Assembly: GCA_965113315.1 (NCBI GenBank)
Contig: OZ220369.1
Length of the DNA: 64,000 nucleotides
Reading direction: 5' to 3' (one strand)
DNA from: Podarcis vaucheri
Lineage: Eukaryota
Shown: positions 1-64,000 of the stretch, one piece after another
Numbering within the stretch: position 1 is the first letter of the stretch
Layout of the letters: the number at the start of each line of letters is the position of its first letter
Position numbers and translations under genes: made by a program
Notes under the pieces: generated by a model
What the model was told of the DNA's origin: nothing
The model's database searches: none
Seen by the model: the letters and a program-made list of their open reading frames with translations, nothing else

Positions 1-601
1 CTTAAAGATTTGCAGCCCAAGGGTATGGTCTAAGTGCCAGGCCAGGGGAATCCCTTCTCCCACCTTGGCACATCTGGATGCTTCCCATTGACAGGACTTG
101 TGACTTACTTCCCCACCCAGACTTGGCTGCTGTGACTGAATTCCCTCTCCCTTTACCAACACACACCCCCAGTGCTAATCCCTACATCACCACACCTTCA
201 CAGGATGGACTACATAGAGCATGAACTGGGTGGGTGGTATAAATCATTATCCCTTCATTCCAAAGCCATGGTGTCTTTCAAAAGCAGCCTCTGCCCATTT
301 TATTTTACAATTGGTTAAGGTGAGCCATACATAAATGCAGTTATTTATCCAGGCAACACAATCTGAAGGCTAGAAGCTAGTCTTCTGTGTTTTTGAGCCT
401 ATTTCCAAGAGCTGATTGGTGCTGGTGGCAAAAACATCTGGAAGGTGCCAAGTTGGCAAAGGTTGGTCTATAGAGAATGGCATGCCCTTCACTGGTTTGC
501 TTTGGTTAAGACCGAGTGTGGGGAACTTCTGAAAGTGCCACCAGTACATTACTTGGTGTCTCTTGTATGCACTGTGACATCTGACCTCCTTTCCTCTTTA
601 G

Positions 602-796
602 TAGAAGAAGAAGAAAATGCTTTAATTTCTGATCATGGGATGAAGCTCCTCCCTTCCAGTGCTGGGCAAACAACATCCACGGCGGCCTCTGCTCATCCTT
701 CTCTTTCCCTTAATGAGGATACCAGAACTTTCAGGGTGGAATCGAAATTTGATCAGGAGGAAGAAGAGGAAGAGGAGGGGACAGACAGAGGACAAG
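602..796 (+). CDS. HYDIN: HYDIN exon (window exon 1)
   Basis: ttag| acceptor (NAGNAG; 605 also possible), EEEENALISD...DRGQ, |gtgagt; phase 1/1; divergent acidic peptide. Confidence 0.75.
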
Positions 797-3700
797 GTGA
801 GTGAGAGCTTCTATTGCTGCTGGGACAGTGAAAAGAGCATGTCATCATCACCACTGAAAAAAGAAAATGTATGTGATGTAATGGGGAAAGATTTAGACAT
901 CCACATAGTGACATTTTGCTGCCACCTCATGGTGAAAATCTATAAGGAACTAGATCAGGAGAAAGCTTATACCAAGAACAAACTTAGTTGGTCTCTAAGG
1001 TGCTAGTGGACATTTTTTTAAAAAAATTATATATTTCAACCGCGTCAGACCAACACGACTACCTACCTGAATCTAGATCAGGAGAGTTTAGGTTCCACAT
1101 GTGTTGGAATTGTGGACCAGTGCATGTTTTCTAAATCTCAAAAATACCTGGCTTGACAAAATCCTTTTGACCCATAATTGTGTTGCATGCCATCTCCTGC
1201 AAATTTTGTTCTCCAGCATGAAGCAGCTGCAGAAGTTGTAGTGGAAATACATTATCTTGACTTTTCCCATTGGACAAAGGCTTAAGCCCTGACCACCCAT
1301 TGCTTGTGCACAGGCCCTCACTATGTTGACAGAGGAATGAGGCTTCACTCTTGGCTTGTCTGATATTGCTGATCTTTTTTGCATGTTATGTTCAGGGGTC
1401 TGTGGTGAAATTCCAATGCACAGTGTTTGATCAATGCACATGACAGCATTGGTAAGAAGTCACATAAAGGGTGTTGAGGCTGGAGGGACAGAGTGAGCAA
1501 TAGAAAGAAGAGAGATACAAGTACATTAATAATGTGATAAATTAAAACAAAAACAATTTCTTACCCTGCCTGACAGGATCAGTATAAAGCGTTCAAAATA
1601 AGCTCATTGAAACAGATTACAGGTTCTGGAGTTAGATTTATTTATTTTTAACCCCAGAGCAAATGTATAGATATATACTGTCAGTTGCAGTAAAGGATTA
1701 AAAAAGTCACAGACACCCCTGCCATCTGCAGCAGCAAAGATGAGAGAGTGGCATTCCTTATTGGGCTTAAGGATTTCTACCATTTGGCCAACCCTCTGTT
1801 CCTCCTTGAAAATAAAAGGGTCTGTGCAATTTCTGAAGATGTACTATTTGTACCCGACATCTTTCCTTTCTGAAGCCCTTTGAAGGATATGGCCTTTGAG
1901 CAAGCTGTCTATAGCCCTGATTCCTTTTCAGGAGGGAGTCAGCAAAGTGTGATCAAGAATAAGGAAGCTGTGGGAGAGCTAGACAACAACCCTGTCTCAA
2001 AAGCCATTGCGCGTCACCTTGGCATTGATATATCTCCAGAAGGACGGGCTGCCAGGAACCGCAGGGGCATTGCCATCATCATCCATGGTGCTCCCCTTAC
2101 AGGTACAGAGACCACCTCAGAGCAGCAGGGCTACATCTGTGGTGACTGTATACTCCCAGACGGCATCTGAGTACCACCATGTGCTCTGAGATCTCACTGT
2201 CATCCTCAGTTTTTTGCAGCTCTCTTCTGAATATTTTTTAGTTTGTGAACAACTTTTTTGGGAGCTGAAGGACTCGAGGCATTTTCTTGCCAAGGCTGAT
2301 GCTAACCGTGGGCTAAGCTAGAGGTGCGCTTAATGCAGAGCAGGCATAGTGACCTGCCTTGTTCTTCCTTGATGAATGGCGGGTGCCAGGGAGAGGGGAT
2401 TTGCCCTGGGAATGCAGCCATGCTCCTGTTTTAGAGAGTCTGTTGAGAACTCCCGTTAGAACTCTCCCCAGACCCCACCCATCCATCACTGCTGGCCCTT
2501 CTGGTTTACTCCCCCCCCCCATGTTTTTGTCTTACTGGACTATGTCCTTGAATTATTGCTTCTCTGGAAGAGAGGGGTAAGTGAGAGAGTATGTAGAAAC
2601 TGGCTTACTGTTCACATTCATTGTTCCACCCACTTTTGCTTCCGGCCCCACCCCCCACTGCCATGTGGCCCTCAGAAAGTTGTCCAGAAGAGAATGTGGC
2701 CCTTAGACTGAAAAAGCCCCTCCATCCCAGATATAAAGGGATGCCAATAAATGATGGATGGTGAAAGTGTGTGTGTGTTTACCAATACCTTTGTCTCTGA
2801 TTTCTCTAGGAAAGTCCAGTGCAGCCATCACCCTTGCCAAACACTACAGTGCTGCTTGCTTATCCATTGATTCTGTGGTCTTGGAAGCCATCTCTGATGG
2901 GAACACTTCAGCAGGGCTTCGTGCTCGTGAACTCTGCATCCGAGCTGCCATTGAACTGGCACAACGGGAAAATGAAGAGGGGGGTAAGTGGGGGTTGGGG
3001 GGGTCTTCAACATCATGGCAAGTACCCATCTGGCCTTTGCCTGTGCTCCCCATAGCCCATCCTCAGTGAACTTTTACTCTCTTCTCAGGACCAGCTTGAC
3101 TCTCACCCCAGCAGGGTATATCCAGTGGTGGGGTAGTAGTTGGAGCATTGGAATAGGACTTGGGAAACAAGGGATCAAATCCACACTCGGCTACTTAAAT
3201 CCTCACTCAGCTTCAGCTCACCTTGGACCAGTCATGATCTCTCAGCCTAACCTACCTTGCAGTGTTGTTGTGGTAATTAAATGAGATGGGGGAAGAACCA
3301 CGTATGCCTTCTTGAGTTCTTTGGAGGAAAAGATGGGATAGAAATGTAACAATTAAATAGCAAATACTCTCCCATAGGGAAACTACTTGAAGGTATGTCT
3401 TGCCTAGCGGCAAATTAGGAAAACCTTAATGTTATCATGAAGGCTGTGGAGACCTGAGCTGACCCAACAGTGACCTTGGTGTGAATGTTCTGCAACCCCA
3501 CATCTGAGAGGGCCTCTAGCAGCTCAGTCAGGGAGGCTGTTGTGAGCTGCACTAACTACATGCCCAGTCTGACCTTTTGGCCCAAAACTAGATACAGGCC
3601 CCCAAAACCTGGCTCTGGGTAAAGAGGCCTAGTGGAAGAGAGCACAGTGCTCCCTCCCCTTGCTTATGCTGACACTGCAATGGGTAGCCAGGCAGACATA

Positions 3701-6700
3701 GTTGGCTGAGGCCAACCTTTCCCAATTCACCCACTGAGATCTCATCACTATGCCTTGCCAAGTTTGGATGCTGAAGTAGTGTTCACTTCTCTGACTTGTA
3801 AAACATCAAGGAACTATTTCTGTCTGTCTGTCTTTCCCATCAAGGAACTGAAGGGCAGCTCACCCTGCCTCTGAATAACAGGCTCAGTACAGAGGCTCTG
3901 GGTAAGCACACCTCAGAAGGCAGCCATAGTTCAGAGTCCAAAACAGGACCCCTCTCAGCCATCTCTAGAGGCTATAGGGGAAGCACGGCGACGGCAAAGG
4001 GCAAGTCTGAAGGTCACACATCACAAAAGCAGCAGCAGCATCAGCAATCTGATCAACCTGGATCCCAGGTGAGAGAACTGAGGAAGAGCAATGACCCAGT
4101 GGTAGAGCCTATGCTTGGCGTGCAGAAGGTCAAAGGTTCAATTGTTGACATTCCTAGGATGGAATGGGGAACTACCCTGCTTCGTTTAAAATCCTGGAGA
4201 GCCTCTGCCAGTCAGTGTAGACAGGCCTCCACCAACCTGGTGCCCTCCAGGTGTTGGACTACAACTCCCATCAACCCACCAGGTTGGTGTAAACCATACT
4301 GAGCAAGATAGACCAATGGTCCAACTCACTGTAAGGCAGCTTCTTAAGATTTGCCAAAAATTCCTGCCACCCCGTTGCCCCTTCCTGAGGGGAATAGTAT
4401 GGTGTCCCAATGCTGAGGCCTAGTGCCCCTTGTAATGCCATTCTGTAAATACTTCTGATACACCTACCTTTCTCTCAGGTGGGTCTCCCAATGGTCACCC
4501 ATCCAGGAATTGATTAGTTTGTATTTGCTTTGCTTCAAGAATGCTGCAGCAACTTCAGGTCCTCTCAGACCATACTGTGGATTCCTTTTCTTATACTGTT
4601 GAGGTGTTTGGGCCCCTGCAGACATACTTTTTAGTGCAGATTCACAATGATACAGCACTAATGTTCTGGCTTATACTTGTCCTGGTTTTATTGCAGTGCA
4701 ACTTCTCCAGCCAGCAATTACACAGTAGCATTGTAGAACAACTAATAAAGCAGAATAAACCTACTGCTGATACACTATTACTGTGTCAGAAATGTTTTGC
4801 AGAATACACCCAAAGCAATATACTACCTGTCTAGAGTGGCCTTTGGTTAAACATTCCTGTTTTCATGCCTTGAGGGCAGTTCTTACCAGGCTGTCTTGCT
4901 GGCCTTGGAGCCACTGGAAAAAAATGGGTGCTGATGCAGCTGCCCTTGGGAAGAGGAGCCACTTGTGGCTGGTCCACTTGTCTTGACACTTGTTTAGAGC
5001 TGCCCCTCTGCCCTTTGATAACCAGGTGCTTGGAGAGAGCAATGCATACATCAGGCCTCTGAAGCACCTTCCTTGGAAAGACATCCTGCTGGTTTTGAAG
5101 TTAAATGGTGCCATTTGTGTTTAAAGTTTCCCTTAGTCAGAATTTGGCATCTGACCCTCACTCTGTTCCTGCTCTCACAGAGGGCAGCCCAGATGGCCAA
5201 GGACAAGAGACACATCTTAATGGGAGGCACAAAAAGACCTCAGCTTTGAGAGACTGGCCCAGAGAGCCATATTTTGTGGAAAGATCAATTTTCAAAGTGT
5301 TGTGTATTTATTAGTTTGTATATGTGTTTCTCTTTCTGCCTCTTCCCTGCCTCAGACTCCCCTCCCTTGTCCTCTTGGCAATTGACCATGCTTTATTCCA
5401 TCTCCCTAAGCTGGGAGGGAAAGTGGTGACCCAGGGGTGGCTGAGTTGAAGGGAGAAGCAGGTGCCTTCTAGCTCAGCAGGTTTCTTGTAGGAACTTTCT
5501 GTCTTATCCCCAATTTACAGATTCCGTCCAGCCCTATTCCCAGTGCTCCGATCCAGCGGCGCCTTAGCCTCTGTGGCAGTGTGGCAGGAGATTACGGCCT
5601 GTTGAGCTGTGTGCTTCCAGAGGAGCTATTGGTGGAGATTCTTTCAGAGAGGATGCAGGTAACAGCAGCAAAGGGAGACACTAGCCATGCAGCCTGGGGG
5701 TCTCACAGTGGTTCCATCTGGAATCCTGGGTCTGGGTCTGCACAATGTCTGCCTGCCAGGTCAGGAGTATCCTGTCCCTTCCTGCATAAAGGACCATGGC
5801 AGAGTTGCAGATGGCTTTCTAGGGTCCCTTTTCCTGGTGTGATTCCAGTGGAGAGCCAGTGTGGCCCAGAGTCCTGTGCACTTGGCTATCAAAGACCCAT
5901 TGCCAAATCACAATTCCTGGCCAATCACAATAAAGAAATGGAGGGACCATGAGCACCTGTCAACCTCAGTTTTTCATTCTAAAATGAGAGTACAGTGGTA
6001 CCTCGGGTTACATACGCTTCAGGTTACATATGCTTCAGGTTACAGACTCCGCTAACCCAGAAATAATATCTCAGGTTAAGAACTTTGCTTCAGGATCAGA
6101 ACAGAAATTGTGCTCTAGTGGTGCAGCAGCAGCGGGAGGCCCCATTAGCTAAAGTGGTGCTTCAAGTTAAGAACTGTTTCAGGTTAAGAATGGACCTCCG
6201 GAACAAATTAAGTACATAACCAGAGGTACCATTGTACCAATGATACATTTATTGCAGGCAATTTTATCACTACTATCATTATCAATTCTTGTTCCATCAT
6301 GGTACATAGTGCTTTATTGAAATATTGTGAACTAAAAAAGTCAGGTTTTTGTCACAAGGAGTTTATAGATCAAATGTTGGCAGTTGTGAAGACTGCCAAG
6401 AAAATGGGGAGAGCAAAGAATTGAAGAGATGAGTGTGAGCAGGTAAAGTTACCTGCACTTAGAGTCTCTTGTAGCTGGCAAACAAGAATTAGGGTTTCCT
6501 ATGGTGCTAAGGGCTATGGATCACTTCTACTTCCAATGAGCTTTAAAAATGTGGAGCAGTAGCTATAATCTAGATCCAGTTGTCTAGCAGGATTCCCATA
6601 AAATGTATTTTGCAAAGATGGTTGTGAAGTATCCCAGGCTCCACAGACAAAGAGAGGATGAAAGTTATATTTTGATGATGAATGCAGCTATACTAGAGGG

Positions 6701-9700
6701 CCACAGTGGGCGATGCTTGGGGAAAATGGAGAAAGGCCAAGGAGGCAGCAGATTTGCCAGAAAAAGCTGTGGCTTCCAGTTAAAGGGCCTGGGGTGGGTG
6801 GCCTCAGGTCTCTCCCTCTGTGTTCCAGTGTTACATAGCTAGATGCCACAGCAATAGCACTGAAATCCTAACTGGCATTATTACCGAGGTGCAGGAGCCC
6901 AGGTGAGAGTGCCCTGCAAGGAGGCTTCTTGGCCAGTAGCTGGCTTGGGTGCCTTAACTCCCTTTTCCAACAGGGAAGAATGGGAGTTGGTTTGCTTTCC
7001 AGCAATTCAGTGGTGCTTCAGCTGATTTTAGAACCACTTTACTTATTTATTTAGAGCATTTGTACCCCACTCATCTGCCAAAAAGGTTCCCATAGTATCT
7101 TACATACAATGTTAAATTAAACAGTCCCTGCGCACACAGACTTACAATCTAAGAAACACAACACACAAGGAAAAATGGATAGGGTGAGAAAAGGGGGGAA
7201 AGCAAACCAGGCACCACTTCTTAAATATTAGTTCTCAGCATGACCAGCTGCCATATGAACAGTTCAGGGGCCGGAGGTGCCTTATGGAGCTGTTTTTTGG
7301 CAAAGCTGATGGGATGAGCCTCCTGCTTCCCATCTCTCTCATGCAGGTAGCCTATCAGCAGAGTGACTGCTGCCAGGTGACTCCTGCTGCAACAGGATCT
7401 GTGCCTGGCAGTGGCCAAAGCCTTGCCTGAGCCTAACGGGGATGTGCTTTCATTTTCCAACAGCTGAGCGACTGCTATCGTGGCATGGTGTTTGATGGGC
7501 TGGATACCTTGTTTGCCCGCAGCATGGCATCGGCGCTTACCTGTCTACTCAAAGCTATCAACAACAGGCGCCACATCTATTTTGTGAACCTGTTCCAGGA
7601 CTTTGTTGCTATGAAAGCCAGAGAGAAGGCCAAGCAAGAGCAGGAAGGTAAGGAGGAGGAGTAGGAGTTGGGAAGGTGGTGGTCCCTTGCTTAGCCCAGC
7701 TGTTCCTCTTTGTTTTGCTTCCAGTTGCTGAGAATCAGGGATGGGGGAGAAATTCACTTTTGTATATTTGGTTTACAGGCTTTCCATACATTAGGAAAAA
7801 TCTTCACTTGCCCCCGGTTTTCAACAATTTGGGTTTGTTCCCACAAAAAGGTGGTTTCCTTTAAAAACTCAACAATCTTGGGGTCTTGCTCAACAACTAT
7901 GTGGGTGCCAGGAAATTAACTTTGTGAAATATGGCAACCCCAAGTGTGCATAAAAATGCAAATATAAGGGAACGTTGCTTTGCAAAAATGTGTTTTAGGC
8001 AAAACTGCATACAAACTTACGTATATTAGGAAAAATTAGCAGTCAAATGTTGATGAATTTTCATGAGGATTTGTTTTTTATTTTTATTTTTTTAAAATGC
8101 AAACTCATTTGGAAATGTGGAAAACAAACTGAAGAGTGGAAAGGTGAGAAATGGAAATGGAGAGATTCACCCCTCCCTACTGTATATAGAACCCAATCAT
8201 TCTCTCCCAGGATTTTAGCTTAATGCTACTACTCAGTTTGATTTGCAACTCCCCTGTTTTGCTGTCCCCACCCCCTGATATTTGCTCTGCAATAAATTTA
8301 ATGGGTTGGGGGCATGGGTGGCATGAGGTATTGCCACTTGCCTTGGATGTGGCTCTCCTGGTAAGTTTCTGGTGTCTTTCTTTCTCCTTTGTCTGCTTGG
8401 AAGAACGGGAGCAGCAGGAGGCCATTGCAAGAGAGAAGGTTCGTCTTCAGGAGATGGATGAAGAGGAGTATGATGCTCTCACCGAAGAACAAAAAGTCCA
8501 GTTTGATCATGAACTTTTGCTGGCCCTGCGTGAGAGAAAAAAGAGGTCAGAGCAGGCCTGGGAATATACCGTATTTTTTGCACCATAACACTCACTTTTT
8601 TCCTCCTAAAAAGTAAGGGGAAATGTCTGTGCGTGTTATGAAGGGAATGCCTACGGGTGGCATGCCTACGGATTTTCCTCCTCTAAAAACTATGTGCGTG
8701 TTATGGTCGGGTGCGTGTTATAGAGCGAAGAATACGGTACTCTGTCCCTTAAAGAGCGGGGAGGACATTGTCACTGTGGGCAGTGATTGTAGAGTTATCC
8801 TTAGGAATGGATGTAGTTCGCTGGTCATTTCCATTATAATATTTGCTGTTCTTCATCCTCTCATTGTGACTTCTTTCCCCAGGCTTGATCCCTGAACTGT
8901 GAGAAGCACATGTCCCCGAGGGTGTTTAAGCATGTAAACTGGGGGAGATGAGGGCAAATAAGCATACTTTGAAAGGTTCAAGAAGGAGACCCTAAATGCT
9001 GAGCCAACATTCAGACAGCCCAACACACTGCAACCAGAATGTGATGATGGTACCAAATCCCTGTAGTTCCAGTTTCTGGAACTAAGAGTTCAGATTCCAC
9101 CTCATCCTCCATATCAGAGCCCTGTTGACTCCAGGCTCCAAAATAGGCTTCAAAGGGCCAAAATGACTCTCACCTGCCAAAGGTTGGCTGGCCCATGGTG
9201 CACCTGATGACATAATGAACTGCTCAAACAGCCTCCCTATATAGTCTTCCTAGCTGAAGAAGGACCCCCCCCCTCTCTCTCTCTCACACACACACTTTGT
9301 ACTTCTTACTGATAGCTGAGGAGGGAGTGGGAGAAGAGGGCAAGAGGTTTCACAAGGACATTCTTGCTCGTGGTTGGGGCATCCTAAATTGCTGGTCATC
9401 CTGGAAGCCATACTTCTCCCCATGCCTAGTTACCCGGGTTGCATTTGCCTGGCATCGGAGCCTCCCAACTGCAGCCAGCTGTTGCCTTTTTAGCCAGAAG
9501 CAGGGGTGGGAAGGCCTCTGGGCCCTTTTGAGTACTCTGAGATGGGGTTCGGTGGCTGAAGAGGCTGAGCTGATTCATACTTGATCGGGGGGGGGGGGGA
9601 AGCTTGATTGGGGGAAGTTTTTCAGGCACCTGGGAAATGAATTAAGTTCCTGATTTTCCTGTGTGCCATGCATTGAAGGGAGCAGGAGAAGCTGGCTCGG

Positions 9701-12700
9701 GAGCTGGAGGAGAAGAAGCACCAGCAGGAACTGGAGCGCCTGCGGGAGGAGGAGGAGATGAAGAGGAAGAGCAAGCGCTACAAGAGGGAGGCAGCAGTGG
9801 CCAAGGACAAAGAGGAGGCTGCAGCAAAGAAGGCCCAGCAAGGAGGCAAGCAAGTAAGTCCCAAGCAGCCCTTGAACCCAGTGGTTCCCCAATGGGTGGT
9901 GCTTGCCCCTCCCACCAGGGGACAGTGGGATTACACTTGGATCCTTTAGAATGCTTGAAAGGGTGGCTATCTGGGCTCCTAGTTGCAAGGCTGAAGCTGC
10001 GTACTTGACAGGCTCTCCCTTTTCCCCTTGGTTCTGCTCTTCCAGAACGCCCCAGTGCCTGCTTTGAAATCTGACGGGAGGCTGAATGAAGGGATCGAGC
10101 GGAAAGCATCCACCAAGGAGCGCCCAGAGTTTAATGTCAATGACAAAGATGAGAAGAAGAGGAAAAGTAAGGCGGGCCCACAGAATGGTCAGCCAGGAGC
10201 TGCCCCACCCGTAGCCCAGGAAGATGAGGAAGCCGAGAAGGAAATGATGAGCGAGAGTGAGAAGAACTTGGCTCTGAGGTTCAAGCTCTACGATGCCAAC
10301 CAGAAAGACATAGTCCAGATCCTGACCTTCTGGGACAGAGTTCAGTTGGTGCAGCTGCTGCCACCCGGCTCTGAAGAGAAGCAGGAGGAAGCAGAGGACC
10401 AGCGGCAAGCACCCTCAGGCCGCAAGGGCAGGAAGGACAGGGAGAGAGAGCGCCAGGAGAGATTAGAGAAGGAGAGAGCAGAGAAGGAGCGCCTGGAGAA
10501 AGAGAGAGTGGAGAGAGAGCGCCTAGAGAGGCTCAAAGCGATGGAGGACAACAGGGCTGGAGGGCAGGAGGGAGTAGGGGGAGAACCAGATGTGGGGATC
10601 CCATGCTTGGAGTTCCAGGTGCTCAGTTCCGAGGACTCCAGTGGCAAGAGGATCCTGGAGAGTGGCAAGCTGCCAGATATCGTCCAGGTGAGGACCCTCA
10701 GTGATTTTCACAGAATGTGGGCTAGCCTCCACACACCAGAGAAATGGGGATTATTCTAGTGGAAAGGAACCACTCCAGTATTAGCAAGAATGTAGAAATT
10801 TAGCTTGAGGGAGCCTTACAGATGTGATGGAATCCAGAAGACTTCAGTTTTCATTTAGAGAATAAGCATGATTCTAGCTCTCATAGAATATTGGTTTAAT
10901 TGTTTATGCACAGCACAGGCAGGTCTTCAGGCAGGCAATGGCAGTTTGAGACAGGCAAATGGCTCATAGTCTCGAGAAAAGAATGGCCAACAGATCCAGA
11001 CATCCTTTCATGCCATCCTTCAACAGCTATGGTGCTGTGGGCAGCTGGTCTTTTAAATCCGCATTCTATGTGTGGGAAGGATGCAGTTCCACCTAGATGC
11101 CTCTAGTCTCCCGTGGCCGATACTAGGAAGAACAATATGCCCACTGGTATAAAGAAAGAGGCAGGTCATTTCATTTGCATTTTACAATAGCAGCATTGCA
11201 ATGAGGCCTTAATATAGCTTTCTTTCTTGCTGTAGATCTTGAATGGCTTGGGACTGGGTCCTTCTGGGCCACCCATTCCTCCCACTGCCTGTTTCTCTGT
11301 GATCCCATATCCGGAGAAGCGGGCAGCACCAGTTCCTGGAGAAGCTCTCAAGCATTTCACCTTCCTCTTACCTGAAGATCCAAGTCTGGAGGAGGACAAG
11401 AAGGAGACTGAGAGTAACTTGGAAGTTCCAGTGAATCTCCCTACAGTAAAGGTAGAGGGCCTCTTTGCTCCTTCATGGGAAAAACAGAACCTGAGAAGGG
11501 GAAAGTCTGCCAATAAAGTTGCACAATAAGGAGGACTGACAAATGCCATTGTGATCAGGGAAGCTGGGTTTGTTGCCTGGGAGGCAAAACTAAAAAAATG
11601 AACCCCTTCTCCATCCAGTCAGGTCTTTGGGTTCCTCTATACGTATGCTTGTTTTCTGTTTGACCCATGCTTTCTAGCCAGGGGTCTGTCTTTGCCCCAC
11701 CGCTTTCCCCCAGAAAACCTGCTCTTCAGTGCTGAATCAGAGCAAATGTCAATCCACGGAAAACCTGATTGCTGTTTGTTCCAACTGAGCAATAAACAAT
11801 GGGTTTTCCTGGGAGAAAGCAATGGGGCAAACAGAAGTATGCGTGAGCCCTCTGTTACATACACTGACCAGGTCAGCATGCTGACTAAATCAGAGGTAAG
11901 GCTGCCTTAATTGCCAGGCATGTGAAACACATCACACTGGATGGAAAGGAGCACCCCCAACTGCCGTTGACCAAGGGAGAGATGCCGGCATTTGGGGAAG
12001 ACAAAGATGATGTTGATCCAGAATGAGACTTAAGAAAGCAAAAAACTTTTCACGCATAAAAAATACTAAAATTTTAAACTAGACAACAGTTCTGACTACT
12101 AGACTTAAGTGGCAATTGCATACTCGCTTACCTGAAAGTAAATAATACAGAACTCAGTGGGCTTACTTCAGAGTAGATATATTCAGGATTGTACTGTAAT
12201 AAGCTGCCTGCTTCTCTCTTTCCTCCTGTGTTTCTTCTGGGTCTTAGGAGGAACAGACAACCCCAACCCGAGGCAAGGGCAAGAAGGAGAAAACCGACAT
12301 AACCCGTGATTCTTCAAAGGATAAGAAAGGCAGCTCTCGTGGCAGGAAGGGTATTCATCCTACCCCTGGTGCAGTAACAACTCTGTCAGAGCTAGATCAG
12401 GGTGGCCTCACAGGGGAACCATCTACTGAGAAGCTCAGCCGGTAAGGGGGCAAGCAATAGGGCCTGGGGCATGTCTCACAGCAGACAGAAAGCGCTTGTG
12501 TGCCTCTGGCTAGCCAGGGCTGGGGTGCGGCTTAAAACATTGGCTGAGCAGAAGCAAAAAGTGAGCCTTGCATGCTGATCTGGTGGGGGTGAGGGTGGGC
12601 AGAACTCTGCTCCTATGATCCTTGCATACCCATATACCCCACCCCAGTTGTTTGAGGTAGACTCTTTGTGCTTTGTATTCCACAGGTTGACCTGCTTTCG

Positions 12701-15700
12701 TTGGACGGTCCCTGCTAATGGAGAGGTTACAATGCGCCTCCATTTCTCTTCCACCACAACAGGGTACTTTGATCAGGTCCTAAACTTTGAGATCCTGGGG
12801 ACCCAGCGACAGTATCAAGTTTTCTGCAGGGGTGTCTGCATATATCCATCCATTTGCCAAGATCCTACGTAAGTGCTAGGAAAAGGGCACTGCCTAGTTA
12901 TATAAGCCTTCTGGGCTAGGATCCAGAGCTGGCCTGAGAGATGTGTACCTTCACCTCCTTAAAATAAAGCTGCATCTAGTACCCAGCAGAAAGGTATTCT
13001 GCAAATATGAGGTCCTGTCACAACACAGAAGAGAGAGGATGCTCCAAGCAGATAACATGTCTCCTGCTGATGTGGTTGCAGACACTGGCTGAGGGCTGTG
13101 CCCTTGACTGCCCCGTGAATCTATGGGTCTCTTGCTTCCCTTTGTGGTGAATTCTGTTTTCTTTCTGAAAACTGTAAGGAAAAATGCTGCCAAAGGCTGA
13201 TATGGAAATCAGACATCTATCTGTATAAAGCAGTTATAATGAGAGTGAACCTCATTCCTTGCCCCTCTTGTATTATACCTGCCAAGACACTGTGCAGTCA
13301 GATTATTTGCTGAAGCACCTCTACATCCAGGCAAATAATGAGATGTGGATGCTTGTCCTGAGCAGGTGAATTTTCCAACTAAAAGATACATAGAGATTAC
13401 GCTACCGTGGGGGTAAAGATTATACCTATTTTCCTCATAGTCAAATAAATTTAGAATTGAATTTCTCTTGAATATCATTGATATTAGTTGACAGTGTAAG
13501 ATCTGTCTCATCTTGGCACTGAGGCCAAGGGAAATGACTCAGTAGTTCACAGGCTGTTTATTTGAGGGGCATGTTTGTATTGCCCCCCCCCATGGATGCT
13601 ATGCCATCACATGGGTTGATGTTGCCACCAGGTGTCCAAGGCAGGAAATGTTCAAACTTGAGACTATTACTACTTCCTGTCCTCCTTACCCAATTCATTT
13701 CTTGCTTTCATCCAAGGTGGACAAACCTCCAGTATGGCCATAGTATGGATCTCCTTCCAAAAAGGATATTCGTCCCTTCCCCAAGGGACCACCTGAAGTT
13801 CCACTGTTGCAGTCTTGTTGATCTTTCCCCCATTGCACACCTCCTGATGCATTTCTGCTTCTTTCCTCCAGGATTGTCTTCCCACACCGTGTAAAGAGCG
13901 TCAAAGCCGATGACATAATATCCAAAAAGTACATCATGAATTTGGGGGTCTTTCACTTTGGCCCCTTGCTGTGTGGGAAGTCAAGGGAAAAGTAAGTGCC
14001 GGTTGTGTTCAGCATAAAAGGACAAGCAGTTAGCCCAGAACTTCAGCAGTATTGAACTCACTGGTTGACAGTATACCAGAATTGTTGAAGTGCCCCCACA
14101 TGAGCTAGAAACCTGAATGCTGGGTCCAAGCTCCATGATCAGTGGTGAACATTTTCAGTGCAAAAACAAGCTTTCCAGGGTCGTGAAATGATTCTTCAAA
14201 TTCTGCCAAACAATCCTCCACTTTTGTGTTCTCCATCCTGGCTGTAAAAGAAGGCGTGATTCCATGATGCAGGTCTCCCTTGAGTGCAAATTGCTCAGTC
14301 CGCACAGGATGTTGCCTGCTCCAGGCAAACATATCTGAGCCAGGGAACATGGGAAGTGCTTCAGTGTTAGGCAGTGCCTTGTCATGAGAGGCAAGTGTAG
14401 CCCTGCTCTTCAACTCCCAATGTAAGCTATTCATGCCTACAGGTACAAGGCCCTGCGATACCCCAATCATTATGAAAAGCTCACCATCCTCAACATATCT
14501 CCTTTGGATGCGGAAGTTCATTTCTTCTTCCAGTATGACTCCAAGGCAGTCACATACCTCTTTGACCCCCCTACCATGACACTCAAGCCCAACGAGAAGC
14601 AGGTAATGACATGAGGCAACCATTGTCTGTAGTGTGCCTTTCACGCAAGTCAAGGCTTTCCAGCTGAATGTGTGTCATCCTGACTCCCCAGGAGCTGACA
14701 ATTTGGGCTTATCCAACAGCCAGTGGTATATTTGAGGACAACATTGTCTGTTGCATTAAAGAGAATCCAGAGCCTGTAATCTTCCGGGTCAGCTGCCAAG
14801 GAGTTCGCCCAGAGTTGGAGCTAGATCGCCGGCTGGTGCATTTTGAAAAGCTCCTATTGCACAGGTAGATCCTGCTGCTTTGACCTGTTGCTTCCTCTGC
14901 TTTAAGTTCCTTGAATGTTTTTGGGTGCTTTGGATGCAGCAGGAGTTTGAGACATGAACTTTCACCATTGACCTCTGAGCATACAGTGTATTTCTCTGCA
15001 TTGAGTGAGGTTTGAAGGGCATGTAAACTGTGAGCATGTAAAACTGAAGTTGCTGGCCTTGTTTATTCAGTTGAGGCTGTGTGCAAATGAATCCTCTGCT
15101 CAGCCATTATGCGAGCTACAGCATGGAACTCATCTGGGTGTCATTCTCCAAGAGATGTTCCCTTCCTTTTGCCGTATGAGTCATGGCCACTTTCCCAGTT
15201 GGGTGAACATGATCTCACCTGCCCAGCATAAAGAGGCACAGCAAAACTCTTGTAGCCCCCAGAAAACTATGCTGCTTTGGCTTCTCTTGTTTCTGCAGAA
15301 AGGAGACAAAGCCACTCTACCTCAAGAACTTCACTCCTCTGCCTGTTGCATGGAGGGTCAGTGGCATGGAGAACATTGGTGATGATTTCTCTCTTGCCGT
15401 TGATATGGGTGTGATTGAACCCTACTCGGAGTACTGCCTGCTAGTGAACTTTAGGGCCACAAAGACACTCAACATTAAGAAGGCCATTCGCCTAGAGGTG
15501 AGCATTCCTTGGCAGCTACAGTCCAGTTGGTTGGGTCTTGCATGCTGCCACTTTTCCTGGTGTGTGTGGTTTGTTTGTTTGTTTGTTTGTTCGTTTTGCA
15601 AAAGCTTGGGAGTGCCTCTGGTCCTTGGGGCTGTAAAAATATCAGGGTGGCACTTACAGGAACAGCCCTATCAGGTGGCAGGATGGGGCACCTGCCTCAG

Positions 15701-18700
15701 TTGGCAAATCCCATGGGGCAGCAGTGAGGTGTTGGTGGACAAAGCTGTGTGTGCTACATTGTCTTCTCTGCAGCCCCTCACTTGGCATACTGTCCCATCA
15801 GTCACCCACGTTGAAGTTCATTCCAGGGGATACTCTGGTCAGCCTCTACATGTAGAAAGGTGAGGACCCCATTTTGTCCTTTGCCTGAAGCAGCATAAAA
15901 TATTGGCCAGGCTCTGGGCACTTCTTTAGCTCTGTGTATCATTTGGTGTCTAGGGCTTGAACTAAGACCAGAATCAACTTAAAAGTTACACTCTGCTCAC
16001 TTGCAGAATTTAACTTTTCATCCTAAACTGTAGTAAAACATTGATGGAAATAATGTTTTTTCTGATTGCTTCTGTATCAGTCATACTTTTATTTGAGACC
16101 AGATAATTGCAGGTTTAGGCAACAAGAATGTGTGTGCAGATAAGAATGTGTGTGTTTGTTCTGGGCAAAGCCAGTTGTGGAACTCTTCACCAAGCCACAA
16201 GCCCTAAGAGGGTTCTCAGCCCCCTCTCATATTCTTCTGTGCAGACGAGTTAAATTTGGATAGCTCATTTGGTTAGAGCGTGGTGCTGACAGTGCCAAGG
16301 TTTCTGGTTCGATCCTGTAACGGACAGCTGCATATTCCTGCATTGCAAATGGTTGGACTAGTCAGGCACGGCCAAACTCAGGCCTCCAGATGTTTTGGAA
16401 CTACAATTCCCATCATCCCTGACCACTGGTCCTGTTAGCTAGGGATGATGGGAGTTGTAGTCCCCAAACATCTGGAGGGCCAAGTTTGGCCATGCCTGGA
16501 CTAGATGATCCTCAGAGTCTCTTCTAAACCTATGATTCTATGAGATATCTGTGAGGTATCTTAACTATCACTAGAGCCTTCTCTAATCTTGCTTCTGCAG
16601 GATTTCTTCCATCAAAATCTCCCTCTGTCCTTTCATCAGCCCTCCTCTTCTCTTTCTTCCTCAGGATTATCTGCTGCTTATAAAGCAGAACCGACCACTC
16701 CTGCTTGTTCTGCAGCTCTGCTTCCCATCACCACTCCTCATATAGGCCACCTGAGCTTAATTACAGCCAGCTGGTGTGGGTGGGGGGCACTGCTGCCTCT
16801 CCCATCTTTACCACACATATGTTCTACTGCTGGGATAAGGCGTGGCTTCCCTCCTGCTCCATTTTCACAAAACTATTTGTTCCCTCTGAAAAGGGGACAG
16901 GGAATTGTTCCCATTGTTGGGCGTGGGGTAGCAGTGGCTTACCAAACGTGACAGAATATGACATGGCTGAGGGATTTATTTATTGTGCTTTTAAAAACAT
17001 CTCCTAGGCTCTTATATCAACCACAAGGTCTAGCATCATTCTCACTGAATTCTGGTCCAGAAAATATGGCTGTATTGGCAACAAATTTCACCCAGCAAAG
17101 AGTGATCCTAAGGGAGCTCAATAGGACTGTTGCTTGCTGTCATTTCAGGTTTCAGATGTGGAAAATATTCTGGGGATTGTCCAGATTGAAAACATCCAAA
17201 TCATTGCTGAAGCCTATGATGTTGCCCTGGACATCAGCTTTCCCAAAGGTGGGTTCAGCGCTTCCCAGCCAAAACCATTCTGAACTGATTGCTTACAGGA
17301 AAGAATGCTAAGTAAGAGTGGCCAGTCAAGAGTAAAGGACCAAAAGGACAATGAACCAATATTGGAAAACTAATAAAAAAAACAAAGGACAAGAAAACTA
17401 AATCCTGGCCTCCTCAGACAGGACTTCCCTATGTCCCTTTCCTACAAATTAAACTATGCAACCCGTAAGAAGAGCCCTGCAGCAGGATCAGACCAAAAGC
17501 CCATCTAGTGCAGCATTCTGTTCCCATAGCAGCCAACCAAAGGCCACTGAGAAGCCCATGAATACGGCAAAGCACAACAGCCCCTGCTCTTCCAGCAGCT
17601 GGGGGTGTTCAGAAGCATGCTGAGGAGTAACATATAGCCACCATGAGAGCAGTCACCACTGAAGGGGCATTTCTCAGTAGATAGTTCTTTCAACATGGTC
17701 ATATGTTATTGCTTCTTGTTGCACTCCCCTTTCAGAGAAGCAGATCCTGGCAGGTATAGGAGCTCCTACACAATGTAGATAAGTCACTTTGGGAGTGTGT
17801 GTGTGTGTGCATGTGTGCATGATAATAGTGCTTTTGAACCCTTTCCTAAATTCATCCTGTCTCACCTGGGACCTTGTCATCATATGATTGCCTGGAGTGC
17901 AGCCTTCCACTACCTGCAAATGCACTCCAAGTGTTGTTGGACCCCCAACTTTCAACAGCCCCAGCCAGCATCATCAGTGATCAAGGATGATGGGAGTTGT
18001 AATCCAAAGCAACCTGAGGGCACCAGATGGGGGAAGGCTTGGACATCCCTTTTCCCCATCTTTCTTTCCGCCTTTCTCTATGCTTACCTGCTTTATCCAG
18101 ACATATGCACCACCCTTTGCTCTCAAAGGAGGAGTTTAATTGGTTTTAAAAGGCAGATAAAAAAGAGCCTTGCTCTTCTGGCTGCATCATGGATAACAAA
18201 GCTTCTGGAGGAAAGATATAAAGAACTTCAAGGCAGAAACTGCCCTCTGTGAGATGTGCTCTGGCATCCTGAATCACTCATTCCTTAGTACTCTACAGCA
18301 ATTGCTGCTGCTTCCCTCTGCTACCCCAACTGCTGTCAGTGTAAGGGTTGTAATCTACCTGGTCCTGCCTGTGACTTTTACTCCTAAGGGTGGGAAAATA
18401 GCAGTGAAATCCAGACCACTCATGACAATGACTTTTGGTTGCTGCAGGTACAAATGGTGGTGTGGAGCTTGGGAATATTAAAGTCATGGATGAAGCTAAA
18501 CAAGTGCTGTCCCTGAAGAACAAGGGAAAATATGAGATTGGGTACAGGTGAGCTCCATTTACTCTGAAGGCACCTTCTGTTGTGCCCTTTGTCTCCTGTT
18601 GGCTTTATTAGCATGGGCTGAAGATGGTGCACAAACACTACTGCCATCAAACATCACCCTCTTCCTCCTCAGTCCTTCAGAGATTAGTTATTGAGCTTGG

Positions 18701-21700
18701 CTTTACCCTAATTGTAACCCAGATTCAGGTCATTCTACATTCAGGGCTTTGGTTTAAGTAAATTCTTTGTGTTTCCAATATCTTGGCCGAGGACTTTCCT
18801 TAAGGTCTAGGTATTTTGGAGGTAGGAGCAGAGTAAGTGGCATTCCTTCATCCAAGTGGCAGCCCACACTTCCCACCCACACTTTAATTTGGGTTTTCCT
18901 TATCTGCAGTAAGGAAAAACTCCTACGTAAAATCCTCTGTTACGCAACTGTGGATGTACTGAAGTATGTTGTGTGGGCAGGGTTTTTGTGTGTGAGTGGT
19001 GACATTTTGCTGAGTGTTGTCTATCACCCCTCTACTTCCATTGGCAAGCTGATCCCTGGTGGGCTGCTGATGGAGTCAGACATGGCACACTCTCTCTCTT
19101 TTATGCTGCTTTGTGCAAATTTGATATACTGGGAAATGTGTAACTGAAAAATAAATTTTAAAATGGCTGTGCACAGGCAAACCAATACCTGAGTGCATGG
19201 CCTACAATGAATCTCAGGTTTCCAGTACCCAGGGAGGATGGAGAAGTTCCAGTTGCGGGGAGTAGACAGCACAACATCCCATCAAGCACCACCCACTAAT
19301 GTGGATGGAAAACATTGAGACAGAGTTCTATTGAAATTCATCATGTGTAGATGAAAGTGCACAAAAGCATGCGTGGAAAAATGGGCTCTTCAACCCACAG
19401 GCTCATTGACACAGGCTCATTGTGTGCACACCTCACGCTTTTGGGGGTCATTATATTAGTTTAAAATGGACACAGCTGGCCACAACCTTTTGGGAAGTTG
19501 TTTCAGTATCTCTTCATTTTCTTACTGCCTCTAGCTTTAGTGTCTGTCATGATTCTGGACCAGTGCTGAGGAGTCTTTGTTTTGTCCTTGTTCTCTAGCT
19601 TTGTTGTGGAATCCACAGATCATGGGATGCCCAATGTGACTCCACTCTTCACCATCACACCACAGAAAGGGAATTTGGGTCCCAATGACCGTCCCACTTC
19701 AGTCCTGATACTTTTTCGCTCTGGGAGGGAAGTGAAAATTGAGGAGAAGCCTATTCTGCAGTGCCATGTAAGAGAGCTGGCAAGAGCTGGCAGTAAAGAG
19801 GCCTTGAAATGCCTTCACTGTGTATACTTGAGTATGTGTGTGTTTGTACATGGCACATGGACTTGGTGGCTAAGCAGTGCCTTCAATGCATAGCTGCTGC
19901 TGTTACAGGATCCTTCTTTGCTTAGGTGGTCTCTCCAGAAATCACCATATGAGCGGAGACTGCCTTAGCAGTCAGCCTTTCTACTTACCAAAGACACAAA
20001 ACAGGGAAAGAAGGCTCAGAGCCAGGGGATTGGTGGTGGTAGGATGATGAATGGTCAAAGGGATAAGAGGGAGCAGACTGGGAGGAGGAGGTGTTAGAAG
20101 CTGAAAAGGTGACAGGGTTTAATGAGCAGAGAGAGGCTATGGCAGAGAGCAATCCAGACTCAGAGGCAAAAGCAGGGGGGGGGTGTCAAAAGGCAGAGTG
20201 AAGGCAGGCTGCTGAAGAAACTAGGGAATCTCCCCTTCCTGCTGTGACCAGCTTCCCTGCCACTTGTCTCCCAGAACACGTAGATAAATGAAGAGAGCAG
20301 AGCAGAGCAGAGCAAAGAGAGACAAGATGGAGGAGGCATAGACTGCTGGGGAAGGAACTGGGGGAGGAGCAAGAGAGAGAGGTGGGAAGGTGGGGACCTT
20401 TGGTCCTTGCAATTGCCTCATTGGGGCAAGATCTACTGCTGTGATCACTAGGCCTGCACTGTTTTAGTTTCTTTGAATAAAGAGTGCCTCCTGGCAGGGA
20501 GTCTGCTCTTGTGCCCAGGTGGCTTATTCTTGGAGCGCTGGTCTCTGACTGCCATTCCTTATGATGACCTACATGCATTGGAACAGTTCTGTGATAGGAG
20601 GAGCCAAAGAAAACCAATCTCTCAGCAGAGTCTGTGCTGGACAGGGGGCATGTTTCCCACCTCTCCCTCTGCAGCTTCCAGGTGGGAAGAGAAGAACAAG
20701 AGGGTCACCAGGGCAAGGATTTGGATTGTGGTGCTTTATCGACACAAGCTGGAGCTCATCCTTCTGCCAGCCTAATCTCTTGTCCTCTGTCTAGGTTGTT
20801 GAGCCCAACCTCTGCGAAGGAGGAGAGATCATTGCCACCATTCCCATCAAGGTGTCAGTGCATTGCATGTTTACCAAATACAGCATCACCCCTCCATCAC
20901 TCATAAACTTTGGGCCTGTGGTACTCAATTCCCGGAAGACCAACAGCTTCACCATTGAGAACAAAGGGATCCTCGACTTCAAGTATGGCATCTGCAGGCA
21001 AATCCGAGATGTGGTGATCCCACTGAGGAAAGGGTGAGCAGGCAACGGGGGATGTTTTCTTGAGAGAGAGGATGGATTTGGGCTCTGAACTTGATTGCAA
21101 TTTGGAGTGTGTTCTCAGGCAAGGCCAGTGTGGCCATGCAGAATCCACATGTTCAACCTTCCTTTTCCTTTCAAAACCTCATTAGGTTCCAAAGAAGTGT
21201 CATAAAATCCAGCCACTGCAATAAGGCAGCATGTTTCCAGTGTAATGAAACTACCCTGAAAGTTTGCTACAGTTCCCCCACCTCCCAGCCTAGAAGACTC
21301 CATGCTCTCCTTTTCACCCTCCATTCATCACCTGACACACACCGTCTAGCTGCGACATGAAGTCATTTGCCCCTCTGGTTTCACCACTTCCTCATCAGCC
21401 TGAGATCACTGGCCCCATGCCAGCCAGCCACGGACTTGTGGCCCTTTTGGAGGTGCCTGTCTGCTGGTGACTCAGACTTTGGGAGCCTCTGACATGTGTT
21501 TGTTCATGAGTTTATCCCCAATAAGATGCATATTTCAGTTCTTCCCAACTGTAGCAAAGTCAGGCTCTGGAGTGGTGGCTGGAGTCTACACCCCCATCCA
21601 GAAGTATTTTGTTTCCACTTTCTCTTGCAGACCCTCTCATGAGAAGTCCTCCCGCACTAGTGATGTCTACCTTGGCCGGCAGACTGCCCAGCTGGGAAGG

Positions 21701-24700
21701 CAAAGCAAGCGCACAGAATCCATGCAAAAGGATGTGACCACGGTGGTGCAGGTAGGCAGGGGCCTGCTTCCCCTTCATCCCCATGAGCTCTGGGTCTAGC
21801 ATCTGGGTCGCTGGTGCTCTTTCTAGGCTCCTTGGGAGCTATTCTTTCCTCATTCTTTGTCCTTCAGATCTTCTGGCCATGCAGGGATAGTGTTTCCTAT
21901 TGGGCAAATGTGAGACATCTTACTGTTTTGGGGAGGTTGGGTGGGAATGGTATTGCCAAATATGTTATTGTTTTCACTTATTTATACAAGCAGCAACAAT
22001 CAATATTCAGCAATTGCCTGTCCCCCCCAAGCACCAAATGTCTATTTAGTTACATTTAATGTTTAAGTCGGGACGCGGGTGGCGCTGTGGGCTAAAGCCT
22101 CAGCGCCTAGGGCTTGCCGATCGAAAGGTCGGCGGTTCGAATCCCCGCGGCGGGGTGCGCTCCCGCTGCTCAGTCCCAGCGCCTGCCAACCTAGCAGTTC
22201 GAAAGCACCCCCGGGGGCAAGTAGATGAATAGGTACCGCTTACCAGCGGGAAGGTAAACGGCGTTCCGTGTGCTGCGCTGGCTCGCCAGATGCAGCTTTG
22301 TCACGCTGGCCACGTGACCCGGAAGTGTCTCCGGACAGCGCTGGCCCCCGGCCAATAGATGTGAGATGGGCGCACAAACCCCAGAGTCTGCCAAGACTGG
22401 CCCGTTCGGGCAGGGGTACCTTTACCTTTACCTTAATGTTTAAGTCACTTCAGTTTTTAAGAAAAGGTATCATTCCACAAGTCGCTGTGTGTTTTTGGAG
22501 GCCTATATCCATGTTCTGTTGATGTTGCCCGTGTAATAAAACTATGCCGGGTTGATTGAAAGGGTTTTTTTTTTTGGTCTGTTCGACTCTCTTGGATGTG
22601 GGTTGCCAATTTGTTCATTAAGTCCCAGAGTCATATAGAGTCTTCCAATACCTTGCTGGTTTTCAATGTTGTAACTTTGTGAATTGCATCTGTATGGACA
22701 TTACTCTTGTTAGTTGCTTTGAGATGCTTTGTTAGAGACCAATGAATGAATTAAATGAAGTATCTAAACAAGCACATGTGCGCCATCTTGGCAGGTGCTG
22801 TGCTCAGGGAAGGAAACCAGGGAGAGGAGGCAGAGAACAACATTCCTTGGGAACAACCTCTCCCTCCCCAGGTGTCCCACATTAATGGACTCCAGAAAGG
22901 AAGAGCAAGTAGGGTTGGATGCTCTGATTTGGTCCTCAGCTTTCAGCATCCTCAGCATTGGGCACACTGCTGCACCTGTGTAAGGTTTGCCAAGTGCAGC
23001 TTCCTTACGTTGCCAACTGTCTCTTTCACCTGCTTCTATAGTAAGCAGACCCAAAATAGCTGGTGCAGCACTACCTGCATTGGTTCAGTGGCAGCTGTAG
23101 TGAAGGCTGCCTCCTGCTTGGGCTCTCTCCATAGGCTCGCTTCTCCCTTGGCATATTCACCGTCTCCCCTGGATTTGGAACCATTCCTGCGGGAGGCCAT
23201 CAGACCATCACTGTGGACTGCATTGCAGATGCAGTAGGGAAATTTGAGGAGTACATGACCATAGAGATCACTGACCGAGACCCCGACGACAACCCTGGTG
23301 GCATTCAGTACAGTCTGCTTGCAGAATCATGTGTCCCAGGTAGGTGATAGTAGCAGCTCTGGAACCATCACAACTGGAAGGAGAACTAATCTCTTGAGTC
23401 TCTTTCATTTTGCCTGCCATCTGCAGGGAGGGAGGGATTTATTTTGTCCTGTGATATTATTCCAGGGAGTAGCCCTCCTTACCCTGAAGCCCTGTGAAAG
23501 GAATGATAAATAATTACTTTTGGAAGAGTTGCTCTGTCCTATCTCAACTTCAATCTGTAATTAAGTTGTCCTCACTGTATTTCCCCAAGGTTTTGTGATG
23601 GATGACATGGGGACAATTTTTGAGGAGCATCGAATCTGCAACAGCAGCAACCTCAGCCAGGTTCTGAAGACCATAGGATGCGAGTGTGTGTTTGTGACTG
23701 ATGAAAACAAGTTCATCTTCAATAACGTTTTGGTTGGGCACCAGGCAGTTGCCCGGTTCAAGATCTGCAACACTGGCCGAATCCCCTGTGATGTGGTTTT
23801 TAGCGTAAAGTCCATCTCTTCCAAGGTGAGAGCATCTGCTGTGCTGTGGTGGTTTTGTGTGGTAGCTGCTGCTGCTGCTGCCACCGCCCCTTAGATTGGG
23901 AGTTAAGATTGTATTTATTTAACACGGCTCCAGGTGGCCATCATGGGTCTCTCTTGCAATCTTCCTAATGTTCCTCCACTGCTAGCTTTGATACAGTGGT
24001 ACCTCGCAAGACGAATGCCTCGCAAGACAAAAAACTCGCTAGACGAAAGGTTTTTCCGTTTTCGATTTGCCTCGCAAGACGAATTTCACCTATGGGCTTG
24101 CTTCGCAAGATGAAAACGTCTCGCGACTTTGTTTCCTTTGTCTAAAAACAAAGACATGTTTTGTTTATAAAGTTAATTTATTTTCCCTTCAATTTTTGAA
24201 CTGCTCTTTACAGTATGTGTGACTTTAAAGAGCAGTTAATTAACTGTTGTTGTACCAAATTTGGCTTTGTTTGGACTTTTTTGACCATAGGAACGCATTA
24301 ATTGATTTTCAATGCATTCCTATGGGATTTCGTGATTCGCAAGACGAAAAATTCGCTAGACGACAAAACTTGCGGAACGAATTAATTTCGTCTTGCGGGG
24401 CACCACTGTACCATGTTTTTATTTCCCCCTGCCTGACTGCCTACCACAAAACAGATTCCCTTCCTTGTGCTTCCTGTAGCCAGTTCCCTGCAAGGGTTGG
24501 CTAGGGCATGTAAGTTACATGACTGCGATGGGAAGACTGGAGTATGGGGAGGATTCGCTTTCCCCATCTATATTCTCCCTGCAAGAGTGTACATAGGAAT
24601 GAATGGCCATGCCCACCATCATGCGCTCTTGTGGTTGCATATGGTCCTCAGGGGTAAGCAAAAAGTTTGCCCATCTCTATTTAACCCAATAAATCACCAT

Positions 24701-25664
24701 GTACATAGCTGAAACAGAATAAAATTAATGGTCTAGGAATTTCATGTGGAAGCTTGTTATAGAAATACAGGGAAGAAATACAGGGATGTTTGCCCCTATC
24801 ATAGCAAACTGGGTCCATTGATAAATCAGTCGTGGCAGCATTTGCTGCATTGGCAGAGCTGGCGGCAGCTTGGAAGGAAGCAGGCTAACTGCCAGTCCAT
24901 AATGCCACAGCTAGACTGGTAGTGGCCGCCAGGACCATATAACACTGGTCCTGAAAGACCTACATTGGCTCCTGGTATGTTTCTGAGCACAATTCAAAGT
25001 GTTTGTGCTTACCTTTAAAGCCGTAAATGGTCTTAGCCCAGTGTACCTGAAAGAGTGTCTTCACCTCCATCATTCATCCCAGACACTGAGATCCAGCTCC
25101 GAGGGACATCTGGCAGTGAGGTTACAAGGAACCAGACAGAGGGCCTTCTTGGTAGTGGTGCCTGCCCTGTAGAATGCCCTCCCATCAGATATCAAGGAAA
25201 TAAACAACTATCTGACTCTTAGAAGACATTCGGGAAATGTTTAATGTCTAATGTTTTACAATTTTGTATGTGTTGTAAGCTGCTCAGAGTGGCTGGGAAA
25301 ACCCAGCCAGATGGATAGGGTATAAATCAGGGGTCTGTAACCCGCGGCTCCGGAGCCGCATGTGGCTCTTTTACACCTTTGCCGCGGCTCCGGGGCGGAT
25401 ACTAGCGAGGGGAGGGGGCGCATTGTGCGCCCCGAGACTCCCCACTGTGGCGGGCGCTGTACTGGCTGTGACGTCACATGGGGGCGGTGCGTGCATTAGT
25501 CACGCACCGTCCTGACGTCACCTTCCCGCCCGCTGTCAGATCGCGGCTCCGAAGATATATTTGTTTTAAATGTCGCAATGGTTTTGTGGCTCCCAGGTTC
25601 TTTTCCCTTCGGAAACGGGTCCAAGTGGCTCTTTCTGTCTTAAAGGTTGCAGACCCCTGGTATA

Positions 25665-25710
<46 letters not shown>

Positions 25711-28700
25711 GTCCAGGAAGTGTCCTGTCATTCTCCACATCCTCTTATTCAGGGAGGGGGCTTTCTGTGAGTGGTTTTTGAAGCTTCACCAGCTGTATGA
25801 TGTTTCCACAGTCCAGTTTCCGGATCAGTGACATCTTTGAGCTCCAACCAGTGCGGATGTGCATTGCCAGCCGTTCACATGCCTTCACAAGCCTGACCTT
25901 CTCACCGCAGAGCATGCAAAACTACCAGTGCATTTTTGAGGCTGCTGTTGATGCACCGCCCAGGTATCCCAGTCATGGCTGATGGAAAGGTGGTGGCTCC
26001 TTTGGGCCATCTTCTAGACATGCACCCAAGGGCAATGTGTTCCCTTGTCTCTTACTTTCAGTGTGGTTGCAAAGTCAAGGAATTTATCCTTTGAGGTCAC
26101 TGGCGATGGCAACCTCCCTCAGGTCACCATCATGCGCCCTGTGCTCCGCAATAAGAAAGGGAACCCACTCCTACTCTTCAGGAGGCTCCTGTTGGGCCAT
26201 ACAGAGATCCTTCCTCTGGTCTTTAAGAACTGTGGCAGCATCCTAGTCCAGGTAGGCAGCTTTGGGCATGGCAATGTTGCTCTTATGTGGTCCATAAGGT
26301 GCACTTACAAATATTTTTTCTAAATAAATAAGTAATACATATGTTGTTAAAATATATTAAAGCGGTTTACAGCAATAAAACAAAACAAAAAATGAAAAAC
26401 CATATGAAAAGTGAAAAAGAGGCATCAGTTAACCATTGTGGAAGAATGTATTGCCTGCATACACCTGGGGAAATAGGAAGGTTTTCGGCAGGCATTTAAA
26501 AGTCAGCATGGAAGGGGAACCCATGGGCTTTTTTATATACATGCAGGGAGAGCTTTTCACTTTCTTCCCACCACCCCAATCACAGGGACAGCCACTCTAA
26601 ATGCCCTGCTTTGATCTGGTGCTTCTTAGATCTTTGGGACCATATATGAGAGGGGGGGGGAGTGGTTCCGCTGCCATCACCCAACCCTCCTGTTCTTATT
26701 TCTTGTTCTTTTTTCCACTCTGCCACACATCCCATCTGAGGGCTAGCCCTTGAGGAAGCAACTCTTGGCCACCATTGCTGCCACTGGGGTGTGCTGCTGA
26801 GTGAGGCTGCCCAGGAGAATGGGTGGATGGTGTCCCTCCCCGGGTGCCTCCCCTCCACTGTTGTCCAAGTAGCTCTCCACTTTTTCCCAGCTGCATTCTT
26901 CTTCCATGTGTTTTTCAAGCTACCCAGGGTTCCTTCTTCAAAGGGCTCAAAAGCTGCCTCCAGGAGGCTTTCATGAGTGTCTGCCAGGACACTAAAGCTA
27001 CCATGCCAGAGCCAAGGGGGAGAGGGCGGTGCAGGATTGACTTAAATATCCTGGGAACAAGATCTGGCCCTGAGGTCAGCAGTTTCCTATCTGTAGTTTA
27101 ATGAATTAAATGGTTTCATAGCAGCATAGGCTGAATTGGTTACCTTAAACATCTGGATGTTAAGAATTTACAGAAAAAGCTATCAGGCAAAGTTCTGCCT
27201 ATTTGATAGTATTCCAAGGTGCTGTCTGGATCTAAATGGTCTCCCAGGACTCATGGCTGTGTTGCTTTTCTTGTTTTGTCCCTTTCCCCAGCTGTTTCTC
27301 AACATCTCAGATGAAAATTGTGCTTTCACTTTGAAACACAGACCCACTACCAAGTGCATTTATATGACTTCTCAGAATGAGGAGAATGAACCCAGCGAGG
27401 GAGGTAAATGACACATACCTGCTACCATGACAAGGGCGCAGTAGCTGTGGAAACGTGGGTGGGCTCCCTGTGGCGCTGGCTTCCTTTTAGCCCCTTGCCC
27501 AGAGCACTGAGACGGCTGCCTGAACAAAATGTCTGCAGAGGTGCAGCTGAAGGTCTCGTAAACAAAAAGCAAAGGAAGGGCCTTTTCTTTCTCCCCGAGA
27601 TCTCTGGGCCTTGTGGAGGAGGAATTCTGATATTTTGGTCTCCTATTTCCTTTGTCCTTTCCTAGTCAGGAAACCTCACACAGCCTCTCTTATCCTGCAC
27701 AATGGAGAGTCCGCTGAGTTTGATGTGGTTTTCCAACCCACCTTGGCCCAGCGCATTGAAGGACGGATCCACCTCTCTATTGTGGATAATCAGTACGAGG
27801 AGACCAGCATCCAAATGGTGGGTGAGGGCTACCAGGATGATGTCGTGCTGGACAACATCCACAGCTTGATTACAGAGACTGGTTCTGAAAGACATCTGGA
27901 AGAGAACACAGCCGAGGGTGAGAGAAAGGGGAGGTGCTTCAGTGAACTGGGAGTTGGACCGCTAGCAATGTGTGACAAATTTATATATATATATATTTAT
28001 TTATTAAACCATTTTAACAAAACAAATTATCAATCAAAGGTGTGGCAAATGTTGCCTTGTTTAGGGATCCTCCCAAAATGTGCTGGCCATACCTAGCTGA
28101 TCACAGACTAACAGTTAATTGAGGCAATGGATTTCCTCAGAGCAAAATCTTACCCAGAACTTGAAGATTCTATGCTGGGATAATAAGACAAACAATAATT
28201 CTTCTTGCATGGACAGCTCTTGAGGCCAACTTTATTTTTTTTATGTCTCAAGAATATAATTCTATTACAGAATAAAAACTAGTAACTGTATTCACATCTG
28301 ATGCATAAGTAGACCCAACAAATGTGGTAAACATTCATGATATGAAGGCTATAATATTATTCATTTTTATTGAAAATATTTCAATTAAACAAAATAAAGT
28401 GGAAAACAAGAAAAATGAAACAAATGGTGCATAAAAGGGGGGAAACTCACTATAATGACATACATACTTATCTAATACAAAAGCATATAAATGAAATTAA
28501 TATTCTAATACATACACGATTATTTATAATCTACTATATTTTTATAAATGGCTTCCAAATGTCATAATAGTGATCCATAAACAGTCTATGTCTATAAGCT
28601 ATTTGTTTCTATGTTGCAAGGGTTGTCATATATTCTATCCATTGATTAAAGGGGGGCATAGATTTGTGGTTCCAGCAGTGGCGGAGGAAGAGGAGTGCGG

Positions 28701-31700
28701 GGCAAGCGCACCACCCCCAGCAGCATGATCCCGGTGGGGTGCCATCGCAGCTAACCCCCCCCCCCCATGCTGGGCGCCACGTCCCCACAGGCGGCATACC
28801 ACGCCCCTGCCTGCTGTCCGCCCCCCGGTGCCGGAGCATGAAGCTCCGCCACTGGGTTCCAGTGGATCAATATCAGTCTTAGTGCCGTAGTGAAGGTGAA
28901 AATAATCCATTTATGCTAACCAGTTGTCAAATATAGTAGGTAGATATTAAAATAATACCGTCCTCTGACAATACTAGCTTTCCCCCCAAAGTAATATTTA
29001 TACACTCTAGCACTTTCTTCCAAAATTCATAAGCATTGGACATTGCATAAACATACTTTTCAAAGAAGCATTATTACATCTACAACAGGTTGTCATAGAT
29101 AGTCCCTTTCTATACAAACATTAGAGTCCAATAAATTCTAAATATTATATTTTGTAGTATAAGACACAATTTTAAATTCATTGACACCTTTGCTACAGAA
29201 GTTGATTTCTATATTTCCTAAGATAAAGAAAGTAGATTTATATCTATTTGCAGCAATACTTCTTCATACGTATTACTACATTGTTAAAAAACAAAACATA
29301 GGCAGCTTTTTTTTAGTAGTATCCCATGGTGGGCCAGATCCTGAGCCCCTTCTCCCCCAGCAGATCACTTTGAAAGGTTGGTGATGCACTGAGGAGATGG
29401 AAGCAAACTTGTGAACTTAGAAACCTGAGTTCTAAGCAGATGGAAAACAAAAGCAGGCAAGCAGGCAAGCGGCTCCAAACTGTAGTTTGGCAGCTATGCA
29501 TATGGACATTCAAACCATGATGTGGGTTCTTAACGTTCAGTGCATACCATGGTTGAGTGTGGCATTTGAATTGAGCTAATGGGCAAAGGGGCTTCAAGGT
29601 TCAAGAAGGCAAGTGGGAAGTAAGACGCTACGCCTTGTGACAATGTCTTTATCACTGGGAGGCAACAAAAGCTGCCCTTGTTCAGAACACCTGGCCTCTT
29701 TCCCCACAGCTCCCCGAATAGATTGCGTCCAGTTTGGGGACTGTCACATTGGCAGGTCCTATCAGGCATCATGTACCATAACCAACCACAGCAAGTCAGA
29801 TGTGATGAGATTTGAATGGCCGACTTCGGGTCCACTTCACTTCTCCCCACAGGTAGGTGGAGGCACCCCTGTCCTCAATTCTCCTTTGCTGCCAAAGCTC
29901 CCAAAGGCCCAAGGCTTTGCACCCCACTTATCTCTTGCAGGCTCCATTGTTACCAAAGGTGGGGGCAGGCTTCCACAATTGTTTAGTGTGGAATTGCCAC
30001 ATGTAGTCCCAACTGGAATGAAAATATGTTTCAGTATGTTGAAGATCATACAGGGGAGGCTGCAGCCTGAAGTTGCCATTGTGCTTCTCACCAGTGCTGA
30101 ATTAATCCCTAAGGAGAAAAGTGCAGGTCACCATCAGCGTGCACTCAGTTTACTTTCAGGGCTGTCCAGTGATCAATGCAGGTCTTTTATGATCCTGCTA
30201 TTTCTCCTTGGTTATCTTGCCAACATCTGACTCTCTGGTTCTCCACACCCCTCCCCTAGGTTGGCCACCTCCACAGCGGGTGCACCAAAAACATCACAGT
30301 AACCTTGAAATCTAGCCTCCCCGTCACACTGAAAGAACAGGCCATCAAGTGCAAGGTGACCAAGATTGCCTTTCAGTTGCCAGCTGACCAAGTGCCTGAT
30401 TGGGACGATCGCCTCCACACTGTCAAATGGGTGGACATCTCAAAAAGTATCACGACAACACGCCCAACTAAGAAGAAGGTAAGAAACAAGGGAGTGAAGA
30501 GGTGCTCAGAGAGGTCTCATGCAGGCACTGATGGAGCTGAATTGAACAAGGCTGAATTCTGCATCAAGGGAATGAGGATTCTAGGTCCAAGACAAATTGA
30601 AACAGGGGGGTTGCTGTATGTTGCACAGGTTGCACAGCTCAGGATTTGTCACATGACCTGTTGTAGCCTTTTGCTGTTCAGGAGGTTTCTCTGCTGTTTT
30701 ATTCTTCTGCTTGCTGCCTTGCCAGATATGAACCTCACCTGGTACTTGTTGGGCTCTGGGTTCAGAAGCTACACTCTCATCTGGAGATGTCAAAGGAAAC
30801 AAATGCTATTTTCTTCCCAGATCTAATGGGTGATGAAAATGAAGCCTGTCCTTTTGGGATTTACATATTACTTGGAATGAGTTACTTCCTTATCACCTGA
30901 CCTGTGACGTTGTCCTAATTTGTTTACTTTAACTTCTTCATAAGGTTTCATTTTCTATTTACTTACTTCCTTTTGTATTAATTTTTCATATGTAACCCAA
31001 TTTTTACTCATATTTATCCTTTTCACACTCATCGCTTCTAATGGGGACACCCATCGCAGTGTTTCCTTTGCTGAATCTCACTGGCAAAGTGGCCTCTCCT
31101 TGTGCCTCCATCCACTTGCCGGCGGTAGTAATGCCCCTAAATACCAGTTACTGGAAACCACAGGAGGGGGAGAGTGCTGTGGCACTTGGTTTCTGCTTGC
31201 AGGCTTCCTATTGACCACTGTGAGAACAGGTGGCGGGGTTAGATGTGCAACTGACCTGATCCTGAAGAGCTGTTCTTAAGTTCTTAAGGTTGGAAACGAG
31301 CCACCTTTTGGTTGCTTCCTATTGTGGCTGCTTCCTATTGTTCTGCTGTTGGTGTAGGTGATTGAGACAGATCCAGAACCTGCTCACACGACTGTGGAAG
31401 ACAGTGGCCGAGAACTGGAGCTCTGGGTGAGTGCCACTGTGGACTACGCACAATACAAAATGGAAGTGGAGACAGTGAACTTCAAGGACACTTTGCTGTT
31501 CCAGACAAGGGTGTACGAGTGAGTAACAAATATGCAGAATCTTGTTCAGAGGCTGCCTTCTATTTTTGTGCCCCCCCCTTTTGTGGAGTCCAGCTTCCCC
31601 TACCTTACAGTGTGCTGGACACATATACCTGCATTCCCATGGCTGATTCATGCTTCAGGCCACCTTGTTTTCCCCAAACTTAGTGATGAAGAGGATTGAG

Positions 31701-34700
31701 TATATGTGACCAGAGCACAGTGACTCCTCTATTTCCTTTGTTCTGAGCCAGACCTCCCAATTTCCTCCTTTTCTCTCTGCCCTCTTGTTCTACCAGTGTG
31801 GAGCTGTCTAATACAGGGAACGTGCAGCTAGAATACACCTGGAATGTGGTCATGGAGGAGACCGGGAGGGCGGTCAACTTTGCTACTGAGGCTTTGGCAG
31901 CCAGCCCAGAAGGTGCAATAGGTAAGCCTTAGTGGGCTTCTCAGGCTCTCCACCACTTCTCAGGTGCCTTGAGAACATCCTCAGATCCTTCCCTTCTAGC
32001 TTGTGGAACATCACACACCCCTGCCTGTTGGCCCTTTCCTCTCATCTTTTTGGATCTTTCAAGACTGTTCATATATTTGCCTGGGACGTTCAAGGCAGGT
32101 TGCAACAGGTACAACAGTAGCTGCATCAGCCAGAAGGGAGTTACTTGCAAGGGGATGCTTTCTAGAGAGTTAATGGGGAACTTTTAGCTTGTCTGTATGC
32201 TTATTTAAAACATTTCTTTGGCAGTTCACAAGCATATAAATACATTTTCTATTAAAAAAAAAGCAGCACATTTGTAGTAAAGTCTTTCCTAACTTCACTA
32301 CAACATTAAAATGCAATAAATGCATCCAGATTAAGCAAGACAATTTTTACAACAGCATCACAACAGAAAAGCAGCACACCACCCCTCCCCAGCTATCACA
32401 ATATGGATCTCAGCTGCAATGCAACTTCATTTGAATATCTAAGCAGAGAGATAGGTCTATCTGGAAGAAGGCTTTCCTCCACATAACCTAGGCCAAGCTT
32501 GCTAAGGACTTGGCCCAGAAGCAAACACACAGGCAGCACAGTTCTTTTAAAAGTGGTGCTTCTTGCTCACAGTCGACCACTCCACTCAGTAGTGCCATTT
32601 CACTGCCTTCTGTGCAAGCTGCAGCTTCCAGGCCAACCCTAAACGTGGCATTTTTGCTCTATGTCTCAAGTGCTTGCTGTTGCCATCACCTCTTCCCCAT
32701 CACATTCTCTGGAGCATGAAGGACACTGGCCAGGGCAAACTTGCACACCAAGTCCCAGAGATGTTTGCCCTGGTAGATGAGTTCATAACAAGCCATAACG
32801 TCCAGATGTGGAAAATAAATGGAAGGTCACAAAATGCTGCTTTGAATAATGCATTGAGGAGAAGCAGTTGTCTCAGCAAATTCTTCCTTCAACTCAGCTG
32901 AAGTTCCATCTGTTGCTTCCATCAAGACCGGGTCCAGCCGACGGTTCAGTCATTTTGAGAGTATGGTGGACAGCCTTTCTTCCTACGTGTCCCCAGCAGC
33001 CACTGGAGCCCCCTTCTTCATGGAGCCCAACTGTGGTACCATCCTTCCTAAGAGCTCCCAGACCCTCCAGGTGAAATTCTGTCCTCAGGAAGTGGGAGAG
33101 TTTGAGGGCCGCCTACTCTGCAGGTAAGGAGACTTCCCACAAATGCCATCCACAAGTCCCGAGAGAGCAAATCTTCCCGACCCTGCAGATGTTGTTACAT
33201 CTTGCTCTCACCTTGAGAGCTTCCTTACACAGCTGCTGTGGTGTTTGGTGGGAGGCAGGCAGCATGGTCTGTGACTTCCTAACAAAATGGCTATTACCTA
33301 GGTTTAGAAGGCTCTGAACTTTGTTCTGTATGACTGCACAGAAATTATAGTCACTATCTTTCTGGCATCAACACTGTCTCTCTGAATCCAGGGGAGAAGG
33401 AGCAGTGCAGAGGCAGCAACACAGGTTTCCCCTTGCTTCATTGCGCCATTTTGATGGACTTGGGATGTTGGCAGCTCAAGTGTTCCCATAAATAGGGGGG
33501 AAAGGCCTCCAACAACAGAGTTTTGACTCTCCCCAACAGTGCCACAAGTAGTTGAGCCTTATGCAGTGGAGGCCTACACCAGTCAAATGCTGAACTTATC
33601 TGAATAGTATGTATATATCTGCTCAGTGGGACAAAATGCGGGTGAAGCTTTTGCTCATGCCTTGGAATGCCAGCAGATGCAAATGTGCATTGACTGCATA
33701 ATGCTTGGTGAGAAACTGAGTAAAATGGGGATTTGTTAGTCCAGAAAGGGTGGTAATCACTGCCAAAGAGGCAGAAAAACAGCAAGAGAGTTTCCTTGTG
33801 GGGAAAAGATGGATCACATGCCATGTGTGAGGTAGGGAGTCCCAGAAATTAATTTTCATATTCCCTGTCAACCTGGGCCTTTTTCCTTTCAGTATTTCTA
33901 ACCTGAAGCCTGATGAGGAAGGCCCAGTTGTGGCTGTGAAGGCGAAGAGCCTCCTGCCCTACTGTCATTTTGAGCTGGAAGATTCCAATTACATCACTGC
34001 GCACAGACGCAACCAAGACTTGCGAGGGCCTGGTGGAATGAGCCTGGATGCCAACACCAAAGTGATTGAATTTACCTCTATAGGAGTGTATGTCAGGAAC
34101 ACCCGGTGAGTATCCAGTCAGTTCTTTGCATTGACTGCTTCATTCAAACACTCATAGGTGTTCTAAGCAGTGACTGGGAACATCCCTTGGACTTGGGCTT
34201 TCAGCCGAAAGAGCTGCTTTCCCTTTGGCAGTGTTGCAAGCCCAGGATGGTGGGGCTGCTGGTGCAGCAGCAGTTTATTCCACGGCTGTGTTTTTGCTAT
34301 TTCTCCTTCCTGCGTGGCACACCAGTGCCAGTCATGACTCTGGAGAGGGTCTGAAGCAGCTACCCTGGAAGCATTTGCTAACATCTGAAAGTTTTGCATC
34401 AGTGCAAAAGCACCTACATAGAAAAAAGAATGTTTATCAGCAGAAAAACACAAGAGGAATAAGGATATATCCTCAGTAGCTGGATGTTATCACTGCCTCC
34501 AAGGACCGTTGAGGAAATAGATGCTATTGAAAAAGATTCATCAAAATGGATTATTCAACTGGTGTTCCCTATTCTGATTAATATTATTTGGGTTGTTTTG
34601 CTGTATCTTTATTGATGTAATAAATTGGTCTTGTTATTGTTTATGCTTTGGCTTCTGGGAACCTTTACCATTGTTTTTCTTCATATAAAGCATGTCACTT

Positions 34701-36280
34701 ATCTGATAAAAGTCAGGAGGCAGGGATTCAAGCTTGTGAATTTCATAACTTCACCCAGTAACTTGAGTTCTGGCTGATAGTGACCCACATGCTGAATTAG
34801 TGAATCAAGCACTTTTATTTGCATCCAGGCTTCAAGCTTTTATTGATGTGATCAGTCAACTAATCAACTAAAATTTATTTGATTCACTGGTGGGGGCTGA
34901 CTTTTAATCAGTAGCACTCTGAAAATGAAGGCACACTTGCTTATTTTTTATGTGGCTTTGTGATAGGCTTGTAAAGGCTTGATAAGGGAAAGAAAATCAA
35001 ATGTTAAAAATAGTCTTTCTCTCTAAAATGAGTGATAGCTTTAAGAAATAAATTGTGTTGTACATCACCACAAAAAAACAAAAACAAAGCACATATCCTT
35101 GCACTAGACCTTTGGTGCTATGCAAAAGTGCATAAATGCAATTTGTTACTGAACTGGTTTCTTAAAAGACAGATGAACAATCAACTAGACTCCCCCCCCC
35201 CCATTAGCTGACAGCCTAACATGTCTCCAATGTCACCTCTTCCATGTCTTGGGTAGGAGCTTTGCCATCATGAACCCCACCAATGCCACCTACTCTTTCC
35301 AGTGGGTCTGTGAGCAGCAGGAGAACAAAGATTATGCTGCCTTCATCTGCTTTACGGAGCGAGGCCAGCTCCGGCCAGAGAAAAAAGTGGAGGTGAGTTG
35401 GCAGAGGGAATGCCAAGTTAGGGCCACCATTTCTTGCCTCTGAGTCTTCCTTGGCAAGGGTGTGGCCACTCCTGGTTGCCTGTTCCTCTTGCAAGTGTGG
35501 AATTCAGACAAACAAAGGGCGAGACATATATGGATGTGTCATATACATGTACCTTTTCCATGTGCCACTTCTGGTAGTTCTTATTCCAGCAAGCCGACAC
35601 AGAAGCACATCTATTCTGGTAACAGTATGTGTTTTGAACCCGCATGCATGTCTAGCACTCATGTGTATTCACACACACACTAAAGATAGGTTTAGGATCT
35701 TTTGCTGGAGTTATGACATGTGCTTGTTATGTGTTAACCCTTAACCTCATGCCCACAATAACTTCTCACCCCAAGGAATAAAGAAAGCTTGGTTTATTAT
35801 AGGAAACACAAGTGACAGAATATATAAATATTGCTTCAGACAGCAAAATTACAAGTTAAGCAGGCAGCAACTACTACAGTGCACACTGCCCTTGACCTGA
35901 AGAGTGAAAGAGGCCCTGTTTTAAAAGGCCTATGGAAACATGGGTATTACAATTTTGCCAGCAAGACCCACACTAAGAGCAAGAAATGGAAAGGGAAGAA
36001 TATATCTGGTGTAGGTGGGTTTCCATGAAGCAAGACACAGCGATAACAGCAAGAACCTTTATTGACCTACATAACTGTGGAAACAGGGGCAAAGCAACTG
36101 CTTATAAAGTGAAGCAGGCCTGTGCTGTTCCTTGAGAGTGCTGAGAAAGAGAGTTCCTCAATGGAGCTATGAAAGCTATTGACTATTGGAAAACCTGGGG
36201 TTTTAATAATATTTTTAGTCAATGCCTCCTAGTAGAGAAGGAAGAGGCTGGCTGCAAAACTGGGGAAGTCCTTAGTGATG

Positions 36281-36315
<35 letters not shown>

Positions 36316-39300
36316 GAAATACTTTTGAAAGCATTGTAGTAAAAGGCAGGGGGGAGGAGGTAGAAAACTGCCACTAGCAAGAGCAGGGCTGTGCCAGAGG
36401 TTTCCAGTTGCTTTTTTACCTGTAGGTCATATTTGAATTCATCCCTCAACATCTGGACACCACAGAATCCTTTTGGACTTTCTTAATCCCTGAACACAAC
36501 CTTTCTGTCCCATTCCTCTTGGTTGGCCACACCACAGACCCTACTGTGTATCTGGAGAGATCCCACCTGAACTTCCGCTCGCTCCTTATTGGTAAGGACG
36601 GACATGGGAGGCAGCGCAGGGGGGGGGGCTGTATCTGTCCATTTCAGTTTCTTATTTTCCCAGTCTGAATATCTATTTGCCATATTTCACACAATTTGTA
36701 TAAATGTATGGTGCAATCTAATCATATTCTGCAATTTAATTTTAAAACAAATATTCATAAAAATTCTTTAGTATTTTGGTGCACAAAGAAATCAACTTTG
36801 CAAGGTGAGAACCAAATGGTATTTCCCTTTAATATATCCATTTTTGTTTATATATTATAGTTAAAAAACTGCATTGACATTGCAAAATTCAGAGACATGT
36901 GAATTTTAAAGGATAAATGGGTTTCATTTTGTGTAAGTTTTTATTGGGGGGGAAATACATTTTACTCTTAGGCAGTAAAGATTCTGAGTAAATATAATTG
37001 GGAAGGCAGTGAGTTCTCTCTAACAAACTGACTCAAACCCTAGCAATCTGTTGCTATTCCTCTCTCGCAAGGACACGAGGCTCGTGAGAGCATCGACATT
37101 ATCAACAATGAGAATGAGACCTACAATTTTTCCTTCAGAGAAGGCTCTCGTTTTTCAGAGGGGCGAATCAGCTGTCTAAAACTGCAGCCCATGGAAGGCT
37201 CAATCCCACCTCGTTCCAGGTAAAGGAGGATGTGGAGCTAGATGACAAGTGCCTTGAATGGCACATTCTTGGTACTCAGGGTGTCCCTGTTGATTGGGAG
37301 CGAGCCAGACATTCCCTTTGTAAGATTCTTGTGTTTCTGGTCCCATGGCATCATCTGTAAAGCACTTGTTCTTTGGCCCCTTTCTCCCCTGCAACTTCAC
37401 ATTCTGCATTGCAGGGAAGGATTTTGGCTACAGGCTTAGCACAAAGCATGCATTGACATACATGCAATTTTCCGCAGGTTTATGAGGGGTTAACTGGTCT
37501 TGAAAAGCCCTCAGTGTTGAAAGGGCTCAGCATCCTACAGGATGCAGTTATCCTTGTGACTAGTTTTCTCAGTGCAACCAACCCCAACCAAATGTGTGGT
37601 GTTTTCTCACCAGGCTTCCTATTAGCATCTTATTCATGCCTAACCTGGAGGGCGAGGTAAACTTCAACTTGATCTGTGATGTCAAAAGAAAGAGCCAGCC
37701 CCTCTGTTTGAACATCAAAGCCACTGGCCACACCATGAATGTGTCTGTGAAGTGTCAGGAAAGTAGTGGTTTGCTTACTGAGCTGGACCCTGGCCAGCCA
37801 CACCGGATCAGCTTTCAAGAGGTGAGAGCCCAGGATTATCTTATCGCTACTTGACTCCAACAAGCATCAACACTTTGCAGAATTTTCCATAGTGATGGCT
37901 TGAGAAACAGTGTCTTTAACAGCAAGCTGTGTTGATGGAAACATCCCCAAGCAGATCGGCTAGGCCGATCCCTAAGCATCAGCATTGTGGATTCATTTGT
38001 AGGAAAGGTAGGGTCACAAACTGTGAGAGGTCCTTGCAGAAATGTACTCTGTTGCTCTTTGGCAACACTCCAGGTGGTGACAAATTCCCTTCTCTCTCCC
38101 ACTTCAGGAGGCTCGTATTATGCATGCAACTTGAGAAAAAAATAAAACTGAGCTCAGTGGAGCTTAGATCCTAGTGCAGAGGTGGGGCATGGGTGCCATT
38201 GGACTCTTAACACCTGAATGGCTTGGGTTACTGACACGATCACCCCTGAGTGCCCTCTCCCACTTCATGGAGCCTGTTTGGCCCCCTGGTATACTCCAGA
38301 GCTTAGGGCAAGGAAACAAGCTGGGAGACGGCTTGAACGCAAGTGAAGGAAAGATCCGAATGAACGCAACCGAACACTGGTAAGGGCTCATTATCAAGCC
38401 TACCTAGTGGTCGTGAAGGCAGCAAAGAAAGCATACTTTGCTGCCTCCATTGCATCCTCATTATGTCCTCCTGCAGAGCTTTTCCAGGTTGTACAGGGCC
38501 TTTTACAGGCTGGCCCAAAGGAGGTGGGAGAACCAACGATAGCTCACTGTGACTTGTTTGCAAAGCATTTTGATGATAAAATCACTTGCATCTACCAAGA
38601 CCTTGACTCTGCTGTTATAGCAGATGAATCTCATGGGGTGTCCAGAGCACTGCTTAGTCCTGTTGTGTTGGATGAGTCGGTAAGGTTTGAGGATGTGGAC
38701 AAGGTGCTCGGATCAGTCAGGGCAACCACTTGCACTCTAGATCATTGCTCCTCTTGGCTGATAAAAACCAACAGGGAGAGAATGGTTGGCTGGACCAGGG
38801 AGGTGATCAATGCCTCTTTATGAGAGGGGGTGGTCCCTGCTTGTTTGAAGGAGGCAGTGGTAAAACCATTCCTTAAGAAACCTTCCCTGGATTCGGAAAA
38901 CCGAACTAACTATCGGCCAGTTGCTAATCCCCCTTTTCCTGAACAAGGTTCTGGAGCAAGTGGTTGTAGACCAGATTCAGGCACTTTTGGAAAAAAACTG
39001 ATTTTGTGGATCCATTTCAATCGGGGTTTAGGCCCGATTTTGGCACAGAAACTTCTTTGGATGCCCTGTATGATGACCTCTATCCAGAGAGAGACAAGGG
39101 AAACATGTCCCTGTTAATTATTCTCGACCTCTCAGCAGCTTTTGATACCATCGACCATGGTATCCTTCTGGAGTGACTATCCAAACAAGGTGTGGGTGGC
39201 ACCACTAGCTCAAAGGAAGACAAGCCTATAACAAGCAGTGGTTCTGCAACAGTATTAATGCTGCATCTTCTCTTTGCTCTGGACAGATGCAAGTCAGTGA

Positions 39301-42300
39301 TTATGCTCAGTGCCATTTCTATATTCTGAATACTGGCAAATTCAACTTCAACTTCTCATGGGAACTTGACCTTGCCAAAGCAGTGCAGCAATATTTTGCC
39401 ATCTCTCCAAATAATGAAGTAGTAGAAGCAGGGGATCGAAAAGAGGTCCTGCTGTCCTTCCACCCGCTGAAGCCATGCACCTTAAAAGATGTGGAGCTGA
39501 AGCTGCAGGTAAGGAAGACCCAGGGTCGGTGGTGGTGGGTTTCTTCTGTTGTCTGACGAGAAGGTTTCAAATCACCCACTTAATATTTACACCAAGGATA
39601 TAAAAAAATAAAGCTTAGAACTCCCAGCACAATCAGATATTGTCTTAAAAATAAAATTAGCCAAGTATATATTAGTCTGACAACTAATCTGACCAGTTCT
39701 GAGGCAGCCTCTCTCTGTGCTCACAGATCAGCCATGGACCAACATTTACTTGTTTGCTGGAAGGCTCAGCTGTGAATCCCAGCATCCATTTCTCCCTCAC
39801 CAAAGTGGAGTTTGGAAGCTGCTTCATCTACCAAGGTGGAATGATCGTTTCCAAACGAATCCTGACTGTCACGAATAAGGATGCCAAGGATGCAAGGTAA
39901 GCTGGACCAATGATGTGCCTCGCAGACACAGAGCACCATGCCAGATGTGCAGGAGGTAAATTCAGGTGCACAGCACCAGCAGTGGTGTGATGTTGGGCTA
40001 CAGGCAGAGCAAAGAGCTAGCAGGGTGGAGGGCAAAAGGTGAGAGAATCAGAACCAAGAATCACAGGCAGGGAAGGTCAAATTGACCATTGCTCAGGCAA
40101 AGTCCCATGCCTGCCTTGGGAATATATATAGCCCCATCAGCAAAGGGCCAATCAATACGCTACCTAGGTCAGCGGACTCTCCTTAAGAGGCACCACAGCC
40201 CTGTCAACCTTTCAATCTGCAGCATCTGTTGGGATTGCAATTAGAAGATCTCCAGCTGCTTAGATAGGCTTTTTTGGATAAGCTAGCTGGCATCATTAGT
40301 GGTCCCAACCTCCATTTTCTGCCTCACTTGTTGAAGGCAGAAGGCAATTTTCGAAAGTATAAACCTCACCCCTGATGTGGTAGTTGACAAAGGTGTGATG
40401 CCCCATTTGCACAGGCACATTAGCAGTCAGGAAGGGATGAATGTGTGACACAACACTTTGGATCATGTCTTCTCTCTCTTTGCCTGCTCCAACTCTGCCC
40501 TGGGAGGGGCCGCTTGTGTTCTAGTGCCTTGCCTCAACATTGACAGTGGAGGCGACAGCGTTGGTTTGTCAAAAGCCCAAAGCACCGTGTATCTCTCCAC
40601 TGAGAGCAGCTATTAGCCCAAGAAAAAATGCACATAGCAGAAGCACAGAGAGTTGGAACAGACATTAGAGCTGATCACTGTATGGAGAGAGAGAGAGAGA
40701 GGAGAGAGGGAGATTGTAGAGGCTGTGAGAGGGTAAAAAGGAGAGCAGTGAAGTTCAACCCCTGTCACACACATTTGCTTTTTGAAAATGTAGCTTAATA
40801 ATTCCAACTAAGTGGCATGGATTAAATAGACAGCATGACACAGGGCAGTTGATACAGAATTAATTAGTTTTACCATCTATATTGGCAACCCTGCTACTTT
40901 TAGCTGTCAGTCACATGTAAATCAATTAAAATGTGCTCTATAAAGTATAAATTGTCACATTGTATACATAAAGATTAACCTAAACCTTAAATATAAATTT
41001 ATTCTGAGCAACATATAGAACTCTTACAAAACAGGAAAAGAGTTATAACCTGGCACTCCTTGATATTTATTCCAAAAATCCTTTTTTTCAGTCATATTTG
41101 AGGTCCACAAGTCAAACTGTTGGAAAGCTGCTCATCTTTCAGAGTCAGAGGCACCTTTTTGGAGAAAGAATCTTTCTGTTTCAAAATGTGGTATAGTGCC
41201 ACCTAAGTCTAGAACCTAGTAGGGGCTCAGGCAGGCTTTGTGGCTGGAGAGAATGACCACCACTCTGTAAGGTTGATGATAGTCTCTTCTGCCTCTTCAT
41301 AGCCTGGAATGCTTGTTCACCAACACAGCTTACCTCGAGGTGGGTTTCCATGCTGAAGTGCTGAGTGCTGGAGGAAAGGCAGAGATTCCAATCACCTTCT
41401 ATCCCCGAGAGGCCATTTCCTACCATGAGGTCATCACCTTTGAAATCAATGGGGTCTTGCAGCGTAATATTGAGGTCTTCGGGAAGGGCATTGAGATGAA
41501 GGTGAGACTGAGTGAGCGTCCTGGACTTCTGGGCTCCACAGCCAGAGAGGCCAAATTAAGACTTCAGCTTTTGTGCCTCTTATAAGATGCAGCTCAAATA
41601 TGTTATTCTTTAGGCAAGTGGGATGTTTTTCTAGGAGCTGCATCTTATTTATCTTTATTGAATTGGCTTCCTTCAGCCTTGCATTTGTTGGGTTTCTACA
41701 GTCAAATCTAAGTTGAAAGCAAGGAAAAGATCCTCCAAACAAGCAGAGGCTGCTTCTCAATTTTTACATCGAGATAGAAGAGTTAGCACTGACATGGTCA
41801 TTAACTGAGGTGTGCAGAGTGAGGCAGAACCTACTAAGTTCTTGCAAATACACAGTGACATAAAAGTGGTTGCAGACAGGGTAGGAGCAAAGCAACATGG
41901 TTAGAACTCTTGAAAGTCCCCTTCCTGGGCTGAATATGATATTGTTGAATTAGGCACTTCTGAAACAACATTGCATCACAGTCAGGGATATCCAAAGCTC
42001 ACACTGGAAGGATAGATGTTCACGACAGGGATGGGGATCATCTGTGCCCCAACTTCCAGCAGCCAGCAGGACCAGTGCTCAAGGACTGCAGGAGCTGTTG
42101 CCCAGTACGTTCTCCACCTCTGCTTGGTGACATGCTAGGCCAGAGGGAAATGGTGAGGAGTTTGACTTTCCATCACTGAAGGAAATCTGGAGATCTTGGA
42201 AGGAGACAGGGGGACTGAGGCATCTGAAAGGAGCACCAGCAGCTTCTTCAGGGCAATCCAGACATCATGAAGGCACAAATTTTTTGAGTTTTTTCTGCTT

Positions 42301-45300
42301 TCAGCATAATTGCTCACCTGCTGTTTTTTCCTAAAAGACAATGTTGTTTTCTCATCCTTGAGCCTTTCATGCACTCTCCTGCTGTCCTTTTGTCCTCACG
42401 TCTCATTGTTATATAGACCCTTCATCACACTAGCCTGTGCCATTTTCTTACCTCTTTTTCCTGCTCCATTTCAGTTGTCCCACTGTGTGTTTTCTTTGCC
42501 CACAGATAGAGGTTGCAGAACCTCACAACAAAGTGCTGAAATTTGGAGCTGTCCCTCCAGGGCACAGTGTGAAGAAGATGGTGACGATAGTGAACCGCAG
42601 TGTCACTTTTGTCACCTTCAACCTAAATTTCATGTACTCTGCATCAGAGTTGCAGGAACAGAAGGTAAGGGTCCCCCCTCTCCTGCCATGGGATCCCCTG
42701 CACCACTGGTCATTCTAACATAAGGGATTGTGTTCTTAATACTGTCATGCATTTCTAATTTCAGTGGCTTAAACACTCCCCCCCCTTGTAGGATTGCATA
42801 TGCGAAATCGCTGAGAAAGAATTCAGATTAATAAGTAAGGCTACAATCCATTATTAGCTCAGAAAAGCTAACACTTGGATATTGTTCACCTGACTCTATT
42901 TTGAGTGAAGGAAGAAATGCTATTGCATAGCAGAATCATTAACAAAAAATGTCTTACCAGTCAAATTTGGCTTCTGGAACACTGCCAAAGCTAAACCAGA
43001 CAAACTCTCACCAAAGAGGGCCCTCCCAAACATAATGTATTTTCTGGCTTTCCTCTCCTTTTGACAACACATGGGAAGCCTGGATGGCTTTTGTAGTTGG
43101 TTACCTTAGGAGGGGAGAACTCTGGCAAAACTTGGATTCTGCTCCAGTTTGGGCACTTTGAACTGGGTTTGAACAACTTCAGGTATATTTTATGCAAACT
43201 AATGTTATAACTTAGTTTTTTTCTTCAACTGCACTCCTGTGAAATTATGACTGGTTCTATTAGCCTTGTGATCTAAACGGAACCTCCATGTTCAAGCAGT
43301 ACCATATGCTGGTGGAAAGCAAGGAAAATGAGAAATATGAGTGGTCTGGTTATTTCTAAAAATAGTTGGCTAGCAGACCAGGCAGCCTGGTCTCTACTGG
43401 GGCAATTGAATTGCTACCCATTTATCTGGCAGGACCTTTAACAACTGCATAAGGAGAAATATGAAGCACTGTCTGTCCTACCTAGTAAGGGTGTCAAAGT
43501 TTATAACTGAGTTGTTTGTTTGGATATCACATTTCACAGTTATGAAAATTCATACCCATTTTAGATAGAATCCATCTCCCCTCTGAAGTTCAGCCCAGTG
43601 TTGCCCTCCTTGACACAACTGCCTCCAATCTAAGATCACCAAATAGCTATGTTTGCATCAGGAAGATTTCATTGGTCCTTTAGACTTTGGATATAGCTAT
43701 AGCAGTATCCTAGGCATAAGGGCCCCTGGGAGCTTTAGTTCCCAAAGATGTCCTTATTAGCATCGTCAGGATCCATGGGAGCTACTTTTCCCAGTCCCAG
43801 AGGGGTAGCCATGCTAGATTGTTGCAGTGAAAAGAACAAAGAGTATTGTGTAATCTTCAAGACTGACACATTTATTATGGCTTAAGCTGAGGTGAGGTCC
43901 ACTTCATCAGATGTGTGAACTGTTATCCTGAGTTACAGGTACAGTATATGTCTGACATGTGGAGGAAGTGCAGGGAGGTTAGAGGGAAATGAATTACAGA
44001 AAAGCACAGACAATTAGCAGTTGTTGAAAAGACATCCTAGTGTTCTGTGAAGTATGTAGTATCCATGGATCCTGATGGGTCTACTAGGGCACCAAGAGCC
44101 ATGGAACTACATCTCCCATGAATCTTTGCACTGGGAATAAGGTTAAGTCCTCCAAATTGCAACATTTTGCAAGTGAGTTTGGAAAAAAGTGAAGCCTTGA
44201 GGTAGGGGTTCCAGGCCTGTTTATCAGGAACATGAGAGGGTGTTACCTCAGAATGGGACTCAAGTTTAATTTGTTTGAGGTAGGTCCATTCTAAATCAAT
44301 CCAGGAAGAGCTTGCCCTTCACTAATTACATATTCATAGTGCAAAAGCCATACATTTGCCTGTTATGCAGCTGTTCTGCCAGAGAAAAAAGTGGCAACCT
44401 TAGCCACCAAACCTACCAGACTTGCTGGAGAAAAGCTGCCCCTTGGAGTTATCTGGGGCAATGTCTGGTCCAGGGAGTGTTCAGTCCCATCTCTCTTTGA
44501 CAGATTCTTTCCATGACTCCATGCAATGAAATAACCCTGAAGCCCAAAGAAGGCACATGCCACGTGGAGTTGACTTTTGCCCCGAAGAGCCGCATCCTGC
44601 CGTTCAAAGAGGAGGTCCTGCTTGAGTGCCACGGGATCCTGCGCTCCCTCTTTGTGGTGCAAGGCTGCAGCCAGGGCATCGAAGTCAGTCTGGACCAGGA
44701 TCATGTCCCTTTTGGAGCAGTGGTGCTACGAAGCCAGGCTTCTCGTCGCATCATGATGCAGAACACAGGAGACATCGGTGTGGGGTAAACGGAGAAAGTC
44801 TTTCTGGCTGAGTTTCCCTCCCCACCCCACTCCACCATCCTTTATGCTCCACAAGGCTGGTCTTCCTCCCTTCAAGTCCTGGCTTAAGTGGCCATTCACT
44901 TGTTCCAGAGGTGTCAAAGGCAAAACAAAACAGAGAGGAAACAGGACAGTAAATCCATGTTCACTGGGCCAGCTTCAGCTGGTAAAAACTTTTGCACGTT
45001 TTTGAGTAACCCAGGATTCTGTTAGGGCAATGCCACTCACTTGACTCTCCTTCCAATCCTGTTATCCTTCCCCCATCACCTCCCACTGTCTTTGTCACTA
45101 GAGGGTTGTCGCTGCATCAACCCCTTTTCAGTAATTCCTCTCTGTAGCCCTTCCGTGGTGCACCAACCATCTTCAGAAGGGCTAATCCAAAATGTGTGTT
45201 TTCCCAACCCCAATGGAGGGATCTCTAATAGATTGTGTCTATCACAATACCTCTAATTCCCTGCATGGCAGCAACTCTCAGCACTAGAGATCAGCAATCT

Positions 45301-48300
45301 GCAGCCAGTGGGTTTGGTCTTCAGCCTCCCAGGTCGGCTTCCTGTCTTTCTTTTCCAAATGTGCCTCTTGAAATGAAGGCACAAGGAAAGGAAGCATGGA
45401 GGAAACGAGAGCAAAGGGGCTTTCTGGGTTGTCCTCCACCTTTCTGCTGAAATGCTTCTTTTTCTTTTTGTGAAAAGATTTAAATGGGACGCCAAGCGCT
45501 TCAAGCCAGACTTCTCCATTAGGCCAGTGGAAGGCTACATTTCCCCAGGAACGGACGTCTTCTTTGAAGTGACTTTCCACCCCTGTGAGCAGAGCCAGGA
45601 CATCTGCTATGAGAACCTCCAGTGTCACATCCAAGGCAGAGAACCACTCAAGCTCATGCTTACTGGATGCTGTGTGGGAGTCCCCCAGGTCAAAGAGGTA
45701 CAAAACCTCCTCAACAGGACTGTTTTTGTGGGATGGCAGGTCTCACATGTGACTAGCCTGTGGAACACTCTCTGAAGCTATATTTGCATATTTGGGCAGA
45801 GGATTAATGTGTTTGGATCAGGCTTGGATGTGAAACCTCTGAGATTTGCACTCCCTGAACTACCATGCAAAACTGAAATACAGTTATCCTTCCACCCCCC
45901 CTCCCCCCATCTGGCCATGTCCCAGCACTCTCCTTTTAGTTGCTCTTTTCTGTTTATTAAAAAATAAAGGTCAGATGTGGATATTTCCACCCTTGGCATA
46001 ATAACCTGCAACACACACTTTTTATTTGGCCCTCCAGATGTTTTGGGAATACAATTCCCATCATCCCTGACCACTGGTCCTGTTAGCTAGGGTTGATGGG
46101 AGTTGTAGTCCCAAAACATCTGGAGGGCATAGCTGATGGCCATGCGTAATGGAAATTGTAGCAGTATTTGGGGGACACCATGTTGTTGCTATCCCTGAAT
46201 TACCAAATAAGGAGTAATACAGATGTAGTAACTCAAATGTTTTCAAAATGTCCCCGTGATAAAATACCAGTTGCAAATGTTTTTGTGCTTGGGGGAAGAT
46301 GTGCTTTGTAGGTTCTTGAGCTCTAAGCCAGCCTTCCCCAACTGGGTGCCCTCTAGATGCTGTTGGACTACAACTCACATCATCTTTCGACTTCTGGCTC
46401 TACTGACTACAGCTGATTGGAGGTAGAGTCCAGGAACATCTGAGGGCCCAAGGTTAAGTGACTGCAGACTATGAAGGACTGGCAACAACCCCACCACCTC
46501 CAGTCCCACCCATTTATTTTTTCTTTGAGATGGTGCACTGGAACTCTTGCTTCCCCAGTGTAATTCCCATCTTCAGTCAACTGCCCTGGAGAGCTTTTTC
46601 CTCTTTGTGAAGGGAAATTATTTAGCAAGGTGAAATTCAGGAAACCAGTACCAAAACAGCTCTGAAGAAAAGGAGGCTTGGACAGCCTGGTTTTGAATAT
46701 GCTAAAACCACTCGGAACATATTCAGAATTCAAGTGTGTTGATCGTATGGGGAAAAACTATGACAATCTCCATCCCATCCTCTCGCTCTTCAGGTGGTGA
46801 ATTTCACATGTCAGGTGCGGGCAAAGCACACACAGACCATTATGTTATCCAACAAGACCAACCAAGCATGGACCCTGCGGCCAATCATTGAAGGGGAGCA
46901 ATGGAAGGGTCCAGAGTTCATTAGGGTAGAAGCCCACCAGCAAAACAAGCCGTATGAAGTCACCTATAAACCCCTTGCCATGAATTCAGACAACAAGAAG
47001 GATCAGGTATTTCACAAAAAAGGGCAAAGATGCCAGTGGGTGGCGGGCAGAGAGGATCCTTTGGGTCTCAGATCAGAATTGCTAGGGAATTGAAGTAGAT
47101 TTGCGAGCTTCTCTCTATGGAGACTTGCTATTGGCAGCCAAAAGTTTCCATGTACCTTTATCAGCCAATTGTTTTAAAATAATTATTTTAAAGTAATTAT
47201 TAAAAAGAAATATTTTATTTATTGCATTTCTATCACACATTACTTCTCCAAGGAGCTCAAGGTAGTGAATTTAGTTTTCTCCTTCCTCATTTAATCCTCA
47301 CCACAGCCCTTTGAAGTGGGTCAGGCTGAGAGGCAGTGACTGGCCTAAGGTCACCCAGTGAGTTTCATGGCCAAGGATTACATTTTTTAAAAAAATTAAA
47401 TAGATAAAGATAAAATTAAACTAAAAGAACACAAAAACTAAGAGTTGGATTCAATGCTAGCCATACTCAATGAACCCATTGAAGTTAATGGATCTGACTA
47501 ACTTTGGTTCATTACTTTAGGTGAGCTAAAAGTATTTTAGCTGTAGAAGCACCTCTGCAGCTTCATTTGATGCTCTGCTATGTTGCATTGAGCATGGTGG
47601 GCTTACTCCAGAGAGTGGCATTTCCAGGAGAAGGCAGCTGTTTTGTTTTTCGGTTGCAAATGCCAGGTGACCTGAGGACCATCTTCTTTTCCTAGTATCT
47701 TTCAAAGCAGCCACATTTCACAGGGGAAATCTGGTCAGGTCATGCGTGTATCTTGAGGTTCACATTTCTCCTCTTGCCTGTTAGGGGTCCATCTTCTTCC
47801 CCCTCCCGGATGGGACGGGGCTGCTGTACCTCCTGCAAGGCACCGCAGAGCCTCCAAAGTCTGCTGGGAACATCATAAGAGAAGTTCCATGCAAAACATT
47901 CTACACAGAACTTCTCCCCATCTCCAATTGGCTAAACAAGCCACAAAGGTAAATGGGACGGTGTGTGTGTGTCATAGGGTTGGGACTGGCAGCGTCTGTT
48001 CCAACCAGTGCCAAGCAGGATTCTACAGTTCAAGGTGTGCCTTGGTATCCATTGTCAGTAACCTGTTACAGGCCATGGTCCCTGAATTCTTCAGACCTCT
48101 TGCCTTTCTCATCCCTCCCGGGCTGAGTTTTCCCCAGGCTCTCTCTGCAGTTCCAGTGGCTGAGAGTTACACTCTGTTGGGTGAGCTTTGGTTGCAGTCC
48201 AAGGAAAGCCTTGAGACTTCTGCAGTGACCAGTGGTGAGCTCCATGCAGACTATGACTTATTCCCACAGCATGAAGTGGGAAGGAAGGAAGGAAGGAAGG

Positions 48301-49112
48301 AAGGAAGGAAGGAACTACAGCCAGGCATACCTCAAAAACCTGGGCAGCACCAGTGAAGGATGCAGCAGATAGGCTAGTCTGTGGTCTAGGTCTTGCAGTT
48401 TGGTTGCACTGTGTGGCACAATAATGTTCACTTTGTTACATCCTCCTCCTCCTAAGTCCAGGGCAACAGTATAGCTCTGAGTGAGACTCCACCTGTCTTC
48501 CTTCTATTTTATGTGAGGAAACTGCAATACATCCCAGAGCTGCCAGCAGTTGCCTTTCTTAACCTTAGACACTTTGAGGTCCACATAAAATGAACATTGT
48601 TTCCATAGAGGTGGTTCTGAGCACCCCCAAATGTTGCACAGACTCTTCCTACCCCCTAACCACACCAGTTTCATGCCTGATGATGATATATCTAAGCAGA
48701 AATATATTGAAGGACCATGAAATGGGTGAGATTGATGGTCCAGCTGTGCAATGAAATGTGACTCTTTTGAGTCAGGTTGGTGAGCCCTCATCAAGACTAT
48801 ACTGCTTGTGATGGGCCACAGGAGCAATATGAATATATTGCTTTCACAATTGCAGTGTGTGTGTGGGGGGGGGGTGTTTCTCCAGTGCTTCTCCAAGTTG
48901 GAAGTCAACACCTTGCCCTCAAATGGACCTTCAGCCTCCTTTCATCTTTTCCTTCTCTGTCACTTTCTGTGGTCACATCAATCAAATCCCACCTTTGAAT
49001 ATTGCTCCAGCAAGTCCATATTATATTTCTCTGCCAAGAAAACCCAAACTAAAGACTTAGGATGCTATGGAATCGGCCAAGACTCTTGGGTATAGGGAAG
49101 AATACAAATTTC

Positions 49113-49149
<37 letters not shown>

Positions 49150-52100
49150 ATAGCTGCCCTGTGCCTTTAACACCAGCTGAATCTGTAGAACAAGCAAGTG
49201 AAACTTTTCATATCATTGGAATAAATATGATTTCCTGCTAAATGTCTGCATACCTGGCCCTGCCCATGACCCAGTTGAAGAGGCTAAGCTATTTATTTTT
49301 TAACTTGCTTGAATAAAAGTTGAAAAGCTGCAAATTATACAGAAGACAGTTATTTGCTTGTGGGTGTTTTTCTTCAGTGGATAAAGCTGGGGAGAAAGTG
49401 GCCTCTCTTTGTCTGTACAGCCACAGCCAACATTCCACATCTAGTCCCTGTGGAGCATTTAGAGGGTGAATGTGGTGACTGTCCTTCCTCTGACAGATTC
49501 CGTGTGACAGTGGATATGCTGAAGCCCGAAAGGCTGGAATTGACCACCACACTGAAGACCCTGGACTATGTGGATGTGCCTACTGCTGCCAAGAAGGACC
49601 ACAAGCTCACCTTCTTCTCTTACAGGGAAGGCATGTACAGTGCCAAGGTAAATACCCCACCCAAACACCATCCCCTTTCCCCTTCTGAGGGCGCCTGAAG
49701 TAGAAGGATCCCTCCCATTCATAGGGACCACATCAGTGGAGATTTAAGGACAGCCTGCTCAGCAGAGCATTTGGGGATGCAGCTAAAACCACCATCAGCC
49801 CCTTTCTGGGCTGCAGGGATTTCCATACAAGAGGCTGTTCTGCAGGGTTTTTTTAGGCATTTTGTATCAAATGGGTGAAGGGCAGCTCACATGGTGCCCC
49901 CAGGTGTTGTGGATCATTTATTGCTTTATTTATTACATTTATACCCTGCCCTTCCTCCCAAATAGTGTCAAACAGCTGTAGCTTCCAGTATCTCTGACTG
50001 CTGGCTTTGCTGTCTAGGGCTGATGAGTGTTGTGGTCCAAAACATCTAGAGGGTACCACATTGGTTATCCCTGGTGCACAGCTGAAAAGGAAAAAGTTTC
50101 CGATATCAAATGCTTTGGAATCATTTCCCCTCAGGCTCTATATCTGCTGTCTTGTGTGGGCTAAGAATTCATTGCCATCCTTTCCAGTCACCTGACCATT
50201 TTGCATTTCTCCTTTTCTGAGAGCAGCCCAGCCACTGCTGGCAAGAACTGCAATTCATCATAGTTTCAGTGATGCTGAGCTGCAACACTAGTTCAGTTGC
50301 CCTACACTAGGCAGTCTGAATGCTCAGTGCTTCTGGAAAAAGCAAGGGTACTCAGTTTTGCGCAGTGTTTTGGCAAAAGGTGGGTGGGATAAAGCTGACC
50401 TGAATGGATTTCCATCCTGCAATGGAGTCACCACCATGGCAGCTCCTGACCCTGACACTTCCTTACCTATGCAGGTGACCTTCCGCAATGAAACGACTCA
50501 GGAGTTCCTGTTCTATTTGGTGACTTTTAAGGTCATCCCATGTGGCCCACTTGGCACCATTGAGCTGATGACCCCCGTGCGGCAAAGCACCTCATCTTCT
50601 GTGAAGGTTGAAAACCCTCTCCATGTCCCAGTGACCTTCAACACTGACTGCAAAGTGCCAGACATCAACATTCCCCCCCAGTTCATTGTCCCGGCTCAGT
50701 CGGAGGTATGAATTTGCCTTTGAAGTGGCCATGAGCCTGGTCTTGCAACTGCCTTAGCCAGCAATGGGCAAGACGGCTCTGCTGTCATTCAGCAGAACTA
50801 CATCTGGGTGATTGTTTCCTTTCCCTAAAATGTTTTGGTTCCACTTTGTATGTAAATATAATAATATAATAATATAATAATAATTATAATAATTATAATA
50901 GTAAATATGGATTTCCCACCTGCTGCAGTCTGGCCTAGAGCCTGGCTCAGACCTGGCACAATCCCTGGGATAACTTTAGTCCTACCCTTAAGTTGCTGAA
51001 GGAAGCTGGCACAAATCTCTCACCCTCATACGTCCTCCTTCACTGAGGAATCCAGGATTTCTTTCTCTTTTTCCATTTCTCTCCTACTCCCTCACACCCC
51101 CCCTTTTTCCTCCCACTGTCTCCTTATGGCAGGCCTCTAAAAAACCCTTTCACCTTCCCTCCGGCGTTCTCCTGTGGAGATGCTCCCTCCTTCCCCATGT
51201 GTGCATTCTGCCTGCAGGAAGGACTGGTTGACTTTCTTTTCACATTTTGAAAGCAGCATGATAAGGAAGGGGAGGCAATTCCCGAGTTACTGTCAGATGA
51301 AAACAAGCTCCTCACAGGAAGGGAAATGTCACTGCTGCTGCTGCTTCCAACACATCCAAGGTGTGGAACGCCCTCCTGTCCCCTGCCCCTCCTAGAATCA
51401 TCAGGCAGCCAGGACCTTTGGCATTGGTCTGGCTGTCACTGGATAGATTGTCAAGAGGGATTAACTAGCATTGTTCAACAGTCCATACTGTTCTGTAGAA
51501 CAGAAAGTGACCCAGCCCAACTGAAAATGGGTATATTCTGGCCTCTAGAGATGTGATTTCTCTATTATCACCTTACTCTCCAAGGAGCCTAGGGTGGTAT
51601 ACATGGTTCTCACCCTCATTTAATCCCCACAATAACTATTTGAGGTAGGTTAGACTGAGAGACTGTGAGTGGCCCAAGGCCACTCAGTGAGTTTCATGGC
51701 CAAGTGGGGAGACCTGCTCTCTCCCAGGTCCTAGTCTGACACTTTTAACCACTATGCCATACTAACTCTCTATGCCTGCCTATTCTCTTGCCTGTTCCTT
51801 GCCTGCCTTCCATGCTGCCCTCCCAGCCTGCCACCCTCATCAACTTGCCTGCTGCTCACTGGCTGTGGCACCTCCGTCCCAACCCTGCTCTTGAACCTGC
51901 CAGAATTTGCCCCTTCTGCTCTTCCACATGCTCTCCCTTCTCTGCTGCTGCCCAGTGTTGGCCATGGATGCTGAACAATCATTCTTGCAGAGAAAGGGAG
52001 TTGGGTGGAGCCAGTCAGTCAGTGACTGTCAAATCCCCCTCCACTTCTTGACCGGTTGCTTGTTCTGCCCCCTCCCCTCTTTTCTCAGGGGGTGCTTGTG

Positions 52101-54276
52101 TTTGAGTTCCAACCAATGAGGCCTGGAGAAGTTACTGGGCGCCTGTCCCTCTACAGCAATGAGCTGGGCTCCTTCCAGTACGACTTGATCCTGAAAGCCA
52201 CCCCAGCCCGGCCAGAGAAAGCCCTCTCCCTCTGCGCCATGCTGGGCAGCAGCCAGATCGTCTTCGCCAAGTTTGTCAACTACACCCGTCAGAAGACAGA
52301 GTACACAACCAAGGTGATTCCTGTTGCTGTGATGCCACTTCTGGTCCAAGTTGACAGACACAGAGCTTTCACCCACAGTAGCCTTTGCTTATAGGCAAAT
52401 CAACTTTCCCATCATCCTGCTCCACTAGCTTATGATACTGCCACACCTTTGTGGCATTGTAGCTCTTGCTACAGGCCCTGCAGAAGCAAAGTGCTTCCTC
52501 CCACCCCATCTTGACCACAGTGCCAACAAGCTTCTCTTCCCAACTAGCTGGAAAGCATGTGAACATCCCTCTGGAGCTGCTTTCTGCTGAGTCAGTCCTG
52601 TTAACATCTGCTTTTGCAGGCAGAGAAAGGTATTTCCCAGCCTGGGACTGAAGCAGGGACCATGTGCTTACTTTATGATGTTTATACTCTGCCTTCCTCC
52701 AAGCAGCTCAAGGTAGCATACACGGTTCTTTCCCATCCCATCACAACAATCCTACTTGTGAGAGGTAGCGACAGTAGCTGAGTGGGGATTCCCACGTCTC
52801 TTTGACTCTTTGCAAAGCATTTGCTCTGCTGTCCTGAGCTGTGACCCTCCTGTTACGTGCGCCACCCACTCCCAGCAGACAATGGCAGGGATGGGGAAGG
52901 GCTGTTAAATGTATCTGGACTTTGGCTATGATGCAGCTGAAATCTGTGCTAGCTGGTTGTGGGTCCCTCTCCCTGCTCAATAGGTTTAACCCAGGCTGAC
53001 CTGAGCAGTCAAATGGTTGTTTATGTGTGTGACTGGGGTGAGGTGAGGAGTTCTCCATGAGGAAACGTTGACTTTTCTTTGCAGAAGATGCAAGGAGTTC
53101 TATGAGTCTCCCCTTTGCTGCCAGGCAAATGAAAATTGCAGAGGAAGTGGAAAAAGTTTGAGGCAGCACGAAGGCAAGGGTGGATGTGACAATGCAATGC
53201 AGTGCAAATTTGCAACTGAGAAAGCAAGAGGCCTCCTCACTCCATTTGAATATACCTTTTGGGTTCTGACAAATATTGCATCCTCCAGGATATTGTAAAT
53301 AAAAATAGCTGCTGCCAGGCTCCAGATTGTTTCCTTCTGTGCCCAAGTTGGGATTTTTCTCACAAGGAAGGATTCTGGGTAAAAGGAGATCTGCCTTACG
53401 ATGCCTGTGTGAGAGGCTGCCAGGGTGAAATGCCTGTAGGTGCATGGGACCTACCCCCGCCTCTATGCCTCTCTCCCCTCTCCAGTGAGACTCCTTGTTT
53501 TCAGAACAAACCAGTACAATGGGTTGTGCTCTTCTGTCTGGGGTTGGTGGCTGATTGCTTCATTGCTCCAAAGGACAAAGGCATTGCAGGAGGAGTTTTG
53601 CCAGGGAGAGGAAGCAGTAACTGAGCCTGAGCACAACAATAATGCAACCCAGTTTGTTTGTTCTGTTTTACTGGAGTTTGTTCTGACCCTCTGGACAAGA
53701 TGTGAGTCAGTAAGAAATGTTACGTTTGTCTGCTCTGTGGTACAACTGCAGCCACCAGACTAACCAGACCGTGATTTCTCTTTCCAGCTTGACTGCCCTG
53801 ACTTCCACGTGGACAAAGTCATCAATGCACCTGCAGGATCTCTAGGAGGCACTGAGGTCAGCGTGGAAGTAATCTTTGAGCCTTGCCAGTTGGGTGAATG
53901 CAAGGGAACACTTGTCCTTTCCTCAACCATAGGAGGCGACTATGTCATCCCACTCAGTGGCACATCAATCCCTCCTAAACCACAGGGGCCCATTCAGATC
54001 AGGGCTGGCACCAGCACAGCCATTCCCTTTAAGAATGTCTTCCTGCATCCCATGGCTTTCTCCTACATTGTGGAGAATTCTGCCTTCACTGTGAAGGCCA
54101 CTGAGACTATTAAGGCTAAGAAATCATCTACCATCCTAGTTTCCTTTGAAGGGAACCCAAGTGGCACGAAAGCCGCTGTCACCAGCAAGCTGGTTGTCTC
54201 TTGTCCTCGTGCAGCTGGGCTGGGCTCAGGAGTTTCCTGGGTTTATTATCTAAAGGGTATCACACCTGAGAAATGA
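602..54276 (+). CDS. HYDIN: HYDIN axonemal central pair apparatus protein, 3' 49 coding exons (5' part of gene lies upstream of window)
   Basis: Spliced translation matches HYDIN as I recall it (GELDNNPVSKAIARHLGIDISPEG, IIIHGAPLTGKS, LSDCYRGMVFDGLDTLF, MDEEEYDALTEE, VPDWDDRLHTVKWVD, C-terminal WVYYLKGITPEK*). All 48 internal introns are GT-AG with matching phases. Confidence 0.97.
963..1072 (+). mobile_element. Penelope-like element 3'/pLTR fragment starting inside the hammerhead core
   Basis: 13-bp TSD CTAGATCAGGAGA (950-962, 1073-1085); insert (GA)AAGCTTATACCAAGAAC...TAAGGTGCTA...CAGACCAACACGACTACC resembles reptile Penelope termini (from recall) and the 58653 copy. Confidence 0.7.
1932..2102 (+). 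CDS. HYDIN: HYDIN exon 2
   Basis: ttcag|, ...GELDNNPVSKAIARHLGIDISPEGRAARNRRGIAIIIHGAPLT, |gtacag. Confidence 0.93.
2810..2983 (+). CDS. HYDIN: HYDIN exon 3
   Basis: ctag|, GKSSAAITLAKHY...ENEEG, |gtaagt. Confidence 0.93.
3140..3358 (+). mobile_element. Degenerate MIR/CORE-like SINE
   Basis: tRNA-like head remnant, core ctctcagcctaacctacctt...gttgttgtg, L2-like tail; related to minus-strand copies at 47215 and 51555. Confidence 0.5.
3845..4068 (+). CDS. HYDIN: HYDIN exon 4
   Basis: caag|, TEGQLTLPLNNRLSTEALGK...QQSDQPGSQ, |gtgaga; not in ORF track. Confidence 0.85.
4190..4348 (+). mobile_element. 3' fragment of a squamate SINE interrupted by a partial hairpin MITE (about 4222-4290)
   Basis: ctgccagtcagtgtagac...actgagcaagatagaccaatggtc...aaggcagcttc is split by ccaacctggtgccctccaggtgttggactacaactcccatc. 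Confidence 0.5.
5521..5658 (+). CDS. HYDIN: HYDIN exon 5
   Basis: tacag|, IPSSPIP...SCVLPEELLVEILSERMQ, |gtaaca. Confidence 0.93.
5993..6234. mobile_element. Tc1/mariner (Tigger/pogo-like) MITE
   Basis: TA TSDs (5991-92, 6235-36); TIR CAGTGGTACCTC / GAGGTACCATTG; internal repeats of cttcaggtta. Confidence 0.85.
7464..7647 (+). CDS. HYDIN: HYDIN exon 6
   Basis: aacag|, LSDCYRGMVFDGLDTLF...KAKQEQE, |gtaagg. Confidence 0.94.
8404..8545 (+). CDS. HYDIN: HYDIN exon 7
   Basis: gaag|, EREQQEAIAREK...MDEEEYDALTEE...RERKKR, |gtcaga. Confidence 0.9.
8569..8737. mobile_element. Tc1/mariner-superfamily MITE with CCGTATT termini
   Basis: TA TSDs (8567-68, 8738-39); ends CCGTATTTTTTGC / GCGAAGAATACGG; internal tgcgtgttat repeats. 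Confidence 0.8.
9679..9853 (+). CDS. HYDIN: HYDIN exon 8
   Basis: gaag|, EQEKLARELEEKK...QQGGKQ, |gtaagt. Confidence 0.9.
10046..10687 (+). CDS. HYDIN: HYDIN exon 9 (charged E/R/K repeat)
   Basis: ccag|, NAPVPALK...GRKDRERERQERLEKER...KLPDIVQ, |gtgagg. Confidence 0.93.
11236..11451 (+). CDS. HYDIN: HYDIN exon 10
   Basis: gtag|, ILNGLGLGPSGPPIPP...LPTVK, |gtagag. Confidence 0.9.
12100..12200. mobile_element. Degenerate short palindromic MITE-like repeat (a similar one lies near 47440-47530)
   Basis: gcaattgcatac...cttacctgaaagtaa...cttacttcagagtag...ggattgtac forms an imperfect hairpin. Confidence 0.4.
12248..12441 (+). CDS. HYDIN: HYDIN exon 11
   Basis: ttag|, EEQTTPTRGKGKKEK...TEKLSR, |gtaagg. 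Confidence 0.88.
12686..12868 (+). CDS. HYDIN: HYDIN exon 12
   Basis: acag|, LTCFRWTVPANGEV...ICQDPT, |gtaagt. Confidence 0.93.
13872..13991 (+). CDS. HYDIN: HYDIN exon 13
   Basis: ccag|, IVFPHR...FGPLLCGKSRE, |gtaagt. Confidence 0.93.
14443..14602 (+). CDS. HYDIN: HYDIN exon 14
   Basis: acag|, YKALRYP...TLKPNEKQ, |gtaatg. Confidence 0.92.
14692..14864 (+). CDS. HYDIN: HYDIN exon 15
   Basis: ccag|, ELTIWAYPT...KLLLHR, |gtagat (preceded by 89-nt intron). Confidence 0.93.
15299..15497 (+). CDS. HYDIN: HYDIN exon 16
   Basis: gcag|, KETKPLYLKN...KKAIRLE, |gtgagc. Confidence 0.93.
16258..16543 (+). mobile_element. tRNA(Ile-like)-derived SINE with CR1-type 3' tail
   Basis: A box TAGCTCATTTGG, B box GGTTCGATCC, tail GGTTGGACTAGATGATC...TATGATTCTATGA; interrupted by a MITE. 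Confidence 0.75.
16363..16498. mobile_element. hAT-type hairpin MITE nested in the SINE
   Basis: TIR CAGGCACGGCCAAACT / AGTTTGGCCATGCCTG; near-TSD GACTAG(A)T; almost fully self-complementary. Confidence 0.8.
17149..17248 (+). CDS. HYDIN: HYDIN exon 17
   Basis: tcag|, VSDVENILGIVQIENI...DISFPK, |gtgggt. Confidence 0.93.
17465..17640 (-). mobile_element. CR1-type 3' end or related SINE remnant (similar copies near 31090-31290 + and 63400-63480 +)
   Basis: taagaagagccctgc...ggatcagaccaaaagcccatctagtgcagcattctgttc is the reverse complement of the tail seen at 31210-31285 and 63405-63478. Confidence 0.5.
17900..18040. mobile_element. Degenerate hairpin MITE
   Basis: Ends agccttcc / ggaaggct; core gatgatgggagttgtaatcc shared with the 16363 family. 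Confidence 0.55.
18448..18547 (+). CDS. HYDIN: HYDIN exon 18
   Basis: gcag|, TNGGVELG...KNKGKYEIGY, |gtgagc. Confidence 0.92.
19599..19767 (+). CDS. HYDIN: HYDIN exon 19
   Basis: ctag|, FVVESTD...KPILQCH, |gtaaga. Confidence 0.92.
20795..21033 (+). CDS. HYDIN: HYDIN exon 20
   Basis: ctag|, VVEPNLCEGGEIIATIPIK...PLRK, |gtgagc. Confidence 0.93.
21631..21751 (+). CDS. HYDIN: HYDIN exon 21
   Basis: gcag|, PSHEKSSR...MQKDVTTVVQ, |gtaggc. Confidence 0.9.
22070..22432 (+). mobile_element. Full-length young Sauria SINE
   Basis: GGGACGCGGGTGGCGCTGTGG head, B box GGTTCGAATCC, (ACCTTT)n tail, 14-bp TSD TTAATGTTTAAGTC (22056-22069, 22433-22446), CpGs intact. Confidence 0.92.
23135..23339 (+). CDS. 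HYDIN: HYDIN exon 22
   Basis: atag|, ARFSLGIFTVSPGFG...LLAESCVP, |gtaggt. Confidence 0.93.
23590..23825 (+). CDS. HYDIN: HYDIN exon 23
   Basis: caag|, FVMDDMGTIFEEH...KSISSK, |gtgaga. Confidence 0.92.
23994..24408. mobile_element. Tc1/mariner (Tigger/pogo-like) MITE, second subfamily
   Basis: TA TSDs; TIR CAGTGGTACCTCGCAAGACGAA / TTCGTCTTGCGGGGCACCACTG; internal TCGCAAGACGAA repeats. Confidence 0.85.
25328..25659. mobile_element. Young CpG-rich hAT MITE
   Basis: 8-bp TSD GTATAAAT (25320-25327, 25660-25667); 15-bp TIR CAGGGGTCTG(T/C)AACC. Confidence 0.9.
25668..25710. repeat. (TAT)n microsatellite (LINE tail)
   Basis: Direct reading. Confidence 0.9.
25812..25963 (+). CDS. HYDIN: HYDIN exon 24
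   Basis: acag|, SSFRISDIFEL...MQNYQCIFEA, |gtatcc. Confidence 0.92.
26062..26251 (+). CDS. HYDIN: HYDIN exon 25
   Basis: tcag|, VVAKSRNL...GNPLLLFRRLLLGH...LVQ, |gtaggc. Confidence 0.93.
27292..27403 (+). CDS. HYDIN: HYDIN exon 26
   Basis: ccag|, LFLNISDE...RPTTKCIY, |gtaaat. Confidence 0.9.
27666..27917 (+). CDS. HYDIN: HYDIN exon 27
   Basis: ctag|, RKPHTASL...NQYEETSIQMVGEGY, |gtgaga. Confidence 0.93.
28370..29310 (-). mobile_element. L1-clade LINE ORF2 C-terminus/3' remnant
   Basis: AT-rich; minus strand gives a degenerate zinc-knuckle-like CCRCNNASLKSMFMQCP and LILIHWNHKSMPPFNQWIEYM, typical of vertebrate L1 ORF2 ends; boundaries approximate. Confidence 0.55.
28676..28854. mobile_element. 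GC-rich hAT MITE nested in the L1 remnant
   Basis: 8-bp TSD GGTTCCAG (28668-28675, 28855-28862); 11-bp TIR CAGTGGCGGAG / CTCCGCCACTG. Confidence 0.88.
29710..29852 (+). CDS. HYDIN: HYDIN exon 28
   Basis: acag|, PRIDCVQFGDCHIG...HFSPQ, |gtaggt. Confidence 0.93.
30260..30478 (+). CDS. HYDIN: HYDIN exon 29
   Basis: ctag|, VGHLHSGC...VPDWDDRLHTVKWVD...KKK, |gtaaga. Confidence 0.95.
31358..31518 (+). CDS. HYDIN: HYDIN exon 30
   Basis: gtag|, VIETDPEPAH...FQTRVY, |gtgagt. Confidence 0.93.
31797..31921 (+). CDS. HYDIN: HYDIN exon 31
   Basis: ccag|, VELSNTGNVQLEYTW..., |gtaagc (in-frame alternative donor after 31912). Confidence 0.88.
32898..33123 (+). CDS. HYDIN: HYDIN exon 32
   Basis: tcag|, EVPSVASIK...PFFMEP...FEGRLLC, |gtaagg; 5' boundary less certain. 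Confidence 0.85.
33893..34105 (+). CDS. HYDIN: HYDIN exon 33
   Basis: tcag|, ISNLKPDEEGP...LPYCHFELEDS...VIEFTSIG, |gtgagt. Confidence 0.94.
35257..35392 (+). CDS. HYDIN: HYDIN exon 34
   Basis: gtag|, SFAIMNPTNATYSFQW...PEKKVE, |gtgagt. Confidence 0.93.
36283..36314. repeat. (GT)16 microsatellite
   Basis: Direct reading. Confidence 0.95.
36426..36591 (+). CDS. HYDIN: HYDIN exon 35
   Basis: gtag|, VIFEFIP...WTFLIPEH...SLLI, |gtaagg. Confidence 0.94.
37072..37219 (+). CDS. HYDIN: HYDIN exon 36
   Basis: caag|, HEARESIDIINNE...PMEGSIPPRS, |gtaaag. Confidence 0.92.
37614..37821 (+). CDS. HYDIN: HYDIN exon 37
   Basis: ccag|, LPISILF...EGEVNFNLIC...ISFQE, |gtgaga. Confidence 0.93.
38190..39205 (+). 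mobile_element. L2/CR1-clade LINE internal RT fragment (pseudogenised)
   Basis: Broken peptides PWYTPELR..., ATTCTLDHCSSWLIK, LKEAVVKPFLKKPSLD..NYRPVAN, LILDLSAAFDTIDH; stops and frameshifts. Confidence 0.85.
39287..39508 (+). CDS. HYDIN: HYDIN exon 38
   Basis: acag|, MQVSDYAQC...NTGKFNF...ELKLQ, |gtaagg. Confidence 0.93.
39727..39896 (+). CDS. HYDIN: HYDIN exon 39
   Basis: acag|, ISHGPTFTC...FGSCFIYQGGM, |gtaagc. Confidence 0.93.
41303..41501 (+). CDS. HYDIN: HYDIN exon 40
   Basis: atag|, LECLFTN...IPITFYPRE...GIEMK, |gtgaga. Confidence 0.94.
42506..42664 (+). CDS. HYDIN: HYDIN exon 41
   Basis: acag|, IEVAEP...ELQEQK, |gtaagg. Confidence 0.93.
43797..43915 (-). mobile_element. Older Penelope-like pLTR fragment with degenerate hammerhead core
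   Basis: Minus strand reads CAT-CTGATGA-AGTGGACC...AGCTT-AAGCCATAATAAATG...CTAGCATGGCTACCCCTCTG, the same layout as the 963 and 58653 fragments. Confidence 0.55.
44504..44784 (+). CDS. HYDIN: HYDIN exon 42
   Basis: acag|, ILSMTPCNEITLKPKE...MQNTGDIGV, |gtaaac. Confidence 0.94.
45478..45697 (+). CDS. HYDIN: HYDIN exon 43
   Basis: aaag|, FKWDAKRFKP...PQVKE, |gtacaa. Confidence 0.93.
46028..46135. mobile_element. Hairpin MITE (16363 family); more degenerate copies near 46325-46462, 49890-50075, 55548-55635, 61110-61235
   Basis: Near-identical core ccagatgttttgggaatacaattcccatcatccctgaccactggtcctgttagctaggg...acatctggaggg. Confidence 0.75.
46794..47006 (+). CDS. HYDIN: HYDIN exon 44
   Basis: tcag|, VVNFTCQVRAKHTQ...KKDQ, |gtattt. 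Confidence 0.94.
47215..47375 (-). mobile_element. MIR/CORE-like SINE fragment
   Basis: tttaatcctcaccacagccct...aggctgagaggcagtgactggcctaaggtcacccagtgagtttcatggc. Confidence 0.6.
47785..47948 (+). CDS. HYDIN: HYDIN exon 45
   Basis: ttag|, GSIFFPLPDGTG...NWLNKPQ, |gtaaat. Confidence 0.95.
48279..48314. repeat. (GGAA)9 microsatellite
   Basis: Direct reading. Confidence 0.95.
49113..49148. repeat. (AGT)12 microsatellite
   Basis: Direct reading. Confidence 0.95.
49497..49647 (+). CDS. HYDIN: HYDIN exon 46
   Basis: acag|, FRVTVDMLKPE...EGMYSAK, |gtaaat. Confidence 0.94.
50475..50705 (+). CDS. HYDIN: HYDIN exon 47
   Basis: gcag|, VTFRNETTQEFL...PAQSE, |gtatga. Confidence 0.94.
51555..51770 (-). 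mobile_element. MIR/CORE-like SINE (a shorter copy lies near 52670-52795)
   Basis: Same family as 47215; retains reverse head ccaggtcctagtctgacacttttaaccactatgccatac. Confidence 0.6.
52089..52313 (+). CDS. HYDIN: HYDIN exon 48
   Basis: tcag|, GVLVFEFQP...NYTRQKTEYTTK, |gtgatt. Confidence 0.94.
53788..54276 (+). CDS. HYDIN: HYDIN terminal coding exon 49
   Basis: ccag|, LDCPDFHVDKVINA...WVYYLKGITPEK, TGA at 54274-54276. Confidence 0.96.
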   Translation, partial: LDCPDFHVDKVINAPAGSLGGTEVSVEVIFEPCQLGECKGTLVLSSTIGGDYVIPLSGTSIPPKPQGPIQIRAGTSTAIPFKNVFLHPMAFSYIVENSAFTVKATETIKAKKSSTILVSFEGNPSGTKAAVTSKLVVSCPRAAGLGSGVSWVYYLKGITPEK

Positions 54277-54750
54277 AACTGTGGAGAGTCACTGTGTTGT
54301 CTTGTTTCATTTAAGCATTGCCATAAGGAGGGAGAGAGAGCTAGACAATCAGTGCATGTCTTGCTTTTTGGTATTTGAGCCCCTGTGTCAAGCATCTTCC
54401 TTGCTTTTCTTAGGAGAAGGGAAAGTTGGCAATGCCTCTGTACCTTTTGGAAGGAGAGGGGAGGAAAGCCCTCTGTGATTGTCCTTGCGGCAAGCACGGA
54501 GGACAGCAGGGTGTGTTATACAGGGCTTCCACATGCAAGATTTCTGTCAGAACAAACCAAGTGTCTCCTTGTGTAAGGAGGGCAGCACACATCACACTAG
54601 GAATGTCCTTCTTCCCTTAATATTCCTCCAGTGTTCAATCTGCTGAATAAGTTAATGCAGCAGCATAAAACATCACCTGGAAATGTGCAAAATGAGCTTC
54701 CGCCTTATATTCATGATAAGAATGTCTTGTTACATAAGATTTTATTTTGG

Positions 54751-54766
54751 AATAAAGGTTATTAAA
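54751..54766 (+). terminator. Probable HYDIN polyadenylation signals
   Basis: AATAAA at 54751-54756 and ATTAAA at 54761-54766, about 480 nt after the stop, preceded by a U-rich tract. Confidence 0.65.
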
Positions 54767-56166
54767 CAAAACAAGAAACTGCTTGAAAGTTTGTCAGGAC
54801 AAGGCTGCGGGCAGGATTCTGGGATGTGGTTGGGAGAGAACCAGACCGAAAGCTTAATGTCTGCTCAGGTTGCCTGGAAACAGTTAGATGATTTGGATGG
54901 CAATAATCAGCTGTCAGTTACCTCCATGGTAGAAAGTGGGAGAGGCAGAACAACCATGACCTGTGACATCAGGGTTGTGCATAATTCCACATACCTGTCT
55001 GTAGACTCAGTTGTGCAAATGTGCAGGTTAGGCTGAGAGGGACAGCTGGCATCCTGAGAATCTGTTTCTGGAACTTCTGGCTGCAGAGAAACATATAAGG
55101 GCATGGGCAAAATATCCAGTGAAATATTTGACTCCAGAGGGATAACAGGACTTCTTTTGGTGATAGTGATGGAGACCAGGGCTTTCTTGCTTATGACCCA
55201 GATGCTTTCCCACAAGGTGCTATTTGCTAGCATGCCCCTCTTCAGAACTGTCTGTGAAAAAGTTAGGTATGCCCTGCCCTCCCCCAGTGTTGGCTCTGAC
55301 AACATAAAAGGGCCAAATAGAGAAAAGTGAAACATTTCCGCAAGTGGCTGATTCCTAATTAAGCAGCACAATCTCTGCCACTGCTCACAATTGTCCTAGT
55401 GTCAGGCTTTCTTTTAAATAAAGAGGTAGAAGAGGCTGTGCTGCCAGTCTTTCAAATGAAACTTAGGGACATGGGAGATAAGTATGGTTTTGACTGTTTC
55501 TCGCTCAAGATGCCATCATTTGAGTTCCTTCAAATTGAAACGCTTTACAGCAGGGGTGGCTAATGTGGGCACTTTCCAGAAGTTGTTGGGACTCCCAAGT
55601 CTCTTCAGCTGGATGGTTGCAGGTTCGCCACCCCTCCTTTACAGCAATGCTCTGCAACAGAGGGTTGGGGCAGCGGCATTATTTGCCAGATGGTAAAAAA
55701 AAAATTAATTAAAGGGGTCCCCAAATGTCTGTTTGGACGAAAGGTGGGATTCGAGTGTCAAACTGTTGAAGGCAATTACTTTATACAGTAGAGTGAGGAA
55801 AATGCTGGGTCTACGAGACCCGCTGACATGAATGAAGGCGACTAACTTAAGCCATCCGTATCAGTGGGTCTATGAGCAGCACTGAGTTGGAGGCAGCCCA
55901 GAAAGGTAGGAAAGTGATTTATACCAGGTCAGGCCACCTGCGAGAGCTGCTGGCCCTTGGAGCTGGGCGATGCCGCTCCACCGCCCGAGAGGGGCGTCTG
56001 CCGATCCAAATGAGGCGTCGCTCGAAGGCGCTGGGCGAGAAGCCCCACCAAGCCTCCCCGAGCTTCAAGGTGGACTGCGCCGCCCTGACTGCGCCTTGAT
56101 CGCTGGCGACACGCAGGAGCCGGTTCGAGGACCGCATGAACGAAGAAAAGCGGCTCGGGAGAATTT

Positions 56167-56242
56167 GTCACGTGAGACCGCCGGGAAGGGGGGGGAGCAG
56201 GAAGCACCTGATATCTCACGTGACTGAACCAAGATGGCCGCC
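56167..56242. promoter_or_regulatory. Two CLEAR/E-box sites (TCACGTGA) followed by a YY1-type motif
   Basis: GTCACGTGAGA 56167-56177, TCTCACGTGAC 56214-56224, CAAGATGGCCGCC 56230-56242. Confidence 0.7.
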
Positions 56243-56356
56243 GCCTGGTAGCCGGAGAGAGAGGCGGGGAAGCGCCTCCTCCGCTACAGCAGCGCCAGTG
56301 CCTCCTTCCCGCCCACCTGCTCTTGCGCTCGGGAGCCGCTCGTCCCTTTCTCGCCT

Positions 56357-56384
56357 CCTTCCTTCCTTCCTTCCTTCCTTCCTT
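56357..56384. repeat. (CCTT)7 microsatellite in the presumed VAC14 5'UTR
   Basis: Direct reading; ends 31 nt before the ATG. Confidence 0.9.
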
Positions 56385-56415
56385 GAGGCCGGGGCAAGGC
56401 GGAACGACCGGCGCG

Positions 56416-56519
56416 ATGAACCCGGAGAAGGACTTCTCTCCGCTGACGCCGAGCATCGTGCGGGCCTTGAACGACAAACTCTACGAGAAGCGGAAGGTGG
56501 CGGCGCTGGAAATCGAGAA
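56416..56519 (+). CDS. VAC14: VAC14 exon 1 (coding part)
   Basis: ATG at 56416, MNPEKDF...ALEIE(K), |gtgagc. Confidence 0.96.
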
Positions 56520-59500
56520 GTGAGCGAGGGGAACGGGCTGCCTTCCATTCACACTCTTGGGCCGCTGAGGGGGCCCTTCTCGCACCGCACTGGCAGCAGC
56601 AGCCGCATTAGTAGTGCCCGGCAGGGTCTTTCCCCGCCCTGCCTTGAGGTGCCATTGGCGGGGCTTCAGCCTCTGAGCCAAAGCCCTTTCCTCAGCGCCC
56701 GCCTCCCCTTGCTGAAGGGCTGGCCCGTTGGCTGCTCCTGCTCATCCTGTCACCGAAGGGCCTCTTCTTTCTCTTGGAGCAGGCCTGAGCGGGGGCGGGA
56801 GTGCTGGTTTAGAGCGGGATCTACAAACAGCAGCTCTGAGGAAGTTGCCTCTCTTCTCTCACTCCTGTATTTCTCCGCTCTCACCACATACCAGGCATAG
56901 AGATAAAGCCCTGAAATAGGTGACACAGAGGCAGGCTGCTGTTCGTATGGTGGAGGGGCCTTATCCAGCCACAGAGAAGACCAAGCTTTTCTCCCTGCAC
57001 GCACCTTGCAAAACTACTTGTCAGCTTGAGTGGGCAAAACTGGGCAAGGTGGACCAGTTTTCTGGCTCCATTTCATTTGTTCATAGATGATTCATTTGTG
57101 GGCATACAGGGTTGCTAATGGCCACCTAAATTAAAAGAAATATATTTCTCATGTTAAACTGGAGCCAGACATGGACCTGGTGAGACAGGATACAGCCTTC
57201 TTGTTCTCCTGTTTTTAGGCTGGTGCGTGAATTTGTGGCTCAGAACAGCACAGCTCAGATCAAGCATGTGATTCAGATTCTTTCTCAGGAGTTTGCACTT
57301 TCCCAGCACCCACATAGTCGAAAAGGGGGGCTTATTGGCCTGGCAGCCTGCTCCATTGCTCTTGGGAAGGTAGGTGGTATTGCTGTTTCTTTGACCCCAT
57401 AGGAGAACATGAGCCCTTGTCCTCTGTTAGAAGAGAGAGGCTGTCTGTTCTAACCTCACATTTGTTCCAGAGGAGGAAGACATTCTGTGATGGGTGACTT
57501 TGGAAATCTAAAAAATGGATTCCAAATTAGTTACAAAATTATTTATCACAATCTCCAAAAATAAGCTTTATGAATAATTAAGCTCTAATGCTGATTTAGT
57601 GCAACGTTAATAAATATCTCCTAGTAACATCTTCATTTATAGGGAAGCATTTAGTCAAGCTGTGTGCTGCTTCCAGCTGCCTTTGACCAATTTCCTGCCA
57701 TTTTCCCTGGCAAAATTTGGGCTTATTCACACATTATTTGGCTAATAAGGAACTCCAAGTTTTGAGCCACCTTTTGTTTATTTTGGCATTGTCGGAAGGG
57801 AACAGGTTCCCTTCCCTCCCATCAGCGGCCAGAAAAGGCAAGGGAGATGGGACTTCTTGTTAGCAGAGTGACAGCTCTTCCTACATTCCTGAAAAGAGGC
57901 TGAATTCTGGCCCATCTCCTCTCACTGTTTAAAATGGACTTTCTTGCCTTTGCTGCATAGTAAGGAGCTTTTGCTCTAGGTTTGGGGTGCCCATATTTTT
58001 TGGCTTTGAGGACACATTTGGAAACTTAAGAAACTGTTGTGGGACCAACAAATGTTCATTTCACAGAAGAATCCCCCCCTTGCCCCCAATCCACATCCCA
58101 AAGACCAACACCAACCCAAAACAGGCACAAAACAAAACAAAACAGGAAACACCCCCCACAACAACTCGCTCCCATCTCATTTTTAAAAAATGGACAAGGG
58201 ATGGAGACTTTAGCACCTGTGTGCCTGAGGAATCTGTGTTGCCCACAAGCATGATGTTGGTGACTCCAGCTGTAGTCAGTGCCTGGGCATTCTGTTCTTA
58301 GCCAGGTTTGCTGGCCCTATTCTAAGCCCCCACCCCCACCCCGGTGCACTTGCAAGAAAGCAGGGGCTCCACTTTGGTGTAGCCACTGCTTAAGTCCATG
58401 GCTCCGCGCCCCCTCTTATCCTTGTGTTTTGATTTGCAGGACTCTGGTCTGTACTTGAAGGAGCTCATTGAGCCTGTGCTGACATGCTTCAATGATGCTG
58501 ACAGCCGCTTGCGGTACTACGCCTGTGAGGCCCTATACAACATCGTGAAGGTGGCCAGAGGCTCTGTCCTCCCCCACTTCAAAGTGCTGTTTGATGGCTT
58601 GAGCAAGGTAATGGGTTTTCTTGACAGGCCAAGAATGTCTCACACATGTAAGAGTTACAGATAGGTAGCCGTGTTGGTCTGCCATAGTCAAAATAAAAAA
58701 ATTCCTTCCAGTAGCACCTTAAAGACCAACTAAGTTAGTTCTTGGTATACCAAGAACTAACTTAGTTGGTCTTTAAGGTGCTACTGGAAGGAATTTTTTT
58801 ATTTTCACACATGTAAGGTCTTTGATGTCCTGTATATTCCTGCTCTGGGGCTCTTTGGAGGTGTGGGTGCTGATTCTGGACAACTGGGGCTGAGAGATGG
58901 CACTGAGGATTTCCATAAGCATCCCCTAGAGGAAAATGTTCCTCCTACATTGATGCCTTCACTCCAGTTCATCCCCCTAATACTAACATGGCTGCAGAAG
59001 AGCTCTGGGAACCTGTCAGAGAGTCTGGTCCAGGGGTCCATGAATGTGCTTTCCAGATCGCTCATGGCAACCATAGCTCGGATGGTGGTGTGCACCTGTG
59101 GGTGGGGCTTGCCTCTGGCTTTGCACACTTTCTGGGCATTTCTGGAGCTCAGTTTATTGTCAGACAGGAGGTGGTGTCCCTGTCCGATTGCTGGGAGTCA
59201 ATAGCCAACAGAAAATAGTTGTCTCTTGGTCAAGTCACTACTAGTGTCTTATGTACATGGCTCAGCCACACCACATACTCTCTCTGTTTTTCCTAGCTTG
59301 CTGCAGATCCAGACCCAAATGTCAAAAGTGGATCTGAACTCCTGGACCGGCTTCTGAAGGTACAGTTCTTCCTGCTGACAGCAGCTCATGATGTGCCGGG
59401 GATCGGTTACAGATGGAGGGATGCATATTTCCAGCATTTGTCTTGGGGTGTTGAATAAGGCAAAGAACCTAGGAATTTGCTTGGCTGATTTCAGGTATCA

Positions 59501-62500
59501 AATTGTGGTATTTGTGATCTCATGTAGAATCCACTATCCTGGTTTTCAAGTTTTAAATATAGAAAGGTGCTAAAAAAGTGAGAATGTTCTTCTGGGTGTG
59601 ATACAAGTGATGAGTAATATGAAAGGTAATTTTGCAGAAAGTGGTGAGTTTGGGTGTTTGCCAGAGTCCCAGGCCAGGAGAGAGACCATGTTCCCAGCAG
59701 CCCTGCCATTCATGCTTTATATGAGGCACCTGAGAAGGCTGGAGACTGTGTTGGAACTAAGTAGCACTGGAATGTGGACCCAACTCCCACAGACAAACGC
59801 TTCTGTTAATTTTTCTAAGGGAATCAGAAATTTATGGGAGTTTGAAAGATGGGAAACTGAAACCAGGTTCATAAAGCAAACTGAGCATGCATAATGCACC
59901 TCTGGCTGGATGCTCTAGCTACTGGCACTGGATCCTAGATTGCTAAGAAACAAGCCATCTTGTTCTAGAGGCAAGGCAGATGCTGCTGACCAGCCTTCTT
60001 CTTTAGAGATCAAAGGTCACCTTCCTTGTTCCCACTGTCCTCTGAGATTGGTTGTTCCCTGAAGAGCAAGCAGAATTACACGAAAGCGAGTTTCCTCTTC
60101 CAGAAGAAACAGAATATCTGAGTTCCCTAGGAAAGGGGAAGAAAAAGCTATACAGTAAAACCTCTGAAGCAGCTTTGGCCTTTGCCTGGGCACCCGGCTG
60201 ATCCACCAGAGGACTTCTCAAGCACTCCAGAGAACAAAGAGCAGATATTTAAAATGGTGTGAGGCTTTGGTCATCTAGGACAAGGGAAACAAACAGGGTT
60301 TTAAAAAAATAAAAGATTGTGAAGATTTGGTTCTTCACAACCTCTATAGAAAACGGACAGGGTGTGATTGTTCTCTGAAAAAAGGCATAGAGTCTAAAAA
60401 ACTAGAAAATGAAAGAGGAACCAGCTCTTCCACAGAATCCCTGTTGGTCATAATACCAAACATGAAAACTAATTTAGCACGGAGGGCATTGCCCTCATGA
60501 CCAGAACTCTGAGGATCAACTGGAAGTGGAGAAAAGTGGGGGGAGAGTGTTGTAATGAGCATGATTTCAACCACATTCACATCAACAGAATAAAAACATA
60601 TTTGGAACACAGTAAATTACCTGAAGTTCTAGGTTTACGAAGCCGCTGTGCCTTAGAAGGGTTCTGGTCATGGAGCCTCCGAGAGTGCAGCAACCAGGAA
60701 CTTAATGCTGGTTTTAATAATTAACCCCCAGGACCTGTGCCCCTGATACAAGTGTTGTTGACTGATCAAGAACACAACGTTACCAAGTGTGTTTGTGTGC
60801 ATATGGATTCCTCTTTTGAAACCAGATGGGACTATGTTTAATATAGTTGGCAATGTTTCACTTTTGTATACATATGGTGGCTGGAGATTTGCCAACTAAG
60901 TTAACTGTAGTTGCATTTGGTTTCAAAAATGGATTTTTTTCAATAAGAAGGAAATTAGTTCAAAAGGAAAATTAAGGACATTAAATCTCTGCAGAATGCT
61001 TGGATATGGGGGGTGTTCAGGGATCATCCTCTTACAAATGCTGAGGTCATACATTCACACAGGAATATAAAGGCAAGTGTTGGCTATCATGATGTGTTCA
61101 ACAAGCATATGAATCAGATTGTAGGACAGCATCAGCCAGAACCCACATCTCTGTTAGGAAAAGACTGGACAGCAGCCCTTAAAGCACCACAATGTTGTCC
61201 GGAACATCTGGAAGACTCCTGGCTGGTGAAGGCTGAGCTTATGCATGGCTGGAAGGCTCTCTTTCCTTTCTAGAGTGGTAGAGGTCCTGGACTTTATGTA
61301 GGGTTCAAGCAGTGATGGGAAGGGAGTCAAGGCTCATTCTCATGCTCATTGGCTCTGACTTTCTAGGACATTGTGACCGAGAGCAACAACTTTGATCTGG
61401 TGAGCTTCATTCCACTGCTGCGTGAGAGAATCTATTCCAACAACCAGTATGCTCGACAGTTTATCATTTCCTGGGTAAGTGTTTTTGGTCTGATGCTGGG
61501 ATTTGTTTCTCTGGCATTTCAAGTGAGCAGTGTGTTTTATAACTGTCAGCTCAGTGTTTTCTGATACTTTGGAATGGATGGTGGTATAAACAGCAGCATG
61601 GGGGTGCTTATTACCTGCTTGGGAAGCAGCTGGAGCTGCTGTGTATATTGTTGCTCTTGGTGGTTCTTTTAGAAACTGCTGGTAACAGGTGATGCATAGT
61701 TCCTTTGTGGAAAGGCCTTTCTTGTTTCTCCTTGGCATTGTTTGCAGTTTGTCACCAGTAACTGCTGACTTCCTGATACCTTCTTTCCAAGCCCTGTTGC
61801 AGGTTTAGCAGAAGGGAGTCCCTTGCTCTGACCACCTGTGTGCCCTGGTTGCATGAAAAGGGCCTTTGAGAGACTTTCTACAGGTGTGGAATTCCTTACC
61901 AGTGAAGACTTGCTGGTGCTGAAGGCACCAGCTCTCTTCTATGTGAGGTGCCTCTTAGTGGCCTAAAATGACCTTTCAGAGTGGGAAAGGCAGATTTCCA
62001 CCTTGTCAGTCTCAAATACTTTGGGGAGCATATTTTAACCTTGAGCTGGCTAAAAATTTAAATGATTAGTGAGGCAAATCTTCCATGTATCTCAAAGACT
62101 TTTGGGGTCTTGTTTCTTTTGAGTGAATGTACATAATGGGGAGATCTGCTATTAAACAAATGAAGCTTAAGCTGCAATGCCCTTAATCCTGGAGGGGCCA
62201 CAAAAGTGAATTCAGTCCACACTGCTTAAAATGTTTAGTTCTAGCAGTAAGGTAAGGTAAAGGGCCACTGGACAGTTAAGTCCAGTCAAAGGCGACTATG
62301 GGGTGCAGCACTCATCTCACTTTTCAGGCCAAGGGAGCCAGCATTTGTCCACAGACAGCTTACTGGGTCATGTGGCCAGCATGACTAAACCACTTCTGGC
62401 ACAACAGAGAATACTGTGATGAAAGCCAGAGCTCATAGAAATGCCATTTACCTTCCCACCGCAGCGGTACCTATTTATCTACTTGCACTGATGTGCTTCA

Positions 62501-63791
62501 AACTGCTAGGTTGGCAGAAGCTGGGACAAAGCAACAGGAGCTCACCCTGTTGCGCTGATTCAAACCACCAACCACAGCACCACCCGCATCCCTAGCTCCT
62601 AGTAGACCCAATTTGAGTTGAGCTTTATTGTATATATTTCAACAATCCTGAGAGTCAGTAGCACAGATGTGAATGTGTGGGGATCTGTCATGGGAACAAC
62701 CCCATTGAAGAAGATAACAGTGGCTACCTAGACCTTGTTTCTGGTTGCAAGGAGCTCCCATGACAGCTCAATCTTCAGGGCCCCCAAAATGTAGGTCCGC
62801 CACTGGCACATAATCTAATTTTCCAGAACACCCCATCTCCTTTAGAAACTCACTTGCTAAAGGCCAGGCTGGGCTGGCTGAAGGCTGCCCCTGAAATGAT
62901 GTTACCCCCACTCTCTGTCCCCTTCCTCCTCTCCCATTATGCAAGCTGCTCTAGGACCCAAAAAGCACCACTTGACATCTTGTGGCAAATCCGGTCTAGG
63001 TCTAAAGAGACACATGCTACTTCTTGCCACTGCGCTTCTGTATCACCTTCCTTTTGTTTGTCTTTTCCCCTTGAGTTAGATCTTGGTTCTGGAGTCAGTT
63101 CCAGATATCAACCTTCTGGATTACCTGCCAGAGATTCTAGATGGCCTCTTCCAGATCCTGGGTGATAACAGCAAGGAGATACGTAAAATGTGAGTGCAGA
63201 GCTGGATCTGGGGATAACTGCTTGGCTGTTGATACGCAGGCTTTGCCCCCCTGTTTCCAGGGCAGTGCTCCATAAGTTGCATCACCACTTCCTTCAACTT
63301 CGACCCAGTTGACACTCTTAAACAGGAAGCAGCAGCTTTGGGTGTGAAGAGGGGGCTGTTGCCTTGTGTGTCCTGCTCAAGAGCTTCCCACAGGGACATC
63401 TTCTCGGCCACATGAAGAATAGGATGCTGGATGAGATGGGCCCATCTTGGTGTGATCCAGCTTCAGGGCTCTATGTTCAAGTGTCTTGGTAGAAACCAAA
63501 GTTTCTAGGCTGGAACCTGTGCTGGATGCCCAGCAAGCAGAGTCTGTCTGTGTGTCCTCTGTCTGGGTGAGGAGAATGAGTGAACAGAAAGGGGCCTCTG
63601 CTTCCCTTTCCACCCTTTCATGTTATTTCCCCTATAGCAGAAGACCTATCTCTGAAACCCCTGCTTTCCCCCCCTTGCACACAGGTGTGAAGTAGCCCTT
63701 GGTGAATTTCTGAAAGAGATCAAGAAGAACCCTTCCAGTGTCAAGTTTGCTGAGATGGCCAACATCTTGGTGATTCACTGCCAGGCTTCTG
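56416..63791 (+). CDS. VAC14: VAC14 component of PIKFYVE complex, exons 1-7 (gene continues beyond window)
   Basis: [43 protein letters not shown]...; coding exon sizes 104/151/168/63/108/110/107 with continuous phase; lies next to the HYDIN 3' end as in human. Confidence 0.97.
57219..57369 (+). CDS. VAC14: VAC14 exon 2
   Basis: ttag|, LVREFVAQ...[19 protein letters not shown], |gtaggt. Confidence 0.96.
58440..58607 (+). CDS. VAC14: VAC14 exon 3
   Basis: gcag|, [13 protein letters not shown]...FDGLSK, |gtaatg. Confidence 0.96.
58653..58805 (-). mobile_element. Penelope-like fragment with inverted 5' duplication (perfect 116-bp palindrome)
   Basis: 12-13-bp TSD (T)CACACATGTAAG (58640-58652, 58805-58817); 58690-58805 is a perfect palindrome; arms are homologous to the 963-1072 insert. 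Confidence 0.8.
59297..59359 (+). CDS. VAC14: VAC14 exon 4
   Basis: ctag|, [21 protein letters not shown], |gtacag. Confidence 0.96.
61367..61474 (+). CDS. VAC14: VAC14 exon 5
   Basis: ctag|, [11 protein letters not shown]...ARQFIISW, |gtaagt. Confidence 0.96.
62247..62592 (-). mobile_element. Older Sauria SINE, antisense, with internal deletion
   Basis: (GGTAA)n reverse tail; reverse head accacagcaccacccgcatccc; homologous to the 22070 copy with CpG decay. Confidence 0.85.
63080..63189 (+). CDS. VAC14: VAC14 exon 6
   Basis: ttag|, [36 protein letters not shown], |gtgagt. Confidence 0.96.
63685..63791 (+). CDS. VAC14: VAC14 exon 7
   Basis: acag|, [35 protein letters not shown], |gtaagt. 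Confidence 0.95.
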
Positions 63792-64000
63792 GTAAGTTAT
63801 TTGTATTTCCAGCCCACCCTTCACCGTATAATCCTCATGTGTGTTCCAGAACCATCACAACTGAAACAAGTATTATTAAAATGAAACCAAAAGACAAAGC
63901 ATAGGAGCAGAACAGAAGCAGCACTGTTCAGCAGTGATGGAGAGAAGAGGAGGGAAGGCTTCCTGGGGAAAGAGAGGCACCTCACCCACCCCTTTCCAGG

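Follow-up and report, generated by a model that had tools for sequence, protein, structure and literature searches.

A 153-bp insertion in an intron of VAC14 consists of two short ends of an abundant Penelope-like element (PLE), joined head to head. The explanation we favour, with a probability of roughly 0.6, is that its two arms were primed from both strands of the target at two internal start sites, on an RNA that in this family is usually uncut, and were joined through the AT that they share. The preliminary description of this DNA had read the same palindrome as the product of a cDNA that ran to the end of a ribozyme-cleaved RNA and folded back there. It named the correct ribozyme and the correct bond, and to that extent it is supported; its mechanism for the family was drawn from a junction that is rare.

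The insertion lies in the window analysed here, that is, the whole 64-kb stretch of DNA. We number the element with the A of ATACC as +1, the first base after the predicted hammerhead cut. The features that first drew attention to the insertion, namely the palindrome, a target-site duplication given as 12-13 bp and an axis on the predicted cut, are all real, and the duplication measures 13 bp (Table 1). The palindrome is perfect and has its axis between 58747 and 58748. A palindrome with arms of this length has a chance expectation of about 1e-30, and the runner-up among perfect palindromes in the window has arms of 10 bp only. The whole insertion is made up of one stub of 96 bp and one of 59 bp, is bracketed by the 13-bp direct repeat, and contains neither an ORF nor a ribozyme core, of which it retains just the 3' strand of helix I. 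Base 58805 is common to the palindrome and the right copy of the duplication.

Table 1. Features of the focal insertion and of related sequences in the window
Feature	Position	Strand	Remark
Left target-site duplication, 13 bp	58640..58652	+	Single copy at the empty site in organisms B and C
Long arm, element +1..+96, including the 37-bp tail 58653-58689	58653..58748	-	
Short arm, element +1..+59, terminating in a T-rich run, without tail	58747..58805	+	
Centre, AT in both arms, the first two bases past the predicted hammerhead cut	58747..58748		Cut located from the core in full copies
Perfect palindrome, 58-bp arms	58690..58805		
Right target-site duplication	58805..58817	+	
VAC14 host exon	58440..58607	+	Pfam PF12755 Vac14_Fab1_bd, E 5.7e-21; GT after 58607
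Older non-inverted stub of a related subfamily, start -8..-6, own 12-13-bp duplication	950..1085	+	

The insertion is real and recent. It sits 45 bp inside the intron that follows the VAC14 exon, and the empty site expected in relatives was found: contigs of two other organisms continue from 58639 directly to 58805, with one copy of the duplication. Both insertion junctions are matched without differences by contigs of the run that contains 99% of the words of the stretch and may be the one behind the assembly. The perfect arms and the duplication suggest that the focal copy is young. Among the runs listed, no RNA data set contains the focal stretch.

We identified the element from a different copy (locus L009/L199), in which a reverse transcriptase (RT) and then a GIY-YIG domain are encoded in one frame upstream of the same end, as expected for the PLE that had been proposed; the focal stub has neither. 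The RT matches PF00078 with an E-value of 1.4e-6 and 28.7 bits, slightly below the curated cut-off of 29.6, and the GIY-YIG domain matches PF01541 with an E-value of 1.6e-5 in the frame of the RT, with two stops in that frame. A cysteine-rich, CxxC-type linker (C-x4-C-x2-CC-H) precedes the GIY-YIG domain, and such a linker is a criterion of the Neptune and Nematis clades (PMC8557442; here and below, this paper, PMC3846280, PMC4209133 and PMC11167929 are cited for the accessible parts of their text). The family thus appears to be an endonuclease-positive PLE of the Neptune/Nematis type, a name for which "Neptune" is suggested by the linker and the vertebrate host.

The family is large. Copies were found by sequence patterns and not by similarity search with the long arm; in this way the genome yielded at least 14,640 exact matches to the +1..+25 motif and, by pattern search, at least 3,110 inverted pairs whose centre gap does not exceed 120. 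Six copies whose flanks are identical (L186-L191, at 93-99 Mb of G000:C26) represent a single insertion in a duplicated segment or a carrier repeat, and at L180-L181 and L163 the element has re-inserted in tandem and nested form, starting again at +1.

Full copies carry, upstream of ATACC, the GTAT-CUGANGA-helix II-GAAAGCU(C/U) core that had been predicted for them. The core runs from a helix I strand at -34..-31 through CUGAAGA, one extra A and a self-complementary helix II (-22..-9) to GAAA, GC, U and a C or U at -1, and AUAC closes helix I. By the numbering of PMC4209133, the predicted cut falls on the bond before +1, in agreement with the earlier placement of the junction at ATACC. As judged from its layout, the motif fits a minimal type I hammerhead, for which cleavage is predicted. 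Its palindromic 15.2-16.2 word is AGCU, which would serve a predicted dimeric helix III, although cofolding of two copies favoured pairing through helix II instead of the AGCU dimer. In the predicted fold helix I (4 bp) and helix II were formed, but no better than in shuffled sequences (z -0.10). An Rfam scan of the window, which is without a whole hammerhead core, gave no match. The loop of helix II also holds an ATG (L072:1529-1558), which opens just nine codons.

The older stub near position 961 had been cited as showing the bases upstream of ATACC. The string in question, GAAAGCTT, is present there (961-968), but the copy itself begins at this point, at -8..-6 and inside its own duplication of 12-13 bp (950-962 and 1073-1085). 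The first base of this stub is thus the 3' base of helix II; nine of the 218 family arms described below begin at -8/-7, a possible pause site.

A sharp peak of breakpoints at ATACC, which the preliminary description had expected, is absent. We aligned 109 inverted pairs (218 arms), all within the first 31 Mb of one contig. Thirty-three of the pairs came from the first 93 of 100 listed +1..+25 matches, with pair L052 left out, and 76 were loci from numbers 24-100 in the list of inverted pairs, for which a gap limit excludes long arms. Starts at -38..-32 account for 109 of the 218 arms (42 at -34 and 33 at -36), while 13 arms begin upstream of this range, 4 fall at -1..+3 and a single one begins at +1. 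In the 33 pairs that were not subject to the narrow gap limit, this range takes 29 of 66 arms, 11 arms begin upstream of it and none at +1; likewise, in the set of 28 mostly single-armed copies 11 have their start in this range and none at +1. Over the whole genome, -36 is the start of 1,571 copies (after two non-element letters) and +1 that of 41, a difference of about 26-fold after correction for pattern catch. We inspected 30 of these 41 starts. In 19 rows (14 events) helix I complementarity makes an opposite arm from -34 overlap ATAC; another 9 rows (8 events) represent junctions of other kinds, and the remaining 2 are explained by point changes or a small deletion. The first of these classes is a recurrent join in its own right: across L166-L194, a -34 arm joins a +1 arm through four helix I bases and thereby imitates a start at the cut.

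The perfect palindrome centres tell a similar story, as their number scales with the length of the self-complementary word. We counted 186 at helix II (a 14-bp word), 11 at AGCT (4-6 bp) and 8 at the predicted cut (2 bp), one of which sits in a complex insertion; these 8 compare with the 3,110 inverted pairs counted in all. At other 2-bp words there were 4 (TA at +2/+3), 3 (CG at -9/-8) and 2 (TA at +12/+13). The places inspected numbered 37 for the cut, AGCT and TA +2/+3, 26 for CG -9/-8 and 9 for TA +12/+13. Because starts at -38..-32 dominate, no peak is seen at ATACC and the centres follow self-complementary words, most templates held the whole ribozyme, uncut. Two further features of the junctions may be mentioned here. 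A very short centre at +13..+16 is common (13 among the first 50 of 190 places) and coincides with an imperfect hairpin just 3' of the cut, and many junctions contain locally templated repeats of the ribozyme region, 5-50 nt long, as if they had been repeatedly re-primed.

The main edge at -38..-32 is likely the run-off at a capped RNA 5' end, with a start at about -37..-34, so that the transcript would begin either with the first helix I base or two to three nucleotides before it. A TATA box, TATATAGA, lies at -67, and TCAGT, with its A at -37, follows 30 nt downstream, which is the usual spacing of TATA box and initiator. An extra G precedes 25 of the 41 arms that start at -34 (T being excluded by sorting), and we take this G to be what a cap would leave; a T precedes 28 of the 44 arms that start at about -36. 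Reads of a related species display this -34/-36 edge too, in the form of loose ends of inserted copies. RNA reads on a full pLTR copy, from about 6-12% of each of four runs (two studies, one related species), showed no accumulation of molecule starts at either the cut or the inferred start; these libraries are fragmented and most of the reads enter the flanks, which makes this evidence neither way. With a start at the first base of helix I (L072:1508-1512, and family-wide), cleavage would take off a capped leader of only about 35 nt. We also considered that the -36/-35 edge might be a splice acceptor (AG/TG, as in D. virilis). This is disfavoured, since 44 arms share no upstream exon, and is also opposed by the duplications that adjoin the element directly in L008, L013 and L080.

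How, then, do the inversions form? In the alignment, 105 of the 109 pairs combine a long with a short arm, and 83 of the 109 have a 12-16-bp duplication (the script found none in 16). The 3' ends of the family group at +90..+96 and +52..+67. The set of 28 mostly single-armed copies includes twelve that terminate at the short site, which is therefore a start site in its own right. In 41 of the 105 pairs the short arm extends at least 5 nt further upstream while the tail is found on the long arm only, and so neither arm is a plain copy of the other; in 25 of these 41 pairs the insert at the junction is no longer than 5 nt. The long arm extends further upstream in 21 of the 105, and the arms end within 4 nt of each other in 43. 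Of 100 informative pairs, 99 have the same subfamily letter at +38 in both arms, which suggests one RNA or one source locus, although folding back would predict the same. As a separate observation, the more complete arm is the short one in 41 pairs and the long one in 21 (p 0.015), which would be expected if two enzymes copied one RNA and the rear one displaced the front cDNA.

We propose that both 3' ends of a 13-nt staggered cut would prime cDNA synthesis, at about +96 and at about +59, on one RNA or on RNAs from one source. The usual template would be an uncut transcript from about -37..-34, with the hammerhead at its extreme 5' end. The two cDNAs would then be trimmed and joined, and where a self-complementary word was used a perfect palindrome would result. 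In the focal copy, both arms would have lost all sequence upstream of +1 and would have been joined through AT, likely not at the end of a ribozyme-cut RNA. Several points weigh against this explanation: junctions at the cut are in excess over those at other 2-bp words, the shared subfamily letter would equally follow from fold-back, the 41 asymmetric pairs could also have arisen if a long hairpin lost sequence on one side, the RNA start is inferred from DNA, and the sample of pairs is limited to 31 Mb of one contig and in part by the gap limit.

The first of these points bears on the closest competitor, in which priming is two-ended as well but the template is hammerhead-cut RNA. Both cDNAs would have run off at +1 and annealed through their terminal AT, and the focal copy would be one of the few per thousand that document cleavage in vivo. 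We regard this as possible, although the odds are against it. The exact centre recurs at eight independent loci with differing flanks, six of which have a 12-15-bp shared flank word. In seven of the eight, the letter at +38 is the one linked to C at -1, and with this C the AT alone is the self-complementary word; beyond the eight, there are two blunt +1/+1 joins in the C-variant subfamily, and at three further junctions both arms start at +1 with short inserts between them. In addition, the PAc hammerhead cleaves with the protein bound (PMC11167929). The local excess is 2-3-fold. Perfect centres at the cut number 8 versus 3 and 2 at the distant 2-bp words (p 0.035, or 0.066 with 7 when the complex insertion is dropped) and 8 versus 4, 3 and 2 at all three (p 0.040, or 0.080), and near-symmetric junctions (gap 0-6) number 19 versus 9 and 8 (p 0.012); a comparison with two controls only gives p 0.09-0.15. 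Single arms at +1 outside the helix I class number 8 to 22, versus 12 at +4 and 10 at -4, which is about 1-3 times the controls, with p ranging from 0.49 to 0.0003 depending on the rows counted.

The excess is therefore a hint, as the numbers are small, the test is post hoc, there are just three control words and the anchors are unequal in length. Moreover, the four TA +2/+3 centres and the blunt joins at +12 and +14 (two each) arise without a cut, helix I complementarity explains 19 of the 30 inspected +1 starts (14 events) with no cut needed, and a pause at the ribozyme junction could yield the same excess. If the excess is real, about half of the cut-site centres derive from cut RNA, and a few per thousand insertions, perhaps including the focal copy, may have copied cleaved RNA. 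Extended to the family, this gives a reading that we put forward only tentatively, namely that its junctions read out the 5' ends of germ-line templates: about half at the capped start, where the hammerhead has its first base, and a few in every thousand, the focal copy included, at the cut on both arms.

Fold-back at the cut, in which a cDNA reaches the 5' end of a cleaved RNA, turns back on itself exactly there and is copied into the second arm, is improbable for the focal copy and largely refuted as the general route to inversion. It would account for the symmetry and identical arms of the focal copy and for the shared subfamily letter, and self-priming has been proposed for such palindromes (PMC3846280). 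However, the family has no peak at +1, and a copy cannot hold upstream sequence that its first strand lacks, as 41 of the 105 pairs do; fold-back also leaves unexplained why the second arm ends at a site used by single-armed copies.

It is less probable still that the focal copy was originally a longer inverted pair, with arms to about -35, whose centre was later lost symmetrically as a cruciform. Long palindromes are unstable, and the centre is unbridged in a second sample of organism A too, none of whose contigs spans it. Against this, thousands of inverted pairs with long centres persist, the focal copy looks young, and the same centre occurs at eight loci. Finally, that the palindrome is an assembly or library artefact can practically be dismissed: none of the contigs listed crosses its centre, but contigs match both junctions, the duplication is single at the empty site, the family tail distinguishes the two arms, and seven further loci have an identical centre.

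Two-strand priming on a usually uncut RNA thus remains our preferred reading. The data indicate that the template is normally uncut RNA and speak for priming from both DNA strands; a single palindrome adds little on its own, and as a sign of in vivo ribozyme cutting the focal one is at best a weak hint. If the cut-RNA class is genuine, it would be genomic evidence that the minimal PLE hammerhead cleaves in vivo, removing the capped leader of about 35 nt, and that cut RNA is still insertable by two-ended priming. With its thousands of young inversions, this family allows both in vivo cutting and the route of inversion to be tested from DNA alone.

The layout of the insertion is already published for endonuclease-positive (EN+) PLEs. 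Inverted-pLTR insertions such as those of Pen2a_Av from Adineta vaga and others (PMC3846280, PMC8557442) have the same head-to-head, 5'-truncated pLTRs with a palindrome at the junction, and EN+ insertions also share the one-sided tail of 30-40 bp (37 bp in the focal copy), the target duplication and, in A. vaga pLTRs, a TATA box with an initiator-like motif (PMC3846280). Unlike the A. vaga-type insertions (PMC3846280), the entire focal insert is two stubs. In their accessible text, PMC3846280 and PMC8557442 favour self-priming on an antisense template and do not map the junctions against a ribozyme or an RNA start; our literature search, outside which lay subscription journals and older Penelope papers, found no study that does so for PLEs. 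The accessible text of PMC4209133 gives no in vivo evidence for PLE hammerhead cleavage, and that of PMC11167929 reports no RNA reads at the cut and no validation of later insertion steps.

The predicted ribozyme closely resembles the minimal type I hammerheads of metazoan PLEs described by Cervera and De la Pena in 2014 (PMC4209133): the core, the extra base between 9 and 10.1, the G10.1-C11.1 pair, the 4-bp helix I and the palindromic 15.2-16.2 word requiring a dimer are all the same. An intron of D. virilis extends up to the 5' end of helix I (PMC4209133), whereas we found no spliced exon there in the family described here. A further close parallel is PAc (Poseidon_Ac) of Anolis carolinensis, studied by Frangieh et al. 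in 2024, whose protein nicks and extends both strands and whose pLTR carries a hammerhead, as does that of the present family (PMC11167929). In PAc, two internal start sites bound the tail, mostly uncut RNA is used and cleavage is not needed (PMC11167929). The accessible text of that study treats no inverted insertions. The present family differs from PAc in the cysteine-rich linker ahead of its GIY-YIG domain, which is of the Neptune/Nematis type, and in the nine-codon reading frame opened by the helix II ATG.
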